Of a DNA stretch of 64,000 bases, positions 1 to 64,000 are shown in pieces. The notes below the pieces were generated by a model, which was not told where the DNA came from, did no database searches, and worked only from the letters and a program-made list of their open reading frames with translations. Position 1 is the stretch's first letter. The number at the start of each line of letters is the position of its first letter. The translations under genes were made by a program, and so were the position numbers. The stretch comes from Savitreella phatthalungensis (taxonomy: Eukaryota): positions 744,001 through 808,000 of the forward strand of contig AP039689.1 of the NCBI GenBank assembly GCA_051599415.1. Direction: 5' to 3'.

Positions 1-760
1 GCTGGTCTCGATACGCGGCCACTTCCTTCGACGCCCATGACAGTGGCGAGCGTGAGAACATCTACTCCACACCGCCTGCTGCTCTCCTCATAGTCGTATG
101 CCATACCTGTTATGCACTTCTCGTGGGTGACTGTGATGCCGTCGATCGAGAGGTACCATATCCCTGCCGGAAGCCTGTAGATATGCATGTCTGCGTCGAG
201 ACTTATGATATAGACATCTCTACCACTCCTGGCATGAGCCTCGAGGGCGTATCGGACACAAGCTCGGTCACCTTCCTCGAGCGTGCTCACCCTGACCTCG
301 ACCTCCAGTACCCTCAAAACGTCCTGCAGGACTGCGGTCGCGAGCGGCGGTGTATTGGAGCCCAAGGACCTCAACGTCGTCGCATGTGATCGTCCTCCCG
401 CGGCCGCTCTATTCAACGTCCTGACGAGCGCCGCATTCGCACGCTCTCGTCGAACCACAACCTTGCCTTCCGGCAGATACCCATCAAACACCACGGCCTC
501 TCTATCGCACACGCGCGTGTCAGCATACCGCACCGCGGAAGCGTTCATATTACCTACATCTTCACGCCCGCCGATACAACCGCTTGGACGAAATTTCGAG
601 CGATTCTCGCAAACGTTCTCAGACCACCCTCGTCCACATGATGTTGCCTCCAGAGTGCGCACGCTAGCGCTGGCCCATCCACCACCACACTCGCATCCTT
701 CCCGACCGACACCACCTTCCCGTGAGGCTGTAGAAATCGATGCAGTCCCGGCACTCCCAT
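1..760 (-). CDS. Asteroid/XPG-like PIN-domain nuclease family protein; 5' part only, runs off the window; one intron 502-557
   Basis: Exon 1 starts at ATG 760 and reads MGVPGLHRFL...VVVDGPALA. A GTAGGT...GCTGAC...ATAG intron joins it in frame to KIEAVVFDGYLPEGK..RRER..EEGD..SLDAD, which is open to position 1. These are FEN1/XPG-type PIN motifs. Confidence 0.8.
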
Positions 761-897
761 CCACACCCTAACACATCTCTTTCCGTCGTATAGTGAAACG
801 TCAGACCAAAAAAAAATCAATCGACCGTGCATCCACTTCGTCAGAGGGAGATGATTAAGAACTCGAGCGGGAGTGAGAAAGGTGACAACGAGACGGG

Positions 898-1191
898 ATG
901 GCAGACAAGTTGAGAGTTGCGCAGGAGCTTGCTACGACACATGCTCGCCACTTGGGTACGCTTGATGGTGACAGTACACGGGAGGGTTGGTTGAAGGGGG
1001 TTGTGAGGGATGGGTGTGGTGTTCAGGCTGGGATGGCTGGGATGGTGGTGTACAACAGCATCGCCTGGGGAGAGACGGCGGAGGAGGCACATGTGAGGTT
1101 GATCGATGGTATGGTAGATCCACTCAAGCAGCATCGAGTGCCCCCACCGCCTCTCACGCAACAGGAGGCACAGGCCAATGGGCATCACTGA
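898..1191 (+). CDS. YSF3: Splicing factor SF3b subunit 5 (SF3b10/Ysf3), divergent
   Basis: 97 aa, colinear with the family pattern as I recall it: MADKLR..ARxxG..W..RD..G..Y..GE..MxxP..PPP. Confidence 0.7.
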   Translation: MADKLRVAQELATTHARHLGTLDGDSTREGWLKGVVRDGCGVQAGMAGMVVYNSIAWGETAEEAHVRLIDGMVDPLKQHRVPPPPLTQQEAQANGHH

Positions 1192-1333
1192 GACACTGTC
1201 TATAGAACAGACACAGGCCTGAACATGGATACGCTGGAGGGAGTAGCAGAGACGAGATGAGACGAGACGACGCTTTATATGAAATGACCAAATGTTATGC
1301 TTGCTCCAATGAATTTTATGAGAGTGAGGTTGT

Positions 1334-3631
1334 CTACCAGTCGGTACCTTTGGGTGTGCGCTGCTTGAGTGCCTCGATCTTGACGGGTCCGTCTGAGTGG
1401 GATTTGCCATCTAGCCAAGGGAACTTCTGCGATCGGGTAGACTCGTATCGCTTGATCGCGTCATCCTTCTGCATCGTCAGGCCAATGTCGTCCAGGCCGT
1501 TGATGAGGCAGTGCTTTCTGAATGCTTCGACCTCGAACTTGACGAGTTCCTCGCCGTCTGCTGTCTTGATGGTTTGTGAAGGCAGGTCGACGAGGAGCTG
1601 CTTGCCTTGCTGAGCAAGTGGTGTGAGCTTCGAGATAATTTCCTCCTGAGGCACGACCACAGGCAGCATGCCGTTCTTGAAGCAGTTGTTGAAGAAGATA
1701 TCTGCGAATGAGGGCGCAATCACACATCGAATGCCAAAATCGTTCAGAGCCCAAGGAGCATGCTCGCGAGACGAGCCACAGCCAAAGTTCTTGCCAGAGA
1801 CGACGAGGATCTTGGCAGCGTCGTAGGGTGCGACGTTAAGGATAAAGTCAGTCTTTGTCTTGCCGTCTACCTCATAACGCTTCTCGAAGAAGAGGGCGGA
1901 TCCGAGACCCGTGCGCTTGATCGTCTTGAGGAACTGCTTGGGGATCAGCATATCTGTGTCGATGTTGTCAATGTCGAGCGGTGCTGCAATACCCTGAAGC
2001 TCAGTGAAGGCTGGCATGCCCTGTGCAGCACCAGTAGGTGCAGTTGTCGTGCCGGCGGCGAGCGCCTTCTGAGCCTCGAGCTCTGCAGTGTGGTCGGTCT
2101 CCGGCAGATCGTTGATGGCGTCGGAGGCCGCGAGCTCGTTCTGGTTGATGCCAGCAGGTTGCTCTGCGATCGAGATGCCCTCGTCCTTCGATGATGGTGC
2201 GTCGAAACCCTCGACGGTACGGACGTCGATCAGGTGACCGGCAATAGCAGCTGCTGCAGCCATCGTTGGAGAGCAAAGGTGTGTGCGGCCTCCAGGTCCC
2301 TGACGACCCTCGAAATTGCGGTTCGATGTGGAAGCACAGCGCTCTCCTGGCGAAAGAATGTCTGGGTTCATGCCGAGACACATGGAGCAGCCTGCCTCAC
2401 GCCACTCGAAGCCTGCTTCCTGGAAGATCTTGTCAAGACCTTCAGCGATGGCTGCCTGCTTGACAAGACCTGAGCCGGGGACGACCATGGCGCGCTTGAT
2501 GTTGGCGGCGACTTTCTTGCCCTTGACAATCCGAGCTGCCGCGCGCAGGTCAGAGATCCGAGCGTTTGTGCAGGAGCCGATGAAGACCTTGTCGAGCTTG
2601 ATGTCCTGCATAGGAGTGTTTGGCTGGAGGTCCATGTACTTGAGCGCACGCTCGATCGCAGCCTTCTTGGAAGGGTCAGTGGCCTGTGAAGGGTCAGGGA
2701 CACTGCCAGTGATGGGGACGACGTCCTGGGGTGAGGTCCCCCAAGAGACTGTGGGTGTGATGTCGCGGCCCTTAATGTCGACGGTGATGTCGAACTTTGC
2801 GCCGTCGTCCGTCTTGAGCGTGCGCCAGTATGCGACGGCACGGTCCCACTCCTCTCCCTGCGGTGCCATCGGACGACCCTTGAGGTACTTGAAGGTGTTG
2901 TCGTCCGGAGCGATCATGCCTGCACGTGCGCCAGCCTCGATGGACATGTTGCAGATGGACATGCGAGCCTCCATGGAGAGTGCCTCAATGGCCGATCCGC
3001 AGAACTCAATAACTGCTCCCGTTCCACCTGCTGTACCAATGACGCCGATGACGTGGAGAATGAGGTCCTTTGAAGAGACACCCTCTGCGAGTTGTCCGTC
3101 GATTCTGATGCGCATGTTCTTTGACTTTTTGGTGATGAGGGTCTGAGTAGCGAGGACGTGTTCTACCTCCGATGTACCAATGCCCCATGCAAGTGCGCCA
3201 AATGCGCCGTGTGTGGAGGTGTGTGAGTCACCGCAGACGATGGTGGTGCCGGGCAGGGTGAATCCTTGTTCTGGGCCGATGATGTGGACGATACCCTGGC
3301 GCTTGTCTGCGAGACCAAAGTAGGTGAGGTTGAATGCCTTGACATTCTCTTCGAGTGTCTCACATTGGAGTCGTGAGTCTGCCTCTTCTACGAAGGTGGA
3401 GATAGACTTGAAGTTCTTGCGCGGTGTGGTTGGAACGTTGTGGTCTGTGGTTGCAAGGGTGCAGTCTGTGCGACGGACTTTGCGACCTGCATTCCGGAGT
3501 CCTTCGAATGCCTGTGGTGATGTGACTTCATGGACTAGATGTCTGTCGATGAAGAGAAGGGCTGTACCATCATCTTGGAGCTCGATGAGATGGTCTTCAA
3601 AGACCTTGTCATAGAGTGTGCGGGGAGCCAT
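1334..3631 (-). CDS. LEU1: 3-isopropylmalate dehydratase (fused large and small subunits)
   Basis: [61 protein letters not shown]. Confidence 0.98.
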
Positions 3632-3909
3632 CTTGAATGAGCGTATGAAGATGGAAGTGCTTGGACTTGGTAGACAGAGGCAGATAGTGACTTGGACGCC
3701 AGTTAGAGTTATGGATGGAGAAGGATGGGGATGATGTTGATGATGATGATGATGGGAGGGTGGATGATGAGTAGCGGGGGGAGAGAGTATGTGTGTGTGT
3801 ATGTGAGAGTGAGTGACTGGAGGTGTGAGTGAGTACTTTGGTGCATCTACTCTGTAACAGACGGTCGATGATGATTTGGCTTGTGTGACTCGGTCAAATT
3901 AAATTAAAG

Positions 3910-3916
3910 TGACTCA
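3910..3916. promoter_or_regulatory. Gcn4/CpcA-type site TGACTCA upstream of LEU1
   Basis: Exact TGACTCA about 280 bp upstream of the LEU1 ATG; another TGACTC half-match near 3886. Confidence 0.55.
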
Positions 3917-4249
3917 AAAAAGAAGAATGAAACTTGAATGAAAATGGTATGCATCAAATTGATAGTTTTCACAATTATCTTTCGAATCTAGAGAATCTCT
4001 ATCAAGAGGATTAAGTTTATAAATTCAGTTCGGGCTGAAACTTCTAATTCCAAATACAAGACTCGATCCTATTCGGAATTTGAACTTTTCCAATTGATTT
4101 ATTTTTCCCTAGTTCGATCGAAGAGGATTTGATCAATACTATTAACACTATCTTACATTGATTAATCCTGAGTGAAAGCTGATTCTGGGATTCACGTGAT
4201 TGGCTCATTCACTCAGTCACGTTCAATGGCACTATTGCCACCCATCAGG

Positions 4250-4326
4250 TCAGGTCAGTCGGTCAGGTCAGTCGGTCAGGTCAGTGGATCAGGTCAGTGG
4301 ATCAGGTCAGTGGATCAGGTCAGTCA
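4250..4326. repeat. 13-bp tandem repeat TCAGGTCAGT(CGG/GGA), about 6 copies
   Basis: Read directly from the sequence. Confidence 0.9.
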
Positions 4327-4571
4327 ACAATCTCAACCTCGTCCATTCCACTATACGCTAAAACACATCATGGCATTCCTTCGACACCGCAGGTCATCTC
4401 GTCCTCACCTTCCACGCTCAGCCTCAGACACACGAACGAACAACATTCCTCGAGACGCCAGGTCTAGACCCGTTCCCTGGAAAAGTGATACATATTTCCT
4501 TTTTCCTAAACCCACCTTATCTCTGTGTCATCCAAAGATCAGCAACTTTCGCCTTTATTCATCCCTGCAGA

Positions 4572-7304
4572 TCATTCGCTCATAGCTTCTTCGAGCCGGG
4601 TGAGCACGGTAGCGTCAAAGACGTCATCGTCGTCGTAGTCGACGATTGTCGATAGATCAATCTCGTACAGGGATCCTACTTTCTTGTGTAGTTCGCCTCT
4701 GACACTTGCCATCTGCGAGCAAGCTTCCAGATCACGACCGATCGCGTCGAGATCCGCCTGACTGATTCGGATTTCTTTTGCAACCACACCGGCGATAGCC
4801 AGGATCGACTCTGTCAACTCGAACGCCTGCTTCGCATCAAAAGGTGGCGGATCATTATCGTCCTCATCCTCATCCTCGTCCTCCATCGACCTGCCGAAGG
4901 CCTCTGATCCATGACCTGTAGGCGTCGCTGTGCCGGACCTCGGGATCAGCGGCTGTGGTGTTGCTGCTTGCGTTGCATCGGACGATTGCGGTACGAGTGA
5001 TGGCGTGCGCTCGATAGCATTCGACTTTTCAGAAGTACGTGCAGCATCCTCGCTGCTGCCTGTCATGACCACCTCTGGTGTATTGGCTGCGCCCTCGCCC
5101 GCCTGCTTGACACCGTCCTTGGTCTTGTCCTGTGCATCAGTCGTCACACTTTGGAGGTCCTCCATCTTGACATCCGACTGTCCGTTTGAGGCTGCGCTTG
5201 TTTCCACGTTTGGCTCGCGCATCAGTACATCCGCCATCAGCGACGCTAAGGGATCCTGTGCTGCCGCGGCCTTCATCCGCTCTTCGTGCAACCTGACGAG
5301 TTCTTCGTGTGATGGGAGCGTCAGATCTGTGGGTGTAGGTTCTTTCGTATAGAGCGTTAGAGTGTGGAGAATAGCTCGCCCAAGGTCGCCGAAGGTGATA
5401 TCAGCCAATTCAGTACCTTCGACAATCGGGATCTGATCAAGTGCTCGACCTTCCTTGGACTGCCGCTTTGCCTTCCGCTTCGAGAACTCTTCCTCGATCC
5501 AGAGTTCCTTCATTCGGGTGTTGCCAACCCCAAACAGCTTGTGAGCACGCTTGTTCACCCGGCTACGCAAATCATTATCCTTGTTCCGATCCTCGTTCGC
5601 TTCTCGCCATCGCTTCTTCCGCTCCCGGTTGTCCATCCTGTTCTTCCCCATCGGAAACGGCCCAGAACTCGCCGTCCCGGCGGTCGTCGACCCAGCTGCC
5701 AATGGCGATCCATAGTGTAGTGAGATATCGACTTTGGTTGGGGTCGATGTCGATGCCGCTCCGGCTGATGGCGTGACGGCGTTTGTGACTGCTGGCGGCC
5801 GCGTTGGCGTGGCTGCTGCCGCTGTCGCTGCCGACGTGGCCGCAGGCTTCGCAGGCAGACGATTTGCGCCCACGGCCGGTGTCGCAGCCTGCTTTCCAAC
5901 AGTCTGCACTGGCTTGACGGCAGATGCGGGAGCAGCTGGACGTCCAGCCACTTGTTGTAGTCTTTGAGCAACGCCTGGCGTGCCCGGTCGGGAGCCTGCA
6001 GTAAATTGGATCGGTTGGCGAGACGCGTTACTGCCTGCAACGACGGTGATCGGCGGCCGGTAAGCGAACGGCTGCACAGCGCCGAACGCCGCCGACGGCG
6101 TCACAGTCACGCTTTGAATTATCGATCGTCCAGGAGCCACGCTCACCGTCATCCGACCTGGTGTGCTTGTCCCTGCTGCAGGCGTGCTCACAGGGCGAGT
6201 GCCCGTGGCAGGCGTGGATGGTGTGGATGGTCGGGAGCCTGCGACCTGGGTAGCGCCATTTCGAGGCGCAACGGTCACGCTTTCAACTGGCCTTGCAGGC
6301 GTGCTGATAGCGCCAGAGACCGCAGCAGTAGCAGCTGGACGATTGACAGGCGTACCTGCGGTCGGGTTTGGTCGAACTGTGTTGATCGTCATGTTCGGCC
6401 GTGCGGCTGAGATGACCTGTGCAGCCGATCTCGCTCCAATCGTAGCCTGTCCCGCTGGCCTTGCACCAGCTGCCTGTACGACTGCGGGCCGCGCCGCTGA
6501 GCTCGCGCCTGTTGTTACGCCGATGGAACGCGCTGCCTGTTGCGATCCTGTCGTATTCGTGGAAGGTCGTGGTGTCTGCGGCGCGCCCGTAGTAGCAGCA
6601 TTAGGTCGCCCTGCTTGAGGTGTACCTGCAGTGACAGCATTTGGGCGTGCTCCTTGAGGTGCGGCTGTACCATTTTTTGGAGGCTGCCCGGTCTGTGTTG
6701 TGTTCGTCGCAGCGGCAGAGGACTGCGCGCTCTGAGGCTTTGTTGCTCCTGTTACCGTCGCCGTGGGCTGCTGCGCCCCGGACGCTGGAGCTACAGGACG
6801 CGCTCCTGCGTTCTCTCCCGCACCAGCGCCAGGTACTAGAGTAGTTGCGGTACGCATCGCTGTAGGCTGTGCAGTGTTGGCCACAGACGCTGGTCGCGCT
6901 CGCTGCGAGCTGGCATTCGCGCTCGGGGCTGCCCCTGAAGCAGGAGGCGCTCGTTGCGCTGGATTGGCGGTGTTTGCAGGCTTTGCAATCTGCGATGTCT
7001 GCGCAGGAGCAGGGTTTTGCGCGCCGGCAGCAACAGCAGTGGTCGTGGTAGAGGGCGCTGCAGGCTTAGCCGGCATGTTCGGCTGGACACCAGCAGCTGT
7101 TTGTTGCTGTGCTGCTTTCTGTATTGACTGAGCCGGCTGTGGTGCTTGCGCAGCTTGCGGTCCTTGCGGTGTTTGTGGTAGAGGCTTGTTCACAGCAGGT
7201 ATCGCGGCAGATTTTTGTGCCTCGTGATTAGAAGTCCCATCGAGTTTGGGCGGAGGCGCCGCGGCAGGATTGCTCTGCGGCGCTGTGGTCGTCACTGTAG
7301 ACAT
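4572..7304 (-). CDS. DUF3020-like domain protein with a long Ala/Pro/Thr low-complexity N-terminus
   Basis: NRERKKRWREANEDRNKDNDLRSRVNKRA..LFG..WIEEEF.KR..KR matches the fungal DUF3020 motif as I recall it. Confidence 0.8.
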   Translation of the reverse strand: MSTVTTTAPQSNPAAAPPPKLDGTSNHEAQKSAAIPAVNKPLPQTPQGPQAAQAPQPAQSIQKAAQQQTAAGVQPNMPAKPAAPSTTTTAVAAGAQNPAPAQTSQIAKPANTANPAQRAPPASGAAPSANASSQRARPASVANTAQPTAMRTATTLVPGAGAGENAGARPVAPASGAQQPTATVTGATKPQSAQSSAAATNTTQTGQPPKNGTAAPQGARPNAVTAGTPQAGRPNAATTGAPQTPRPSTNTTGSQQAARSIGVTTGASSAARPAVVQAAGARPAGQATIGARSAAQVISAARPNMTINTVRPNPTAGTPVNRPAATAAVSGAISTPARPVESVTVAPRNGATQVAGSRPSTPSTPATGTRPVSTPAAGTSTPGRMTVSVAPGRSIIQSVTVTPSAAFGAVQPFAYRPPITVVAGSNASRQPIQFTAGSRPGTPGVAQRLQQVAGRPAAPASAVKPVQTVGKQAATPAVGANRLPAKPAATSAATAAAATPTRPPAVTNAVTPSAGAASTSTPTKVDISLHYGSPLAAGSTTAGTASSGPFPMGKNRMDNRERKKRWREANEDRNKDNDLRSRVNKRAHKLFGVGNTRMKELWIEEEFSKRKAKRQSKEGRALDQIPIVEGTELADITFGDLGRAILHTLTLYTKEPTPTDLTLPSHEELVRLHEERMKAAAAQDPLASLMADVLMREPNVETSAASNGQSDVKMEDLQSVTTDAQDKTKDGVKQAGEGAANTPEVVMTGSSEDAARTSEKSNAIERTPSLVPQSSDATQAATPQPLIPRSGTATPTGHGSEAFGRSMEDEDEDEDDNDPPPFDAKQAFELTESILAIAGVVAKEIRISQADLDAIGRDLEACSQMASVRGELHKKVGSLYEIDLSTIVDYDDDDVFDATVLTRLEEAMSE

Positions 7305-8085
7305 CTGTTAATACAACGCTGATGTAGACGTAAGGCAGTCGACGAGACGTACTGTGATGTTGCTCTTATCCGTGGAATCATCAACGTGAGGAGAAAGCGG
7401 CTACTTGCAGATATACAGTTAGAGACAGGATATCACTCCCGCGTGCCTTTTGTCTCGTAAGACTGTCGATGGTTCCTGCAGAAGATTACGCGGTTACAAG
7501 CGATTGCAGCTTTGCGCGCACGCTGGCTTGCTCGGAGACCAGTTGACCTTTGCGCGACTTGTTACTGGATGCTGCTCCTTTGAGGGTACTCCTTGACTTG
7601 ACTGACTCGTCTGTTTCTCTGCTCTCGATCAAACTTTTGGAGTTGAGTTTTCAGACTCCTGACGGATGCAGGAATTTGACATTGCAGCGTTCTCCATATC
7701 TGCTATCATTAAATTTATATACAATTTAGTTGGAAACGCACACTGGTTCTTAAAAGACATATAGTCTCGACTATATTTCACCCCTGAAATGAGTAGAGCA
7801 ATTTACGGGCACGTGATCGTCCTCTCAGACTCATGAATATTCCTGGTCCCTTAAGCCGTGACTCCGTAAGCTTGATGCCATACAGACAAAAGCAGGATAT
7901 ATCTATCCATTAGGCATCCGCGCGCTCGCTTGTCTGCATGTGCGCTGGCAAGTTGGCTGGTCTTTGAATGGATCCAATGATGGTAAAAAGGTGTCTTTTA
8001 TCTACAATGTGTGTTTCAGTAAATAGCTATCACTGACGTTTGAGTCAGATATAGTAGTGTAAGCTGTTCTCCGGGTGCGCTGGGC

Positions 8086-9771
8086 CTAGATCACCAGGAT
8101 GTCCTGGTTATTGACCAAGTAGTTGTACTGATCTGGGCGGAAGTCGTCCGTCAGGTAAGTGTTGAGAAGCGCGTTGAAGTGGACAAGCTGCTTCTTCTCC
8201 TTCCACTGTGGCCACTTGAGCTGAGTGATTGGACCATTGTTAGGGTCGAGTGTGTTGACGAAGGAGATGATGTACGACTGCAAGCTGAACTGCGTGTTTC
8301 CAGGCAGGTATCCGAACGACGACAGGATGTCGGAACCGTGCAGCGTGCCGACGACCGGGGCACCGTACAGGTTCGAGATCAGACCGGACCACACCGGCAC
8401 GTCGGGCATGTTGTTTGCAAACACGTTGAGTACCAAACGACGTGTCAGGGTGAACGTCAAGTCGCCGAGAATAGCAGCGAGACGCTTGTACTGGCCGTAG
8501 ATGTTGTACAGCGGGCCGGTGCGGAAAGGCGATCCCGCAGAAGGGTCATTCGGGTAGGCGTCAACGAGGCCTTGGATTCGGTCACGTGATGCTTGCGGGA
8601 AGAAGTATGTGTTGATGTAAGTAACAAGGTCGTCGGTCGTGGTGAGATTGCTCTGGACGAGTGAGAACAAGGTGCCTTCATCCTCGCAGTCAGTGATGAT
8701 CATGGGAACCTTGACAATACCGCCTGATTGCGCCTGTGAGCCCGGTGACTGGACGAGGACGCGACCGTCAGGACGCGGCAGGTACGAGAGTGCGACGGAC
8801 TGGTAGTCGAAGATACCTGGCTGACTGTTCATGGCGTTGGTGAAGGTCTGGGTAGAGACGCCACGCAAGCACTGTGTCGTGTTGGCAGCACCGGAGCAGC
8901 CGGCTGCAGCGACGACGTTGTCGTAGACGGCCTGCGCCTTCGGTCCAGAGTACGAGTCCGCTGGAATAGCAGTGCCTGACTCCATAATCGCACCACGGAA
9001 CAGTGGCTTGCCCTTGTACGTGTTGTCGGCGTTGAAAAGAAGGAGTTGGTCAAAGACTGAGATCGCACCTGCAGACTCACCCCAGATGGTAACCTTGCTC
9101 GGGTCTCCTCCGAAAGCACCGATGTTGTCAGCGATCCATTCAAGCGCCTGACGCTGGTCGAGCAGACCAAGGTTGGTGCTGCCTTCATTGACAAGCTCCT
9201 TGCCTCCAAGGAAACCATAAGCTGCTAGACGGTAGTTCATCATCGCCACGATGACTGGGGAGCCCTGAGCGACTGAGAGCGAAACAAGTGGAGTACCGTC
9301 GTAGATCTGGGTAGAGCCGGTCTCAAAGCCTCCGCCGTAGATCCAGACGATAACGGGAAGGTTGGAAGCAGATGTAGCAGTCGACGGTCTGAAGACGTTG
9401 ACTGTAAGACAGTCTTCAGTCTGGCCTCCGCCATTAAGTTGCTGAATCAATGGGTTGGAAGTAAGGTTGTTCGGGACCTGTGGTCCTGACGGCGCACGCA
9501 CAGACTGAGCGATACATGCTGGCTCCTGCTGTGTGCCGTCGATGACGCCCTGGTCCCTGGTGATGCGCTGCGGTGGACGCAGACGCAGGTTGCCAACAGG
9601 AGCTTCAGCAAAGTGGATGCCCTTGAAGCTGTCGACTCCGAGCAACGAGCGACCGTTGACTGTACCTGTGGAGAACTTGACCGAAGGGCCAAGGTTAAGC
9701 TGACGCTTGTCCTGACCAGCGTCAGCGCTAGCAAGTGCCGCCCCTGCGAACAAGATTGATGAGATCCACAT
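8086..9771 (-). CDS. Secreted type-B carboxylesterase/lipase
   Basis: Signal peptide, EDCLTVNV, WIYGGGF, catalytic GESAG, EDEGT and HGSD. Confidence 0.95.
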   Translation of the reverse strand: MWISSILFAGAALASADAGQDKRQLNLGPSVKFSTGTVNGRSLLGVDSFKGIHFAEAPVGNLRLRPPQRITRDQGVIDGTQQEPACIAQSVRAPSGPQVPNNLTSNPLIQQLNGGGQTEDCLTVNVFRPSTATSASNLPVIVWIYGGGFETGSTQIYDGTPLVSLSVAQGSPVIVAMMNYRLAAYGFLGGKELVNEGSTNLGLLDQRQALEWIADNIGAFGGDPSKVTIWGESAGAISVFDQLLLFNADNTYKGKPLFRGAIMESGTAIPADSYSGPKAQAVYDNVVAAAGCSGAANTTQCLRGVSTQTFTNAMNSQPGIFDYQSVALSYLPRPDGRVLVQSPGSQAQSGGIVKVPMIITDCEDEGTLFSLVQSNLTTTDDLVTYINTYFFPQASRDRIQGLVDAYPNDPSAGSPFRTGPLYNIYGQYKRLAAILGDLTFTLTRRLVLNVFANNMPDVPVWSGLISNLYGAPVVGTLHGSDILSSFGYLPGNTQFSLQSYIISFVNTLDPNNGPITQLKWPQWKEKKQLVHFNALLNTYLTDDFRPDQYNYLVNNQDILVI

Positions 9772-11541
9772 GATGAGGGATAGAGTGTTGCAGATTCAAT
9801 TGAGAAGGATGTTCGATACGTCTTATAGTTGGCCTCTGATTAATTCTAGCAAGAGCAGAAGCATGAGCATGAGCATGAGCACAGAGATCACATCCGTCGG
9901 GATGAATTGGATCACACCACCTCAGGGGTGTTGCGGTCATTGAACCTCTCTCTTCCTTACTGACGGTTGGCTGACTGGTATCAGATACACCCGGCACTCA
10001 CCTTCGGGTAAGGTCCGTAACCCAGAGGTGAGTCAAGACACTTTTCTCTGGAGCCGACGGAGACTCCTTTTTCAGCTGACACTTGTGATTCCAAGTTAAC
10101 GTTGATTGACTGTCTGCGCCTCTGTGGTGGGAATACGCAGGGAACTGTAGAGCAGTTCTGATCCTGATGAGATTGCTCCGACACGTTGAATCACGAGTGA
10201 GACCTTTTGTGTCATTTGAGCGCGAGTCACTGAGCTTCCGAATCCTCGATCTGGGTTGAATTTGCGAGATATTATTCGATTGACCAATTGCCTTTGACCG
10301 ATCTACATTCTCCCTCCCGCACCTGTCAGGTTGACTCCAATCAGATGGACTGCTAATAAATAGTCTTCCCCGCCCTTTGCCACGAATACCCACGCACGCA
10401 TGCACAGCATCCGCCATACAGGAGTAACTATGCTAGATGCTATGCTATGACATGCCTTGCTTCCCATGCTGCTGGAGATCGAAAATGATCTATCCCATAC
10501 TATTTCAAAGCAGTCTGAGCACGATCAGGAGTCCAGATTGGGGAAGAGCGAGCGGCCTTGACGGGAGACTTCCTTCGAATTCATCCACCCTTCGCATGGA
10601 CAGACGAAGGATACAGTCTCATTAGATCTCAATCCCAGCTTCATGAGCTCGCGTTCCGAGAGAGTAGATCGCGACTCGCAGTAATTATCCTGGATCTCAA
10701 AATACATCCGGGGTAAAGATAAAATGGTCAATACGAGGCCCTTCGTAATTCAACGCACATGTCAATCGTAGTCAAAGACCTCGGCTGTCAATACTCACCT
10801 TGATTGGCTCAGTCCCCAAAAGGACTCTCGCATTTACCCCGGACCCCGGACTTTCTATCCACTCCGCGTTTCATCGCCGCTCCTGCACAAAATCTTTCAA
10901 GCCGCTTCCGTCGGGTTGGAGCAAGATTCGCCTATCGGGTGGTCATCTCCTATACTCCATTGCTCTTGCACAGGTATCGTCCGGGATTTCTTTGCTCGCC
11001 TTCTCGGACCATCCCTCGTGACCATGATGGATGCACCGTCCTGGAATGTTACGCAATGCCTGTGAGAGACTGTACAATGGTATGTTACCTAGATAGATCC
11101 TTTCCGCTCCTTGTGCCAGCAGGACGGAACGACGACTTGTTGATGGCAGAAGAAGAGAAAAAGCGCGAGCAGCCAAACCGTCCCTGCCAATCGCTCTCCC
11201 TCATTCGTGTCACGCCTGACAGAGGCCGGTGCATAGCCGGAATTCTATTGACCTCTCCCAACCGCGCTCTGTGTTCACCGAGCATCTTGCACGTGTAGAA
11301 TCCAGTTGATTGACCACAGGAACACGTGGTCGGTATGTGCCACAATTCATGCGCCATTAATTTTTTAGCTTCGCGCCACGCGTGGCGGTAGGGCTCGATC
11401 GCGGACATCGGACCAACACACCATACAGTCCTGACCACGGGGACGAGGACAAGGATCAAGAGCAGACTGTTGGCAAACGACGCTCTCATATAGAGCTGGT
11501 ATTCGGTATTGCCCTTGACTCTACGTGAACGGCCAATTACG

Positions 11542-12009
11542 ATGCTGAGGACGAGCTTGGCACGGTCGACGTTACGACGATCATGCCTGGTTGCTCAGCA
11601 GCAGCAGCCGTGCATGATGACCTGTCGACGACTTGCGTCGACGATGCCTTCGCTGCCGGGACATGTGTCTGATCCGACACAGAACATCGGTGACTACCCT
11701 ACAGATATTCCCAAGGTGAACCGTCAGCTCCGCAACCCTTACAGATCGTACGACAACCAGCAGGAGCGCCGGAACTTTGGTGAGACGCTGCAGGAGGAGG
11801 ATGAGGTTCTGGCAGTGTTCACGCCGGACGTGCACACGCACGTGACGCCTGGCAAAGCTGCACTGCACCTGCTGTTTGCTGGACTCGCGCTCTACGCAGT
11901 CGCACTTATTGGATATTTCACATTCGAGCCACTTCAAGCCGTCAGACGGACCTACCCGAACGGCCTCGAGGAAGAGCTCGGCGGCGTCAACAAGGCGCGC
12001 TCCGACTAG
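11542..12009 (+). CDS. Mitochondrial complex I subunit NDUFB8 (ASHI)
   Basis: Arg-rich presequence from ATG 11542, GDYP..RQLRNPY..YDNQQERRNFGE, one TM helix, RTYPNGLEEELGG. Confidence 0.88.
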   Translation: MLRTSLARSTLRRSCLVAQQQQPCMMTCRRLASTMPSLPGHVSDPTQNIGDYPTDIPKVNRQLRNPYRSYDNQQERRNFGETLQEEDEVLAVFTPDVHTHVTPGKAALHLLFAGLALYAVALIGYFTFEPLQAVRRTYPNGLEEELGGVNKARSD

Positions 12010-12241
12010 TGTACCAGCCTGTCAATCACTCAGGCTTATACACGGCGAGCGAGCGTGCAAACGCCGACACCAATATGACATCCCCGGAACGTGCTGTTCG
12101 ACGAGGAACCTGTTGCGACTTTCCCATATTTCAGCACTGCGACTGCTGTTATTACTACAACCGATAAATGAATGCGTTTGCGATACACAAGATCTGGATT
12201 CCTGGCATTGACAGTTGTATGCTATGCTGACTGTGCACTGA

Positions 12242-15200
12242 CTATCGACCGGACATTCTGCGAGCGGGACTTGGTGGTGCAGCGACGCTGTGCTGCCTCA
12301 CCACAGTGGCTGAGACTGCCTTTTCTTGTTCCTTGAGTCGCTGCTGGATTCTGTCGTGGACGAAATTTCGAGCATCCGAGCTCCCTCGAAGCTGAAGCAC
12401 TCTCAGGATGACCTCTTCGTTGTTTGAGATCTGCCTCTTCTGAGCAAGGCGTTCTGCACGCTGCTGACGCATCGTCCCCAGATTCCGGAATGTCGTGCCG
12501 GAGTGTGTCAAGCCACGTTTGAGTTGTGTCTTGCGCAGCTCTGCAGCTTTCGTAGCTACGGAGGCGGAGGTTCGGCGGCATTCGTCCATCAGTTGGACTT
12601 CGTCGTCAAAGTAGAAGAAGCGAATCGAGACCGTCTCATGGTACAGTGGAGTTTGAAGTTGTTCCTCTTCAAGACCTCCCCCGTCACCATGGAAAGTATC
12701 CTTCAAGAATGATAGCCACTTGTACACAATGTCAAGCTCCTGCTCGCTCAGTACTCGTGCAGCAGTGAGTCTGCGCCGGTCACTCGTGAGCGGCGGCACG
12801 ATGAGGTCCTCGATGGTGAGGAGCACAAATGCCCAAAGCATCTCCATCACCTTGATGAAGGCCGACCGACTAAGTGTCTCATCAAGCGTCTTGAAATTGC
12901 CGTCGAGGAAGTTCAGTAACGGCTCGACGGGCGCCTCGATCTCCTGCTTCGTGACTGGAGCTGACGGCGCGCTACGCTGGATTGCTGGTAGTCGATTGTT
13001 TGCGATACCTGCGCGGTTGAGCAGCGAGTAGGCAGTCTCGAGCGTGTTGTCAAGCGCCTTTCCGAAGAATGAGCGGAGAGTCTGATGAGACAATGTGGCA
13101 GTGATGAGAGGTTCCATCTTTTCCACAATGGTCCGCGCCATGACGGCTTCAGTCATGCTCAGCGACTTGAATGCGCGACCGAAGTAGTATCCGGAATCGT
13201 CCAATTCAGCCTCCATGCTGATTCGCAGGTGGATGTATCCTTGCTGATCAAGCGGCATGTGGAAGCTCTTCGGCAGAAAGTCCTCGAACACGCGAGGATC
13301 GAGTCGAAAGTAGCAACGACCACAGATGTCGTGTTCCCAAGCGTTTCGATTCCAGACCGTAGCTGAGAGCCACAACGGCTCGAGTGCAGCAACCTCAAAC
13401 GTATCATTCCATCGAGGCGTAGTCGTCTTGGCCATCGTGCGGGTCTTGCCCACACGCTTGCCCTTCTGATCACTGAGGACGAGGTATGGATTGCTAGTGC
13501 CATCGCGGTCGAAAGGCTTGATGTCGAGTCCTTCGATCACCTTGATAGTGAAGATGGCCTTCTCACCTGCGACCCAGAGTGGCCGCTTGCCTTCAAATGA
13601 CTCGATTGTTCGGCCGAGCTGCTCCGTGTTCATCAGCTGTTCAAGCTTATCTAGCTGCTCCTTCGCCCATTCAATGTTGTTGAGCTTGACGCAAGCTTGT
13701 GGCGATATTGAAAACGGTTCGACCTGTTCCTTTCGACTGAGTGCTTCTCTTGCACGAGCATATAGACGCTGTTGTAGAGTCGATGAGGAGTCTTCGCTAG
13801 CGTCAGACGAGGTCGTCGAGGGGGCTCTCAGGCTCATGTCCTGCTCGAAGAGCCGCTCGACCTCGGAACAGTAGAGTCGAATTGCGTTACTGAAGATCTT
13901 GGCTAGCTCTGTCATGAATCGTGCATGCCAATACTCGTGCTGCCAGCGCAAGTCTCGAAGAAAGGTGAAATGCTGGTTGCAGGACCGCAGAACCATGATG
14001 ATCGAATGGCTGCGCACCTCACCATCGGCGTTAAAAGCAGGGTCGACAGAAAAATCATCTGATTCGAGACTTCGTCGAACAAGATCCATGATGCTCTCAT
14101 CCGCAGCTTCGAGCCATCGTACGATGTACGCTCTGAACACTTTGTCCTTGACAATTGGCGACTTCCATGATTTGCTGCATTTGTGGACGAGCTCCTCTGC
14201 CTCAATCACCTGGCGATACAGGTCTAACATGTCCTCCTTTGCCAAGTCGAGACCGCTGTCCTGTGCATTCGTATGGCAAGCTGTCAAATGCGGAAGCAGG
14301 TCATTAAGTAGTGCTGGAATTGCTTCGGTGATGAAAATGGTCGGGACCTTGACGCGATCGAGAATTGCCACTTTGTATCTGCGGCGTAGTCGCTTGCCAT
14401 CATCGACAAGTGCTTTGAGCAGTGCCGTAATGTCGGGTACAGTAAGTTCAGGATCAGCCGGTAGCTTTTTCTTCCTTCGGCGGTAGGCATCCTTCGCTGC
14501 GTCATGCAAACTGCGCTCAAAATCGGCGAGGGTGTGGCCAAGTTCTGCCAGAGACTCTTGACAGATCGGATCTGCATGAATATGCTCCTGAAGGACGACT
14601 GCCGCAGAGAGGTCAATCTCTGTTCTCACGTAGACGTCCTGTAACTCAGCATAAAGCTCTCGCATGATACTGTCGTTGAGCTGTGTAAGCGAGCGTAGCT
14701 GTATTTCTCGATCCTGCCTAGTCCACATTGTATAATCAAAGCCGCCACTGCTATTCTCCTCAGGCGTATCCGGTCTCTGCTCTTTGAGCTCAAGGAAAAC
14801 ATCGTCGAGGAACTGTAAGCTCAGTCTGTTCTCAAGATACAAGTTTTTGACGCTCTCCAGCACAGAGGCCTTGTGACCCGCGCTCGTGATGCGCCAATAC
14901 TTTCGACACTCTAGCAGCATTGCCTGACCTGGCCTGCCCAATAGATTGACAAGTCCGCCTTCACTCGATTCTTCGAGCTCCATAGTCTGTAAGAGCTTTT
15001 CCTGGATCACAAGAGAGACAAGCTCTCGATAGTACAGCAACGGCTCGGGTGGAACAAAGAATAGGCTTCCAGTTGCATCCAGTTCAGTGCCTGTGCCCAC
15101 GGAGCGTTCTGATGCGAACGATGTCCTCTTCGATAGTGTCGCAGGCTGTGGAGATTCTGAGGACGACCTCAGACGTGTCATGTTACTCGTGATCGACTCC

Positions 15201-16225
15201 AGGTCGTCGTCTTTAGCTTCACCGGCGAGAGAAGGATTGAGCGTGGTCAACGCAATGATGTCCTGTGTCAAGCTGGAGAGTTCGGCATCGCGCCAGGCCT
15301 GGTACGCTTCCTGAGTTTCAAAGTCAAGTGATCGGTAACAAGGTGGCGCTTGCAGATGGATTAGCTCAACGAGATTCTTCAAGTCTCGAATCAGTCGTTT
15401 GTCTGTGCAGCGTGATTCGGCGATGTCGACTTCCGCCTGTAGTGTGCCTGGACCCATGGCGAAGACTGCAGCAATAGTCTGTAGATTGACAGAGTCCTTG
15501 ACACTGATCTTGATGGGCTCAGGAGAAGGTGGCGCACTTGCTGCCGGTGACGTGAGTGACGCTGGCGCCAAGATTTCATCGTTCTGACGCAGCTTCTGTT
15601 CATAGGTCGTAAGGTTTTGTATGAGCTCTGAGCTATTCGATGCCAGGCCGTTGTTTCGCACTATCTGAATGATGAGCCTGACAAACTTCATCAGGTGCTG
15701 ATTTACGATGGGCTTGATATCACTATCAGGGTTGCGCTTCGCCAATTCGCCCGTGGCTTTAGACACGAACATGAGGATCAGGTCTTCGACACGTCGACTG
15801 TCCTTTATGGTCCGCATGAAGGCGTCTGACTTGTAATAGCTGTAGAAGACGGCAAATGTGCTTCGTATAAGCATGTCATCATACTGTGGCTCCTGGCGCA
15901 TGACGACCCGCTCCAAAGTACTCTCCAGTAGTTTGATCAGCTCCTTTGGGAATTTTGCGGACTTCTTGGCTCCCAGACCGAGGATGTCACCGATCGACAT
16001 GGCAGAGGGCATGATAGCTGTGCTATGCTGACGGCTGTGGCCATTTGGCGTGCCGTTCGGGCGGCGCGTCGAATTTGGCGCGGTAGACCTGGACTTAGGC
16101 TTTGATTGTAGTTTCACGGTGACAAGTGCCGCCCGTAGGACATACTGGAGCAAGTCATCACGCGAGACCTGCGGTCTTCTGGTCGTTGCACGCCTCGAGG
16201 ACGTGTTTCGAGACGCAGTAGACAT
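12242..16225 (-). CDS. Munc13/UNC-13-like MUN/MHD plus C2 domain protein (S. pombe Ync13 / yeast YOR296W-like)
   Basis: 1327 aa, mostly helical. C2 domain (FTIKVIEG..DRDGTSNPY..KTRT..PRWNDTFE) and CVKLNNIEWA-type MHD motif. Confidence 0.8.
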   Translation of the reverse strand: MSTASRNTSSRRATTRRPQVSRDDLLQYVLRAALVTVKLQSKPKSRSTAPNSTRRPNGTPNGHSRQHSTAIMPSAMSIGDILGLGAKKSAKFPKELIKLLESTLERVVMRQEPQYDDMLIRSTFAVFYSYYKSDAFMRTIKDSRRVEDLILMFVSKATGELAKRNPDSDIKPIVNQHLMKFVRLIIQIVRNNGLASNSSELIQNLTTYEQKLRQNDEILAPASLTSPAASAPPSPEPIKISVKDSVNLQTIAAVFAMGPGTLQAEVDIAESRCTDKRLIRDLKNLVELIHLQAPPCYRSLDFETQEAYQAWRDAELSSLTQDIIALTTLNPSLAGEAKDDDLESITSNMTRLRSSSESPQPATLSKRTSFASERSVGTGTELDATGSLFFVPPEPLLYYRELVSLVIQEKLLQTMELEESSEGGLVNLLGRPGQAMLLECRKYWRITSAGHKASVLESVKNLYLENRLSLQFLDDVFLELKEQRPDTPEENSSGGFDYTMWTRQDREIQLRSLTQLNDSIMRELYAELQDVYVRTEIDLSAAVVLQEHIHADPICQESLAELGHTLADFERSLHDAAKDAYRRRKKKLPADPELTVPDITALLKALVDDGKRLRRRYKVAILDRVKVPTIFITEAIPALLNDLLPHLTACHTNAQDSGLDLAKEDMLDLYRQVIEAEELVHKCSKSWKSPIVKDKVFRAYIVRWLEAADESIMDLVRRSLESDDFSVDPAFNADGEVRSHSIIMVLRSCNQHFTFLRDLRWQHEYWHARFMTELAKIFSNAIRLYCSEVERLFEQDMSLRAPSTTSSDASEDSSSTLQQRLYARAREALSRKEQVEPFSISPQACVKLNNIEWAKEQLDKLEQLMNTEQLGRTIESFEGKRPLWVAGEKAIFTIKVIEGLDIKPFDRDGTSNPYLVLSDQKGKRVGKTRTMAKTTTPRWNDTFEVAALEPLWLSATVWNRNAWEHDICGRCYFRLDPRVFEDFLPKSFHMPLDQQGYIHLRISMEAELDDSGYYFGRAFKSLSMTEAVMARTIVEKMEPLITATLSHQTLRSFFGKALDNTLETAYSLLNRAGIANNRLPAIQRSAPSAPVTKQEIEAPVEPLLNFLDGNFKTLDETLSRSAFIKVMEMLWAFVLLTIEDLIVPPLTSDRRRLTAARVLSEQELDIVYKWLSFLKDTFHGDGGGLEEEQLQTPLYHETVSIRFFYFDDEVQLMDECRRTSASVATKAAELRKTQLKRGLTHSGTTFRNLGTMRQQRAERLAQKRQISNNEEVILRVLQLRGSSDARNFVHDRIQQRLKEQEKAVSATVVRQHSVAAPPSPARRMSGR

Positions 16226-17507
16226 GGATTTGGAAGTGCTTCTTTTGGAGATCCTTGTTCAGCGCAAAGTGCTTAGCCGATGCTCATATCTCGAAGAGAA
16301 ACGACATGCCGCCGTGATGTTGATAGAGAAAGGGATTCGATCGCGAAAAAGCCGACGGAGATAGTGCAGCGCAGATAGCGTGTCTGAAGAAAGAAGATGG
16401 CAATACGACGTCTCACGTGCGCACGAATGGGTCGTAATCGATGACGAACGCAGCCTTGTGTTTCGATGTGCTCGGTAATGAGCTATGTGTCAGAAGACTA
16501 AGCACGCATCCGTAGCTGGGTGCTTATTTCTCTCGATCGCTCCAAGTGGCTGATGTCACTAGTGGTGAGGGCAAGTGAGCAATCTCTGTCAGCGTCTAGA
16601 TTGAGCCGAGCTGGTTTTGATGAGTTGCGTCGGGTCGAGCTGCCGTATAGCGTCTTAACTTACGCTATTGCAGGTCACGCAGTTGTCTGCATAGATCGAT
16701 GACCCGTGCGAGGTCACTCGTAAATGAGATCAGGTGATCTCTGCGCGCGACGCAGACCGATGTGCCTCCGCAGTGCCGATTTCCGCAACCGCCTGCGACT
16801 ACGGACGCCTGTTTCAGGGAAGAGCTTCGGACACTGTAATCCTAGCAAGCAGGGTAGTGGTTGATGTACTGGTCAGCGTCAGCGGGTTATGTGCATCCAA
16901 GTGAATATGCATCCTTTGGTTGGATAGTTACGTACATACGGTATACTTTGAATGTCTTAATTTGTTATAACAACATGCTATAGTGTATCTCAATTGATTC
17001 TGCTCCTGACCAAATTGACTTCTTCTGACCCACATGAGAGGAGAAAATTAGAATGGAGAGCAAAATGTACTGTACTGTACGTCCATGAGTGGATGCACAT
17101 GACGTACGTTAGCATTCACACTGATGAGTTCCGTTCAAGCTTAAAATAGAATTGCCAACAAACAGTTCGAAAGAAGAATTTAAACTTTTCGTGCATGGAT
17201 AATTTGAGACACTCTACTCGATCGAATCGATATCGATCGAACAGCTGTATCCAGATATATTGATTCGAACAATTGCGTGCACTTAGTTTCACCTAAAATT
17301 GAGATGTCAAGATAAATTTCCACCGGTGCGTAGCTCCACTCTCCTTGAGTTCGTGCATATTCGATTCGATCGAGACTTTGACTCAGTACATGCTGATGCA
17401 CATGTACATGGATGAAGTACGTTGGTAGAATCACAATATCAATCACTCCACAACAATCGATCCATTCATCTGAAGTGTATCGACACACACTCTAGATCAC
17501 GCGGGAG

Positions 17508-17578
17508 AGCAGCAGCAGCAGCAGCAGCAGTAGCAGAACAATAGCAGCAACAGTAGCAGCAACAGTAGCAGCAGCAGC
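17508..17578. repeat. CAG/CAA/TAG trinucleotide microsatellite
   Basis: Imperfect (AGC)n run upstream of the SCOC-like ORF. Confidence 0.85.
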
Positions 17579-17705
17579 TGGCTCCCTGCACAAGAACGGA
17601 GTTCATCATTCTCTCTGATCTAATTCCTTCCTTTCTAGTGACTGACTGAATCGTCTAATTCACTTGGTGCTCGTGCTCACTTCACCATCACCTTCCTCAG
17701 AGTCA

Positions 17706-18089
17706 ATGAGTAATGATTCAGAACCGCATACAACCACGCAGTCAGAGTCACAGCTGGAGACACATGCAGACGCTCACAATACCTCCTCCAATTCAGAAGC
17801 AGCGGTAGCGATAGCACCATCGACTGAGCAAGTCATTCCCCCACGCACTGACCCATCACCGTCAGACTCAGTATCAGACTCAGACAACGACACAAGTGAA
17901 CCAACTGAAGAGTCAATCAAAGAAGCAGAAATCAATGAGATTCTAACACTCCAGAAAGAATTGCTCGATCACCTCGACCAAATGGACACTGTTCAATCTC
18001 GCATAGAAAAGCTCTCCAACGAGAAGCGCTTTCTCGAGGATTACATCGGCAACCTTGTCTCCATGCAGCAGACAGGAAAGCGACGATAA
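17706..18089 (+). CDS. Short coiled-coil protein (SCOC/Slo1, DUF2205-like)
   Basis: ATG 17706; C-terminal EINEILTLQ..L...D.VQ..IEKL..E..FLEDYIGNL. Confidence 0.75.
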   Translation: MSNDSEPHTTTQSESQLETHADAHNTSSNSEAAVAIAPSTEQVIPPRTDPSPSDSVSDSDNDTSEPTEESIKEAEINEILTLQKELLDHLDQMDTVQSRIEKLSNEKRFLEDYIGNLVSMQQTGKRR

Positions 18090-18805
18090 CAAAAGCTCTT
18101 TCGAATCTCGAACATCGAACCCTTACACAATTCATGATCCCATGACTCACGACGACATGTTGAATAGCTAATGATATGATACGATTGACACCAACTGTCA
18201 TCGCCTCTCATCTGTCATCGCCCTTCTTCTCGAGCTCCATTGCTCCAAGTCACCATGCATGACTATAGCTGTTGTCAGAGAGCTTGATGGAGAATCTCAG
18301 CTCATCTATTATAGCGTCGTCGCCAGTATTAATCCGTGAACGAAAAACCATTTGATTTATTCTTCTGATTCGTATTACTGCATATGCATGTAGACTACAT
18401 ACTGTATACTGCATGTACCGCATGCATGATGATCGATACTGGAGAAATGAGTTGGATCATGATCAAACTAGAAAATTTGAGATTCCATACACGCGCGTGC
18501 AAGCAATCATGATATCCAATTGTCCACTTACCCGCACGCTCGCATGCAGAATTCTCAGATTATAGATGCGCGAGACGCGGTCAGGAGTCCAACACCAGAG
18601 CTCATATCTTCCTTTACAGCTGTGCTGAACAGATTTTGACCTGCTCATTCGATAGCTAGAACTCTGCGCTATCGATAGACATCAATCGCAAGGCTTCAGA
18701 ACGCTAAGTAGCCGACATATCTCAACCAGACATGGCTGACTAGTCATTCTCGAGCTGGCTAGTAGCTCTACACTCAACCTTTATTGAATCGGTCACAGAA
18801 CCTCA

Positions 18806-21800
18806 ATGGCTAGAACGCGATCTGCTCTTAGTCAAGCTGTCGACGCTGTGCCAGTTGACACACGCGCCGCTAAGCGTCAGAAAGTCGAGTCGAGCATACC
18901 TCCGGTCCAATCGCCAAAGAACAAGGCTGCAGGAACAAAACAGTCGACCGTCAGTAGACCTGTCAGACGATCTGCTCGAACGGCCGGTCAATCGACAGAC
19001 CTCGTAAACACAGCATCTCCAGAGTCTTCACCACATCCCACTGGATCGTCGACGGCCGAGCCAGTCACAGAAGATACAGGTGACAACGCTGCAGAAACCT
19101 CCGTTACAGAGGTCACCCGCCATGCGGAGATTTCAGAAACACACACCAGCACGAATCTTGACGAGAATGGACCTTCGTCGTCTCGCCGGTTGCGCGGTGG
19201 TAGAGAACGCCCTCAACGGGTAGAGATACCGAGACCCTCCAGCGCACGCACGACGCGATCATCAGTCCCTGCCAAGGCTCAAGCAGATGAAATCCATGTG
19301 AAAGCAACTCGAACAGAGCCGTCAGCGTCGACTGGACCGGCGTCCCGAGAATCGGAGGCTGACGACGCCAAGCACGAGCGCAGTCCTATTTCAGAAGAGC
19401 CGTTACGTCTTCCGAAGCGCATCAAGCTGACATTCAGCACTAAAATGCCCGAGCCAATTATTGCACACCCAATGCATCGACCCAAGCCACGCGAACATGA
19501 ATCTGTGAGAGCCTTTCTCGACACCTTCGTGTCGCTTGACGATGACATGACTCAAGAACAAGCCGCTGAGTTCAAATCTGCACAGGAGAAAGTGCGATCT
19601 TGGGCAAGGGATCATCCGGATGTACTGGCTACTGCAAATGCCGCTGCAGCAGGCGGCAATGATCGCCTCAAGGCCTCTCGCGCGACTGAACCTGCTGTTC
19701 CTCCATCACATCAGGACGCTTTGCTCGGCCATGCCTGCAATTTCTCAAAGCTCATGCAAGAGGAGCGCAAGCGTAATCTTGCCACAGGTCGTCGCATCGC
19801 AGCCATGGTTCAGAAATATTGGCGAAACAAAGCGCTTGCCGGCGAGCGTGAGGCGAAAGAATCTGAGCGCAACTTGCGTCAGCTTGCCAAACGTACGTCG
19901 ATCGAAGTTCGACGCAAGTGGAAGCTGGCAGAGAAGGACGTTCACAAACGCTACCTTGAGATGCTCGAGGAGCAGAAGAGGCAGGCTTCGAAAGAACAAC
20001 TGAAGGACCTCCTTGACAGGTCCACGACGCTCTTGGATGCAAGGCGACTACAGCAGCTAGAGGACGACAGCTCTGATGCTTCTTCACGCGTGAGTGACGA
20101 CGATGAGGATCGATACTTGTCTGTCGACCAACTGCGTGCGAAATATGCCGCTATGCCGGATCTGGAGATCTCCGAAGATAATGAGAGTGACGATGACGAT
20201 AATGACGATGACGACGAAGAAGCAACAAGTGATACAGACGAGATTGGAGGAGGAGGAGAAGAAGAAGAAGAAGAAGAAGAAGCAGCAGGCGAAGATGAAG
20301 ATGGAGACCAGAGTGATGCGGCGCGAAGTCCGAGAGCCGACGTTGACCCGCCGGCAGAATCTGCTCCAGTTGTTGAGCAAGTCAATGGCCGTCGGTCGAC
20401 ACGGTCCGCCTTGAAGAGCGAGCTAGAAGCAGAGATTGAGTCGCTGCCAGAGCAGTCAGATGATGCTTCCGAAGATGATAGCAGCGCAATGGACTCTGAG
20501 TTGGACGAAAACGAGGATGACGAGTCGAGCACATCTGTCGAGGGACCTGGCCTTGCTTGGTTGTACCCGGAGCTCGCAAAAGGTCCAACACTGGCAACCG
20601 CTCCGCATTCTGGGGTCGAATCACCATCAGAAACGACTGATTATGCAAAAGGCAGCCGACGACGTGGCAACCAGTCCGATCTGCAAAGCTTGCCGGATGA
20701 TTCACAAGCTGATGAAGAGCAGGATGACGACGATAATCCGATGGACTCTGAGCTCGACGAAGACAGTGATGAAGGAGCTGACGGTGCTGCTGCTGATGAA
20801 GGCCCTGGTCTAGCTTGGTTATATCCCGAGCTCGCCAAAGCGAAGTCCTCGGGATTGCAGAAGATCGAACCTGTTGCTCAAGCTGAGAGACCAACAAGCA
20901 GTCGGACACGTGCATCCACTGCAGATCTGCAGAGTCTGCCTGACGACTCTGAAGAGGAAGCTGAAGATGACGACGACGAACCTATGGACTCAGAACTCGA
21001 CGAAACCAGCAACAACGAGGACGAGGACGCGAGTGATGCATCTGAGGGTCCGGGCCTCGCATGGCTATACCAGACACCGATGCAGAAGCCAAAGATTGAG
21101 GAGATCACAGCTGAGACTGCGAATGAAGATCATGAGGTCGATCAACTCGACCAGCAAAAGAAGGTCGATGACACTGCGTCTGACGCAGAGCAAGCAGTCA
21201 CCTCGGCTGCTCTCGACCTCAGCCATCCGCTTGGCGCGGAGGAAATCGTTGGCGACGAGAAACGCCAAATCAAGCTACAGCAACCTGCACTCCTCCGCGG
21301 CAAGCTGCGCGAATACCAGCACGCTGGTATGGAATGGCTGGCAGGACTTAACCTGAACGGTACTAATGGCATTCTCGCAGACGAGATGGGTCTTGGCAAA
21401 ACAATTCAGACGATATCCCTTTTGACCTGGCTTGCCTGTGAGCAGGAACTGTGGGGTCCGCACCTGATTGTCGTGCCGACATCAGTCATGCTCAACTGGG
21501 AAATGGAGTTCAAGAAGTTTGCTCCGGGACTCAAAGTCCTGACCTACTACGGCAGCCCGAAGGAGCGTAAGGAGAAGCGCAAAGGCTGGAGCAAGCCAGA
21601 CGTCTTTCACGTCTGCATTACCTCCTACCAGCTCGTCCTCCAAGATCAACAGATCTTCAGGCGAAAGCGATGGGCGTACATGATTCTCGACGAGGCGCAC
21701 AATATTAAGAACTTCAAGTCACAGCGTTGGCAAACACTTCTCAACTTCAATACGCAGAACAGGCTCTTGCTTACTGGAACACCGCTCCAGAACAACCTGA

Positions 21801-23770
21801 ATGAGCTCTGGTCCCTATTGTACTTCTTGATGCCACAGGGCATTGCCGAGGATGCGGCTTTTGCTAATCTGGCCGATTTCCAGGAATGGTTCGGTCGGCC
21901 AGTCGACAAGCTCGTTGAGCAAGCAGGAAGTACGGCACAGGACGAGCAAGCTCGCGAGACTGTAGGTAAGCTTCATCGGATCCTGCGGCCATACATCCTT
22001 CGCCGCCTGAAAGCTGATGTCGAGCAGCAAATGCCGGGCAAGTACGAGCACATTGTGCCTTGTCGTCTATCGAAGCGCCAGCGTTTCCTGTATGACGACT
22101 TCATGTCGCGCGCGCAAACGCGAGAAACCCTGGCATCCGGTAACTTTCTCTCCATCATCAACTGTTTCATGCAGCTTCGCAAAGTCTGCAACCACCCAGA
22201 CCTGTTTGAGTCGAGACCCATTGTCACATCGCTTGCATTCGAGCGATCAGCTGTGGCAGTCTACGAGCCCCGGGAGCTGCTCATCCGGCGGCGACTTCTG
22301 CGAACGACCGACAACAATCGCAGTGCCCTAGCAACGCTCAATCTTGTTAATGTCATCAACGGCCAGATGTCGTCGCTTGCTGCGGAATCAGCTCGCCAAC
22401 TGATTGAGGAGCTCCCTAGTGTGCCAGAGAAGCCAATTTCAAAGTCAGAAGTCAGCAACCTACGTCAGTGGAAAGCCTCTGTGCTCGTTCAAAAGCGTCA
22501 ATCCGAGCTCAACGCGCGACACAAGCATTTCAATTACCTTAACGACCTCCGCATCAGCCGAAGATCTGTCTATAGCACGGAATGTTTAGCTGCGGTCACT
22601 CGACCTTCGCATCGTTGGCAGTATAACAAGGGTCAGCTCCCTGAAGGACACTGGCTTCGAGCAAATGCGATCGATGCACTGACCCCGACCATGGCGCGAT
22701 ATTCAAGCTCTATGGAAACGACTGTTCGCAAATTCGCATGCATCACGCCGACTGTCAAGTATCTTGATATGGCCTCACGGCATGTGCCATTGCCACTGGA
22801 AAGTCAGCAACAGCTACGTCACGAGTACACGGATCCTGGCTACGTTTCCCGAACGTGTACGAGCATCGCATTCCCTGACAAGCGTCTGCTGCAGTACGAC
22901 TGTGGCAAGCTCCAACGGTTGGACGCCTTGCTCAGGGATTTGATCCCAAAAGGCCATCGATGTCTGATTTTCACGCAGATGACACGAATGCTCGACGTGC
23001 TCGAGCAATTCCTCAACATCCACGGACATCGTTATTTCCGGCTCGACGGTGCAACAAAGGTCGACACGCGTCAGCTCCTCACAGAACGATTCAATCGCGA
23101 CACGCGTATCCCAGTTTTCATCCTCTCGACCCGGTCCGGTGGTCTAGGTATCAACTTGACCGGTGCAGACACTGTGATCTTCTACGACAGTGACTGGAAT
23201 CCATCGATGGACAGACAGTGTCAGGACCGCGCCCACCGAATCGGTCAGCAGCGGGACGTCCACATCTACCGATTCGTGTCTGACCACACGATCGAGCAGA
23301 ATATCCTGAAGCGTGCGAGGCAGAAACGACTGCTAGACGATGTCGTCATTGGCGATGGCGCATTCACCACGGACTTTCTCGACAATACCGACTGGCGTGA
23401 TATGCTCGGTGAAGAGATGCAGTTGGCCGGTGTCGATGTCAGTGACGTCTCACCCACCACTCACCAGCGCGCCAATCCGACCACAGGTCCACGCGCTCTA
23501 GAATCCGCTCTCGCTGCAGCAGAAGACGACGACGACGTCGCAGCAGCCAGGCAAGCTCGATCAGAACTACAGTTGGACGATGCAGAATTCGACGTCCGGG
23601 GAGCAGCCACCTCTGCAAACTCAGTCTCTGCAGAACAAGTCACCTCCAGACCCGCCGGACCAGACGACGGGATCGAAGGCGAAGACTTGCACGTTGACAA
23701 GGACGGCTTCTTTGGACATATCGATGACTACATGGTTGGCTTTGTCGAGCGAGAGGTATATGGCATGTAG
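18806..23770 (+). CDS. SWR1: SWR1 chromatin-remodelling ATPase (H2A.Z deposition)
   Basis: HSA-like region, GILADEMGLGKT, DEAH, split ATPase with FPDKRLLQYDCGKLQ, QDRAHRIGQ. Confidence 0.96.
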   Translation: MARTRSALSQAVDAVPVDTRAAKRQKVESSIPPVQSPKNKAAGTKQSTVSRPVRRSARTAGQSTDLVNTASPESSPHPTGSSTAEPVTEDTGDNAAETSVTEVTRHAEISETHTSTNLDENGPSSSRRLRGGRERPQRVEIPRPSSARTTRSSVPAKAQADEIHVKATRTEPSASTGPASRESEADDAKHERSPISEEPLRLPKRIKLTFSTKMPEPIIAHPMHRPKPREHESVRAFLDTFVSLDDDMTQEQAAEFKSAQEKVRSWARDHPDVLATANAAAAGGNDRLKASRATEPAVPPSHQDALLGHACNFSKLMQEERKRNLATGRRIAAMVQKYWRNKALAGEREAKESERNLRQLAKRTSIEVRRKWKLAEKDVHKRYLEMLEEQKRQASKEQLKDLLDRSTTLLDARRLQQLEDDSSDASSRVSDDDEDRYLSVDQLRAKYAAMPDLEISEDNESDDDDNDDDDEEATSDTDEIGGGGEEEEEEEEAAGEDEDGDQSDAARSPRADVDPPAESAPVVEQVNGRRSTRSALKSELEAEIESLPEQSDDASEDDSSAMDSELDENEDDESSTSVEGPGLAWLYPELAKGPTLATAPHSGVESPSETTDYAKGSRRRGNQSDLQSLPDDSQADEEQDDDDNPMDSELDEDSDEGADGAAADEGPGLAWLYPELAKAKSSGLQKIEPVAQAERPTSSRTRASTADLQSLPDDSEEEAEDDDDEPMDSELDETSNNEDEDASDASEGPGLAWLYQTPMQKPKIEEITAETANEDHEVDQLDQQKKVDDTASDAEQAVTSAALDLSHPLGAEEIVGDEKRQIKLQQPALLRGKLREYQHAGMEWLAGLNLNGTNGILADEMGLGKTIQTISLLTWLACEQELWGPHLIVVPTSVMLNWEMEFKKFAPGLKVLTYYGSPKERKEKRKGWSKPDVFHVCITSYQLVLQDQQIFRRKRWAYMILDEAHNIKNFKSQRWQTLLNFNTQNRLLLTGTPLQNNLNELWSLLYFLMPQGIAEDAAFANLADFQEWFGRPVDKLVEQAGSTAQDEQARETVGKLHRILRPYILRRLKADVEQQMPGKYEHIVPCRLSKRQRFLYDDFMSRAQTRETLASGNFLSIINCFMQLRKVCNHPDLFESRPIVTSLAFERSAVAVYEPRELLIRRRLLRTTDNNRSALATLNLVNVINGQMSSLAAESARQLIEELPSVPEKPISKSEVSNLRQWKASVLVQKRQSELNARHKHFNYLNDLRISRRSVYSTECLAAVTRPSHRWQYNKGQLPEGHWLRANAIDALTPTMARYSSSMETTVRKFACITPTVKYLDMASRHVPLPLESQQQLRHEYTDPGYVSRTCTSIAFPDKRLLQYDCGKLQRLDALLRDLIPKGHRCLIFTQMTRMLDVLEQFLNIHGHRYFRLDGATKVDTRQLLTERFNRDTRIPVFILSTRSGGLGINLTGADTVIFYDSDWNPSMDRQCQDRAHRIGQQRDVHIYRFVSDHTIEQNILKRARQKRLLDDVVIGDGAFTTDFLDNTDWRDMLGEEMQLAGVDVSDVSPTTHQRANPTTGPRALESALAAAEDDDDVAAARQARSELQLDDAEFDVRGAATSANSVSAEQVTSRPAGPDDGIEGEDLHVDKDGFFGHIDDYMVGFVEREVYGM

Positions 23771-23867
23771 TTCAAGACAAGACAAAATCAATACCAAGTC
23801 ACATAAGTCAAAACATGGAAAAAGTGATCGTATAGTGAGTTAAGTGGGTGAGTGGGTGACCTGATCT

Positions 23868-24638
23868 CTACTTGAGCAGGTCTGCGAACTGCTCGAGTGG
23901 TGTCTGTCCTACACTGGTCTCCTTCCACAGGTTTGGTGTAAGGAAGGCGTATGTGTTTGAGATTGCCTCGAAGCCAGCCTTGATGAAGTTACCCATGCAC
24001 TTTGTATTGCCGGAGGAGGAAGAGTAGCAGTCGTCAATACCTGCCATCTGCAACAGTCTCTTGATGGCCGGAGCAGCGACAATACCAGTACCACGTGGTG
24101 CAGGGACGAGTCTGACGCCGACGGATCCACACTTGCCAGAGACCTTGACTGGAGTCGTGTGAGGCTCACCGAGGTTGGATCCCCAGTATCCACGACGGAC
24201 AGGGACGACGGCGAGCTTTGCGAGGATGATGGCTCCACGGATCGCAGTCGCAACTTCCTTCGAGCACTTGACGCCGAGACCGACGTGGCCGTTGGAGTCT
24301 CCGACGACGACGAACGCCTTGAACCGGGTACGCTGACCTGCGCGGGTCTGCTTCTGGACAGGCATGATCTTCATCACCTCGTCCTTGAGGCCTGGGAGGA
24401 AGTAGTCGATGATCTGGAACTCCTTGATCGGGAGCGAGTACAGGTAAACCTCCTCGATCGTCCTGATCTTTCCACCCTTCACCAGCCGACCGAGCTTCGT
24501 CACGGGGACCCACTCCTTGTCACCGTCCTCCTTCCGGCCACCACGGCGGGCACCACCACGGCCACGTCCACGTCCACCACGTCCACGGTCACCCGCACCA
24601 CCACGGCCGAAGCCAGCTGTCTTTGGTGCTTCGCTCAT
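23868..24638 (-). CDS. RPS2: 40S ribosomal protein uS5/S2
   Basis: Likely ATG at 24638 (MSEAPKT), RGG-rich N-terminus, [30 protein letters not shown]. Confidence 0.98.
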
Positions 24639-25429
24639 TGTATGTGTCGATATGGAGAATTTGTATGACTGCCTAGTCTTCTTTTTCGTGCAGCGAGCGG
24701 TCGTGCAGTGCGCGTTTGCTGGACTCGCTCCTGCTTGGTCACTCACCCACAGGACAGGTGGGGATAGTAGTGCTCGTGCTAGGGTGAGCGTAGGTACAGT
24801 GCCGGCCTGTGTGCTTGCTTGCTTGCTTACTGGCCTGCTTCCTCCCTGGCTGACAGTCAGTGGAGGAGACAAGAGTCAATGTTCGCGCTAACCTCAGAAT
24901 ATCCGTGCATACTCAGAGTGATTGGAAAGAGTGCATAGAAAATATATTTTCCCACGGTCTCTCATCCATGAATTTCAAAATGATCACTAAATTTAGAGGA
25001 GTAGAAACACGGGATTTGGATTCGAGAGTGAATTGAATGCAGCGCCAATTCACACTGCACAGGGACACCCTCAAATGCACACAAAAGCGAAAGCTTACGA
25101 AGAAGCAACAGCACAGACGGAGACGTGAAATAGGTTCAGACAAAACAGATCTAGTATTGTAACTGTGATGCGTGTAGATGACTATTCGAAGAAAGCGATC
25201 GCTTGTTTTTGGGCGGGCTAGAGGTCCATTGTGTTTGGAATGATTGAAGAGGTGGATTGAGAAAAGCAGTGCAACGACAAAGCAGGAAAACTTTTGTGAT
25301 TTCCTTACCGGTCACAGTGTACAGCCGATGGAACATCTCCATTGTGATGGTCACCCATCGAAGATCCTCCATAAGCCGTAGACACTGGGGCTTGGGACGG
25401 CAAGGATGGCCAAAGAGGGAGAGAGTATC

Positions 25430-26497
25430 TCAAACGCCAAGGCGAGCGAGCAGTGTCTCCTTCTCGGCAAGAGCGACACGGAGCTGGGCATTTTCAGCCT
25501 CTAGCTCAGCGATGCGGATCTCAGCGGCAGACATAGCTGCACGCTTGCGAGCACGCGAACGTGCGGCCGCCTCTGTGTTCTTGGCGCGGTTGACCGTCTT
25601 GATCTCGTCTTCCGTCATATTTGCCTTCGGAGTGGCAACACTGCCATCCTCGTTCAGCATCACGGCGGACTTTCGCTTGCGGCCACGCTGCTGCTTTGGG
25701 AATGCAGCATTGGCAGCCTCTGTAGGAGAGGCGACCGACGAGGTCGATGACGCTGTGAACTCGCGAGACAAGCATGGCACCATAGGGCTTGACAGCACAC
25801 TGTAGGGCTCGGCCTTGACCTTTGAGTCGCCCGAGATCGGGCTGACGAGCGCCGCAGGAGCGATGACCTGCTCTGATTGACCAGGAACGATGTCCTTAAA
25901 GGCCTGCTCGAAGAGCGGGTCACTCACGAGGTCAAACGCGGACTCCGTGCCGGCCTGAATTTCTTCAAACCCGCCGACAGAGTCGAACAGTGGCCGATCA
26001 GAGAAGAGACTTGCATCAGCGGTGTCGTGGTGAGACTGCTGTTTTTGTTGAGTCTTGTCGTCTGGGAGACCAGTCGAGAAGACAAAGGTGTTCAGGCTGT
26101 CAAAGACATCTGCGGCGGGCGAGTGGCCAAAGTCGTCGGAAACGAACGTGTCGGGTGTGTTGAAGAACCCAAGGTCTGGTGTCACCTGTACAGAGCTCTG
26201 AGCGAGCGAGAACGGGGAAGAGGCAAAGGCCTCCAGAGCGGCGGCAGAGACGCGCCTGCTGCTTGGGATCACTCCGAAGTCAGCGGGGGATTTGAAGCCG
26301 TCGTTGGTCTTGATTGAATTATCCTTGAAGGTTGTTGTTGAGTTTGTGTTGATTGTACTGTCGAGACTAGAAATGCTCGGTGTTGGAAATTGAGTGGTGG
26401 TAGATTGGCTGAAGGTCTCAAAGAGATCCTGGCCGAGCGACATCGCTTCGGCGATACGCTCGGCCTCATTCTGGGCTTGTGCTTGTACACTCATCAT
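25430..26497 (-). CDS. GCN4: Cross-pathway control bZIP transcription factor Gcn4/Cpc-1/CpcA
   Basis: C-terminal basic region RAKNTEAAARSRARK plus zipper, acidic/Phe-rich central region, and uORFs in the leader. Confidence 0.85.
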   Translation of the reverse strand: MMSVQAQAQNEAERIAEAMSLGQDLFETFSQSTTTQFPTPSISSLDSTINTNSTTTFKDNSIKTNDGFKSPADFGVIPSSRRVSAAALEAFASSPFSLAQSSVQVTPDLGFFNTPDTFVSDDFGHSPAADVFDSLNTFVFSTGLPDDKTQQKQQSHHDTADASLFSDRPLFDSVGGFEEIQAGTESAFDLVSDPLFEQAFKDIVPGQSEQVIAPAALVSPISGDSKVKAEPYSVLSSPMVPCLSREFTASSTSSVASPTEAANAAFPKQQRGRKRKSAVMLNEDGSVATPKANMTEDEIKTVNRAKNTEAAARSRARKRAAMSAAEIRIAELEAENAQLRVALAEKETLLARLGV

Positions 26498-26519
26498 AGT
26501 CGGATGTAAACGACTCCAT
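26466..26519 (-). promoter_or_regulatory. uORF2 of GCN4 (MESFTSDYDECTSTSPE*), out of frame and overlapping the main ATG
   Basis: ATG at 26519 in atcATGG context; TGA at 26468-26466. Confidence 0.7.
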
Positions 26520-26571
26520 GATGGGCGGGATTGTAGGTGTGTGTAGCGGACTCTGGGTGGTCGCTGGGTAT

Positions 26572-26580
26572 TTAGAACAT
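26572..26580 (-). promoter_or_regulatory. uORF1 of GCN4 (ATG TTC TAA)
   Basis: Minimal uORF in aacATG context, downstream of a TATAAG at about 26789-26784. Confidence 0.7.
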
Positions 26581-27568
26581 GTTGAGCGTTCTGATTATAA
26601 ACGTGAGTACTGCGATAGCTCAGCTTGACGGTTTGGAGAAGACCGTGCTGAGAATAATGAGACTCCTGAAGGTCTCTTCGAAGACGATAGCAGACTTTTC
26701 AGATGAAAGTCTTGACTACGTCCTTTTGTGGTCTTTGTTGGTTGTGTCGTGGATGAAGATGTAGGAATGTGCGACACTATGAACTTATACACTAAATTAT
26801 TCGGACCCTCCTGTGCTCGTGTATCAATTGAGCTTTCAGCTTTCGAGGACTGAATTTCCGAGGATGAAAAGCGTAGCCGGCATCTTTTCCCCCCTTTTCT
26901 TACCTTGAGTAGATTGGCACTCCATCCGATGCAGGCTTGCGGACTGATGATCTCCATCCTGCCCGCAGCTGCTCATAATTGCCCATGTTGAGACCTTTGA
27001 GTTTGACCGCATGGAATATCGACCGCAGCTGTGACTGACTTCAGCGTCTCATTCGGGTAGAATGTGATTTAGGTCTGGATTGGTCAAGTTGCCGATTGAG
27101 CCCAGATGAGATTTAAAGTGTGGATTCAATCTTTACCAATGATCATCACTTTCTCCCGCGTATTCATGCAGCTTGATTTCTCAGCTAGACCACTAAAGCT
27201 AGGGGGAGGAATGAATGCATTCAAGACACTTGCAGTCGGGTAAGGAAGAGGGACCGGCAGAATAGAGTTTAGGGTGCTTGCTGGCATAACTAGATCCAAT
27301 CGATTTTACAGCGTGAATTCAACAATATTGGAGAGAAACTTTGAATCAGCTCGATACAGATACGAATTGTGCTGATCTCGCTAAGGATCCTTCCTTTGCT
27401 CGATCAGATTTGGGTTCGGGTCAATCAGATCTGGGTTTGGATACATGTTTGTAGACGGAAGAGAATTTATCTTTTCCTCCCAGACTAGGTTCAAATCTTG
27501 ATCCAATCTAGTCAAGGTAGAAGATACATGTGCTTGATATTGAATCTGGCGATTGAGACGACGAGATT

Positions 27569-27577
27569 ATGACTCAT
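27569..27577. promoter_or_regulatory. Perfect Gcn4 site ATGACTCAT upstream of GCN4
   Basis: Exact 9-mer about 1.07 kb upstream of the GCN4 ATG. Confidence 0.55.
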
Positions 27578-28676
27578 TTTCAAACACGCGATGGATTCTC
27601 TGGTTTACAATATCCATATGATACTATATGATACTCGAACAATGCATATGCAGACATGTGCGCGTGGGGAGATGATCAAGAGGAGATCACATATGGTATG
27701 TATGGCGTTGGATACGAGGAGGCAACAAGGAGAATCTAATGTATGAGATCGACTATTCCATTCATTCACTCCACATGACCCACGAGGATTTCACTTCCTG
27801 CACCCTCCACAGTTACAGCCGTCGGTTGCTCCTCAACATATTGGTTGCCTGATCAACCATTATGCTTACCTCCAAGCTCGCTGATCGTCTGTATCTCGTT
27901 TATAGGTTGCTGGAAATGGCTAGTGAAATTTGTAGATCTCCTCCTCTCCAGGCTGACAGACATGCATCCGGATATCTCTACATGTCCAAAAGGCCCTGTG
28001 CGACTGCCAAGAGCTCGAGACTCCTGACTTGTAATGGCGATAACTATACGTTTGAGATTTGACCAGATGAACTCTTGGCGAGTACTCGGTGCATCGAATG
28101 ATGACACTTGCTGATGAGCTTCATTGTTCACTTGAGTGGTCATCGAACCCGCAAGTTTAATTTCTGATCACCTGTCGAGTAATTTTGCCTTTTCTGCATT
28201 TTAGAATTCGCGTGGATTTGTGCATATGGCTTCGAGTTCAACCCCGCAGGTTGAGGATCCCGTGCCCGGTCCGCGGGAGATTGCAGACGCGTTTTCAAAT
28301 TTCTTCTCCAGAAACACTTCAATCCCAGTCCGCATGAATGCTGTGTTCACAATCTGCTGCCATTCGATTTCACCTGCATGCAGACTGCACTCACAACGGC
28401 CCAAATTCGATAGCACGACGATGGACCACCCGTACGCCACTAACATCTCAACCGAATTTGAGGTACGATATCTCACGACCTGCTTGTCCGATACTCTTGA
28501 ATCCTGACACTGGTGTAGACGTCTGTCTGAAATGCCATAGCTACCCAAGCAGATGACGTTTTCCTCGATAGAAGGAATACCATTATCACTGTCGGTCAAC
28601 GTAGTCACTCATCATTGAAAAATTTAGTCACACAGAAACATACATATACACATCATAATACATTGATATATGTGGT

Positions 28677-31600
28677 TTACGGCTCTGCATACGATTTCGG
28701 CACCTTTCGACGCCTGCTTGATCTATCCTCCAGGATCTCGGGCTCCTTTGAGGCTTGATCTGGTTCAACGAGGACGTACTCCCAGTAGTCTCTCCTCCGT
28801 CGCTTTCTCTCTGGGTTGGCGGAGGATGACGAGCTGGTGTGAGCGATCGAGTCGATCGGCATAGCTGTTGAGGACGACGAAGATACTTGGAAAGGTCGGT
28901 TTGCAGATCCACCTACACCTGTCTCCGCTGCATTTGTCGCAATGGATGGCAAGGCCGGGCCGGATCCCGGCCTCGGTGTCGATCCACGTGCAAGCGCGTC
29001 TCTCGACGATGGTGAGATCGTGATTGGACGTGGCGACCGGTGAGTCTGCTGGTGCGTCTGCTCTGCAGGCGGAGTCGACTTCCGCCCAATCGTGCGCGGC
29101 TCATAGTCATATTCGCCGGCTGCCTCAGACTCATCGTCCTCGTCGTCTTCGCCGTCAGCACGGTCATCCTCGATCTTGATCACCGTCGGAGACGAATCTC
29201 GGCGGTCTTGGGCACTGGACGCATTCCGACCTTCGTCAGACGAGGTCCGACCAACAGAGTGACGCAAGGTCGATTGGCGCCGCAAAGTCTTCGATCGACG
29301 GGGCTTGCGCAGTTCGGCCGGTGGAAGGCTAGAGCCTGTACTATGCCGCGTGCGCGAGGAAAGCACCTCTGGCTCGAAGTCCTTGAATGAGCGATCGGTG
29401 CTGACAGTCTCGAAATACCATGATCCGGCATTCTTACGACGCTGCTTCTGTTGTCCATCCAGGCTCTCGCCAGCCGATGTCGGTCTGTCACCGTCGGTCG
29501 GTTTCTTATCGTCCGCGGTGATGTTTGGCACGGGTAGCGCACCATTCGTCCCACTGCCCCGGACAACAGATGAAGACTTCCGGGGACGATGCGGCACGGA
29601 CGGCAAGGAGTGTCCGCGCCTCTTCCCTCGGCCTCGATGCGCTTCTTTATTCTTCCCGTGAAGAGTGCCGTTCGCGCTAGGCCGACCAGGTCCACGGCGA
29701 GCGGGTGGACTTCCTAGAACTGGTTCGTCATCCGGCCGATCGATGTAGGCAATGTACCTTCCGCCAACGCAAGGAAAGCCCTTCTTTTTGCATCGGCGAC
29801 AGCAATCGCCGCCCTTCACAGCTTTAGAGCAACGATGGCGCGCCTTGCGACATTCAAAACAGGCAGCATACATGCTAGCAGCCCAGGACCGAACGATGTA
29901 CTTGCGCCCATCTGCATAGGTGCCGCGGGGATGTAGCATGGCTGCATGCACCTTGCTCGGTAGTCCGGCCCAATCGATCTCGTCTGCAAATTCGGGTTCA
30001 CTCGATTCGTCTCGCAGGTATTGCGTTGTGCTATTTGTACCAGACTGGAACGTGTTGTGCCCTGAAGCTGAAGCACGCTCAGCCAATTGTGCGGCCGTCA
30101 ATTTTGGCACGCGACGCGGCCACCTGATGTCGTACAACTCCGCATGACGAATGCAGCGGTTGCACCGATCGTCTGCGTCACTGATGTCATCAAGATTCAG
30201 CAGCGTCCCACGTACACCAGCGAGGTCCGCGTTGCTCCTTGAAGGCTCGATTGCGCAGTCAGAGCACCACTGAATCGACGGATCGTCTGCTCGTCTTGGG
30301 TACTTCTCACGGCGGGTCATCTCGGCTGCCGCAGCACTGTTTAACTCAGCCTTCCGACGGCTGTGGAAATAATCTAGCCCAGCGCGAGGCCGTAGACCAC
30401 GGCGTGGCCGGTCCTGCGACTCTGTGTCGTTGTCGCCCGCATTCGTCGCCACTTCCGAAGATTCTTCTGCTTCCTCATCATGTGCGGAATCTCCGGCGAT
30501 CGAAGCTGAGTCCCGCTCGCTGCTTCGATTCGAGGCAGCATGATGAACATGCCCATTTGTTGGGGCTGCAGACCTGCTGGCACCATTCACCTGTGCAAAC
30601 GAGTCAGGCTTGTCAGCCACGCCACCTGCACCACTCAACCGCTTTTGACCCGACGGACCGGTGGCACCCATCGGTGCCGTACCCGCAGCCATAGATTCGC
30701 CCGAGGTAAGCATGTCCACGTCGACTGACTCGATATGCTTTTGTGGGTGCTGCTGTGATGATCCGTCTTGCTTTGACCTCTGGCGTTCTGCCGTACGGAT
30801 GTTGTTCGCTGGATCATATCCATTGGCACCACGACGCTCGCAGCAAGCGCACTTGCACTCGACGTTGTCCGGGCCGAAATAGTCGGGTGAGTAAAACACC
30901 GTGACTTCCTCGCCCTTTCGGATCGGCTTGATGACTGTGAGCGTGATGGTCACACCGGTCGTGACGAATGCAGCATTCGGCTCGCACTCGTGATTGACGA
31001 ACCGAGCTGGACCAAGAAACAAACACATAGCACCGAGTCTTGAGGAGTGCAGGATACTGAAATCCTGCTGATCGTTCTCGTAGTAGTCCTCTTCGTCCTG
31101 TGTCATTGCAACGAACGTGCCACACAGCTGGGAGAGAATCTCGCCCGGATTGAGATCGCGTACGGCGAGGATGCATGCTTCTGCTTTTGCCGTACCATAG
31201 CGTTCGGTCGCTGAAATTTCGAATGCTGCCTCAGGCCGATATATGTTGAGATACTTTCTCGCATGTCGCTCAAAATCGGTCTTCTGTGCTGCTGTGAGGT
31301 CGGAGCAGAAGCTGCGGACGTTATCTAATCGCATAAAGTCCACGAGCGCGTCCGCGAGTCGTGATTTCTGTGGGAAGACATGCCGCCGTAGCAAAGCATG
31401 AATTTCGCCGACCTGGGCGTCGGAATAGGTGAGTGCTGGCTCCTGTCTAGGGTTAGTCACTGACAGGGACGACCTTCCTGATCTCTCAGGTCAAGAACTC
31501 ACTCGACAAGCCTTGTGAGTTGTTATCCAGAAGTAAAGCTCATCAATTAAGTGCTTTGTCAGAACTGTCCGGTGAGAGGTGTGTCAGTTTTACGTCACTG

Positions 31601-31781
31601 GAATTTTTGTGAGAATGTAGACGATCGCGTCCGGAACCTGGTGCCTCGCTGCGTTGCCGACGATCGACTTCGAGCATTCGGAGCGAGAGGAATACCAGGC
31701 TCGATCAGACGCCATTGGCAGCTGTCACTTACAGTCATCGTACTCGCACAGTGCCGCGAGTGTGAGACTCTTGCTTGACAT
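28677..31781 (-). CDS. SET9: Histone H4K20 methyltransferase Set9 (exons 31781-31733, 31564-31503, 31442-28677) with an internal Zn2Cys6 motif
   Basis: The spliced N-terminus reads MSSKSLTLAALCEYDDFLTKHLIDELYFWITTHK. SET motifs: DFSILHSSR..LFLGPARFVNHEC, EVTVFY..DYFG, CKCACCE. Introns: GTAAGT..CTGAC..CAG and GTGAGT..CTAAC..CAG. Confidence 0.9.
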
Positions 31782-31990
31782 TCATGCAGAAGCCGTTCAA
31801 CAGCAGCACACTTTGATAAAGCAAGATGAAATAGAATTTCGCGCAGGCCTTGAGTCCTTGTCTCGGGCTTCGAACGACCTTCTAGGCTACTGTCGTAACA
31901 GGTGTGGGTATGTGCTTGAAGATTAAGTAGGTGAGTGACGCGCTTGTTGTGCGCATATAACGTTCTGTGAGTATATTGTTCACCTTACTT

Positions 31991-32036
31991 GTGTGTGTAT
32001 TGCATCCAAATAAGTGTGTGTATTGCATCCAAATAA
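31991..32036. repeat. 23-bp direct repeat GTGTGTGTATTGCATCCAAATAA, 2 copies
   Basis: Read directly in the divergent SET9/MDR promoter. Confidence 0.9.
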
Positions 32037-32307
32037 TTAAGTATGCATGCAATGTAGCTCTGCAAATTTCCGTATCCCACAAGCCATGAACCACAAGACA
32101 CGTGATCTACGCCAATGATTGCACATATCACGACGTCAAGCCTTCAGGTCAAAGACCTCCAAGCACTATAGAAACGACATTGACGCCGCGCTAGAGGGCG
32201 GTCCCAAGGTCCCTGCTGTTCGCAGTGCGATGCATCGCATTTATCAGCAATCAAGTAGACGCTGAGTTCTGGAATCGACCTGTTAATACTGAAGAACCTT
32301 TCAAACA

Positions 32308-34131
32308 ATGAGCTCAAGAGAGGTGCGCGACGCACTTCCGAAATCTATACCGTACTACGCATTCAGTGGAGGTCCCCGAGGGAAGGTACAATATGCCTCC
32401 GGGAGACCGTGTCCGGGCAAAGTGTTCCTCGACAGAGAGGATCTCCTGGTGCGTGTGACGAACGCCAACGTCTCCCGCAACACAGGATTTACCGGTCAGG
32501 TGATCTCTCTTGGTGATGACATTGACTCGATGCGTGTGAGCGACGTCGTTATCGGCGGTAAGACAGACTGTCTACAGCAATTTATTGTTGTAAAACGGAC
32601 CGACGTCATTCATCGTCCTGACCACGTGCGCATGGCCGATGGGTCGCTTGCATACTGGGGCGCCACCCTGATCCAGGCGACCCACACCCTCCAGCCGGAC
32701 ATGCTCGTTCTCGTTCTCGGAGACCCCTCTGGGATCGCCGTGCAGCTTGCAAAAGCTATGGACTGCAAGGTGCATTCCGATGATACGCGCGATACCTTAT
32801 GCGAGTTCCACCTGGACAGTGAAAACCCACTCGGGTGGTTAAACGAACACCAATTCGTTTACGACTGTATCATCGATGCCAGGGAGGCGACAGAGGTTTA
32901 CGATGCTTGCGCTCATTTTACTTCGGAGAATGCGGAGTACTTCAGCATAGAGCCGTCGTCTTCGATGTCTTCTGTCCGGCGGAAATTTCTGCCAGCTGCG
33001 TTTGGAGGTGGCGCACGAAAGATCGTCGTCGTCAGACATCCTAGCGGCAAGACGCGTGGTCAGCAGCTACACAACTTCCTCAAATTTGCTGAAGAGAAGA
33101 GCATCAAGTTACGCAGGCTCGAAGTTGTCCGGTTCGAGCGTGTACCAGATGTATACTATGTCGATCGCGTCGCCACAGTCATTCAGGTGGCGAAACCTGT
33201 GGCGATAGATGATGTGGTACCGGACGAGCCGGTGGCCGAGACGGACTTGGCTGAGGAACCAGAAACGCCAAAGCGCGATCGATCAGGAGTATCTGTCGCC
33301 ACGACCTCTGGGCCGTCCCCGAACCTCTTGCAGTTCACGCCCAAGTCAGAAACACTCAGGACGCAATCGCCGGCGAATCGAGGTATGTATTCGCCAGCAC
33401 GGCCTTCCACTCTAGCCCACAGCATCAGCGCTTCCAACCTGCACGATGGCGAACCCGAAGAGGCGCAATCTAGAGAAGACAACCGACGTGCGTCTCTACG
33501 CGGAGGCGGTATAAACTCGTCTCCACGCCTATCGCGGTCTTATTCTGCAGCGTCGCTGCAGCAGCTGACGTCTGCGGCTGGCGCGATCGAGGCTTCACCT
33601 CGGGTGCTCGCGTACCAGCCTGGTGATCGCCCTCTGCTGGGTTCCTCTCGCCGATCGTCTCGCTCGTTCACGGACGATCCGTTCCTCGTTGCCGCACAGG
33701 ACGACCACCTCTCCCGCCACCACACCAGGCGACGCACGTCCAGCGTCACCAGCCCCACCACGCGACCTTCCTCCCCATCCCCGTCCTCGTCTACCTTCCC
33801 ACACCACTCCCACGACGTCGACCCGATGACGAACCCGCTAGGAATTGTGGTGCCGCATGACGACACAGGTGAGACCGAGGAGCGTGGGCTGTTGGAGGAT
33901 GGTGGGTCTGATTCTGATGGTGAATTGGAGACTGGTGATGGCGGTCGACGGATGAGTGCTCGATTTGACCGCGCTTCGCAAATGGTTCCTCGCCATCCGC
34001 CGAAAGTGATCGACCCGCCGGAAGCTCCCAGTGCAACCACTACGACAATCACCACACCGCAGGACCTCGATCAGGCAAAGGCACAGATCGCAGAGCTCCA
34101 AGCACAACTAGCCGCTCTACAAAAGCCTTGA
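32308..34131 (+). CDS. Degenerate MDR/quinone-oxidoreductase-like (Yim1/RTN4IP1-like) domain with a disordered Ser/Arg-rich tail and terminal coiled coil
   Basis: GFTGQVISLG, VLVLGDPSGIAVQLAKAMDC, YDCIIDA, FLPAAFGGGARK. Confidence 0.65.
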   Translation: MSSREVRDALPKSIPYYAFSGGPRGKVQYASGRPCPGKVFLDREDLLVRVTNANVSRNTGFTGQVISLGDDIDSMRVSDVVIGGKTDCLQQFIVVKRTDVIHRPDHVRMADGSLAYWGATLIQATHTLQPDMLVLVLGDPSGIAVQLAKAMDCKVHSDDTRDTLCEFHLDSENPLGWLNEHQFVYDCIIDAREATEVYDACAHFTSENAEYFSIEPSSSMSSVRRKFLPAAFGGGARKIVVVRHPSGKTRGQQLHNFLKFAEEKSIKLRRLEVVRFERVPDVYYVDRVATVIQVAKPVAIDDVVPDEPVAETDLAEEPETPKRDRSGVSVATTSGPSPNLLQFTPKSETLRTQSPANRGMYSPARPSTLAHSISASNLHDGEPEEAQSREDNRRASLRGGGINSSPRLSRSYSAASLQQLTSAAGAIEASPRVLAYQPGDRPLLGSSRRSSRSFTDDPFLVAAQDDHLSRHHTRRRTSSVTSPTTRPSSPSPSSSTFPHHSHDVDPMTNPLGIVVPHDDTGETEERGLLEDGGSDSDGELETGDGGRRMSARFDRASQMVPRHPPKVIDPPEAPSATTTTITTPQDLDQAKAQIAELQAQLAALQKP

Positions 34132-34214
34132 GCATGAAACGCTCGGGGTCATGAAGCATGCAATTTGGTTTGGTATTTTAGGGTGGAAGAGATCTAGAGC
34201 TGTAGTTACGCATT

Positions 34215-37200
34215 TCACGTATCGAAATCCTGCCGGACGGAGACGAATGACAGACTTGACGCAGAGCCCGGTCGATTCTCTTCGTCGCCGATACCTTGGG
34301 GTTGACTGGAGGCGAGGGCGGCAGATTTTGGCCTGTGCTGCGACGGTGGAGCAGGATTTGCTGCCAGTGGTGCTGTCTCTGGGCGATTGCTGCCGGAGTT
34401 GATAGATCCTTTGCGCATTGGCGAATTCTGGAACAATTTGTCGAGTGTGGCTGGCGTGAAGTCGAGACCTTGTAGATGATCTGCGGATATTTCTGAGCCA
34501 GACCGGCTGCCAAGATGAAAGACTTCGCGGTCCTTCAGCTCATCCCCGAGTCCTTCTTCCCTCGCCTCATCGAAGTTATCATCGGGATCATCAGCACGGC
34601 TGCGGCCGGCACGCTTACGGAGATCCTCTGCACTGCCGACGCGCCTGCCGATCCGTTTAAGCGTGTCTGTGGAAGCTTGCCGGATGAGATTCGCCATGAC
34701 TGAGGAGTTGAGCTTGGACGATTTGGATGGAGACAGCTTGCTCGAGGTCGTGCTGCTTGCACCATCTCGCGTCGGTGTCATCGATCGCGGTGCCGAAGTG
34801 AAAGGCGAGACCGTCGGATCGAGCTCCAGCTCGAGATCCTTCTTGAGTAAATCTCGATGTGCGCAGTACTTGACGAGTTCCAGCTGAGTCCATAGTCGGC
34901 GAGCCGCAAGCCCGCCTGCCGCTGATATCAACGTCGATCTTGTGCGGGACTGGATCGGGGTCAGAACTGTCAGATGGTGACCAAGTTTCTCGAACGACAC
35001 CAGTAGCGACTGTTTGTCTGCAATCTTCGTCTCGAGCTCCTTGATACGTCTACGCATGAGTGTACGCCTAGCGACAGCGTGGTCCTGATGCAGAGAGTCG
35101 CTGCTATCGTCGACACTTTCATCGGCCACTGATTTATGGCTCGGCCGTCGAGCCGTGTCGCCGCTTGCACGTCGTCCAACGGAAGACTCGGGGTCACGTA
35201 CCTGCGTGCCACTCGTATGGAGTGCGGCGGCATAGTTGATCTTGGCCACCCAGTCGTTCATCTCATCCTCGGAAGATGCAACGAAAAGGGTCTGATCTCC
35301 TCCGCGACCAAGGAAGGCGAACTGAGTCAGTTTTTTCGTGGATGAGGAATCGTATATGGCCGCGGCGTCGCCCACGGGGAAGTACGTATCCGGAGCATAT
35401 TTCGACCAAGGCGGCTCCAATCTGCACGGTTCGCTCTTCGAGGTGTGATCACGGACTTGTTGCATGTAGTGCTTGACCCAGCCAACATTCTTGAATAACA
35501 GCAATTGGGCGCCTGTCAAGAAGACTCCCCACTCGCGGTAAGAGCCCTTGACGTCCGGTCGTTTCTGTTCTTTCTTCTTCAGTATACCAATCTTATAGAC
35601 CTTGACATCGACCACACCAGGCTCGGTGTCGAGCGGATCGATGTTGCCATCCGCGTCCACATATGCTTCTGGTCGTGAGCGCGCCGACACGAGCTGCAGG
35701 ATGGCAGCGTTCAGGAATGATGCATGCAATTTCGCCACGTTGATGACCGGAAGGGTTCCAGCGTAAGAGAGCTCGTTGGTAACACTGAGCAGCGCATTGA
35801 GTGGAGGTCGAAGCACTTCCAATTTACGTTCAGCGATTAATGGATGCAGATCAAGGCTACGCTTCCCGAGGGTTATGCTGGAGGATGAAGCTGAGGGGGC
35901 TCTGAGCGTGTGCTCGGAAGGAGTGATTGGGCGGTCCTGCTGCTGAACGAGCTGGAGCTGCGAATGCTGATGAGCCGGAGGTGTCGGCGCAAGCGGTGAC
36001 GGCAGTCCAGTGTCATCTGCCAATAGAGTAAATGGCGTGCTGATCACGTTGTCGTAGAAATAGTCGAGCACTTCACGTCCAACGTTTGCTGTTGCTGCAG
36101 ATGTAGTGTTGCGGATGAATTGCGCCTTGGTCATCTTGTTTTTGTTGTTCTGATTGAATCGATCCGTATGCAGCATGATCAGGGCAAACGAGAGAACATA
36201 GGGCGTCTCGGGTGCGTCATACAGGCTCGGATTGCAGTCGTGATAACGTTTGGCGAAGGCTGTGAGAACTCTGTCGATCTGCTGTGTCTCTCGCGGAAGC
36301 TGTGCATCCATGAGCAGTCGACGCAGGGACATGTCGAGCGGTTCGTCTGAGAAGTCAAAGCGTTGTGTCGCGTGGGTCAGACACTCGAGGCAGAAGGCGC
36401 TATCGGACAGTGAGAGCAACGCGAGGAGCTGTGAGCGGTTGACTCCGAGTATGTCCAATCTTGTGAGGTAGTCTTCCACCTTCTCGCCTTCAACAGGTTC
36501 GGGAAGCACCTTGTCGGGCGACGGCTGTCGAGACGCGGCGTGGACTGGTGAAGCTGAGACTGGACTGTCTTCCTGGGCAGCAAGGGCGGCTTGTCTGCGG
36601 AGTAATTCCATGTCTGACTCACCCTTGCGCAGGCGAGGTAAGGTGAAGAATCGGCTGGATCTGCTGCTTAGGGTGCGCGAACCTTCCGCATGGCCGACAT
36701 GCGTCATGCTTCGTCCGCGGCCGCGCATGCCATCTGGCGACATTGTTCTGTCTACGTAGCCAGAATTGATGGCTGGATTCGATCTGGCCGAGGTCTGCGA
36801 TGCGATCGATCGTACCGAGTGTTGTCTGCTGAGCCTTTCAAGTGGATTGTCGCGCTCATATCGGGGCGAAATCGCCGGGGAAGCTGGACTGATGAGCTGC
36901 GACGTTACGGCAAGGAGGGAATTGGCGATTGAGCGCGAGCCGAGCGAGGTGGACGATGCATTCGCAGACAGAGTCGGCCGCTTGTCACGATTCCTAGTCA
37001 GCTGGAAAGAGCGTTTTGGCTCGACCGTCGACGAGCCACCAGTGAAAACGGACGCGAGACTTCTGGCAGAGTCAATTGATTCTCTCGGTACTGATGCCGT
37101 TTTTTTCCGCCGACCGACGCGAAAAATCGATCTGCTGGAGGTTTGAGTACGGTCCTCGCGAACGAGGTCCTGCTGCAGCGGCAGGCTTGGCTCGACAAAG

Positions 37201-37421
37201 GAAATCGTCGGCTCTGCAGCAGTTGCAGCAGACGATGTTGTCATGTGAGCCTGCACTTCTCCGGACTTTCTGCGATCTATTTGTTCACTGCGGTGCTGCT
37301 GCTGGTGCTGTAAGACCGTTGCGGCTTGAGCTGCCTGTGGTTCCAAGGGCGCTGTACTAGGAGCTGATTTGCGTTGCCTTCCTTTGAAGAGGCTGGAGAA
37401 GGAGCGTACACTGTCTGACAT
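34215..37421 (-). CDS. SYT1: Sec7 plus PH domain Arf GEF (Syt1/Sec74-like)
   Basis: FDFSDEPLDMSLRRLL..LPRETQQIDRVL..FA.RY..CNP, MLHTDRFN; PH domain (EMNDWVAKINYAA). Confidence 0.88.
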   Translation of the reverse strand: MSDSVRSFSSLFKGRQRKSAPSTAPLEPQAAQAATVLQHQQQHRSEQIDRRKSGEVQAHMTTSSAATAAEPTISFVEPSLPLQQDLVREDRTQTSSRSIFRVGRRKKTASVPRESIDSARSLASVFTGGSSTVEPKRSFQLTRNRDKRPTLSANASSTSLGSRSIANSLLAVTSQLISPASPAISPRYERDNPLERLSRQHSVRSIASQTSARSNPAINSGYVDRTMSPDGMRGRGRSMTHVGHAEGSRTLSSRSSRFFTLPRLRKGESDMELLRRQAALAAQEDSPVSASPVHAASRQPSPDKVLPEPVEGEKVEDYLTRLDILGVNRSQLLALLSLSDSAFCLECLTHATQRFDFSDEPLDMSLRRLLMDAQLPRETQQIDRVLTAFAKRYHDCNPSLYDAPETPYVLSFALIMLHTDRFNQNNKNKMTKAQFIRNTTSAATANVGREVLDYFYDNVISTPFTLLADDTGLPSPLAPTPPAHQHSQLQLVQQQDRPITPSEHTLRAPSASSSSITLGKRSLDLHPLIAERKLEVLRPPLNALLSVTNELSYAGTLPVINVAKLHASFLNAAILQLVSARSRPEAYVDADGNIDPLDTEPGVVDVKVYKIGILKKKEQKRPDVKGSYREWGVFLTGAQLLLFKNVGWVKHYMQQVRDHTSKSEPCRLEPPWSKYAPDTYFPVGDAAAIYDSSSTKKLTQFAFLGRGGDQTLFVASSEDEMNDWVAKINYAAALHTSGTQVRDPESSVGRRASGDTARRPSHKSVADESVDDSSDSLHQDHAVARRTLMRRRIKELETKIADKQSLLVSFEKLGHHLTVLTPIQSRTRSTLISAAGGLAARRLWTQLELVKYCAHRDLLKKDLELELDPTVSPFTSAPRSMTPTRDGASSTTSSKLSPSKSSKLNSSVMANLIRQASTDTLKRIGRRVGSAEDLRKRAGRSRADDPDDNFDEAREEGLGDELKDREVFHLGSRSGSEISADHLQGLDFTPATLDKLFQNSPMRKGSINSGSNRPETAPLAANPAPPSQHRPKSAALASSQPQGIGDEENRPGSASSLSFVSVRQDFDT

Positions 37422-38324
37422 GCTTAATTGATTATGACGGACTGGACAGGCTTTTGACGCTGTTTGGGTGTGAGCGTCAGTGGAAGTGTGAGTCGGATTG
37501 CGGGTCTGAGATTGGCTGGTCCGGGTCCAAAGCCGAGCCCACTCTTGCTCTGACTCGTGGTAGCGGAAGAGCGCGTGGATTAGCTGCGGCCGAATGCAAG
37601 ATGAGCTCTACGTGAGACGTAGTGCAGCAGACAGATCGATGGCTGGTCAAGCCAGAAGAGCGGCGCCAGGCAGAGGTTGATTTAAAAGCTTGATCTTAGG
37701 CAGGACCAGATTCTGAGATGGGTGCGATGGTTCAGATAAGCGGATGATGTCAGGCTCTCGTGATGACTGCCGCGTCAGAGTAGATGTCGTTGCAGAATTA
37801 GTCAAAGTTGCTGTCGACATGGGGGTCTGGTTGGAATGCAGGATCAGGAGTCGTTAGGACTTGTCATGAGCATGTGTCGCTGATGATAGCAGGCTAGATT
37901 GTATGAGAGACTCTTGCGTTCAGGAGATTGGCGTATGATGACGATTGACAGGCTGCACTATTCGCGTGCTGATCCACGGCAGAAGCTTGGGGTTTATAGC
38001 GAATGCGGAGATTCTGACCTGGTAGGAGTCAAGTCAAGTGATCCTATGGTAACGTGATCGACGCGCGAGGAGGCGGTAAAAGTAGATGAGATGCGAATTT
38101 GAGGATCCTCTTGTAAAATAGAGTTTCCGTGTACGGAGATGAGGGGATGTAGGAGGATGAGGTGTTGTAAACGCGTGCGGTGGAGGTGAGTAGATGAGTG
38201 ATTACGGGGGATACAGTGTTTTGTACTGCATATGTGCATATATTTGTGTGTGTATCCAATTGTGAATAGATCAATTTGATCACATCAATCAAGGATTATC
38301 TACGTTCGGATGCATGTGGCCAGG

Positions 38325-38387
38325 ATGAATGAATGAATGAATGACTGAATGAATGGACGGATGAATGGATGAATGGATGAATGGATG
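38325..38387. repeat. (TGAA/TGGA)n microsatellite
   Basis: Read directly from the sequence. Confidence 0.9.
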
Positions 38388-38623
38388 AGATTGTAATGTA
38401 TCAACATACTGTGGATGGATGGTGTGGAGATGACACAGATGCAGCAATGCAAGGCAGCAACTGCATCCAGATTATCTCCTGTACTAACTCATGAGGACAC
38501 ATGATGGACCACCAACTGTGAGGATGTCCTTAGTTTCACAGCTATCTGTGACTCTGTCTCCATCTTGAGAAGCACTTGGGCTTGAGCTGCTTGAAAGCAG
38601 ACTGATAACGATGCAAGAACACT

Positions 38624-38664
38624 GAGTCACAGGGTCACAGGGTCACAGGGTCACTGGGTCACTG
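38624..38664. repeat. 8-bp tandem repeat GGGTCAC(A/T), about 5 copies
   Basis: gagtcacagggtcacagggtcacagggtcactgggtcactg. Confidence 0.9.
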
Positions 38665-39351
38665 ATAATTCTTGTAGAGGTCAAGGTCACTTGGGACTTT
38701 CCGATGTCGAGTTTGTTCATTCTCCTTTGAGTGAGTAGGTGAGTGAGTGAGTGTTGCTCCAGACTTGAACAGTCTAGATCAGTAACTCAAGATGAATAGG
38801 ATGCATATAATAATAGTCTCCACAATTCAATTCATGGACCAGGTCACGCGACAGTTTCATCGATCGATCGTCTATAGGAATGTGTGCGTTGAAATTATAT
38901 TCGAATCCAACTTCTAGGAGGAGTTTCAATAAGAGGATTAGTAGACGTCCATAAAATTCTCACCTGTTGTATCGTCAAATTATAATATCCAATCTTGTCA
39001 AATGGGATTTCACTACTAATTTGACTGTGATATAATAGCTTGCTGTTCCTTTTCATCTAACATCATTCACTATCCGTCGAGCAAACGATCACAGTCACGT
39101 TGCATGCACGCACTCAATTCACTTGCTCCTTCAGCGTCAACGTACAGGCACATTCAACCTTAACTTCGATACGCAACACTATAGAGTGCAGCGGCCTCCA
39201 TTTCAACGTTCACGTGCGCAACAACTCATCGACCAGCCCCCTTCCCATATTCAGAGAGTCACTCGGCGCATAGGTCAGGGACAACTCGAATCCTCTTCAC
39301 TCGAGTGCCCGCGAGCGCGCACAAGACTCCACTCCTGAACCTCATCATATC

Positions 39352-40842
39352 ATGCATCTTCCAAGTTGTTCGCTTGCCATAATTCTTGCCCTCGCAGCAG
39401 CTTCAAACAAAGTCTCTGCTGAGCCCATCTTTGCTCAGCGCAACCAAGTAGTCTATGGAAAATCCTCACTATCATCACTATCATCGTCAACGCCCCAACA
39501 TCCTCTAAAGATTTCCCCAGATCGTACACCAATCAAGACATACGCAGACCAGGCCGTATTTCGCTTCAATGCAGAAAGCTCAGAAGAGCTCGCACTAATC
39601 TACAACGCCACACATCACCTCGACCTAGATATCTGGTCGATAGGTTCAACGCATATTGATGTCCGAATCACCCAGCCACAGGGCGCCCGCCTTTTCAAAG
39701 CGCTGCCAGAAAATGTGCGCAAGCATGCACGTCGAATGATTCCAGACCTGAACAATGCCGTGCGCCGGACACTCACAGGTGACTCTGACATGTTCGCAGT
39801 AAAAGGTAAACTGCCACACAGACCATCTCTCAAAGTGCCATCGATGGATGAAACATTCTTTTCTAACTTTCAGACAATCGAAGCAATCAACGCATGGCTG
39901 ACACTTGTCACCACTCTCCATCCGAAGAACACGGCGATCATCAACCTCGGCAAATCACATGAAGGCAGGGATATCCAGGGCATTCATCTCTTCCGCGAAC
40001 GGACGCTGTATGAGCGCATCAGTGGAACAAAGCGCAAGACAATTCTTATCAACGGCGCACTGCATGCACGAGAATGGATCAGTGTTTCGACTGTATGCTA
40101 CATTGCCTGGGCCATGATAGCCGGACGCAGCACCGATCCAGAGATCGCTAGACTCCTCGACGGCTTTGACTTCGTCCTTTTCCCAACTATCAATGTCGAT
40201 GGATACGCATATACCTGGCAGGACCGTCTGTGGCGCAAGAACAGACAACCAACCAGTGTCCCCTTCTGCCAAGGTGTCGATCTTGACCGCAACTTTGCCT
40301 ACGGCTGGGGACTCAGTGCTCAGCAGCAATTAGGTATTCAGTCAAACCCCTGCAGCGAGAACTACCAGGGCGCAGAGTCCTTTGATGCAATTGAGACAAA
40401 GCTCCTCTCCGACTGGATCAACTCGATCCATGCAGCAGACGACCGCGCACTCACCGGCTACCTCGACCTCCACTCCTATGCACAGACGATCCTGTATCCG
40501 TATGCGCTCTCGTGTGAGGTCGAGCCCCGTGACGAGGAGACCCTACTGGAGTTGGCCATCGGTGGCAGCAAGGCAATGAAGTCTAGCAGTGGCGAGCACT
40601 ATGACGCCGAGTCTGCCTGCAATGCCGACGGTCATCTCGCCAACGCCAACGCCTTTGCTCAGGCAAACGCCGGCGCAGCACTCGACTGGGTCTACCACGG
40701 TGGCGTTCACTGGGCATACGTCCTAAAACTCCGAGATACCGGCAGTTACGGCTTCCTCGTTCCAAAGGAGGAAATCCTACCCACAGGTCTAGAGGTTCTT
40801 GAATTCGTCAAATACTTCGGCAGATTCATTCTAGATCGCTAA
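39352..40842 (+). CDS. ECM14: Inactive metallocarboxypeptidase Ecm14
   Basis: Signal peptide and prodomain, HAREWIS, DRLWRKNR, DLHSY. The catalytic Glu is replaced by Lys (KLRDTGSYGFL), as is typical of Ecm14. Confidence 0.93.
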   Translation: MHLPSCSLAIILALAAASNKVSAEPIFAQRNQVVYGKSSLSSLSSSTPQHPLKISPDRTPIKTYADQAVFRFNAESSEELALIYNATHHLDLDIWSIGSTHIDVRITQPQGARLFKALPENVRKHARRMIPDLNNAVRRTLTGDSDMFAVKGKLPHRPSLKVPSMDETFFSNFQTIEAINAWLTLVTTLHPKNTAIINLGKSHEGRDIQGIHLFRERTLYERISGTKRKTILINGALHAREWISVSTVCYIAWAMIAGRSTDPEIARLLDGFDFVLFPTINVDGYAYTWQDRLWRKNRQPTSVPFCQGVDLDRNFAYGWGLSAQQQLGIQSNPCSENYQGAESFDAIETKLLSDWINSIHAADDRALTGYLDLHSYAQTILYPYALSCEVEPRDEETLLELAIGGSKAMKSSSGEHYDAESACNADGHLANANAFAQANAGAALDWVYHGGVHWAYVLKLRDTGSYGFLVPKEEILPTGLEVLEFVKYFGRFILDR

Positions 40843-41224
40843 CGACCTATTCCTTAGGCCCTCCATTCCTCTTCCTCTTTCACGTACGGCGTACAATATG
40901 CCCAGGCTTCTTACTCATCATATATCACATGTCACATACTTGTTTGTCGAAGCCACGGGTCCAGGTACACGTGCTTGTTTTCTCCAAACACTATCGGGGA
41001 TTTTCATTGGACAATTGCCGGACTGTCAATTCTGTACTAAATTACGCCCAAATGGACGTCCGATGAATGTTTGCGCATGCACCGATCGATCGATCGAGAT
41101 CTATGACATCTTCCATAGACGCAAATTTACCTTTCTTCAGTTCCGGACCACAGTGTATAACTCGGCGGCCTGTCACCAGATTCTCTAGGCAGCGCACATT
41201 AATTGCGCAACCAGTGAGGCGATC

Positions 41225-42574
41225 ATGTCTGTGCGCCCGCTCCCTCGGACTGCTGGACGGCCGAGGCTGGACACCCTTGGTCCGATTGGATTCGGTGCTG
41301 GTGTTTTCAGCGGTGTTTACAATGCTGAGAAACCTGCGCCTTCTGAGCTGGTGAGTCGTGCATTCGAGCTCGGTATCCGCCACTTCGACACCTCGCCCTA
41401 CTACGGCGAGAGCGAGAAGCTGCTCGGCCAAGCGATTCGCGACCTTGTGAATGAACCCACAGCAAACGCAACCCGCGAAGACCTCTTCATCGTCACAAAA
41501 GCAGGGCGGTATGACGCATGGCACCTCGACTACTCGCCCTCGCGCATCAGACAATCCGTCATGCGGTCACTAGACCTCCTCGGGCTGACGTACCTAGACG
41601 CTGTGCTGCTGCACGATGTCGAGTTCGTGACGGAGGCTGAGACTGTAAATGCTGCTCGTGCGCTGTTTGCGCTGAAGGACGAAGGTCTTGTGCGGCACGT
41701 CGGGATCTCGTGCTATCCTGTAGACGTGCTCGTGCGTATGAGTTGCGCAGTGCGGGATGCGATGGCAGGAAGACCGCTCGACCTCGTCATGAGCTATGCC
41801 CGATACACCCTCCACGACGCCTCCCTCCTCCTCGCCCTCGACGACCTCCGCGCCGCAGGCGTCAACCACATCCTCTCTGCATCTCCACTCGCCATGGGCC
41901 TCCTCACCTCGAACGGACCACCATCCTGGCACCCAGCCAGCACCCCACTCAAATCTGCCGCCATCCGCGCCTCTCACGCCGTATCCAAAACTCCCGTACC
42001 CAAGATCCTGGACACCGACCCGATCGATCTCCCTGACGTCGCGAATGGGTGGGTGCTACGGAACGCAGGGAGTACCGGGTTGGGAACGACAGTTGTCGGT
42101 TTTGGGTTTGTCAGGGAGATCGAGGCTGCAGTGCGGTTGTTCTGGGAGGTGTCAGCGATCGGTCCAGGTTCTCCAGGCACACGCACGTTCGGTCGCGCTC
42201 GCACGCGTCACCTCCACCCACCGCAGCAACCAGACCACATCGTCCCCACACTCACACCAGAATCCTCTGCAGAAGACCTCCAGCAGATCGACAACACCGA
42301 GGACGCGGCGATCGCATACAGGTTGTCGTGTGAGCGCGCGGCTGTGGATGCGATCGGCGAGGAGTGCCTGGGTGAGGGTTGGGTACAGCCTCCCCCGTTT
42401 GTGGATGACGAGAGGCCTTCTGAGGATGAGTTGCGATGGGTGATCGACAGGCTCCGCAGCAGTACCGGCAATCAAGCAGTCCCGCACCACCACCGGCATC
42501 TCTCACACCATTTCGAGAAGGTCATCCGAGATGGAGACCAAACGCAATTAGTACAGCCGCTCGCAACAGTATAG
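41225..42574 (+). CDS. ARA2: Aldo-keto reductase, D-arabinose 1-dehydrogenase (Ara2-like)
   Basis: FDTSPYYG.SE, TKAGRY, YLD.V.LHDVEFV, SPLAMGLL, PPSWHPA. Confidence 0.85.
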   Translation: MSVRPLPRTAGRPRLDTLGPIGFGAGVFSGVYNAEKPAPSELVSRAFELGIRHFDTSPYYGESEKLLGQAIRDLVNEPTANATREDLFIVTKAGRYDAWHLDYSPSRIRQSVMRSLDLLGLTYLDAVLLHDVEFVTEAETVNAARALFALKDEGLVRHVGISCYPVDVLVRMSCAVRDAMAGRPLDLVMSYARYTLHDASLLLALDDLRAAGVNHILSASPLAMGLLTSNGPPSWHPASTPLKSAAIRASHAVSKTPVPKILDTDPIDLPDVANGWVLRNAGSTGLGTTVVGFGFVREIEAAVRLFWEVSAIGPGSPGTRTFGRARTRHLHPPQQPDHIVPTLTPESSAEDLQQIDNTEDAAIAYRLSCERAAVDAIGEECLGEGWVQPPPFVDDERPSEDELRWVIDRLRSSTGNQAVPHHHRHLSHHFEKVIRDGDQTQLVQPLATV

Positions 42575-42870
42575 TTGCATCGAGCTGGTCAAGTCAAGAG
42601 AGTGTAGATACGACGATGACATTGTAGTCATGAGATGCGTTATAGCAAGTTATGAAACAGGGCTGAAACAAGGACTCCTTCTGGAGATTGCGTTGCAGTG
42701 ATGACACGAATATGTGATAGATTTGGTGGGCATACATGGTTGGGTCGTTAGATGTAGAGGTCAGAGAGTGACTGAGTAGGTGAAAATCGAGTACGTGATG
42801 ATGTTGCTGTCGCTGAGATCGAGATGGGAAGAAAGCATTGTCTCTGGAGGGGCAATGTATCTCTTTACCT

Positions 42871-43359
42871 TTACCGTCGAAGGGAATATAATATCCGGCG
42901 ACCCATGTCATCGACCACGGTATCTACCACGGCGTTCGGGTAACCATCTCTGCGGAGCTGCAACTCAAGCGATTGGCAGAGATCTGCGTAATTTGACCAC
43001 TGCTCTGACGAGTGACGCAGGAGGGTGACTGGGATCTGACCTCGTCCGTCAGATGAGCCGAGCACGTATTCAAGCAGCTCGCGTTTCGCGTTGTCTGGGT
43101 GATATTGATCGACTGGGCTACTGGTATCTGAAGCTGGGGATGTCCGATCTGCGTGAGACATCATGCTCTCGTGCACTGGCGAGAGTGAAAGCAGATACCG
43201 ATGATCCCGATCGCCTTCGTCGCCGTCTGCAGCGAAGGAGCCACCGTCGATGACAGCGCAGCTCATTGCCGTCTCGTCGTATTCTAGTAGTTCGCCGACG
43301 CCGCAGTCAAAGTCGTACTCGCTTGACGCCTGACTTGAGATGGATGGTTTGTGTAGCAT
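42871..43359 (-). CDS. Hypothetical protein, 162 aa
   Basis: ATG in aagATG context after a C/A-rich leader; protein-like composition; convergent with ARA2. No family recognised. Confidence 0.55.
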   Translation of the reverse strand: MLHKPSISSQASSEYDFDCGVGELLEYDETAMSCAVIDGGSFAADGDEGDRDHRYLLSLSPVHESMMSHADRTSPASDTSSPVDQYHPDNAKRELLEYVLGSSDGRGQIPVTLLRHSSEQWSNYADLCQSLELQLRRDGYPNAVVDTVVDDMGRRILYSLRR

Positions 43360-44770
43360 CTTGGGTTTATAGACTGCGATGTCGAAATGTGCTTGAGGAT
43401 GTCTGGAGTGCTCTTAATCAAGATGTCCTTGCCAGGTGATCGATGTGCGGACAGATGATACAGCAGAGATGTTTCTGTGTCGTTGACTCTGACCAGGTCT
43501 GCGTGAGAGGCTGGATCTGGGTAGAAGAGTTGAAGGTCGTTTGACTGGCGTGTATCGCGTAGATTAAAACAGTATAAGCGCTTGCGCGAGAAGGCTTATC
43601 TCTGAGAATCTCTCTTACCTTTTCGTCCTGGCTTGTGGGATGACTGTATGACCTTACAGGCACATTCGACTCTCGAAGTCTAGATGGTGGAGGCGATCCT
43701 GCAGTCTGATAAGTGCTTCCCACCAAGCGATGACAGAACCGAGCAATAAGAGTGATTACTGTCCAGCCGAGCAAGTGGATGGTCGTAGCGCTTCCAGGTA
43801 GTAGATTTGACTTGTCAGATCTGTCTGTGAAAAAGCTAAAGACCTATGTTGGTTGAGAAGGAGAAGCTGCTCGTGTGCGCTTGTGCAAGATAATAGTCTC
43901 CACCTGATAATCCCAGTCAGTCCTTGGAGTGCTGGCAACTCCACAAAAGTTGCCTCTCACTCACACTCACACTCATACTTACACTCACACTTACACTCAC
44001 ACTTGTCTACACTCCTGCATGATCCTCCTCAATTTGATTGATCTTCCTCTGCCCAAGTGATAGGACAACTTGCAGTATCGGTTGTGGTCGGCTGTCGGAA
44101 CCGTGAATGAGAGTGGATTGGAGCCTCTCACTGGTGTCAGCTACAAAGTCAATCCTTTTGATCATATTGAATCTATAAGAGCCAGACTCGAAATCTATCG
44201 GAAGACTGAGCCTGTGTCGTCACAGGGCGCAGCTATAGTTTGCATTCTACACCTACGTCAGTCTCAGACACTGCCGTTTCGTATTTTAACCCACCTGAGC
44301 TTCTAGACTCCTGCACGATCGTCATTTCACAAACCTTCTCTTTTCACTCACCTGATCCAGAGCCAGAGATAGATTGTTCGCCTCACATGTGCTAAAACAT
44401 TCGAGCTGATAAGAATCTAATAGCCCTCGAACCGTCAAAATATCGATTTCCCTTGTGACCCTTTGAGCAGTGGACAGAACAAGGACAGAATGAGACTTCA
44501 TGAGATGCATCTGTACTTCTCCTCTACAGAGCTCCGATCATTGTGTTCTGATGTGCAGTGTCGCTGTTGATTCTACATTGCACGAGCCAGTATCAACAAT
44601 AATATCCAGACGATCATTGTCTGAGAGATCGACCGATCGACCAAAGATCTTCAATCCACCCTGCATAAACATGCATTTCGCCCGGCCGTGTCAAGAATTC
44701 CTGATTTACCGAATGCACAAAGCAGGAGAAACGGCAAGAGTAAGAGCACGAGAACGAGCACGAGCATGAC

Positions 44771-45010
44771 AGGTTTTGAGACCTTTAGACCTGATCAGTG
44801 TGTATGACCCAAGGTGGAAGAGTCGGTATGTGTGTCCGATGGCAAGTCAGTTGATTGTCGTGAGCTCGTCTGTCGAAGAACCCGCCCCAAGTGTTTCTGG
44901 AAGCTCGGATTTCGGCGCGACAAGCAGCTCACTGGGCCGACCCATACAGCGAAAGCTTTTCATGCTACATCAAGTAGCATCACTGATGAAGTCGAGCCTC
45001 ACATGGACCT
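44771..45010 (-). ncRNA. Candidate structured RNA of unknown family directly downstream of 5S rRNA
   Basis: At least 9 nested helices found by eye; the G-U pairs form only on the minus strand. Confidence 0.5.
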
Positions 45011-45038
45011 TCGTAGACTCAGAAGGCGCATAAAATGC

Positions 45039-45060
45039 AAAAGAAAAACAAAAAGAAAAA
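45039..45060 (-). terminator. Pol III terminator of 5S (T5-C-T5-G-T5-C-T4)
   Basis: The plus strand reads aaaagaaaaacaaaaagaaaaa immediately 3' of the 5S gene. Confidence 0.85.
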
Positions 45061-45176
45061 CTGCAGTACCAGGACGTCCCACCTGGTCTCCCACGGCAGT
45101 ACTATTCCGGCGCTGCGCTGGTTATCTTTGGTGATCGGACGGGAACCAGATCTTTCAGCGCGCTATGACCGCAGAT
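45059..45176 (-). rRNA. 5S rRNA (dispersed copy)
   Basis: Minus strand ATCTGCGGTCATAGCGCGCTGAAAG..TTCCCGTCCGATCA..TAGTACT..TGGGAGACCA..GGTACTGCAGTT, about 118 nt. Helices I and II pair; TATA at about -26 to -29; T-run terminator. Confidence 0.95.
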
Positions 45177-45475
45177 GGAAATTTTGGTTTCTAACCAGAC
45201 ATATAGACTTTCTGAAATTGCCGAATTCCATATGAGAGTCGACTTGAGCCGAATTCATAGGAGTCGAATGAAGACTCTCTGTAAACCGTACGGTCGACTC
45301 GAATATGAGCTCCCCACAGGCAAATAAACACGTGCAAACACGGTGCCTCCACGCACTCAATCATCCACAGACGTCACGCGCCATGAAACAGGTCTTCACG
45401 ATGTCCTCTTGACTGTGCACTTCTGTGACGGCCGTTCAACATGTCAATGAGTCCATAAACTTCTGCCCATCTGTG

Positions 45476-47722
45476 ATGGCAGCCATCAAACGGAAGGCCG
45501 ACGAGATGTCGGATGCGGCTCTGGCACGGCGTAACAAGATCCGTTCTGCCAGGAACATCGCCACGCAGTCAGCCTCGCCCGCTTTGAGAGCAGGAGCAAT
45601 TCCCGTACAGGAGTTTCTCAATGCTCGCAGATTCGAGATCAATTCTATGCTAGCGTCTCTGGACAAGGCGAAAGAGGCGTCCTCCAATCGAGCATTCCAG
45701 ACTCTGCCGCGGTATCTTCGTCGCAGAGCAGCCTCGCACAATGTCAAGCGTGTCCCAAAGCGTCTCAGAGACTGGGCAAGGCAAGAGATGAAGGACACCG
45801 ACGTCCAGCGCCCGGCGAAACGTGTTCCCTTTGGCCGCAAGCGTGGAAGAAGAGACACGATTCGGAGGCTCAAGGCAATCAAGATTAAGCTCGAGGCCTA
45901 CCAGCGCGATGCCAGAGCGTTTGAACCTGCAAAGTTGCCTGGGACCAGTTTACCTGCGGTGAAACCTCTAAACGCCACACGGTTCGCCAATCGGCAGCGC
46001 AACAAGACGTGGCTGCCCTCACACTTGTGGCAAGCGAAGAGAGCGCGCATGGCAAATCTATGGGGCTTTTCAATCGCACAGAATCCGAACGAGAAGACTT
46101 ACCGCTCAACACATCGCACGCTCCACCACAAGGGTTGCATCGTCTTTGACACGTCCTACCTCGCCCATATTCTTCTCAGAGGACCAGCCGAGCAGCTTGT
46201 GCTCGTCTTGAAGCAGATTTGCCGCTCGGAAGAGGTCTGTGGGGCCCGTGCTCAAAAGGGGAGGAAGATCTATTCGACGGAGCTCATTATCGACGGCAAG
46301 CTCTGCGGGCCTATACGCATCCTCTGGTCGGCAGACGAGTCAGTTTCGATCCTCGTGATTCAGCTGCATCCGACGATTCACCTCGATGCTTGGCACGTCA
46401 TCACACAGCTCAAGCAGACGAGCGGGATGAAGCAGATTAAGATGGATGACCTGCGCTTCCAGCTCGGCAGTGTCCAAGTCTACGGGCCAACTGCAATCTC
46501 AGCTGTACTAAGCTGTCTGAAGGTCAAAGACGCATCGACTGAAGCTCAGCGACTATACAAGAATTTGCACGGTCTACAGCCGACAGAAGCGCCACAGAAC
46601 ATGGTTCTGCCTGTTGAAGTGGTCGATCCACGACCAGCGCATGCATTTCAGCTCATCACAGAACCGCCCAAAGCAGATATCGCCGCTCTCGAAGAAGCCT
46701 GTCGAACAACACCACCCAGTAAGCTGCTTAATCTCCGGCAGCTTGTCGGAATCAACACTGCCAGACCGGAGATCAAGGGATTCAAAGCCGAGGACGCCCC
46801 TGCGATTCCGATCATTCTCATTGGCGTGCCTGGTGGTGTCTCAATCCTTGCACCATGGTCGTACACGACAGATATATGGTACGCGCTCAATCACGTTCCG
46901 CTTGTACGGTTCGGTGGCCAGCGGGAGCTCGCACAGATTTTCTACGAGCAAGCTCAACCATTTTTCCCGACGGACTATATCGGCACCCGCGCAGGCAATG
47001 ACGCACACGAAGAAGCTCGCCGCCTCTTGCAGGCACAGCACGATCGTCGTCCCCCGGCCAAGCGCGTCAATTTTGCCAAGAGCCTGAATGGTGGCAACGA
47101 ATTGGGAGACCCTTTCAAGGCTGACTTGGCGTATCTATACGGCCACACCACCGCACTAGAGAAGCTTGGAAAAGTGACGAAAAAGCTTGCAAAGAAGCAC
47201 GAGCAGCCCAATGGCATGAACGACCCGACCGCAGCGGCAGAAGCACAAACAGCGAACAACAATGTTCAACCAGACACGGCCTTACCGCTGATGCTCGAAC
47301 AACTTGAGCAGAAGACGGGACCTGCACCGCATTTGGTCTCAGGCCAACACTTCCTTCAGATGCTGCAAGATAACATGGAAAAATCACTCGAGTCTGCAGT
47401 CGTCCTCGTCCGCATCAAGATGATCGATCGAGGGTGTCCTCAACACCGCGCACGCCTGTACAGCGCGCCTGACCCAACAGATCTCGTCAAAGACAATACG
47501 AGGCTCCGAAAGGACCTTGTCGGCTTTGTCACCACAGGCAACTTCAGCCTCTCCCACGGCCGGGGTATTGCGGTTGGCGTCCTCAGAGCAGACTTCATTG
47601 CAAGCTCTCTGAAGAACATACCAAAGCAGCAACGGCAACACGCAACACACCCCAATCCTTGCATCATACGCAATGTCGGCACGTCCAACTTTCATAGAGC
47701 TACCTGGACACTTATCAAGTAG
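45476..47722 (+). CDS. POP1: RNase P/MRP protein subunit Pop1
   Basis: RAFQTLPRYLRRRAASHNVKRVP, WLPSHLWQAKR, DRRPPAKRVNF, GFVTTGNFSL..GRG. Confidence 0.96.
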   Translation: MAAIKRKADEMSDAALARRNKIRSARNIATQSASPALRAGAIPVQEFLNARRFEINSMLASLDKAKEASSNRAFQTLPRYLRRRAASHNVKRVPKRLRDWARQEMKDTDVQRPAKRVPFGRKRGRRDTIRRLKAIKIKLEAYQRDARAFEPAKLPGTSLPAVKPLNATRFANRQRNKTWLPSHLWQAKRARMANLWGFSIAQNPNEKTYRSTHRTLHHKGCIVFDTSYLAHILLRGPAEQLVLVLKQICRSEEVCGARAQKGRKIYSTELIIDGKLCGPIRILWSADESVSILVIQLHPTIHLDAWHVITQLKQTSGMKQIKMDDLRFQLGSVQVYGPTAISAVLSCLKVKDASTEAQRLYKNLHGLQPTEAPQNMVLPVEVVDPRPAHAFQLITEPPKADIAALEEACRTTPPSKLLNLRQLVGINTARPEIKGFKAEDAPAIPIILIGVPGGVSILAPWSYTTDIWYALNHVPLVRFGGQRELAQIFYEQAQPFFPTDYIGTRAGNDAHEEARRLLQAQHDRRPPAKRVNFAKSLNGGNELGDPFKADLAYLYGHTTALEKLGKVTKKLAKKHEQPNGMNDPTAAAEAQTANNNVQPDTALPLMLEQLEQKTGPAPHLVSGQHFLQMLQDNMEKSLESAVVLVRIKMIDRGCPQHRARLYSAPDPTDLVKDNTRLRKDLVGFVTTGNFSLSHGRGIAVGVLRADFIASSLKNIPKQQRQHATHPNPCIIRNVGTSNFHRATWTLIK

Positions 47723-48071
47723 GCTTCAAGGGCATTCTCTATACATTTGGGAAAAGCTATACCGCATGCCACTGATACCATGATGGCGCTCTTACAGCTC
47801 GAGAGCTCTATCACATGTTTGCCATTTAAAGTATGACCAAGGAACTTCAATTGAAAACTCCAACTTCCCCACTCCTTTCTTAAATTTCGTCAATTCCAGC
47901 TGTGTATGCATGTAGAACAACTGTAATCTATAAACTGACTTGCATGGAGTTACGAAGATGCACGACCGCAACGTCTGACACAATCACACTTCCTCTCTAC
48001 AAGAACCATAGCACACATACACACAAGTCTGCCGACAAGACAACGAGAACACCTTGTAATCATCTGCGACA

Positions 48072-48986
48072 ATGGATCTTCCAAAGGGCAACGGTCTCGA
48101 CACTGTCCGGGATGGCATCGTAATCCCAGCTGGTCTAGTCATTGTTGGAACCTTGATCACCAAGCCTGAATGGCTACCTTACAGCGTGATTGCAGTCCTC
48201 GTCCTCACCTTCTTCAAGTTCTACCGTGGACGAACGCGAAAGGTGCTCAAGAAGGATATGTATCAGGAGTTTGAGTTGGTCGAGAAGACGCCGATGTCTG
48301 ATAACACCGCTCTTTACCGATTCGCCCTACCAGGAAAGAACGATATCCTCGGTCTTCCGATCGGACAGCACATCACAGTTGCGTGCAACATCGAAGGCAA
48401 GGAAGTTGCAAGATCCTATACTCCCTCGAGCTCCGACGATGACAAGGGATTTTTCGACCTCATCGTAAAGTCCTACCCTCAGGGCATCCTGTCCCGCTAC
48501 CTCGGTCAGATGCAGCTACACCAGACCATCAAGGTGAAAGGTCCGAAGGGCAAAATGCACTACCGCCCTGGTCTCGTGAGAGCATTTGGCATGATTGCCG
48601 GCGGTACAGGCATCACACCATGCCTGCAGATCATCCGGGCCATCCTGAAGAACCCGGAGGACAAGACAAAGATCTCACTCATCTACGCAAACGTGACTGA
48701 GGGTGACATCATTCTACGTGACGAACTGGATGCGCTTGCAAAGCAGTACGACAATTTCAAAGTCTACCACGTCCTCAACAATCCACCAAAGGATTGGGAG
48801 GGCGGCGAAGGGTTTGTCACGACCGACATCATCAAGCTTCACTGCCCAGCTCCCGCGGACGACATCAAAATCCTCATGTGCGGACCACCACCAATGATGC
48901 AGGCCATGAAGCGCGCGACCGAGCTGCTCGGTTACGAGAAGGCTCGCGCTGTCAGCAAACTCGATGACCAAGTCTTCTGCTTCTAA
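48072..48986 (+). CDS. CBR1: NADH-cytochrome b5 reductase 1
   Basis: N-terminal TM, LGLPIGQH, RSYTP, GMIAGGTGITP, CGPPPM, DQVFCF. Confidence 0.96.
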   Translation: MDLPKGNGLDTVRDGIVIPAGLVIVGTLITKPEWLPYSVIAVLVLTFFKFYRGRTRKVLKKDMYQEFELVEKTPMSDNTALYRFALPGKNDILGLPIGQHITVACNIEGKEVARSYTPSSSDDDKGFFDLIVKSYPQGILSRYLGQMQLHQTIKVKGPKGKMHYRPGLVRAFGMIAGGTGITPCLQIIRAILKNPEDKTKISLIYANVTEGDIILRDELDALAKQYDNFKVYHVLNNPPKDWEGGEGFVTTDIIKLHCPAPADDIKILMCGPPPMMQAMKRATELLGYEKARAVSKLDDQVFCF

Positions 48987-49018
48987 ATTGGGGGAGAAAA
49001 GGTCGTATCACGCACCAC

Positions 49019-50392
49019 TTACTCCTTCCACCGGCCCCAGCATAGCGAGGCGTTCGTTCCACCAAATCCAAAGCTGTTGGACAGTGCATGGTCGACCTGC
49101 TTCTCTTGTGGTTGTTTTGGTATGTAGTTCAGGTCGAATTCATGCTTGTGAGAGTCGTTATCGGGAAGATTGTCGAGGTTCGCTGTCGGTGGAAGCACGC
49201 CGTTATGCAAAGCCAGGATTGTGAATATGCTCTCAACGGCGCCGGCAGCGCCAAGTAAGTGTCCAAGAGCACCTTTGCAGCTGCTCACATTCACGTCCTG
49301 CGCCCTTGTGTGAACATCCCCGCCACCAATACCACCGCCAGCGCCCAATAACAGCGACCTGATCGCTCTGTTCTCTGCAATATCTCCCAGATTCGTTGAC
49401 GTTGCATGAGCGTTGACGTATCCTACGCCGCTTGGCCCTACATTTGCATGACGTAGCGCGTTCGACATTGCCAGTCGAGCCCCGAGTCCTTCTTCGTGAG
49501 GTGCCGTCATGTGATGTGCGTCTGCAGACAGCCCATACCCTTTCAGTTCGGCATAAATCCGAGCGCCGCGTCGCTTCGCATGCTCCAGTTCTTCCAGCAC
49601 CACGCATCCAGAGCCCTCGCCAATCACAAACCCACAGCGGTCTTGGTCAAACGGCCGTGACGCCCTCTCCGGCGTCTCATTGAACGCCGTAGCGAGTGAT
49701 TTAGCTCGAGCGAATCCCGCAACGGCTAGTGGGTGGATACATGCTTCTGCACCACCAGCGACCACGACGTCAGCGTCTCCGAATTGGATGAAGCGCGAGG
49801 CGTCGCCGAGGACATGGTTCCCTGTAGTACATGCCGTCGATGCCGCGTGATTTGGGCCGCGGAAGCCGAATCGCATGGAGACGTGACCTGCCGCCATGTT
49901 GATAAGCAGTCGAGGCACGAACAGTGGCGACACCTTGCGGAAGCCTCCCTTGTCATAAGCCAGTGACGTCTCGAAAACATCGTCAAACGACCCAATCCCA
50001 CTGCCGATGCACACTCCACTCCGCTCACGCTTCTCGTCCGTGTCAGCGACCCAGCCGCTATCTTCGAGCGCCTGCGTCGCCGCACTCACGGCATACTGTG
50101 TGAAAAGCGCCATGCTGCGCACATCTCCCCGCGACAGCCAGTCTTCAGCACGCCACAGGCCTTGTTCTCGCCCGAGAGCGTTATCCCCCGAGGCATCAGT
50201 GCCTCCACGCGGTACAAGCCCACCGACGGTCGAGCTCAATTGGCCGTATCGCTCATCTCCATCCTTCCCGACCAGCGAGACCGTTCCTGTCTTCCCGCCG
50301 AGCAGAGCCCTCCAAGCATGCTGCACACCAACACCCAATGGTGTCACAAGACCTAAACCGGTCACGACCACCCGGCGACCAGATGCACTCAT
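49019..50392 (-). CDS. CEM1: Mitochondrial 3-oxoacyl-ACP synthase (KAS)
   Basis: RRVVVTGLG, STACTTG, NAHATST, GHLLGAAG, SNSFGFGGTN. Confidence 0.96.
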   Translation of the reverse strand: MSASGRRVVVTGLGLVTPLGVGVQHAWRALLGGKTGTVSLVGKDGDERYGQLSSTVGGLVPRGGTDASGDNALGREQGLWRAEDWLSRGDVRSMALFTQYAVSAATQALEDSGWVADTDEKRERSGVCIGSGIGSFDDVFETSLAYDKGGFRKVSPLFVPRLLINMAAGHVSMRFGFRGPNHAASTACTTGNHVLGDASRFIQFGDADVVVAGGAEACIHPLAVAGFARAKSLATAFNETPERASRPFDQDRCGFVIGEGSGCVVLEELEHAKRRGARIYAELKGYGLSADAHHMTAPHEEGLGARLAMSNALRHANVGPSGVGYVNAHATSTNLGDIAENRAIRSLLLGAGGGIGGGDVHTRAQDVNVSSCKGALGHLLGAAGAVESIFTILALHNGVLPPTANLDNLPDNDSHKHEFDLNYIPKQPQEKQVDHALSNSFGFGGTNASLCWGRWKE

Positions 50393-50681
50393 GACTTGCG
50401 GTCCAAGGATTCAATACTGCATGACGAGAGTGACATGTATGCTCTAGCGAAATTGTCTTTGAGGAGCTGGTGAAGACCGTTAGTGTCGAGTGCCCTCGCA
50501 CAGCGGCCCCACCAAAAATCTTGACCCGGCCAAGACGGGAAATTTGAAGCCCGCCAAACGTACTAGTCGACTTCCACTCATTCATCACCAAAACACGTCA
50601 CGCCGCACTCGCTGGACTCACGCTCAAAAGCACAGACACCCTTATCAGTATTGAGTATATTGTGCGTTGAACGGTGACATC

Positions 50682-52217
50682 ATGCACATGCTGCCTGTTT
50701 TGATACTCGTCGGCGGACTCGGCCTTGATTGTAACACAGCAGCAGCCTCTTCATCGCCTGGCGTAGATACAGTCCGAGGAGTCAGTCCAGGCAGACAGCA
50801 CTTGTACACAAAGTCCTCTACACACTTCGCCTGCCTGGATGGCTCAAAGACGATACCACTGTCCCGCGTGAACGACGACTATTGCGATTGCCCTGACGGG
50901 AGCGACGAGCCTGGCACTGCCGCATGTCCCAATAGCACATTCTACTGTGCAAACGATGGTCACATCCCCGTCGTCATCCCAGCATCCCACGTCAACGACG
51001 GCAACTGTGACCCGGTCTGCTGTGATGGCAGTGACGAGTGGGCAGGCCTCGTCTCGTGTCCGAACGTGTGCAAGCAGCAAGCGAAGGAGCATGCGAAAAT
51101 CGCGGCAGATCGCGAAGCTATCAGATCAGCAGGATACGCGAAGCGGCAGGCGTGGGTGAAGGAGGCAGCACGGCTACGAAAGGACGTCCAAGACCAGATC
51201 GATCGGAAACGAACGGCCCTAGCGGACCAGCGAGCCCGATTGGCCGTTGTCGAGCGAGAGCTCAGCGACCTCGAGGCCAATGAGCGCGAGCGTGTGGCTG
51301 CTTCTGGCGTGACAAAATCCCAGGACGAGGTGAACGCTGTGATGAGCGACTTCAACGCTGCACTCACCGCCCTGCGATCGCGAATCGCCCAGCAGCAGAA
51401 GCGGATCGACGAATACCAGGCCATTGTCGATGACCTCGCACAGAACTATAACCCGAACTTCCAGGACATGGCTGTCAAGGGAGCCGTCACAGCCTTCAAT
51501 GATCTCCCTACGCTCCCAGACTTTGTCGAGTCAGAGACAGCGCAACTTCTAGCCAACCGCCGGGTCGAAATCTCCTGTCCTTTGCCGGAGCTGCCGCCAC
51601 AAGTCGCTCCACCAGAGAATTTCCTCACTGCGTTACTTGGAAGCATGCGTACGGCACTCGAGTCATTCGGCATTCTCCAGGCGTCCGATATCGAGCCCGC
51701 TTTCCCTGCATCAGGCTCGGCAAGCTCAAGTGGAGAGAGTCGAGAGCTCTCGTCAAAGCGAGAGGTCGTGCAGTCGCTCAAGACGGAGGTGGACACGCTC
51801 GAGCGAGGACTGAAATCACTTGAGGACGATTTGAATGGTGAATATGGCGCAGATGATATCTTCCGCGCGACGATGGGCAAATGCTTCGAGAAGCGAATCG
51901 GTGAGTACGACTACGAGGTCTGTCTCCGAGACGTCCTCCGTCAGAAGTCGTCAAGCTCGCAGACGCTCGTCGGCAATTTCGTCAGCATCGATACTTCGTT
52001 AGAAGACGGCATCACACGCATGCGCTACGCCAACGGGCAGCGGTGCTGGAACGGCCCAGACCGTTCAGGAATTGTCGAGCTCATCTGCGGCAAAGAGAAC
52101 GAGCTCATTTCTGTCCGGGAAGCACAGAAATGCGAGTATGTCTTCCTTGTCAAGACACCGGCAGTCTGCGGCCCGCCATCATCCACATCAGGTCACGTCA
52201 CAAAAGACGAATTGTAG
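50682..52217 (+). CDS. GTB1: Glucosidase II beta subunit
   Basis: Signal peptide, VNDDYCDCPDGSDEPGT, MRH domain CWNGPDRS, C-terminal KDEL. Confidence 0.95.
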   Translation: MHMLPVLILVGGLGLDCNTAAASSSPGVDTVRGVSPGRQHLYTKSSTHFACLDGSKTIPLSRVNDDYCDCPDGSDEPGTAACPNSTFYCANDGHIPVVIPASHVNDGNCDPVCCDGSDEWAGLVSCPNVCKQQAKEHAKIAADREAIRSAGYAKRQAWVKEAARLRKDVQDQIDRKRTALADQRARLAVVERELSDLEANERERVAASGVTKSQDEVNAVMSDFNAALTALRSRIAQQQKRIDEYQAIVDDLAQNYNPNFQDMAVKGAVTAFNDLPTLPDFVESETAQLLANRRVEISCPLPELPPQVAPPENFLTALLGSMRTALESFGILQASDIEPAFPASGSASSSGESRELSSKREVVQSLKTEVDTLERGLKSLEDDLNGEYGADDIFRATMGKCFEKRIGEYDYEVCLRDVLRQKSSSSQTLVGNFVSIDTSLEDGITRMRYANGQRCWNGPDRSGIVELICGKENELISVREAQKCEYVFLVKTPAVCGPPSSTSGHVTKDEL

Positions 52218-52476
52218 ACCATCTTCATCTTCTTCGCCTCAGCCCATCTGACGCGATCTTCATGTCGCGTAGTCCATGCTCGATGCCTCCATTCAAAAGT
52301 GCATTATTAGACAGCTTGCCAAGAAAGAGAAATAAACGTCATCCTCGAGAACATTTATTGATCTTCAAATGCACGCATGACACTCACAACACCACTTCTC
52401 CTCAACGGGACAGCCTATAGGCGTCATCGCCTCCTTTCCCTTTTTCTCGCCATGATATAGCTCAACCGATCACTGA

Positions 52477-53925
52477 ATGTCGACAGCTGCGGCTGCAGCT
52501 GCAGCATTGTCCGGACACCTGCGCAGGCACAACTTGGCGGACCGTCGGGTGGCGGTCGCTCTGTCTGGTGGTTCTGACTCACTCGCCCTGACACTCCTAC
52601 TTCTCCAACACCACCACGCCTCCCCATCCAACGTCCTCGCACTCACAGTCGACCACGCCCTCCGTCCCACCAGTTCCCAAGAGGCACAACAACTCTCATC
52701 CTGGTGTCGCCAGCACAACCTCCCACACACAACCCTCACCATCCCACCCCTCGCTCCAGGCCCGGGGATCGAGACGCGCGCTAGGAATGCTCGCTACGTT
52801 GCTCTGACGCAGGCGTGTGTGCGGGAAGGGGTGAGTGATTTGGTGGTGGGTCACCACGGTGGTGATTGCGAAGAGACGTGCTTGATGCGACTGTCTGTGG
52901 AGGTTGGTGGTTCGCGACTGAGGAGACCAAGCTACTGGTGTACGCCACTGCCAGTCGCTCGCAACCCGCTAGGCGCCCACGTGTACGCTGGCTACGGAGT
53001 GCGCATACACCGGCCCCTGCTCGATGTCCACAAGTCTGCGCTCGTGCAGGTGTGTAGGGAAGCAGGGGAGGCGTGGATCGAGGACCGATCGAATACAATG
53101 GTGGGGTATACGCCTAGGAACGCAGTCAGGGCGATCGTTGGGTCAGGCGGGTTGCCGCAGGCGCTTGGTACAGCTCGGCTGCAGAAACTTCGGCAGAAGG
53201 CACTGGCGGCTACGCAAGTGTTGGCGGCCGTCGAGCGGCAGGTGCTGAAGGCAATCTCGCTACAAATCAATAGGGCAGCAGCGGCACTGTCATTCGATTA
53301 TAGAGTTCTATTGACGAGTTTGGGTGATGACGAAGAAGCCGCGATCTTCGTGATCGAGAGGATTGCACAGCTTGTATCTCCAACCGAGCAGATCAATCGG
53401 GAAGCGCTCTTTCCGGTACTCCACGTGCTCAAACACGGCTACGGCAGTGTCACGGCCGCAGGACTAGTATGGCGGATCGATGGGATCCAGAGCCCAGAGT
53501 CGACCAACTGCAATGTGATTCGTCAGCCGTTCTTGAGAGGCGATCTGGCGATCAAGTCTCCATCGCTGGCAGAGGCAGATTGGACCAAGTGGGATCATCG
53601 GTTCTGGCTACGCGATACAGGTCGTGGCATATCAGCCCATGAATTGCGCGTCCGTGCGTTGAAGGTGCCAGATATGGCAGGTCTGCGTGCAGTTGCTAAA
53701 GCTCAGGGTCGTCTGGAAGAGCTTGAATTTGCGCTAGCGAGGAATTGTCCAGGTAAAATTCGATTCACCTTGCCAGCAGTCGTCAATGACGCTGATCAGG
53801 TACTCTCGCTGCCGAGCTTGCCGTTCAGGCTAGATGACAGCACAGCAGGCATCGAATGCAGCTGGGCAGGCGAAAGTCTTATGAACAGCTTCTTGGAAGA
53901 CAACGCAGGAGTGGTAGACTCATGA
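52477..53925 (+). CDS. tilS: tRNA(Ile)-lysidine synthase-like PP-loop ATPase (TilS; probably mitochondrial)
   Basis: VALSGGSDS, TVDHALR, E..ARNARY, GHH..D..ET..MRL, RPLL, WIEDRSN, RNAVR. Confidence 0.85.
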   Translation: MSTAAAAAAALSGHLRRHNLADRRVAVALSGGSDSLALTLLLLQHHHASPSNVLALTVDHALRPTSSQEAQQLSSWCRQHNLPHTTLTIPPLAPGPGIETRARNARYVALTQACVREGVSDLVVGHHGGDCEETCLMRLSVEVGGSRLRRPSYWCTPLPVARNPLGAHVYAGYGVRIHRPLLDVHKSALVQVCREAGEAWIEDRSNTMVGYTPRNAVRAIVGSGGLPQALGTARLQKLRQKALAATQVLAAVERQVLKAISLQINRAAAALSFDYRVLLTSLGDDEEAAIFVIERIAQLVSPTEQINREALFPVLHVLKHGYGSVTAAGLVWRIDGIQSPESTNCNVIRQPFLRGDLAIKSPSLAEADWTKWDHRFWLRDTGRGISAHELRVRALKVPDMAGLRAVAKAQGRLEELEFALARNCPGKIRFTLPAVVNDADQVLSLPSLPFRLDDSTAGIECSWAGESLMNSFLEDNAGVVDS

Positions 53926-55020
53926 TGGTCCTGCAGCGACGATCGTGTCAATGTTCGATGTGGGGCTCGAAACGACTTGGCCAGGGCTAGGAAGCGCGCT
54001 GGACGTGCCGCCACGGCGCGAGATCGGCTTGTAGATGATGACGAGAATAACGCCAACGATGAGCAGAACGAGAAGGAGCATGAGCTTTCGCTTTCGTGTG
54101 CGTCGCTGTAGATCAGAGGCTGTTGCCAGCTCTTTCGTTGCCACTTTCGTTTCCTCGTATGTGACATCGATATTGTAGTCGATCCGATCGACAAGTGTGC
54201 CTTGTTCAATTACCATTCCCTGAAGCTCATTGAAGATCTCGGCTACTTCTGCGATCGACCGAGCGATTTCATCGATTTCCTTCTCGCGCTGTCTGATGGC
54301 GGCATCATTCTTACCGCGTCTCTGTCTCTGCTGCTGCTGCTGGGCTTGTGATTGGTTCTCTTCACCGCCCGCATGAGTACTGCCGAAGTTGGCTTCCTCG
54401 TCCTCAAGAGCTGCACGATTTGTTCTTGACGACGAGTCTATACCCGCTGGACTTTTGCGGAGACGTGCTAGGTATGCTGATTGCGACTTGCGGAACTTGC
54501 CGTTCTCCGTGGAGATCTTGCTCGCCAGTGCAAGAGTGACGTTTCTGCACATTGTCCTGTCGACATCTCTGCTTCCAGGTCGAGCTGACATGGCTTCGAT
54601 CCGCTTGATGAGCTCATTGCATTTCTTGAAGTGGAGGGTGACGGTGTTTGTGAGGCGCTCGATCTCACGCTCTTCCTGAGACCTGTCTTCGAATCCGGGT
54701 AGTGCATGCTTCTTATGCAGAGGCTCGAGCTTAGCGCACAGCTTTCGGATCTTTTCTAGCTCCTCATCAACCTCATCCTGGACATCTAGCCAGCGTGGCG
54801 GGAGTGTATCCATCTCAATTGCCACGTCTTTTCGATTACTGCCTGATAGAAGTGCCTGCCTATCTTCATCATCTCCATCGTCAGCTGCGCCTCCTGCAGA
54901 AGATCTGTGAGCCCCTGATTGTCTATCCCAGTCTCGACTGAATCTTGATCTTGCAGCACTGTCATGACCACAAGCGGCACGGATAGATAGGAAGAGCCCT
55001 GTGCGATCTCTCGTGGCCAT
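53920..55020 (-). CDS. TLG2: Golgi/endosomal syntaxin Tlg2 (syntaxin-16)
   Basis: N-peptide RDRT.LF, LPPRWLD, KKHALPGF, SNARE motif QGTLVDRIDYN, C-terminal TM. Confidence 0.95.
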   Translation of the reverse strand: MATRDRTGLFLSIRAACGHDSAARSRFSRDWDRQSGAHRSSAGGAADDGDDEDRQALLSGSNRKDVAIEMDTLPPRWLDVQDEVDEELEKIRKLCAKLEPLHKKHALPGFEDRSQEEREIERLTNTVTLHFKKCNELIKRIEAMSARPGSRDVDRTMCRNVTLALASKISTENGKFRKSQSAYLARLRKSPAGIDSSSRTNRAALEDEEANFGSTHAGGEENQSQAQQQQQRQRRGKNDAAIRQREKEIDEIARSIAEVAEIFNELQGMVIEQGTLVDRIDYNIDVTYEETKVATKELATASDLQRRTRKRKLMLLLVLLIVGVILVIIYKPISRRGGTSSALPSPGQVVSSPTSNIDTIVAAGPS

Positions 55021-55692
55021 CTGAGAGAGAAAGGAGTATGTGGGGTTGGTGAGAGCTGATGAAAGGACTCTCTACCGCATGATGAGGCCTTGACAGCGTG
55101 AGTGATTGACTCTGTCTGTTCGGATAGCTGACTTGTTGTTGACCCACTGCTGGTAAGTAGTGCATGTATTGATTGGTATGTATGTGTGATTGATGACGAT
55201 TGAAGGTGGTGCTCCCTTTCGAGATTCACGTGTACGCCTAGCTATGATATTATGACAATATTGAGCATTCTAATTATCTAGTCAGTTACTTATAATTCCG
55301 TTGAAGAATATGTATAGTATATCAACGGGTACAATTAATTCTATGCTCGAAGAGGGGCGTCAATCTTTTAAATTTTGCCAAGGATCATTCAGTAATTTAA
55401 TAAAGTGAATTTAAATTTTTATCAATATTGTGATCACCGGACATCCTGCATCCTGCATCGTTTATCCTGCATCATCATCATCATCAACATCACCCACACA
55501 CTCACTCACCACGCACACTTCAGAAGATCATCACCCTTTACACGCTTGACTCTCTGAACTGCTCTGAGTAACAGACTAGGTCAACCTTCTATCGCTTCTC
55601 AGAGGACTCTAGTTTTGAGAAACACACCCGTCAATTACGCGTTAGCCCACTATTCACAGACAGCAATCTCCTGACCAGATCACTGTACAACC

Positions 55693-56228
<536 letters not shown>

Positions 56229-56517
56229 TCCTTTCCCTCGTCTCTCCACACACATCTCTATCAATCTTCATATCTCGTCCAGCATCGATCTCTCCTCATC
56301 TCATCTGATCTAGGTACCAGGTAGCTTCATGACTCAAATCTCAAATCACCCATCTCTCTCGATCCAAGTATCACTCCTCGTGCATTCCGTGAACATCCAC
56401 GACCTGCAACCTCATATATGCACACTCTCATCTCCAGTCAACTTTGACACACATAGTCTTCCTCATCGTTCTGTCCCTCGTACTTCATGCTGATAGGTCG
56501 CTGATAGATCCGCCTGA

Positions 56518-57612
56518 ATGATCCACCTGCTCGGCTTTGGAGCTGTTGGAAAGTTGCTGGCCTACACGCTCCGTGCATCAGGATCTCCAGTGACATTACT
56601 CGTCCGACGTCCACTCCCATCGACTGCTGCCGAATACGGCTTCTGTATCCACCGTGCATTTCCCCTGCCTCCCTCATCTCCATCTACCTTACCACGTGTC
56701 AGCGGCTTTACTATCCAACACCCAACCTCCACACCTTCCTCCGCCTCCGCTACAAGAGACATCCACACCCTGATCGTATGCACGAAAGCCCAAGACGCTG
56801 CTCCTGCCGTCGCCTCCCTATCGTCACGCCTGGCGCGTGATGCTTTGGTGGTCGTTGTCTGCAACGGTGCTGGTGTGGGTGATGGTGTACGAGGTGTGGT
56901 GAAGGGTTCGGATGTGTGTGTGGTTGAAGGTATCACGACGCACGGTGTGTACGTTGGGGATGCGGAGACGGTCGTCCACGCCGGCGAAGGCACCCTCCTC
57001 CTCTCCCCGTCACCACATCCATCCCTCCTGTCCCTTACCTCCCTCCTCCAACCCATCCACTGCACACTCGCACACACCCCTAAACACTTCCAAGACGCTC
57101 AGCAAGCCAAACTCATCGTCAACGCAGTCATCAACCCGCTAACAGCGCTCCTAGACGCCCCCAACGCAATCATCCTCACACAAACTCAACCCTCCCAACT
57201 CGCCGCCCTTCTCACCTTTGACGCCGTCAGACTCCTTTGTCGTGGCGGTGAAAGTGTTGGCCGGTTGACGATGGATGATGTGGAACGGATGAGTGAATAC
57301 TTGCGCGAGGGTGTTGGTGGTGTGGGTGGGGTGGTAGGGGATGGGTTGGCGAAGGTGCGTGAGGTGGCGCTGGCGACCGGAAGGAATTTGTCATCGACCG
57401 TCCAGGATGTTCGCGTCGGGAGACCTCACGAGCTCGATTTCATCAACGGAGCACTCGTCAGACGTGCACAGGCCATCGACCCAAAAATCGATACTGCAGT
57501 CCAGGCGTACATCCTCGGCTGTGTCCAGCACAGGGTCCAGCACGGTCATCCACCCGACAGATGGCAAGATACTCTGCTGGATCTGGCGACGACAAGAAGG
57601 AATCAAGGATGA
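56518..57612 (+). CDS. PAN5: 2-dehydropantoate 2-reductase (ApbA/PanE family)
   Basis: GFGAVG, CTKA, CNG, KLIVNAVINPLTAL, N.SS..QDV..GR..ELDFING. Confidence 0.85.
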   Translation: MIHLLGFGAVGKLLAYTLRASGSPVTLLVRRPLPSTAAEYGFCIHRAFPLPPSSPSTLPRVSGFTIQHPTSTPSSASATRDIHTLIVCTKAQDAAPAVASLSSRLARDALVVVVCNGAGVGDGVRGVVKGSDVCVVEGITTHGVYVGDAETVVHAGEGTLLLSPSPHPSLLSLTSLLQPIHCTLAHTPKHFQDAQQAKLIVNAVINPLTALLDAPNAIILTQTQPSQLAALLTFDAVRLLCRGGESVGRLTMDDVERMSEYLREGVGGVGGVVGDGLAKVREVALATGRNLSSTVQDVRVGRPHELDFINGALVRRAQAIDPKIDTAVQAYILGCVQHRVQHGHPPDRWQDTLLDLATTRRNQG

Positions 57613-57648
57613 CATGGAGGATCATGCTCTGGATATTGGAATTCTTGA

Positions 57649-58527
57649 CTACTTTTGGACGGTGGTCGGGGTGAGGTCGTCCGTGATTTGGGAGGGGGAG
57701 GAGGATTGGATGGAGTTCGGTGATGGGTGGAGGGCTGCAAGTTCTTTAAGCATTTTTTCCCGTACGTCTGTGACGACCTTGTCGAGTTCAGCAGTGGTGA
57801 CGCCCTTGAGGTCGACAGGTTCGAGCACCTTGACCTTGATCACACCGCCACGGAACACACCCTTCTTCCACGAGAATAAGTTGGAGTAATTCTGGATGAC
57901 GACCGGCACGATCGGCACGCCTGCCTGGAGGGCGAGGTGGAAGCAACCCTTCTTGAAAGGGAGCATGTCCGGGTTGAGGGTGTACGAGCGGGTGCCTTCT
58001 GGGAAGATCCAGACGGATTGCTTGTTGGCCTTCATCTGGGCGACTGCGCCTGCGAATGAGGCCTTGGCATTTGCCGAATTGGCTCGATCGATGAATACCG
58101 TGCCGGACAGGGACATGAACCAGCCCAGGAAGGGCATGTGCTTGAGCTGTTTCTTCGCTGTGACGGAGCAGTGTTTTGGGAACAGCCGACCGAGCGCGTA
58201 GATGTCCAGTTCAGACTGATGGTTCGAGATGAAGACGGCAGGCCTTGTCAGCAAACGTTCCTCCCCTTCGAGCTCGAACCGGATGTTGACCAGCGGCCGG
58301 AGCAGCAAGCTGAATCCTCTGGCTGTCGTCCACTGCGACAGCGAGCCCTTGCCGAGCAGTCGTAGGACAATCGAGGCGATGACACCGTACGATGAGACTG
58401 CGCACATCGCAATCACCGCAGTGATGAAGCGAGCCATGAACGCCGTCCGCCTAGACAGTCTGCCCAAAGTAGTAAACATGATCAAAAGGCCCACGACAGC
58501 CGTCAAGACCTGGACTGCAGAGACCAT
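57649..58527 (-). CDS. SLC1: 1-acyl-sn-glycerol-3-phosphate acyltransferase
   Basis: NHQSELD, FIDR, FPEGTRS, LPFKKG; ATG at 58527. Confidence 0.96.
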   Translation of the reverse strand: MVSAVQVLTAVVGLLIMFTTLGRLSRRTAFMARFITAVIAMCAVSSYGVIASIVLRLLGKGSLSQWTTARGFSLLLRPLVNIRFELEGEERLLTRPAVFISNHQSELDIYALGRLFPKHCSVTAKKQLKHMPFLGWFMSLSGTVFIDRANSANAKASFAGAVAQMKANKQSVWIFPEGTRSYTLNPDMLPFKKGCFHLALQAGVPIVPVVIQNYSNLFSWKKGVFRGGVIKVKVLEPVDLKGVTTAELDKVVTDVREKMLKELAALHPSPNSIQSSSPSQITDDLTPTTVQK

Positions 58528-59326
58528 GGAAGACAGAACAGCCAAAAGAAAAGGAGATCACCTGGTCTCACCTCTCTGATAATCTTCGAGCGGTAGACCT
58601 CAGAAGCAGGAGATCGATGACGACTGTGATTGAAGTTGTTGAGCTGTGGAGAAGCTCTAATGTAGCTAGTTTCCTGGGCAGGAGTCGCAAGGAAGATCAG
58701 GATCCCGTGCGTGACTTGTAGCGAGAATAATTACTTTCGACCTAGCTTTAGATGTCTCGACAACAGTGTCTGCGTTCTTGTCGAGCATAGATGTCGAGAA
58801 CTTGGTACTCCTCGATCGTCTGAGAAGCAGGGTGGGGGGATTGACTTTGGCACGTGATCGGCCACCTAGGCCAGTTCAAGTGACGATGTTGCAAATCCCA
58901 CAGGATTTAGATCTGAAAAGCATGATTGCAATTCGCTCGATGACTGCATACAGAAAGCTCTTTGATTTTTTAAAGTTGGAGATGGCTCGGGGAAAGATGG
59001 GCTATTAAATTGCCAGATCAAGCTTGATTAGATTATAAGTAAGACGGACAGATCTAGGCAACAGCCGACTCAACTGTCTTCAACGCACTTGGACGCACGG
59101 GCTCTAAAGAGAGGTGAACAGTCCATTTGAAGAGTCGGCTTCTTCAAGGTAGCTTCGCCATTGTAGCCAGTCATAGAGAGTGTCGGGGCAGCTTACTGAA
59201 CAACCCTGGATTTTGAACAAATAGTCGACATGAATCGCCTCATTAATCTATATACTTCACTCAACCTGTTTATGACATGTACGGTTCTTGATGTGATCTT
59301 CTCTAGCCCTGCAAATTAGCCCTGTT

Positions 59327-61156
59327 TCACTCGATGTGCTTCTTCTCATCAGTCTTTGGAATCCTGACAAAGACGACGGTGATGACGAAGCTGATGAGGG
59401 CGAGAGCGAGACAGAACCACCAGGTGGCTCTGTAGGAAATCAGGGTTGCTTGCTCTAGTGACATGCTCGGGTCTTTCGACAACTGAGCTGCCATCACTTG
59501 AGCCTCGACTATCCCGCCGATACCCGTGCCGATCGACATAGAGACATTGAAGACGGTATTGACGAGGGAGCCTGCTGTGCCTGCATACTTGCGCTTGACA
59601 GAGGAGGTGATGAAGACGCTGGCTGAGGCGAATGCCAAGTCAGGGCCGAGTGTCGAGATCGACACGCTCAGAAGACCTGTGTAGAAGTAGCTTCTGCCTG
59701 AGTCCCAAGTCAAGGGGAGCATCGCTGCAGGGCCGCCACCAAAGCAGAGACAAGAGACGGCGAAAATGACATGGCCAGGGAGGATGTGGAGCAGAGTGGC
59801 GCATGCAAAGGTGGCGAGGACACCGAAGATCAGGTTTGGCATGAAGTATCCGGCTAGTAGCAACGGAGGACTCTCTTTGATCTTGAGCCAGAACAAAGCG
59901 GCTATCCACTGCCAGCATGCAAATCCGCCCCATCCAAACACTGACGCGACCATGAGCGGCGCGAATGATGGCGTCTTCCAGATCTCTAACGGCATAATCG
60001 GATTGGCCGCAACGTAGGCCTCGACCATGACGAAGATGACGAGCAGGAGGAGTCCAATAATGATCATCGAGTAGGTGTAGGGTGCCCAGGACTTGTTCGG
60101 TCCATCTGTGAGTCCGAACGCCAGTAGCACCAGGCCGGCCACGGCACTCGCAGAGCCTAGCCAGTCAAAGCCGCGCATTGCCTGACGAAGCGGGCCTAGA
60201 GCACGTGCCTGTAGCTTGTCGTCTGAGGGGATGAAGAAGTAGACTGCAGCTGCATAGGCGACGTACATGACTGCCGCAAAGTAGAAGTTTACCCGCCAAC
60301 TTGCAAATTTGGTGATGGTGCCTGATTGAGAGACGCCGACGATGAAGCCTACGGGAGCCATCGATCCGAATGCAGAAAAGGCTCGATTCTTCCGACGACC
60401 TGGCTCGTAGACGTTACCTAAGATCGAGATGGCTGCTGGGAGGAGTGCGCCGCCTGCAATACCCTGCATGGCGCGTGCGAGGATGAAGACTCCACCGGAC
60501 GGAGCTGCGCCACAGACAGTTGTCCAGAGTACTAACCAGAGGGCGCCGCCGAGGAAGACGCGCCTGCCGCCGATCCTGTCTGCGAGAGAGCCGAAGACGA
60601 TGACGAAACTGCCGTTGGAAAGGGAGAAAGCCGACACGATCCAGGCGAGCTGATTGTCGTCGAGCGCGAGACCTTTCTGAAGGTCCAACATCAGTGCCAT
60701 ACCCTGACCGTAGTTGCTCTGCACAACAAGCTGGGCAGCCGCGCAGACGCAGATGAAGAAGATCTCGGCAGCTGTCGAGGCAAAGACCGCCGGACGTCCC
60801 TGCATCTGATTTTGTGGTCTATCAAGGCTAGCGGCATTTTCCTGCTGGCCAAGAAGCTCGATCTCATCACGAGCGACATCGCTAGTGGAGGTCCGCCGTG
60901 AATTTGGCGCTGAAGCCGCAGGCGTCGTTGGAGCAGAGGTCTGGTATGGTGTGCCCTGTCGTGGCCTTGGAGGTAGAGCATCGAGGTCTATGGCTGTCCA
61001 GGACGCTGTTTTTGAGTCTTTGAAGTGAACTGTCTTGCCAGGCGTCAGATGTGGTGATGAAAGTTGCTCGACATTGTGTAAACTGCCAGTCGACAAGTCG
61101 TTCTCAGAAACTTGGACTGCTTGTGTGAGCGTGGTCGACTTGCTTCCGCTGCCCAT
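59327..61156 (-). CDS. MFS transporter, DHA2-type (Atr1/Amf1-like)
   Basis: About 14 hydrophobic segments, GSLADRIGGRR motif A, RAMQGIAG, FDWLGS, PIMPLEIW. Confidence 0.9.
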   Translation of the reverse strand: MGSGSKSTTLTQAVQVSENDLSTGSLHNVEQLSSPHLTPGKTVHFKDSKTASWTAIDLDALPPRPRQGTPYQTSAPTTPAASAPNSRRTSTSDVARDEIELLGQQENAASLDRPQNQMQGRPAVFASTAAEIFFICVCAAAQLVVQSNYGQGMALMLDLQKGLALDDNQLAWIVSAFSLSNGSFVIVFGSLADRIGGRRVFLGGALWLVLWTTVCGAAPSGGVFILARAMQGIAGGALLPAAISILGNVYEPGRRKNRAFSAFGSMAPVGFIVGVSQSGTITKFASWRVNFYFAAVMYVAYAAAVYFFIPSDDKLQARALGPLRQAMRGFDWLGSASAVAGLVLLAFGLTDGPNKSWAPYTYSMIIIGLLLLVIFVMVEAYVAANPIMPLEIWKTPSFAPLMVASVFGWGGFACWQWIAALFWLKIKESPPLLLAGYFMPNLIFGVLATFACATLLHILPGHVIFAVSCLCFGGGPAAMLPLTWDSGRSYFYTGLLSVSISTLGPDLAFASASVFITSSVKRKYAGTAGSLVNTVFNVSMSIGTGIGGIVEAQVMAAQLSKDPSMSLEQATLISYRATWWFCLALALISFVITVVFVRIPKTDEKKHIE

Positions 61157-61318
61157 CAAGTCGTGACAGGTGTATGACAGGAGAGTTGGACGTCAGATGA
61201 GCGATATGAAGTGGGTGACGCGTGGGTGCTGAGCATGACTATTCAAAAGACAGGTACAATTGACCATGGCATGGTACGCGGACGCGGGATGAGTGAGATT
61301 TGGAGTGGTTAATGATCC

Positions 61319-61352
<34 letters not shown>
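61319..61352. repeat. (ATTG)n microsatellite
   Basis: About 8 copies upstream of the MFS gene. Confidence 0.9.
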
Positions 61353-61353
<1 letters not shown>

Positions 61354-63375
61354 TAGCCAGAGATCAGCCGTGCTCCACATCAACTGCATGTCCATAGAGT
61401 ACACAGTGGATGTGTATTACATGCATGGAGTATATTTGACCCACTTGGGAATTTCCTCCCATTGGATTAATCATCAGAAAATAGACTTTAGATTTGGGAT
61501 TTTTTCCTTGTGCTCTCTTGACCAGTGTCTCTTGAAGATCCAAGATCCATCATTGACAGGATAGAATCTAAGCTGTTCAGCCTCAGAGGATAATAGATTC
61601 GTTTGAAGAATATAGGATAGCTGAGCCAGTAGATTTTCCCCCACTTCAATTGCTTCCATCGGCCGAAAGGTATTCTGTTCCAATAGAATAGCTCATCCAT
61701 TCATCAACTCTAGCTTCTTTCCTCCTTCCTCCTTCCTCATCATGATGCAGTCAGCACGAGCAGATCAATCCGGCGTCAACGATAGATCCAGAACTTTGAG
61801 TGGACAGTCCGAGCGAGCATCGTAGAGCTTATCAGGCCGTAGACTAACAAAGTGGACTCTTCAATACTCCACGGTCAGTCACTTCTCAATGCCGATCGGG
61901 TGACTCACTGCTGGTCAATTTCCTCGTGCATCATTCGAGATCTAGTAGCGAATCTCGTGCTCTCCAGCAGCAAATGTAGGCATGCACCTTAACTCATCAC
62001 GGTACAGGCTGCCCTTGTTACCTAGTTGATCACTTTAGAGGGTCGCAATCAGACATCGCTTTGCAGGATGCATTTCAATTGTGGATGAGCGCATGACATC
62101 TGATTGAGCAGCCAGGCCAAGTCACTGGCTGTTTTCCCAGCCAATATCTATCCGCTGCGTAGGTCTAACTAGCGAGCGTCAGAGTAAGCTGCAGTATGCA
62201 CCTCCAACACAATGCCCGGTGACTTGATGCAGTAGATTCGATCAGTCCTGCAAAAGAGTTGACATCGTATACAGTCAGTCGATCAATCAGTATAATCGAA
62301 ATGATTTAGTCAATGCATGATCGACAGAAAATCCCCGCTCGCATATTCTCCTATCACGGAAATCAAGTGAATCCCGGCCACTGCGCGCTTTCAAACAGAG
62401 AGAGCTCCCAACAGTCTATGTAGTGAGGAACGAGGACGAAAATGCATCTTATGTACCAAGCATCATCATCTCTCCTCGGGAAGGATATAAGTGTGCACCT
62501 GGGAAAATATTTACCTGTTCATCACGGTGTATGAGTTTACCTATACGTCATGCACCGACTTGATTTAGAAGTGGTGGTACCATACAGCATTTCCTGTCTT
62601 ATGTCTTATCTGGAGGTCAATATATCACACTTGAATGATTCGAATGATTCAAGTATACCTGCACCCTGCAATGAAGAAATCTCCTGATATCAGGTCTCGA
62701 GTCAGTCTCGAGTCAGTTCTCATACTCACGTGCATACTCCAATCTGCTAATATCCATATATGTCCATATCCAGCTGCAAGTCTCTCCAGAAATTCTTGTA
62801 TCTGAATCAGCGGTTGTAGCCTCGGGAATTACACATTACAAAATAGCAGGAATATTAACTGCATGTATGGAGATTCCCCTTAGACGCGACGACGTGCATC
62901 ACTCACTCGATCATCCGATCTACACCCTATAGTGCAGTGTTCGTCCTCATTGATAATCGACGCGTCCCTTGGTCATCAGCGCTGGGATATCACGCCATTG
63001 ACGCTCGAGCTTTTCAGAATCGGCAGCTCGACGAAGGTGACTCGCATTTACTCTGATATCAGGCCAATAGCATCTGCGCACGCGCCGTTCACTTGCACTG
63101 TCTCCGGATAAAGGCATCGTCTGACAAATCGTTACATTGATCCCTTCTCACAACACTATACACAATACAACGCACGTGGGAAGCTTTCCCATACTTGCAA
63201 CAGCCGCAAATCCGCGTCATTGTCTACTCCGAAGACTTGCTCACCTGCACCTCAACATCTGTCCGAAACCTTGAGTATTCCACAAGGTTTCACCGGTTCT
63301 CCTCTTTAAGCGCTGGTCCGCTTACGCTTACATCGACTCCAAGTCGATCCAAAGCTCACACAAACATAACCGAGC

Positions 63376-64000
63376 ATGGTCATGCTACCCAAGCGGCCGT
63401 TGCGGCTCTTAACCCTGGTAGCATTTGGCCTGATTGTTGTCCTCTTTCTCTGGAGCAATATCCGGCCGTCGCAGTCCTCGTCAACGAAATCAGGCAGACG
63501 GTACGGCTTCGACGTCAAGAAACTGCGCGACGAAGAAGGATGGGTGGAGTCGGACTTACTCGCAGAGGGCGTCGCCAATGTTATCGACGCTCGGAGAGAA
63601 CCAACTCAAAAGAAGTTTGACCTGCCCCAAGTCATCCATCGCACGTCGACGCAGGAAGTATCTGATCCAGCGACCATGTCGTGGTATTATGCCAATCCAG
63701 GAGAAATCCACTACCACTATAACGACCACAAGCAGCGTGCATACGTCCTCAAGCGCTTCCCGTTCAGAGTCGTCGAAGTGTACAAGCAGCTTCGAGATGC
63801 AACTGCACGTGCACATCTATTTCGATACCTGGTGATGCAGCGTGACGGCGGCGTCTATGCAGATGATGACACGACATGCCTGATGCCAATCACAAACTGG
63901 ATACCCTCAGGGATTCCATCGAAAGAGGTCGGAATCGTCGTCGGTATTGCAATCGATGAGAAGGACGTCAAGGACGATAAGAAGCTCCGTGACTGGGGTT
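63376..64000 (+). CDS. GT32 / Och1-like alpha-mannosyltransferase; 5' part only, runs off the window
   Basis: MVMLPKRPLRLL plus a type-II TM anchor, LPQVIHRT, SWYYANP, LFRYLV..DGGVYADDDT..PI..W. The frame is open to the window end. Confidence 0.88.
   Translation, partial: MVMLPKRPLRLLTLVAFGLIVVLFLWSNIRPSQSSSTKSGRRYGFDVKKLRDEEGWVESDLLAEGVANVIDARREPTQKKFDLPQVIHRTSTQEVSDPATMSWYYANPGEIHYHYNDHKQRAYVLKRFPFRVVEVYKQLRDATARAHLFRYLVMQRDGGVYADDDTTCLMPITNWIPSGIPSKEVGIVVGIAIDEKDVKDDKKLRDWG

What the first reader, a model, noticed from the sequence alone, without database searches (positions are those of the whole stretch)
29769..29861. Set9 H4K20 methyltransferase carries an internal Zn(II)2Cys6 cluster and an AT-hook-like motif
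Seen: CFECRKARHRCSKAVKGGDCCRRCKKKGFPC fits C-X2-C-X6-C-X9-C-X2-C-X6-C, the Gal4-type binuclear cluster. It is in the same uninterrupted exon as the SET domain and is followed by RRGPGRP. Known: S. pombe Set9 is recruited through the PWWP protein Pdp1, and I know of no zinc cluster in it. Inference: this enzyme may be targeted to DNA in a sequence-specific way, as a writer-TF fusion.
Basis: partly seen in the sequence, partly recalled or inferred. Interest (0 to 1): 0.7.

Follow-up and report, generated by a model that had tools for sequence, protein, structure and literature searches.

The report
Histone methyltransferase with zinc-cluster DNA grip
In a small group of plant-dwelling yeasts, the enzyme that methylates histone H4 lysine 20 has picked up a worn copy of the zinc-cluster domain that fungal transcription factors use to hold DNA, probably as a built-in grip on chromatin rather than a precise address label.

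Summary
The motif is real. CFECRKARHRCSKAVKGGDCCRRCKKKGFPC (29861-29769, minus strand) lies at residues 565-595 of a 958-aa Set9/Kmt5, in the same exon as the SET domain. It is a divergent Zn2Cys6 cluster: under Pfam's cut-off (18.8 vs 21 bits), but a profile of orthologous clusters retrieves Leu3, Gal4, Put3, Pho7 and Rsc3.

It is not unique to this species. It is intact in 7 of 10 Taphrinales-type orthologue clusters, damaged in 1, eroded in 2, and absent from 153 other Set9-like proteins sampled. The cysteines and three DNA-facing positions keep their chemistry (7 of 8 each), while other residues drift as fast as disordered linker or faster. No dimerisation coil or transcription-factor middle region follows. 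The AT-hook claim fails: PGRP, not RGRP, and unconserved.

Best reading (0.5): a monomeric, low-information DNA tether, perhaps favouring CGG/GC, doing the job that Pdp1's DNA-binding surface does in fission yeast. Other lineages' Set9 tails carry AT-hooks, PWWP/chromo or PHD/C2H2 modules instead. True sequence-specific targeting stays possible (0.2). I found no description in ten literature searches. Zinc binding, DNA binding and the transcript are untested.

The parts
31733..31781 (-). set9 exon 1 (starts MSSKSLTL)
   Evidence: Exon search reproducing P0002 exactly; GTAAGT donor
31503..31564 (-). set9 exon 2
   Evidence: GTGAGT donor, next intron has CTAAC branch and CAG acceptor
28677..31442 (-). 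set9 exon 3: SET domain, all zinc modules and the disordered tail in one stop-free frame
   Evidence: the other two minus frames hold 14 and 37 stops
30891..31175 (-). SET domain, Suv4-20/Set9 type (aa 127-221 of P0002)
   Evidence: Pfam SET E 8.5e-11; best PDB hits SUV420H1/H2, E 2e-29 to 4e-28; Foldseek top rows SUV420H1/H2
30840..30857 (-). post-SET cysteines CKCACC (aa 233-238)
   Evidence: C233, C235, C238 invariant in alignment A1; aligned to the SUV420H2 cysteines
30117..30266 (-). widespread fungal Set9 four-cysteine module CxxC..CxxCxRHxxLYxxxWP (aa 430-479), no Pfam family
   Evidence: Second half matches in 138 of 152 other Set9-like proteins and 14 of 14 Taphrinales-type sequences
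29769..29861 (-). divergent Zn2Cys6 binuclear cluster (aa 565-595), the finding
   Evidence: confident island with two short helices in an otherwise low-confidence tail
29679..29699 (-). RRGPGRP, start of a basic patch; not a canonical or conserved AT-hook
29346..29426 (-). first copy of a Taphrinales-conserved W-x-[YF]-x-x-V...E-P-x-[IV]-L-x-x-R motif (aa 710-736)
   Evidence: W712, V717, R734, R736 invariant in A1; pattern in 8 of 10 Taphrinales-type and 0 of 153 other proteins
28722..28784 (-). second copy of the same motif (WEYVLV...EPEILEDR, aa 924-944), just before a C-terminal R..SYAE motif

Best explanation
The gene is the genome's single Set9/Kmt5 H4K20 methyltransferase. An ancestor of the Taphrinales gained a Zn2Cys6 cluster, taken from the fungal zinc-cluster family, in the disordered tail behind the family's own four-cysteine module. 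The cluster most likely still folds around two zinc ions and, as a monomer on a flexible linker, docks its first helix on nucleosomal or linker DNA. It would grip phosphates and read at most a CGG-like triplet. That gives the enzyme a second, low-information hold on chromatin (longer dwell time, perhaps a GC bias), the job that Pdp1's DNA-binding PWWP surface does for fission-yeast Set9. It is accessory and has been lost more than once. Shown: sequence, gene model, homology, distribution, conservation pattern. Inferred: zinc binding, DNA binding, monomeric state, effect on methylation.
For: Homology: profile-profile with 40 canonical clusters of this genome, prob. 95.9, E 6e-9. 18 of 22 PDB sequences retrieved by the orthologue profile at E<=10 are Zn2Cys6 proteins, best Leu3 E 1.4e-6. 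Distribution: intact in 7 of 10 Taphrinales-type clusters at the same place, 0 of 153 others; the carriers form one clade, local support 0.963. DNA face kept: PMC6265462 (passages) places phosphate contacts at C2+1 and C2+6 in Pho7, and the guanine-reading residue at C2+4 (Lys, His or Asn in solved complexes). Here C2+1 is K/R in 7 of 8, C2+4 K/R/H/N in 7 of 8, C2+6 K/R in 7 of 8, against 26-32% background; the second half-repeat scores 2 of 8. Low information: non-Cys identity among 8 orthologues 0.164, below 40 paralogous TFs 0.233; at most 4 of 6 heptad positions hydrophobic in the next 70 residues, 2 of 6 here. Precedent: Pdp1's DNA surface is needed for H4K20me2/3 (PMC6222470 passages). 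Only one PWWP protein was found here, a PWWP + TFIIS-N type closer to 1h3z than to Pdp1 2l89. Other Set9 tails carry RGRP cores (36 of 153 vs about 3 expected) or PWWP/chromo domains (8 of 143 scanned).
Against: No binding data of any kind. The cluster misses Pfam's cut-off, and a profile of this genome's canonical clusters did not detect it in the full-length P0002. The proline before Cys4 is kept in 37 of 40 canonical clusters but 3 of 8 Set9 clusters, not this one. C2+4 is K/R in only 3 of 8 versus 34 of 40 canonical (p=0.01), and Asn or Gly there never occurs in this genome's 40 TFs. The set K/R/H/N was chosen after reading the Pho7 paper, and the binomial tests treat related sequences as independent. 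In the two closest pairs the cluster diverges faster than the linkers (8 of 45 vs 296 of 667), which suits diversifying specificity at least as well. Damaged or eroded in 3 of 10. Pezizomycotina Kmt5 works without a Pdp1 orthologue (PMC10553808 passages) and without this cluster, so a tether is not always needed. The PWWP search is a lower bound.
Confidence: 0.5

Rival explanations
1. Sequence-specific writer-TF fusion: the cluster and its flanking peptides read a defined site, as monomeric Pho7 does, and place H4K20me at particular loci. The fast turnover of non-Cys residues reflects lineage-specific retargeting, as in PRDM9's zinc fingers (PRDM9 analogy recalled, no call).
For: Guanine-compatible residue at C2+4 in 7 of 8 and a basic residue at C2+5 in 4 of 8, the position of Pho7 Lys300, versus 10% in canonical clusters. 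Monomeric sequence-specific clusters exist (Pho7, AlcR). The pair P0006/P0022 is 97% identical in SET but 2 of 20 at aligned non-Cys cluster positions; P0004/P0009 is 85% vs 6 of 25, with 43-62% flanks. This species has a basic patch downstream (12 K/R vs 5 D/E in 60 aa). Rsc3/Rsc30 clusters of the RSC remodeller bind CGCG (PMC6959994 passage).
Against: No conserved flanking peptide such as Pho7 needs for its 14-bp footprint; the basic patch is not shared. Only two close pairs, gapped alignments inflate linker identity, and no DNA was available for dN/dS. Repeated loss is odd for a primary targeting domain.
Confidence: 0.2
2. Decaying relic: a zinc cluster captured once and now being lost, with little or no present function; the cysteines persist by inertia.
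For: Third cysteine is Gly in T. deformans (P0003); P0008 lacks Cys1/Cys2 and P0005 keeps 2 scattered Cys. Non-Cys identity 13% in A1, no higher than linkers at 17-21%. Sub-threshold Pfam scores.
Against: All six Cys and an 8-9-residue loop persist in 7 lineages whose neighbouring residues have turned over almost fully, in tails with 0-6 Cys per 390-680 linker residues. Three DNA-facing positions stay non-random.
Confidence: 0.13
3. Folded zinc cluster repurposed for protein or RNA binding (partner or histone docking) rather than DNA.
For: The Cys skeleton is conserved while TF hallmarks have changed: Asp at C3+1 in 28 of 40 canonical vs 0 of 8; proline before C4 37 of 40 vs 3 of 8.
Against: A fixed protein partner should conserve surface residues, and these are the least conserved. 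What is kept maps to DNA contacts.
Confidence: 0.12
4. Artefact: a chance cysteine pattern, or a segment removed by splicing.
For: A donor-like GTATGC at 29871 and a branch-plus-acceptor at 29215 could define an in-frame 657-nt intron over the cluster.
Against: That intron would also delete the invariant W712/V717/R734/R736 motif; the gene's two introns are 168 and 60 nt. The motif recurs in frame in orthologues from several sources. Shuffle tests.
Confidence: 0.03

Closest known systems
Set9/Kmt5 (fungal Suv4-20 family H4K20 methyltransferase)
   Same: N-terminal Suv4-20-type SET with post-SET cysteines, single copy, the four-cysteine tail module. The source names it Set9.
   Different: Carries a Zn2Cys6 cluster. 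PMC2474616 (passage) says family members carry only a SET domain; S. octosporus, S. cryophilus, S. japonicus, Neolecta and Saitoella proteins lack the cluster.
S. pombe Set9-Pdp1 complex
   Same: A methyltransferase given a second, DNA-binding grip; Pdp1's DNA surface is needed for H4K20me2/3 (PMC6222470 passages).
   Different: Here the putative grip is in cis and is a zinc cluster, which cannot read H4K20me as a PWWP does. No clear Pdp1 orthologue was found (lower bound).
Gal4/Leu3/Put3-type Zn2Cys6 transcription factors
   Same: Six-Cys spacing, with the 9-residue loop of Leu3; basic recognition helix.
   Different: Internal at aa 565; no coiled coil; no Fungal_trans or other TF domain; lacks the Pro before Cys4; fast-evolving.
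Pho7 and AlcR (monomeric Zn2Cys6 proteins)
   Same: No dimerisation coil; Asn at the Gal4 Lys18 position occurs in Pho7 and in 2 of 8 Set9 clusters.
   Different: Pho7's specificity needs flanking peptides in the minor groove; nothing comparable is conserved here.
Rsc3/Rsc30 of the RSC remodeller
   Same: A zinc cluster serving a chromatin-modifying machine and binding a short GC motif, CGCG (PMC6959994 passage); weakly retrieved by the Set9-cluster profile (E 2.5 and 9.1).
   Different: Separate subunits with N-terminal clusters that dimerise; not fused to the catalytic chain.
PRDM9 (recalled, no call)
   Same: A SET-type methyltransferase with an attached fast-evolving zinc-based DNA-binding module.
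   Different: PRDM9 has a long C2H2 array of proven specificity and methylates H3K4/K36; here one Zn2Cys6 unit on an H4K20 enzyme, specificity and selection untested.

Membership tests
Set9/Kmt5/Suv4-20 | N-terminal SET domain closest to SUV420H1/H2, with post-SET cysteines | tested here: met
   Top 10 PDB sequence hits are SUV420H1/H2, E<=4e-28; next family 1.5e-6; Foldseek agrees
Set9/Kmt5/Suv4-20 | Single fungal orthologue, similar to named Set9 proteins | tested here: met
   One strong match in the own genome, two weak other SETs; named Set9 relatives
Set9/Kmt5/Suv4-20 | Methylates H4K20 | not testable with these tools
   Inferred from family; the Protomyces orthologue is listed as H4K20 in a supplement of PMC12581908
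Zn2Cys6 domain | Six cysteines spaced C-x2-C-x6-C-x5-12-C-x2-C-x6-8-C | tested here: met
   intact in 7 of 10 orthologue clusters
Zn2Cys6 domain | Profile-level homology to solved Zn2Cys6 domains | tested here: met
   18 of 22 PDB sequences at E<=10 are Zn2Cys6, best E 1.4e-6; hhalign 95.9; Zn_clus matches 7 of 8 fragments at E<=1, best 2.7e-5
Zn2Cys6 domain (formal Pfam PF00172) | Score at or above the 21-bit gathering cut-off | tested here: not met
   18.8 bits, 16.8; not among the 46 genome matches. Filed as a divergent homologue, not a formal member
Zn2Cys6 domain | Two short helices folded round a binuclear zinc site | tested here: inconclusive
   Full-length model: pLDDT 63-73 over aa 561-600, helices 566-570 and 586-591. 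Fragment model pLDDT 71 gave no informative fold match
Zn2Cys6 domain | Binds two Zn(II) ions | not testable with these tools
   Needs metal analysis
Gal4-type transcription factor | Guanine-reading residue at the Gal4 Lys18 position | tested here: inconclusive
   Arg here (13 of 40 canonical clusters of this genome have Arg); K/R/H/N in 7 of 8 orthologues but K/R in only 3 of 8
Gal4-type transcription factor | Coiled-coil dimerisation helix after the cluster | tested here: not met
   Crude heptad count 2 of 6 here, 0-4 of 6 in orthologues; region low-confidence coil in the model
Gal4-type transcription factor | Cluster near the N terminus with a Fungal_trans middle region (recalled definition) | tested here: not met
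   Cluster at aa 565 of 958; Pfam finds only SET
Gal4-type transcription factor | Sequence-specific DNA binding | not testable with these tools
   Needs SELEX, PBM or ChIP
AT-hook | R-G-R-P core (recalled definition), conserved in orthologues | tested here: not met
   PGRP here; RGRP in 0 of 14 Taphrinales-type sequences, GRP only in this one; no Pfam AT_hook at E<=10

The most novel reading that the evidence does not exclude
Taphrinales Set9 is a fungal PRDM9-like enzyme: an H4K20 methyltransferase that finds its own DNA sites through a captured Zn2Cys6 cluster, whose specificity residues are under diversifying selection, so that each lineage marks different sequences (repeats, centromeres or promoters).
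Probability: 0.12. Interest if true: 0.85.

Novelty: new variant of a known kind. Interest (0 to 1): 0.55.

Why it matters
How fungal Kmt5 is brought to chromatin is open: PMC10553808 (passage) says little is known about its partners beyond S. pombe Pdp1, and found no true Pdp1 orthologue in Zymoseptoria. This survey suggests one answer: Set9 tails repeatedly acquire their own chromatin grips (Zn2Cys6 in Taphrinales, AT-hooks, PWWP/chromo, PHD/C2H2 elsewhere). The Taphrinales cluster is a compact, mutable test case, and a chimera in S. pombe pdp1-delta asks directly whether any DNA tether suffices for H4K20me2/3. It also shows a TF domain fused to a histone writer that standard annotation misses because it scores below cut-off. 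If specificity and positive selection were shown, it would be a self-targeting histone writer in fungi.

Tried and rejected
RNA evidence: no RNA holder was listed for 28400-32000, so no reads were laid; this says nothing about expression.

Fold searches with the 49-residue single-sequence model: Foldseek returned nothing and VIA-align only generic helical hairpins, Z<=3.2; uninformative. The full-length search was filled by SET domains.

Homologue search with residues 395-625 alone found only the protein itself; orthologues came through the SET region. A third search with alignment A1 added no further Taphrinales-type protein. The metagenome scan gave 5 loci of 41-52% identity, which I did not analyse further, so no orthologue DNA for dN/dS.

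ESM Atlas: the cluster gave only low-score unnamed hits; the four-cysteine module gave no named family.

Donor TF: none identified. L038 and L041 score best against the Set9-cluster profile, the peptide finds only itself in the genome, and leave-one-out profiles rank the held-out Set9 cluster first in only 4 of 8 cases, so single origin rests on position, loop length and the SET tree.

My first reading, that the base-reading residue is lost, was revised after PMC6265462 showed Asn and His work there.

Crb2/Rad9 family search rang nowhere, controls included: uninformative. The first tree run returned nothing; the smaller tree omitted Neolecta and has weak deep nodes. Earlier scan findings: none. 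No complex prediction was run.

Full report
OBSERVATION. The minus strand holds a 937-codon open frame at 31490-28677. CFECRKARHRCSKAVKGGDCCRRCKKKGFPC maps to 29861-29769 and is the only Zn2Cys6 pattern in the six frames of the window; 0 of 100,000 protein shuffles give it, and 13 of 100,000 shuffles of the local Cys-rich 60 residues. A public protein identical over the searched region, P0002 (958 aa), is named histone lysine methyltransferase Set9 of Savitreella phatthalungensis by its source, a Taphrinales genus described from pineapple leaves (PMC8877625, abstract). Three exons (31781-31733, 31564-31503, 31442-28677) reproduce P0002 exactly; SET domain and cluster share exon 3. One in-frame 657-nt intron over the cluster is formally possible, but it would also remove an invariant downstream motif. 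The transcript itself is untested.

THE ENZYME. Its SET region matches SUV420H1/H2 best by sequence (E 2e-29 to 4e-28; next family 1.5e-6) and by fold, and has one strong match in the genome. It is Set9/Kmt5. H4K20 activity is inferred from family.

IS THE MOTIF A Zn2Cys6 CLUSTER? By homology, yes, but a divergent one. Pfam Zn_clus gives 18.8 bits on the excised piece (cut-off 21) and nothing on the whole protein. The genome has 46 Zn_clus matches, 45 over the cut-off, and this is not among them. The peptide alone retrieves Leu3 and Lac9. A profile of eight orthologous clusters retrieves 22 PDB sequences at E<=10, 18 of them Zn2Cys6 proteins: Leu3 (1.4e-6), Lac9, Put3, Gal4, Pho7, Hap1, Ppr1, AlcR, Rsc3, Rsc30. 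Profile-profile comparison with 40 of the genome's canonical clusters (the 40 best of 46) gives probability 95.9. In the full-length model residues 561-600 form an island at pLDDT 63-73 with two short helices, inside a tail mostly under 50. Fold searches of the fragment were uninformative.

DISTRIBUTION. Ten Taphrinales-type clusters at 90% identity were found: three named (Savitreella, Taphrina deformans, Protomyces lactucae-debilis) and seven unnamed, placed by a SET-only tree in one clade with local support 0.963. Seven of 10 have all six cysteines, 100-180 residues behind the four-cysteine module, with a loop of 9 (one of 8). T. deformans has Gly at Cys3; P0008 keeps only the later cysteines and P0005 two scattered ones. 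Carriers sit on the basal branches and the eroded forms are nested, which points to one gain and repeated loss (moderate support). The strict pattern occurs in 0 of 153 other Set9-like proteins, including Neolecta, three Schizosaccharomyces species, Saitoella, Tortispora, Orbilia and Gigaspora (names). Limits: these come mostly from the best 150 of 790 representatives with E<=1e-30; S. pombe itself and Pneumocystis were not identified among them; and the canonical-cluster profile is insensitive, listing only 4 of the 8 Set9 clusters and missing this one in full-length context.

WHAT IS CONSERVED. Anchored non-Cys identity among the eight orthologous clusters is 0.164, lower than among 40 paralogous TFs of this genome (0.233; 0.24% of random sets of eight are as low). 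In the two closest pairs the cluster is less identical than the linkers (8 of 45 vs 296 of 667, p=0.0005; two pairs, gapped alignments). Yet the DNA-facing positions are non-random. PMC6265462 (passages) reports that the Gal4 Lys18 position (C2+4) reads guanine through Lys, His or Asn, and that C2+1 and C2+6 touch phosphates in Pho7. In the Set9 clusters C2+1 is K/R in 7 of 8, C2+4 K/R/H/N in 7 of 8 and C2+6 K/R in 7 of 8, against 26-32% background, while the second half-repeat scores 2 of 8 (residue set chosen after reading, sequences related). Against this, C2+4 is K/R in 3 of 8 versus 34 of 40 canonical, the proline before Cys4 is in 3 of 8 versus 37 of 40, and Asp at C3+1 in 0 of 8 versus 28 of 40. 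No coiled coil follows by a crude heptad count.

THE AT-HOOK. RRGPGRP lacks the RGRP core (definition recalled), has no Pfam hit, is absent from all 13 other Taphrinales-type sequences and arises in 7.7% of local shuffles. True RGRP cores are enriched in other fungal Set9 tails: 36 of 153 versus a mean of 3 and a maximum of 11 in 200 local shuffles.

CONTEXT. Of 143 non-Taphrinales proteins scanned with Pfam (10 of 153 not scanned), 8 carry PWWP or chromo-like domains at E<=0.001, several below cut-off, and Saitoella carries a PHD and weak C2H2 fingers. In S. pombe, Pdp1 binds DNA and H4K20me3, and its DNA surface is needed for H4K20me2/3 (PMC6222470 passages). This genome yielded one PWWP protein, PWWP plus TFIIS-N, closer to 1h3z (E 2e-14) than to Pdp1 2l89 (5e-10); that count is a lower bound. 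Zymoseptoria has no functional Pdp1 orthologue either (PMC10553808 passages), and Pezizomycotina Set9 proteins lack the cluster, so Kmt5 can manage without both.

MECHANISM. Most likely (0.5) the cluster folds on two zinc ions and acts as a monomeric, low-information DNA grip on a long flexible linker, holding the enzyme on nucleosomes and perhaps biasing it to CGG/GC-rich DNA. Rivals: sequence-specific, possibly fast-retargeting recruitment (0.2); decaying relic (0.13); protein or RNA binding (0.12); artefact (0.03). Sequence, gene model, homology, distribution and conservation are shown; zinc binding, DNA binding and any effect on methylation are inferred.

NOVELTY. Ten paper searches were answered. 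Five aimed at this fusion (19, 55, 58, 77, 93), and none of their listings describes a zinc cluster in Set9/Kmt5; I saw listings and abstract starts, at most 20 rows each. PMC2474616 (passages) says the family carries only a SET domain. PMC12581908 (passages; supplements searched) lists the Protomyces orthologue as plain Set9, with no Zn_clus or PF00172 in ten held files. PMC9973273 (passages) does not mention Set9. Subscription journals are mostly outside the library, and other papers' supplements were not read. Verdict: a new domain architecture of a known enzyme family, real and lineage-wide, function untested. Interest 0.55.

Noticed in passing
window 30266-30117 (-), aa 430-479 of P0002: A CxxC..CxxCxRHxxLYxxxWP module whose second half is in 138 of 152 other Set9-like proteins and all 14 Taphrinales-type sequences. 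No Pfam family or named Atlas match: an unnamed, widespread probable zinc module of fungal Set9.
   Followed up: partly
window 29426-29346 and 28784-28722 (-): A twice-repeated W-x-[YF]-x-x-V...E-P-x-[IV]-L-x-x-R motif in Taphrinales-type Set9 tails (8 of 10; 0 of 153 others), plus a C-terminal R...Y[KA]E-type ending shared with two Schizosaccharomyces proteins. Probably short docking motifs; partner unknown.
   Followed up: partly
P0020, P0052, P0064, P0082, P0092, P0093, P0111, P0160: Set9 proteins with fused PWWP and/or chromo/Tudor-knot domains, a cis version of the Set9-Pdp1 pair; only P0020 is named (Blyttiomyces).
   Followed up: partly
P0012 (Saitoella coloradoensis Set9): Tail holds a PHD finger and several weak C2H2 fingers instead of a zinc cluster.
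   Followed up: no
other fungal Set9 tails: RGRP AT-hook cores in 36 of 153 proteins versus about 3 expected.
   Followed up: partly
window 31991-32036: Exact 23-nt tandem duplication in the roughly 530-bp region between set9 and the divergent neighbour.
   Followed up: no
window 32293-34131 (+): 612-codon frame with no Pfam hit; weak likeness to quinone oxidoreductase (E 0.024), possibly a degenerate MDR-fold protein with a low-complexity tail.
   Followed up: partly
window 25430-26698 (-): bZIP transcription factor frame; Gcn4/CpcA-like by recalled resemblance only.
   Followed up: no
L001:1399-2688 (+): The only PWWP protein found in the genome, PWWP plus TFIIS-N/Med26 domain.
   Followed up: partly
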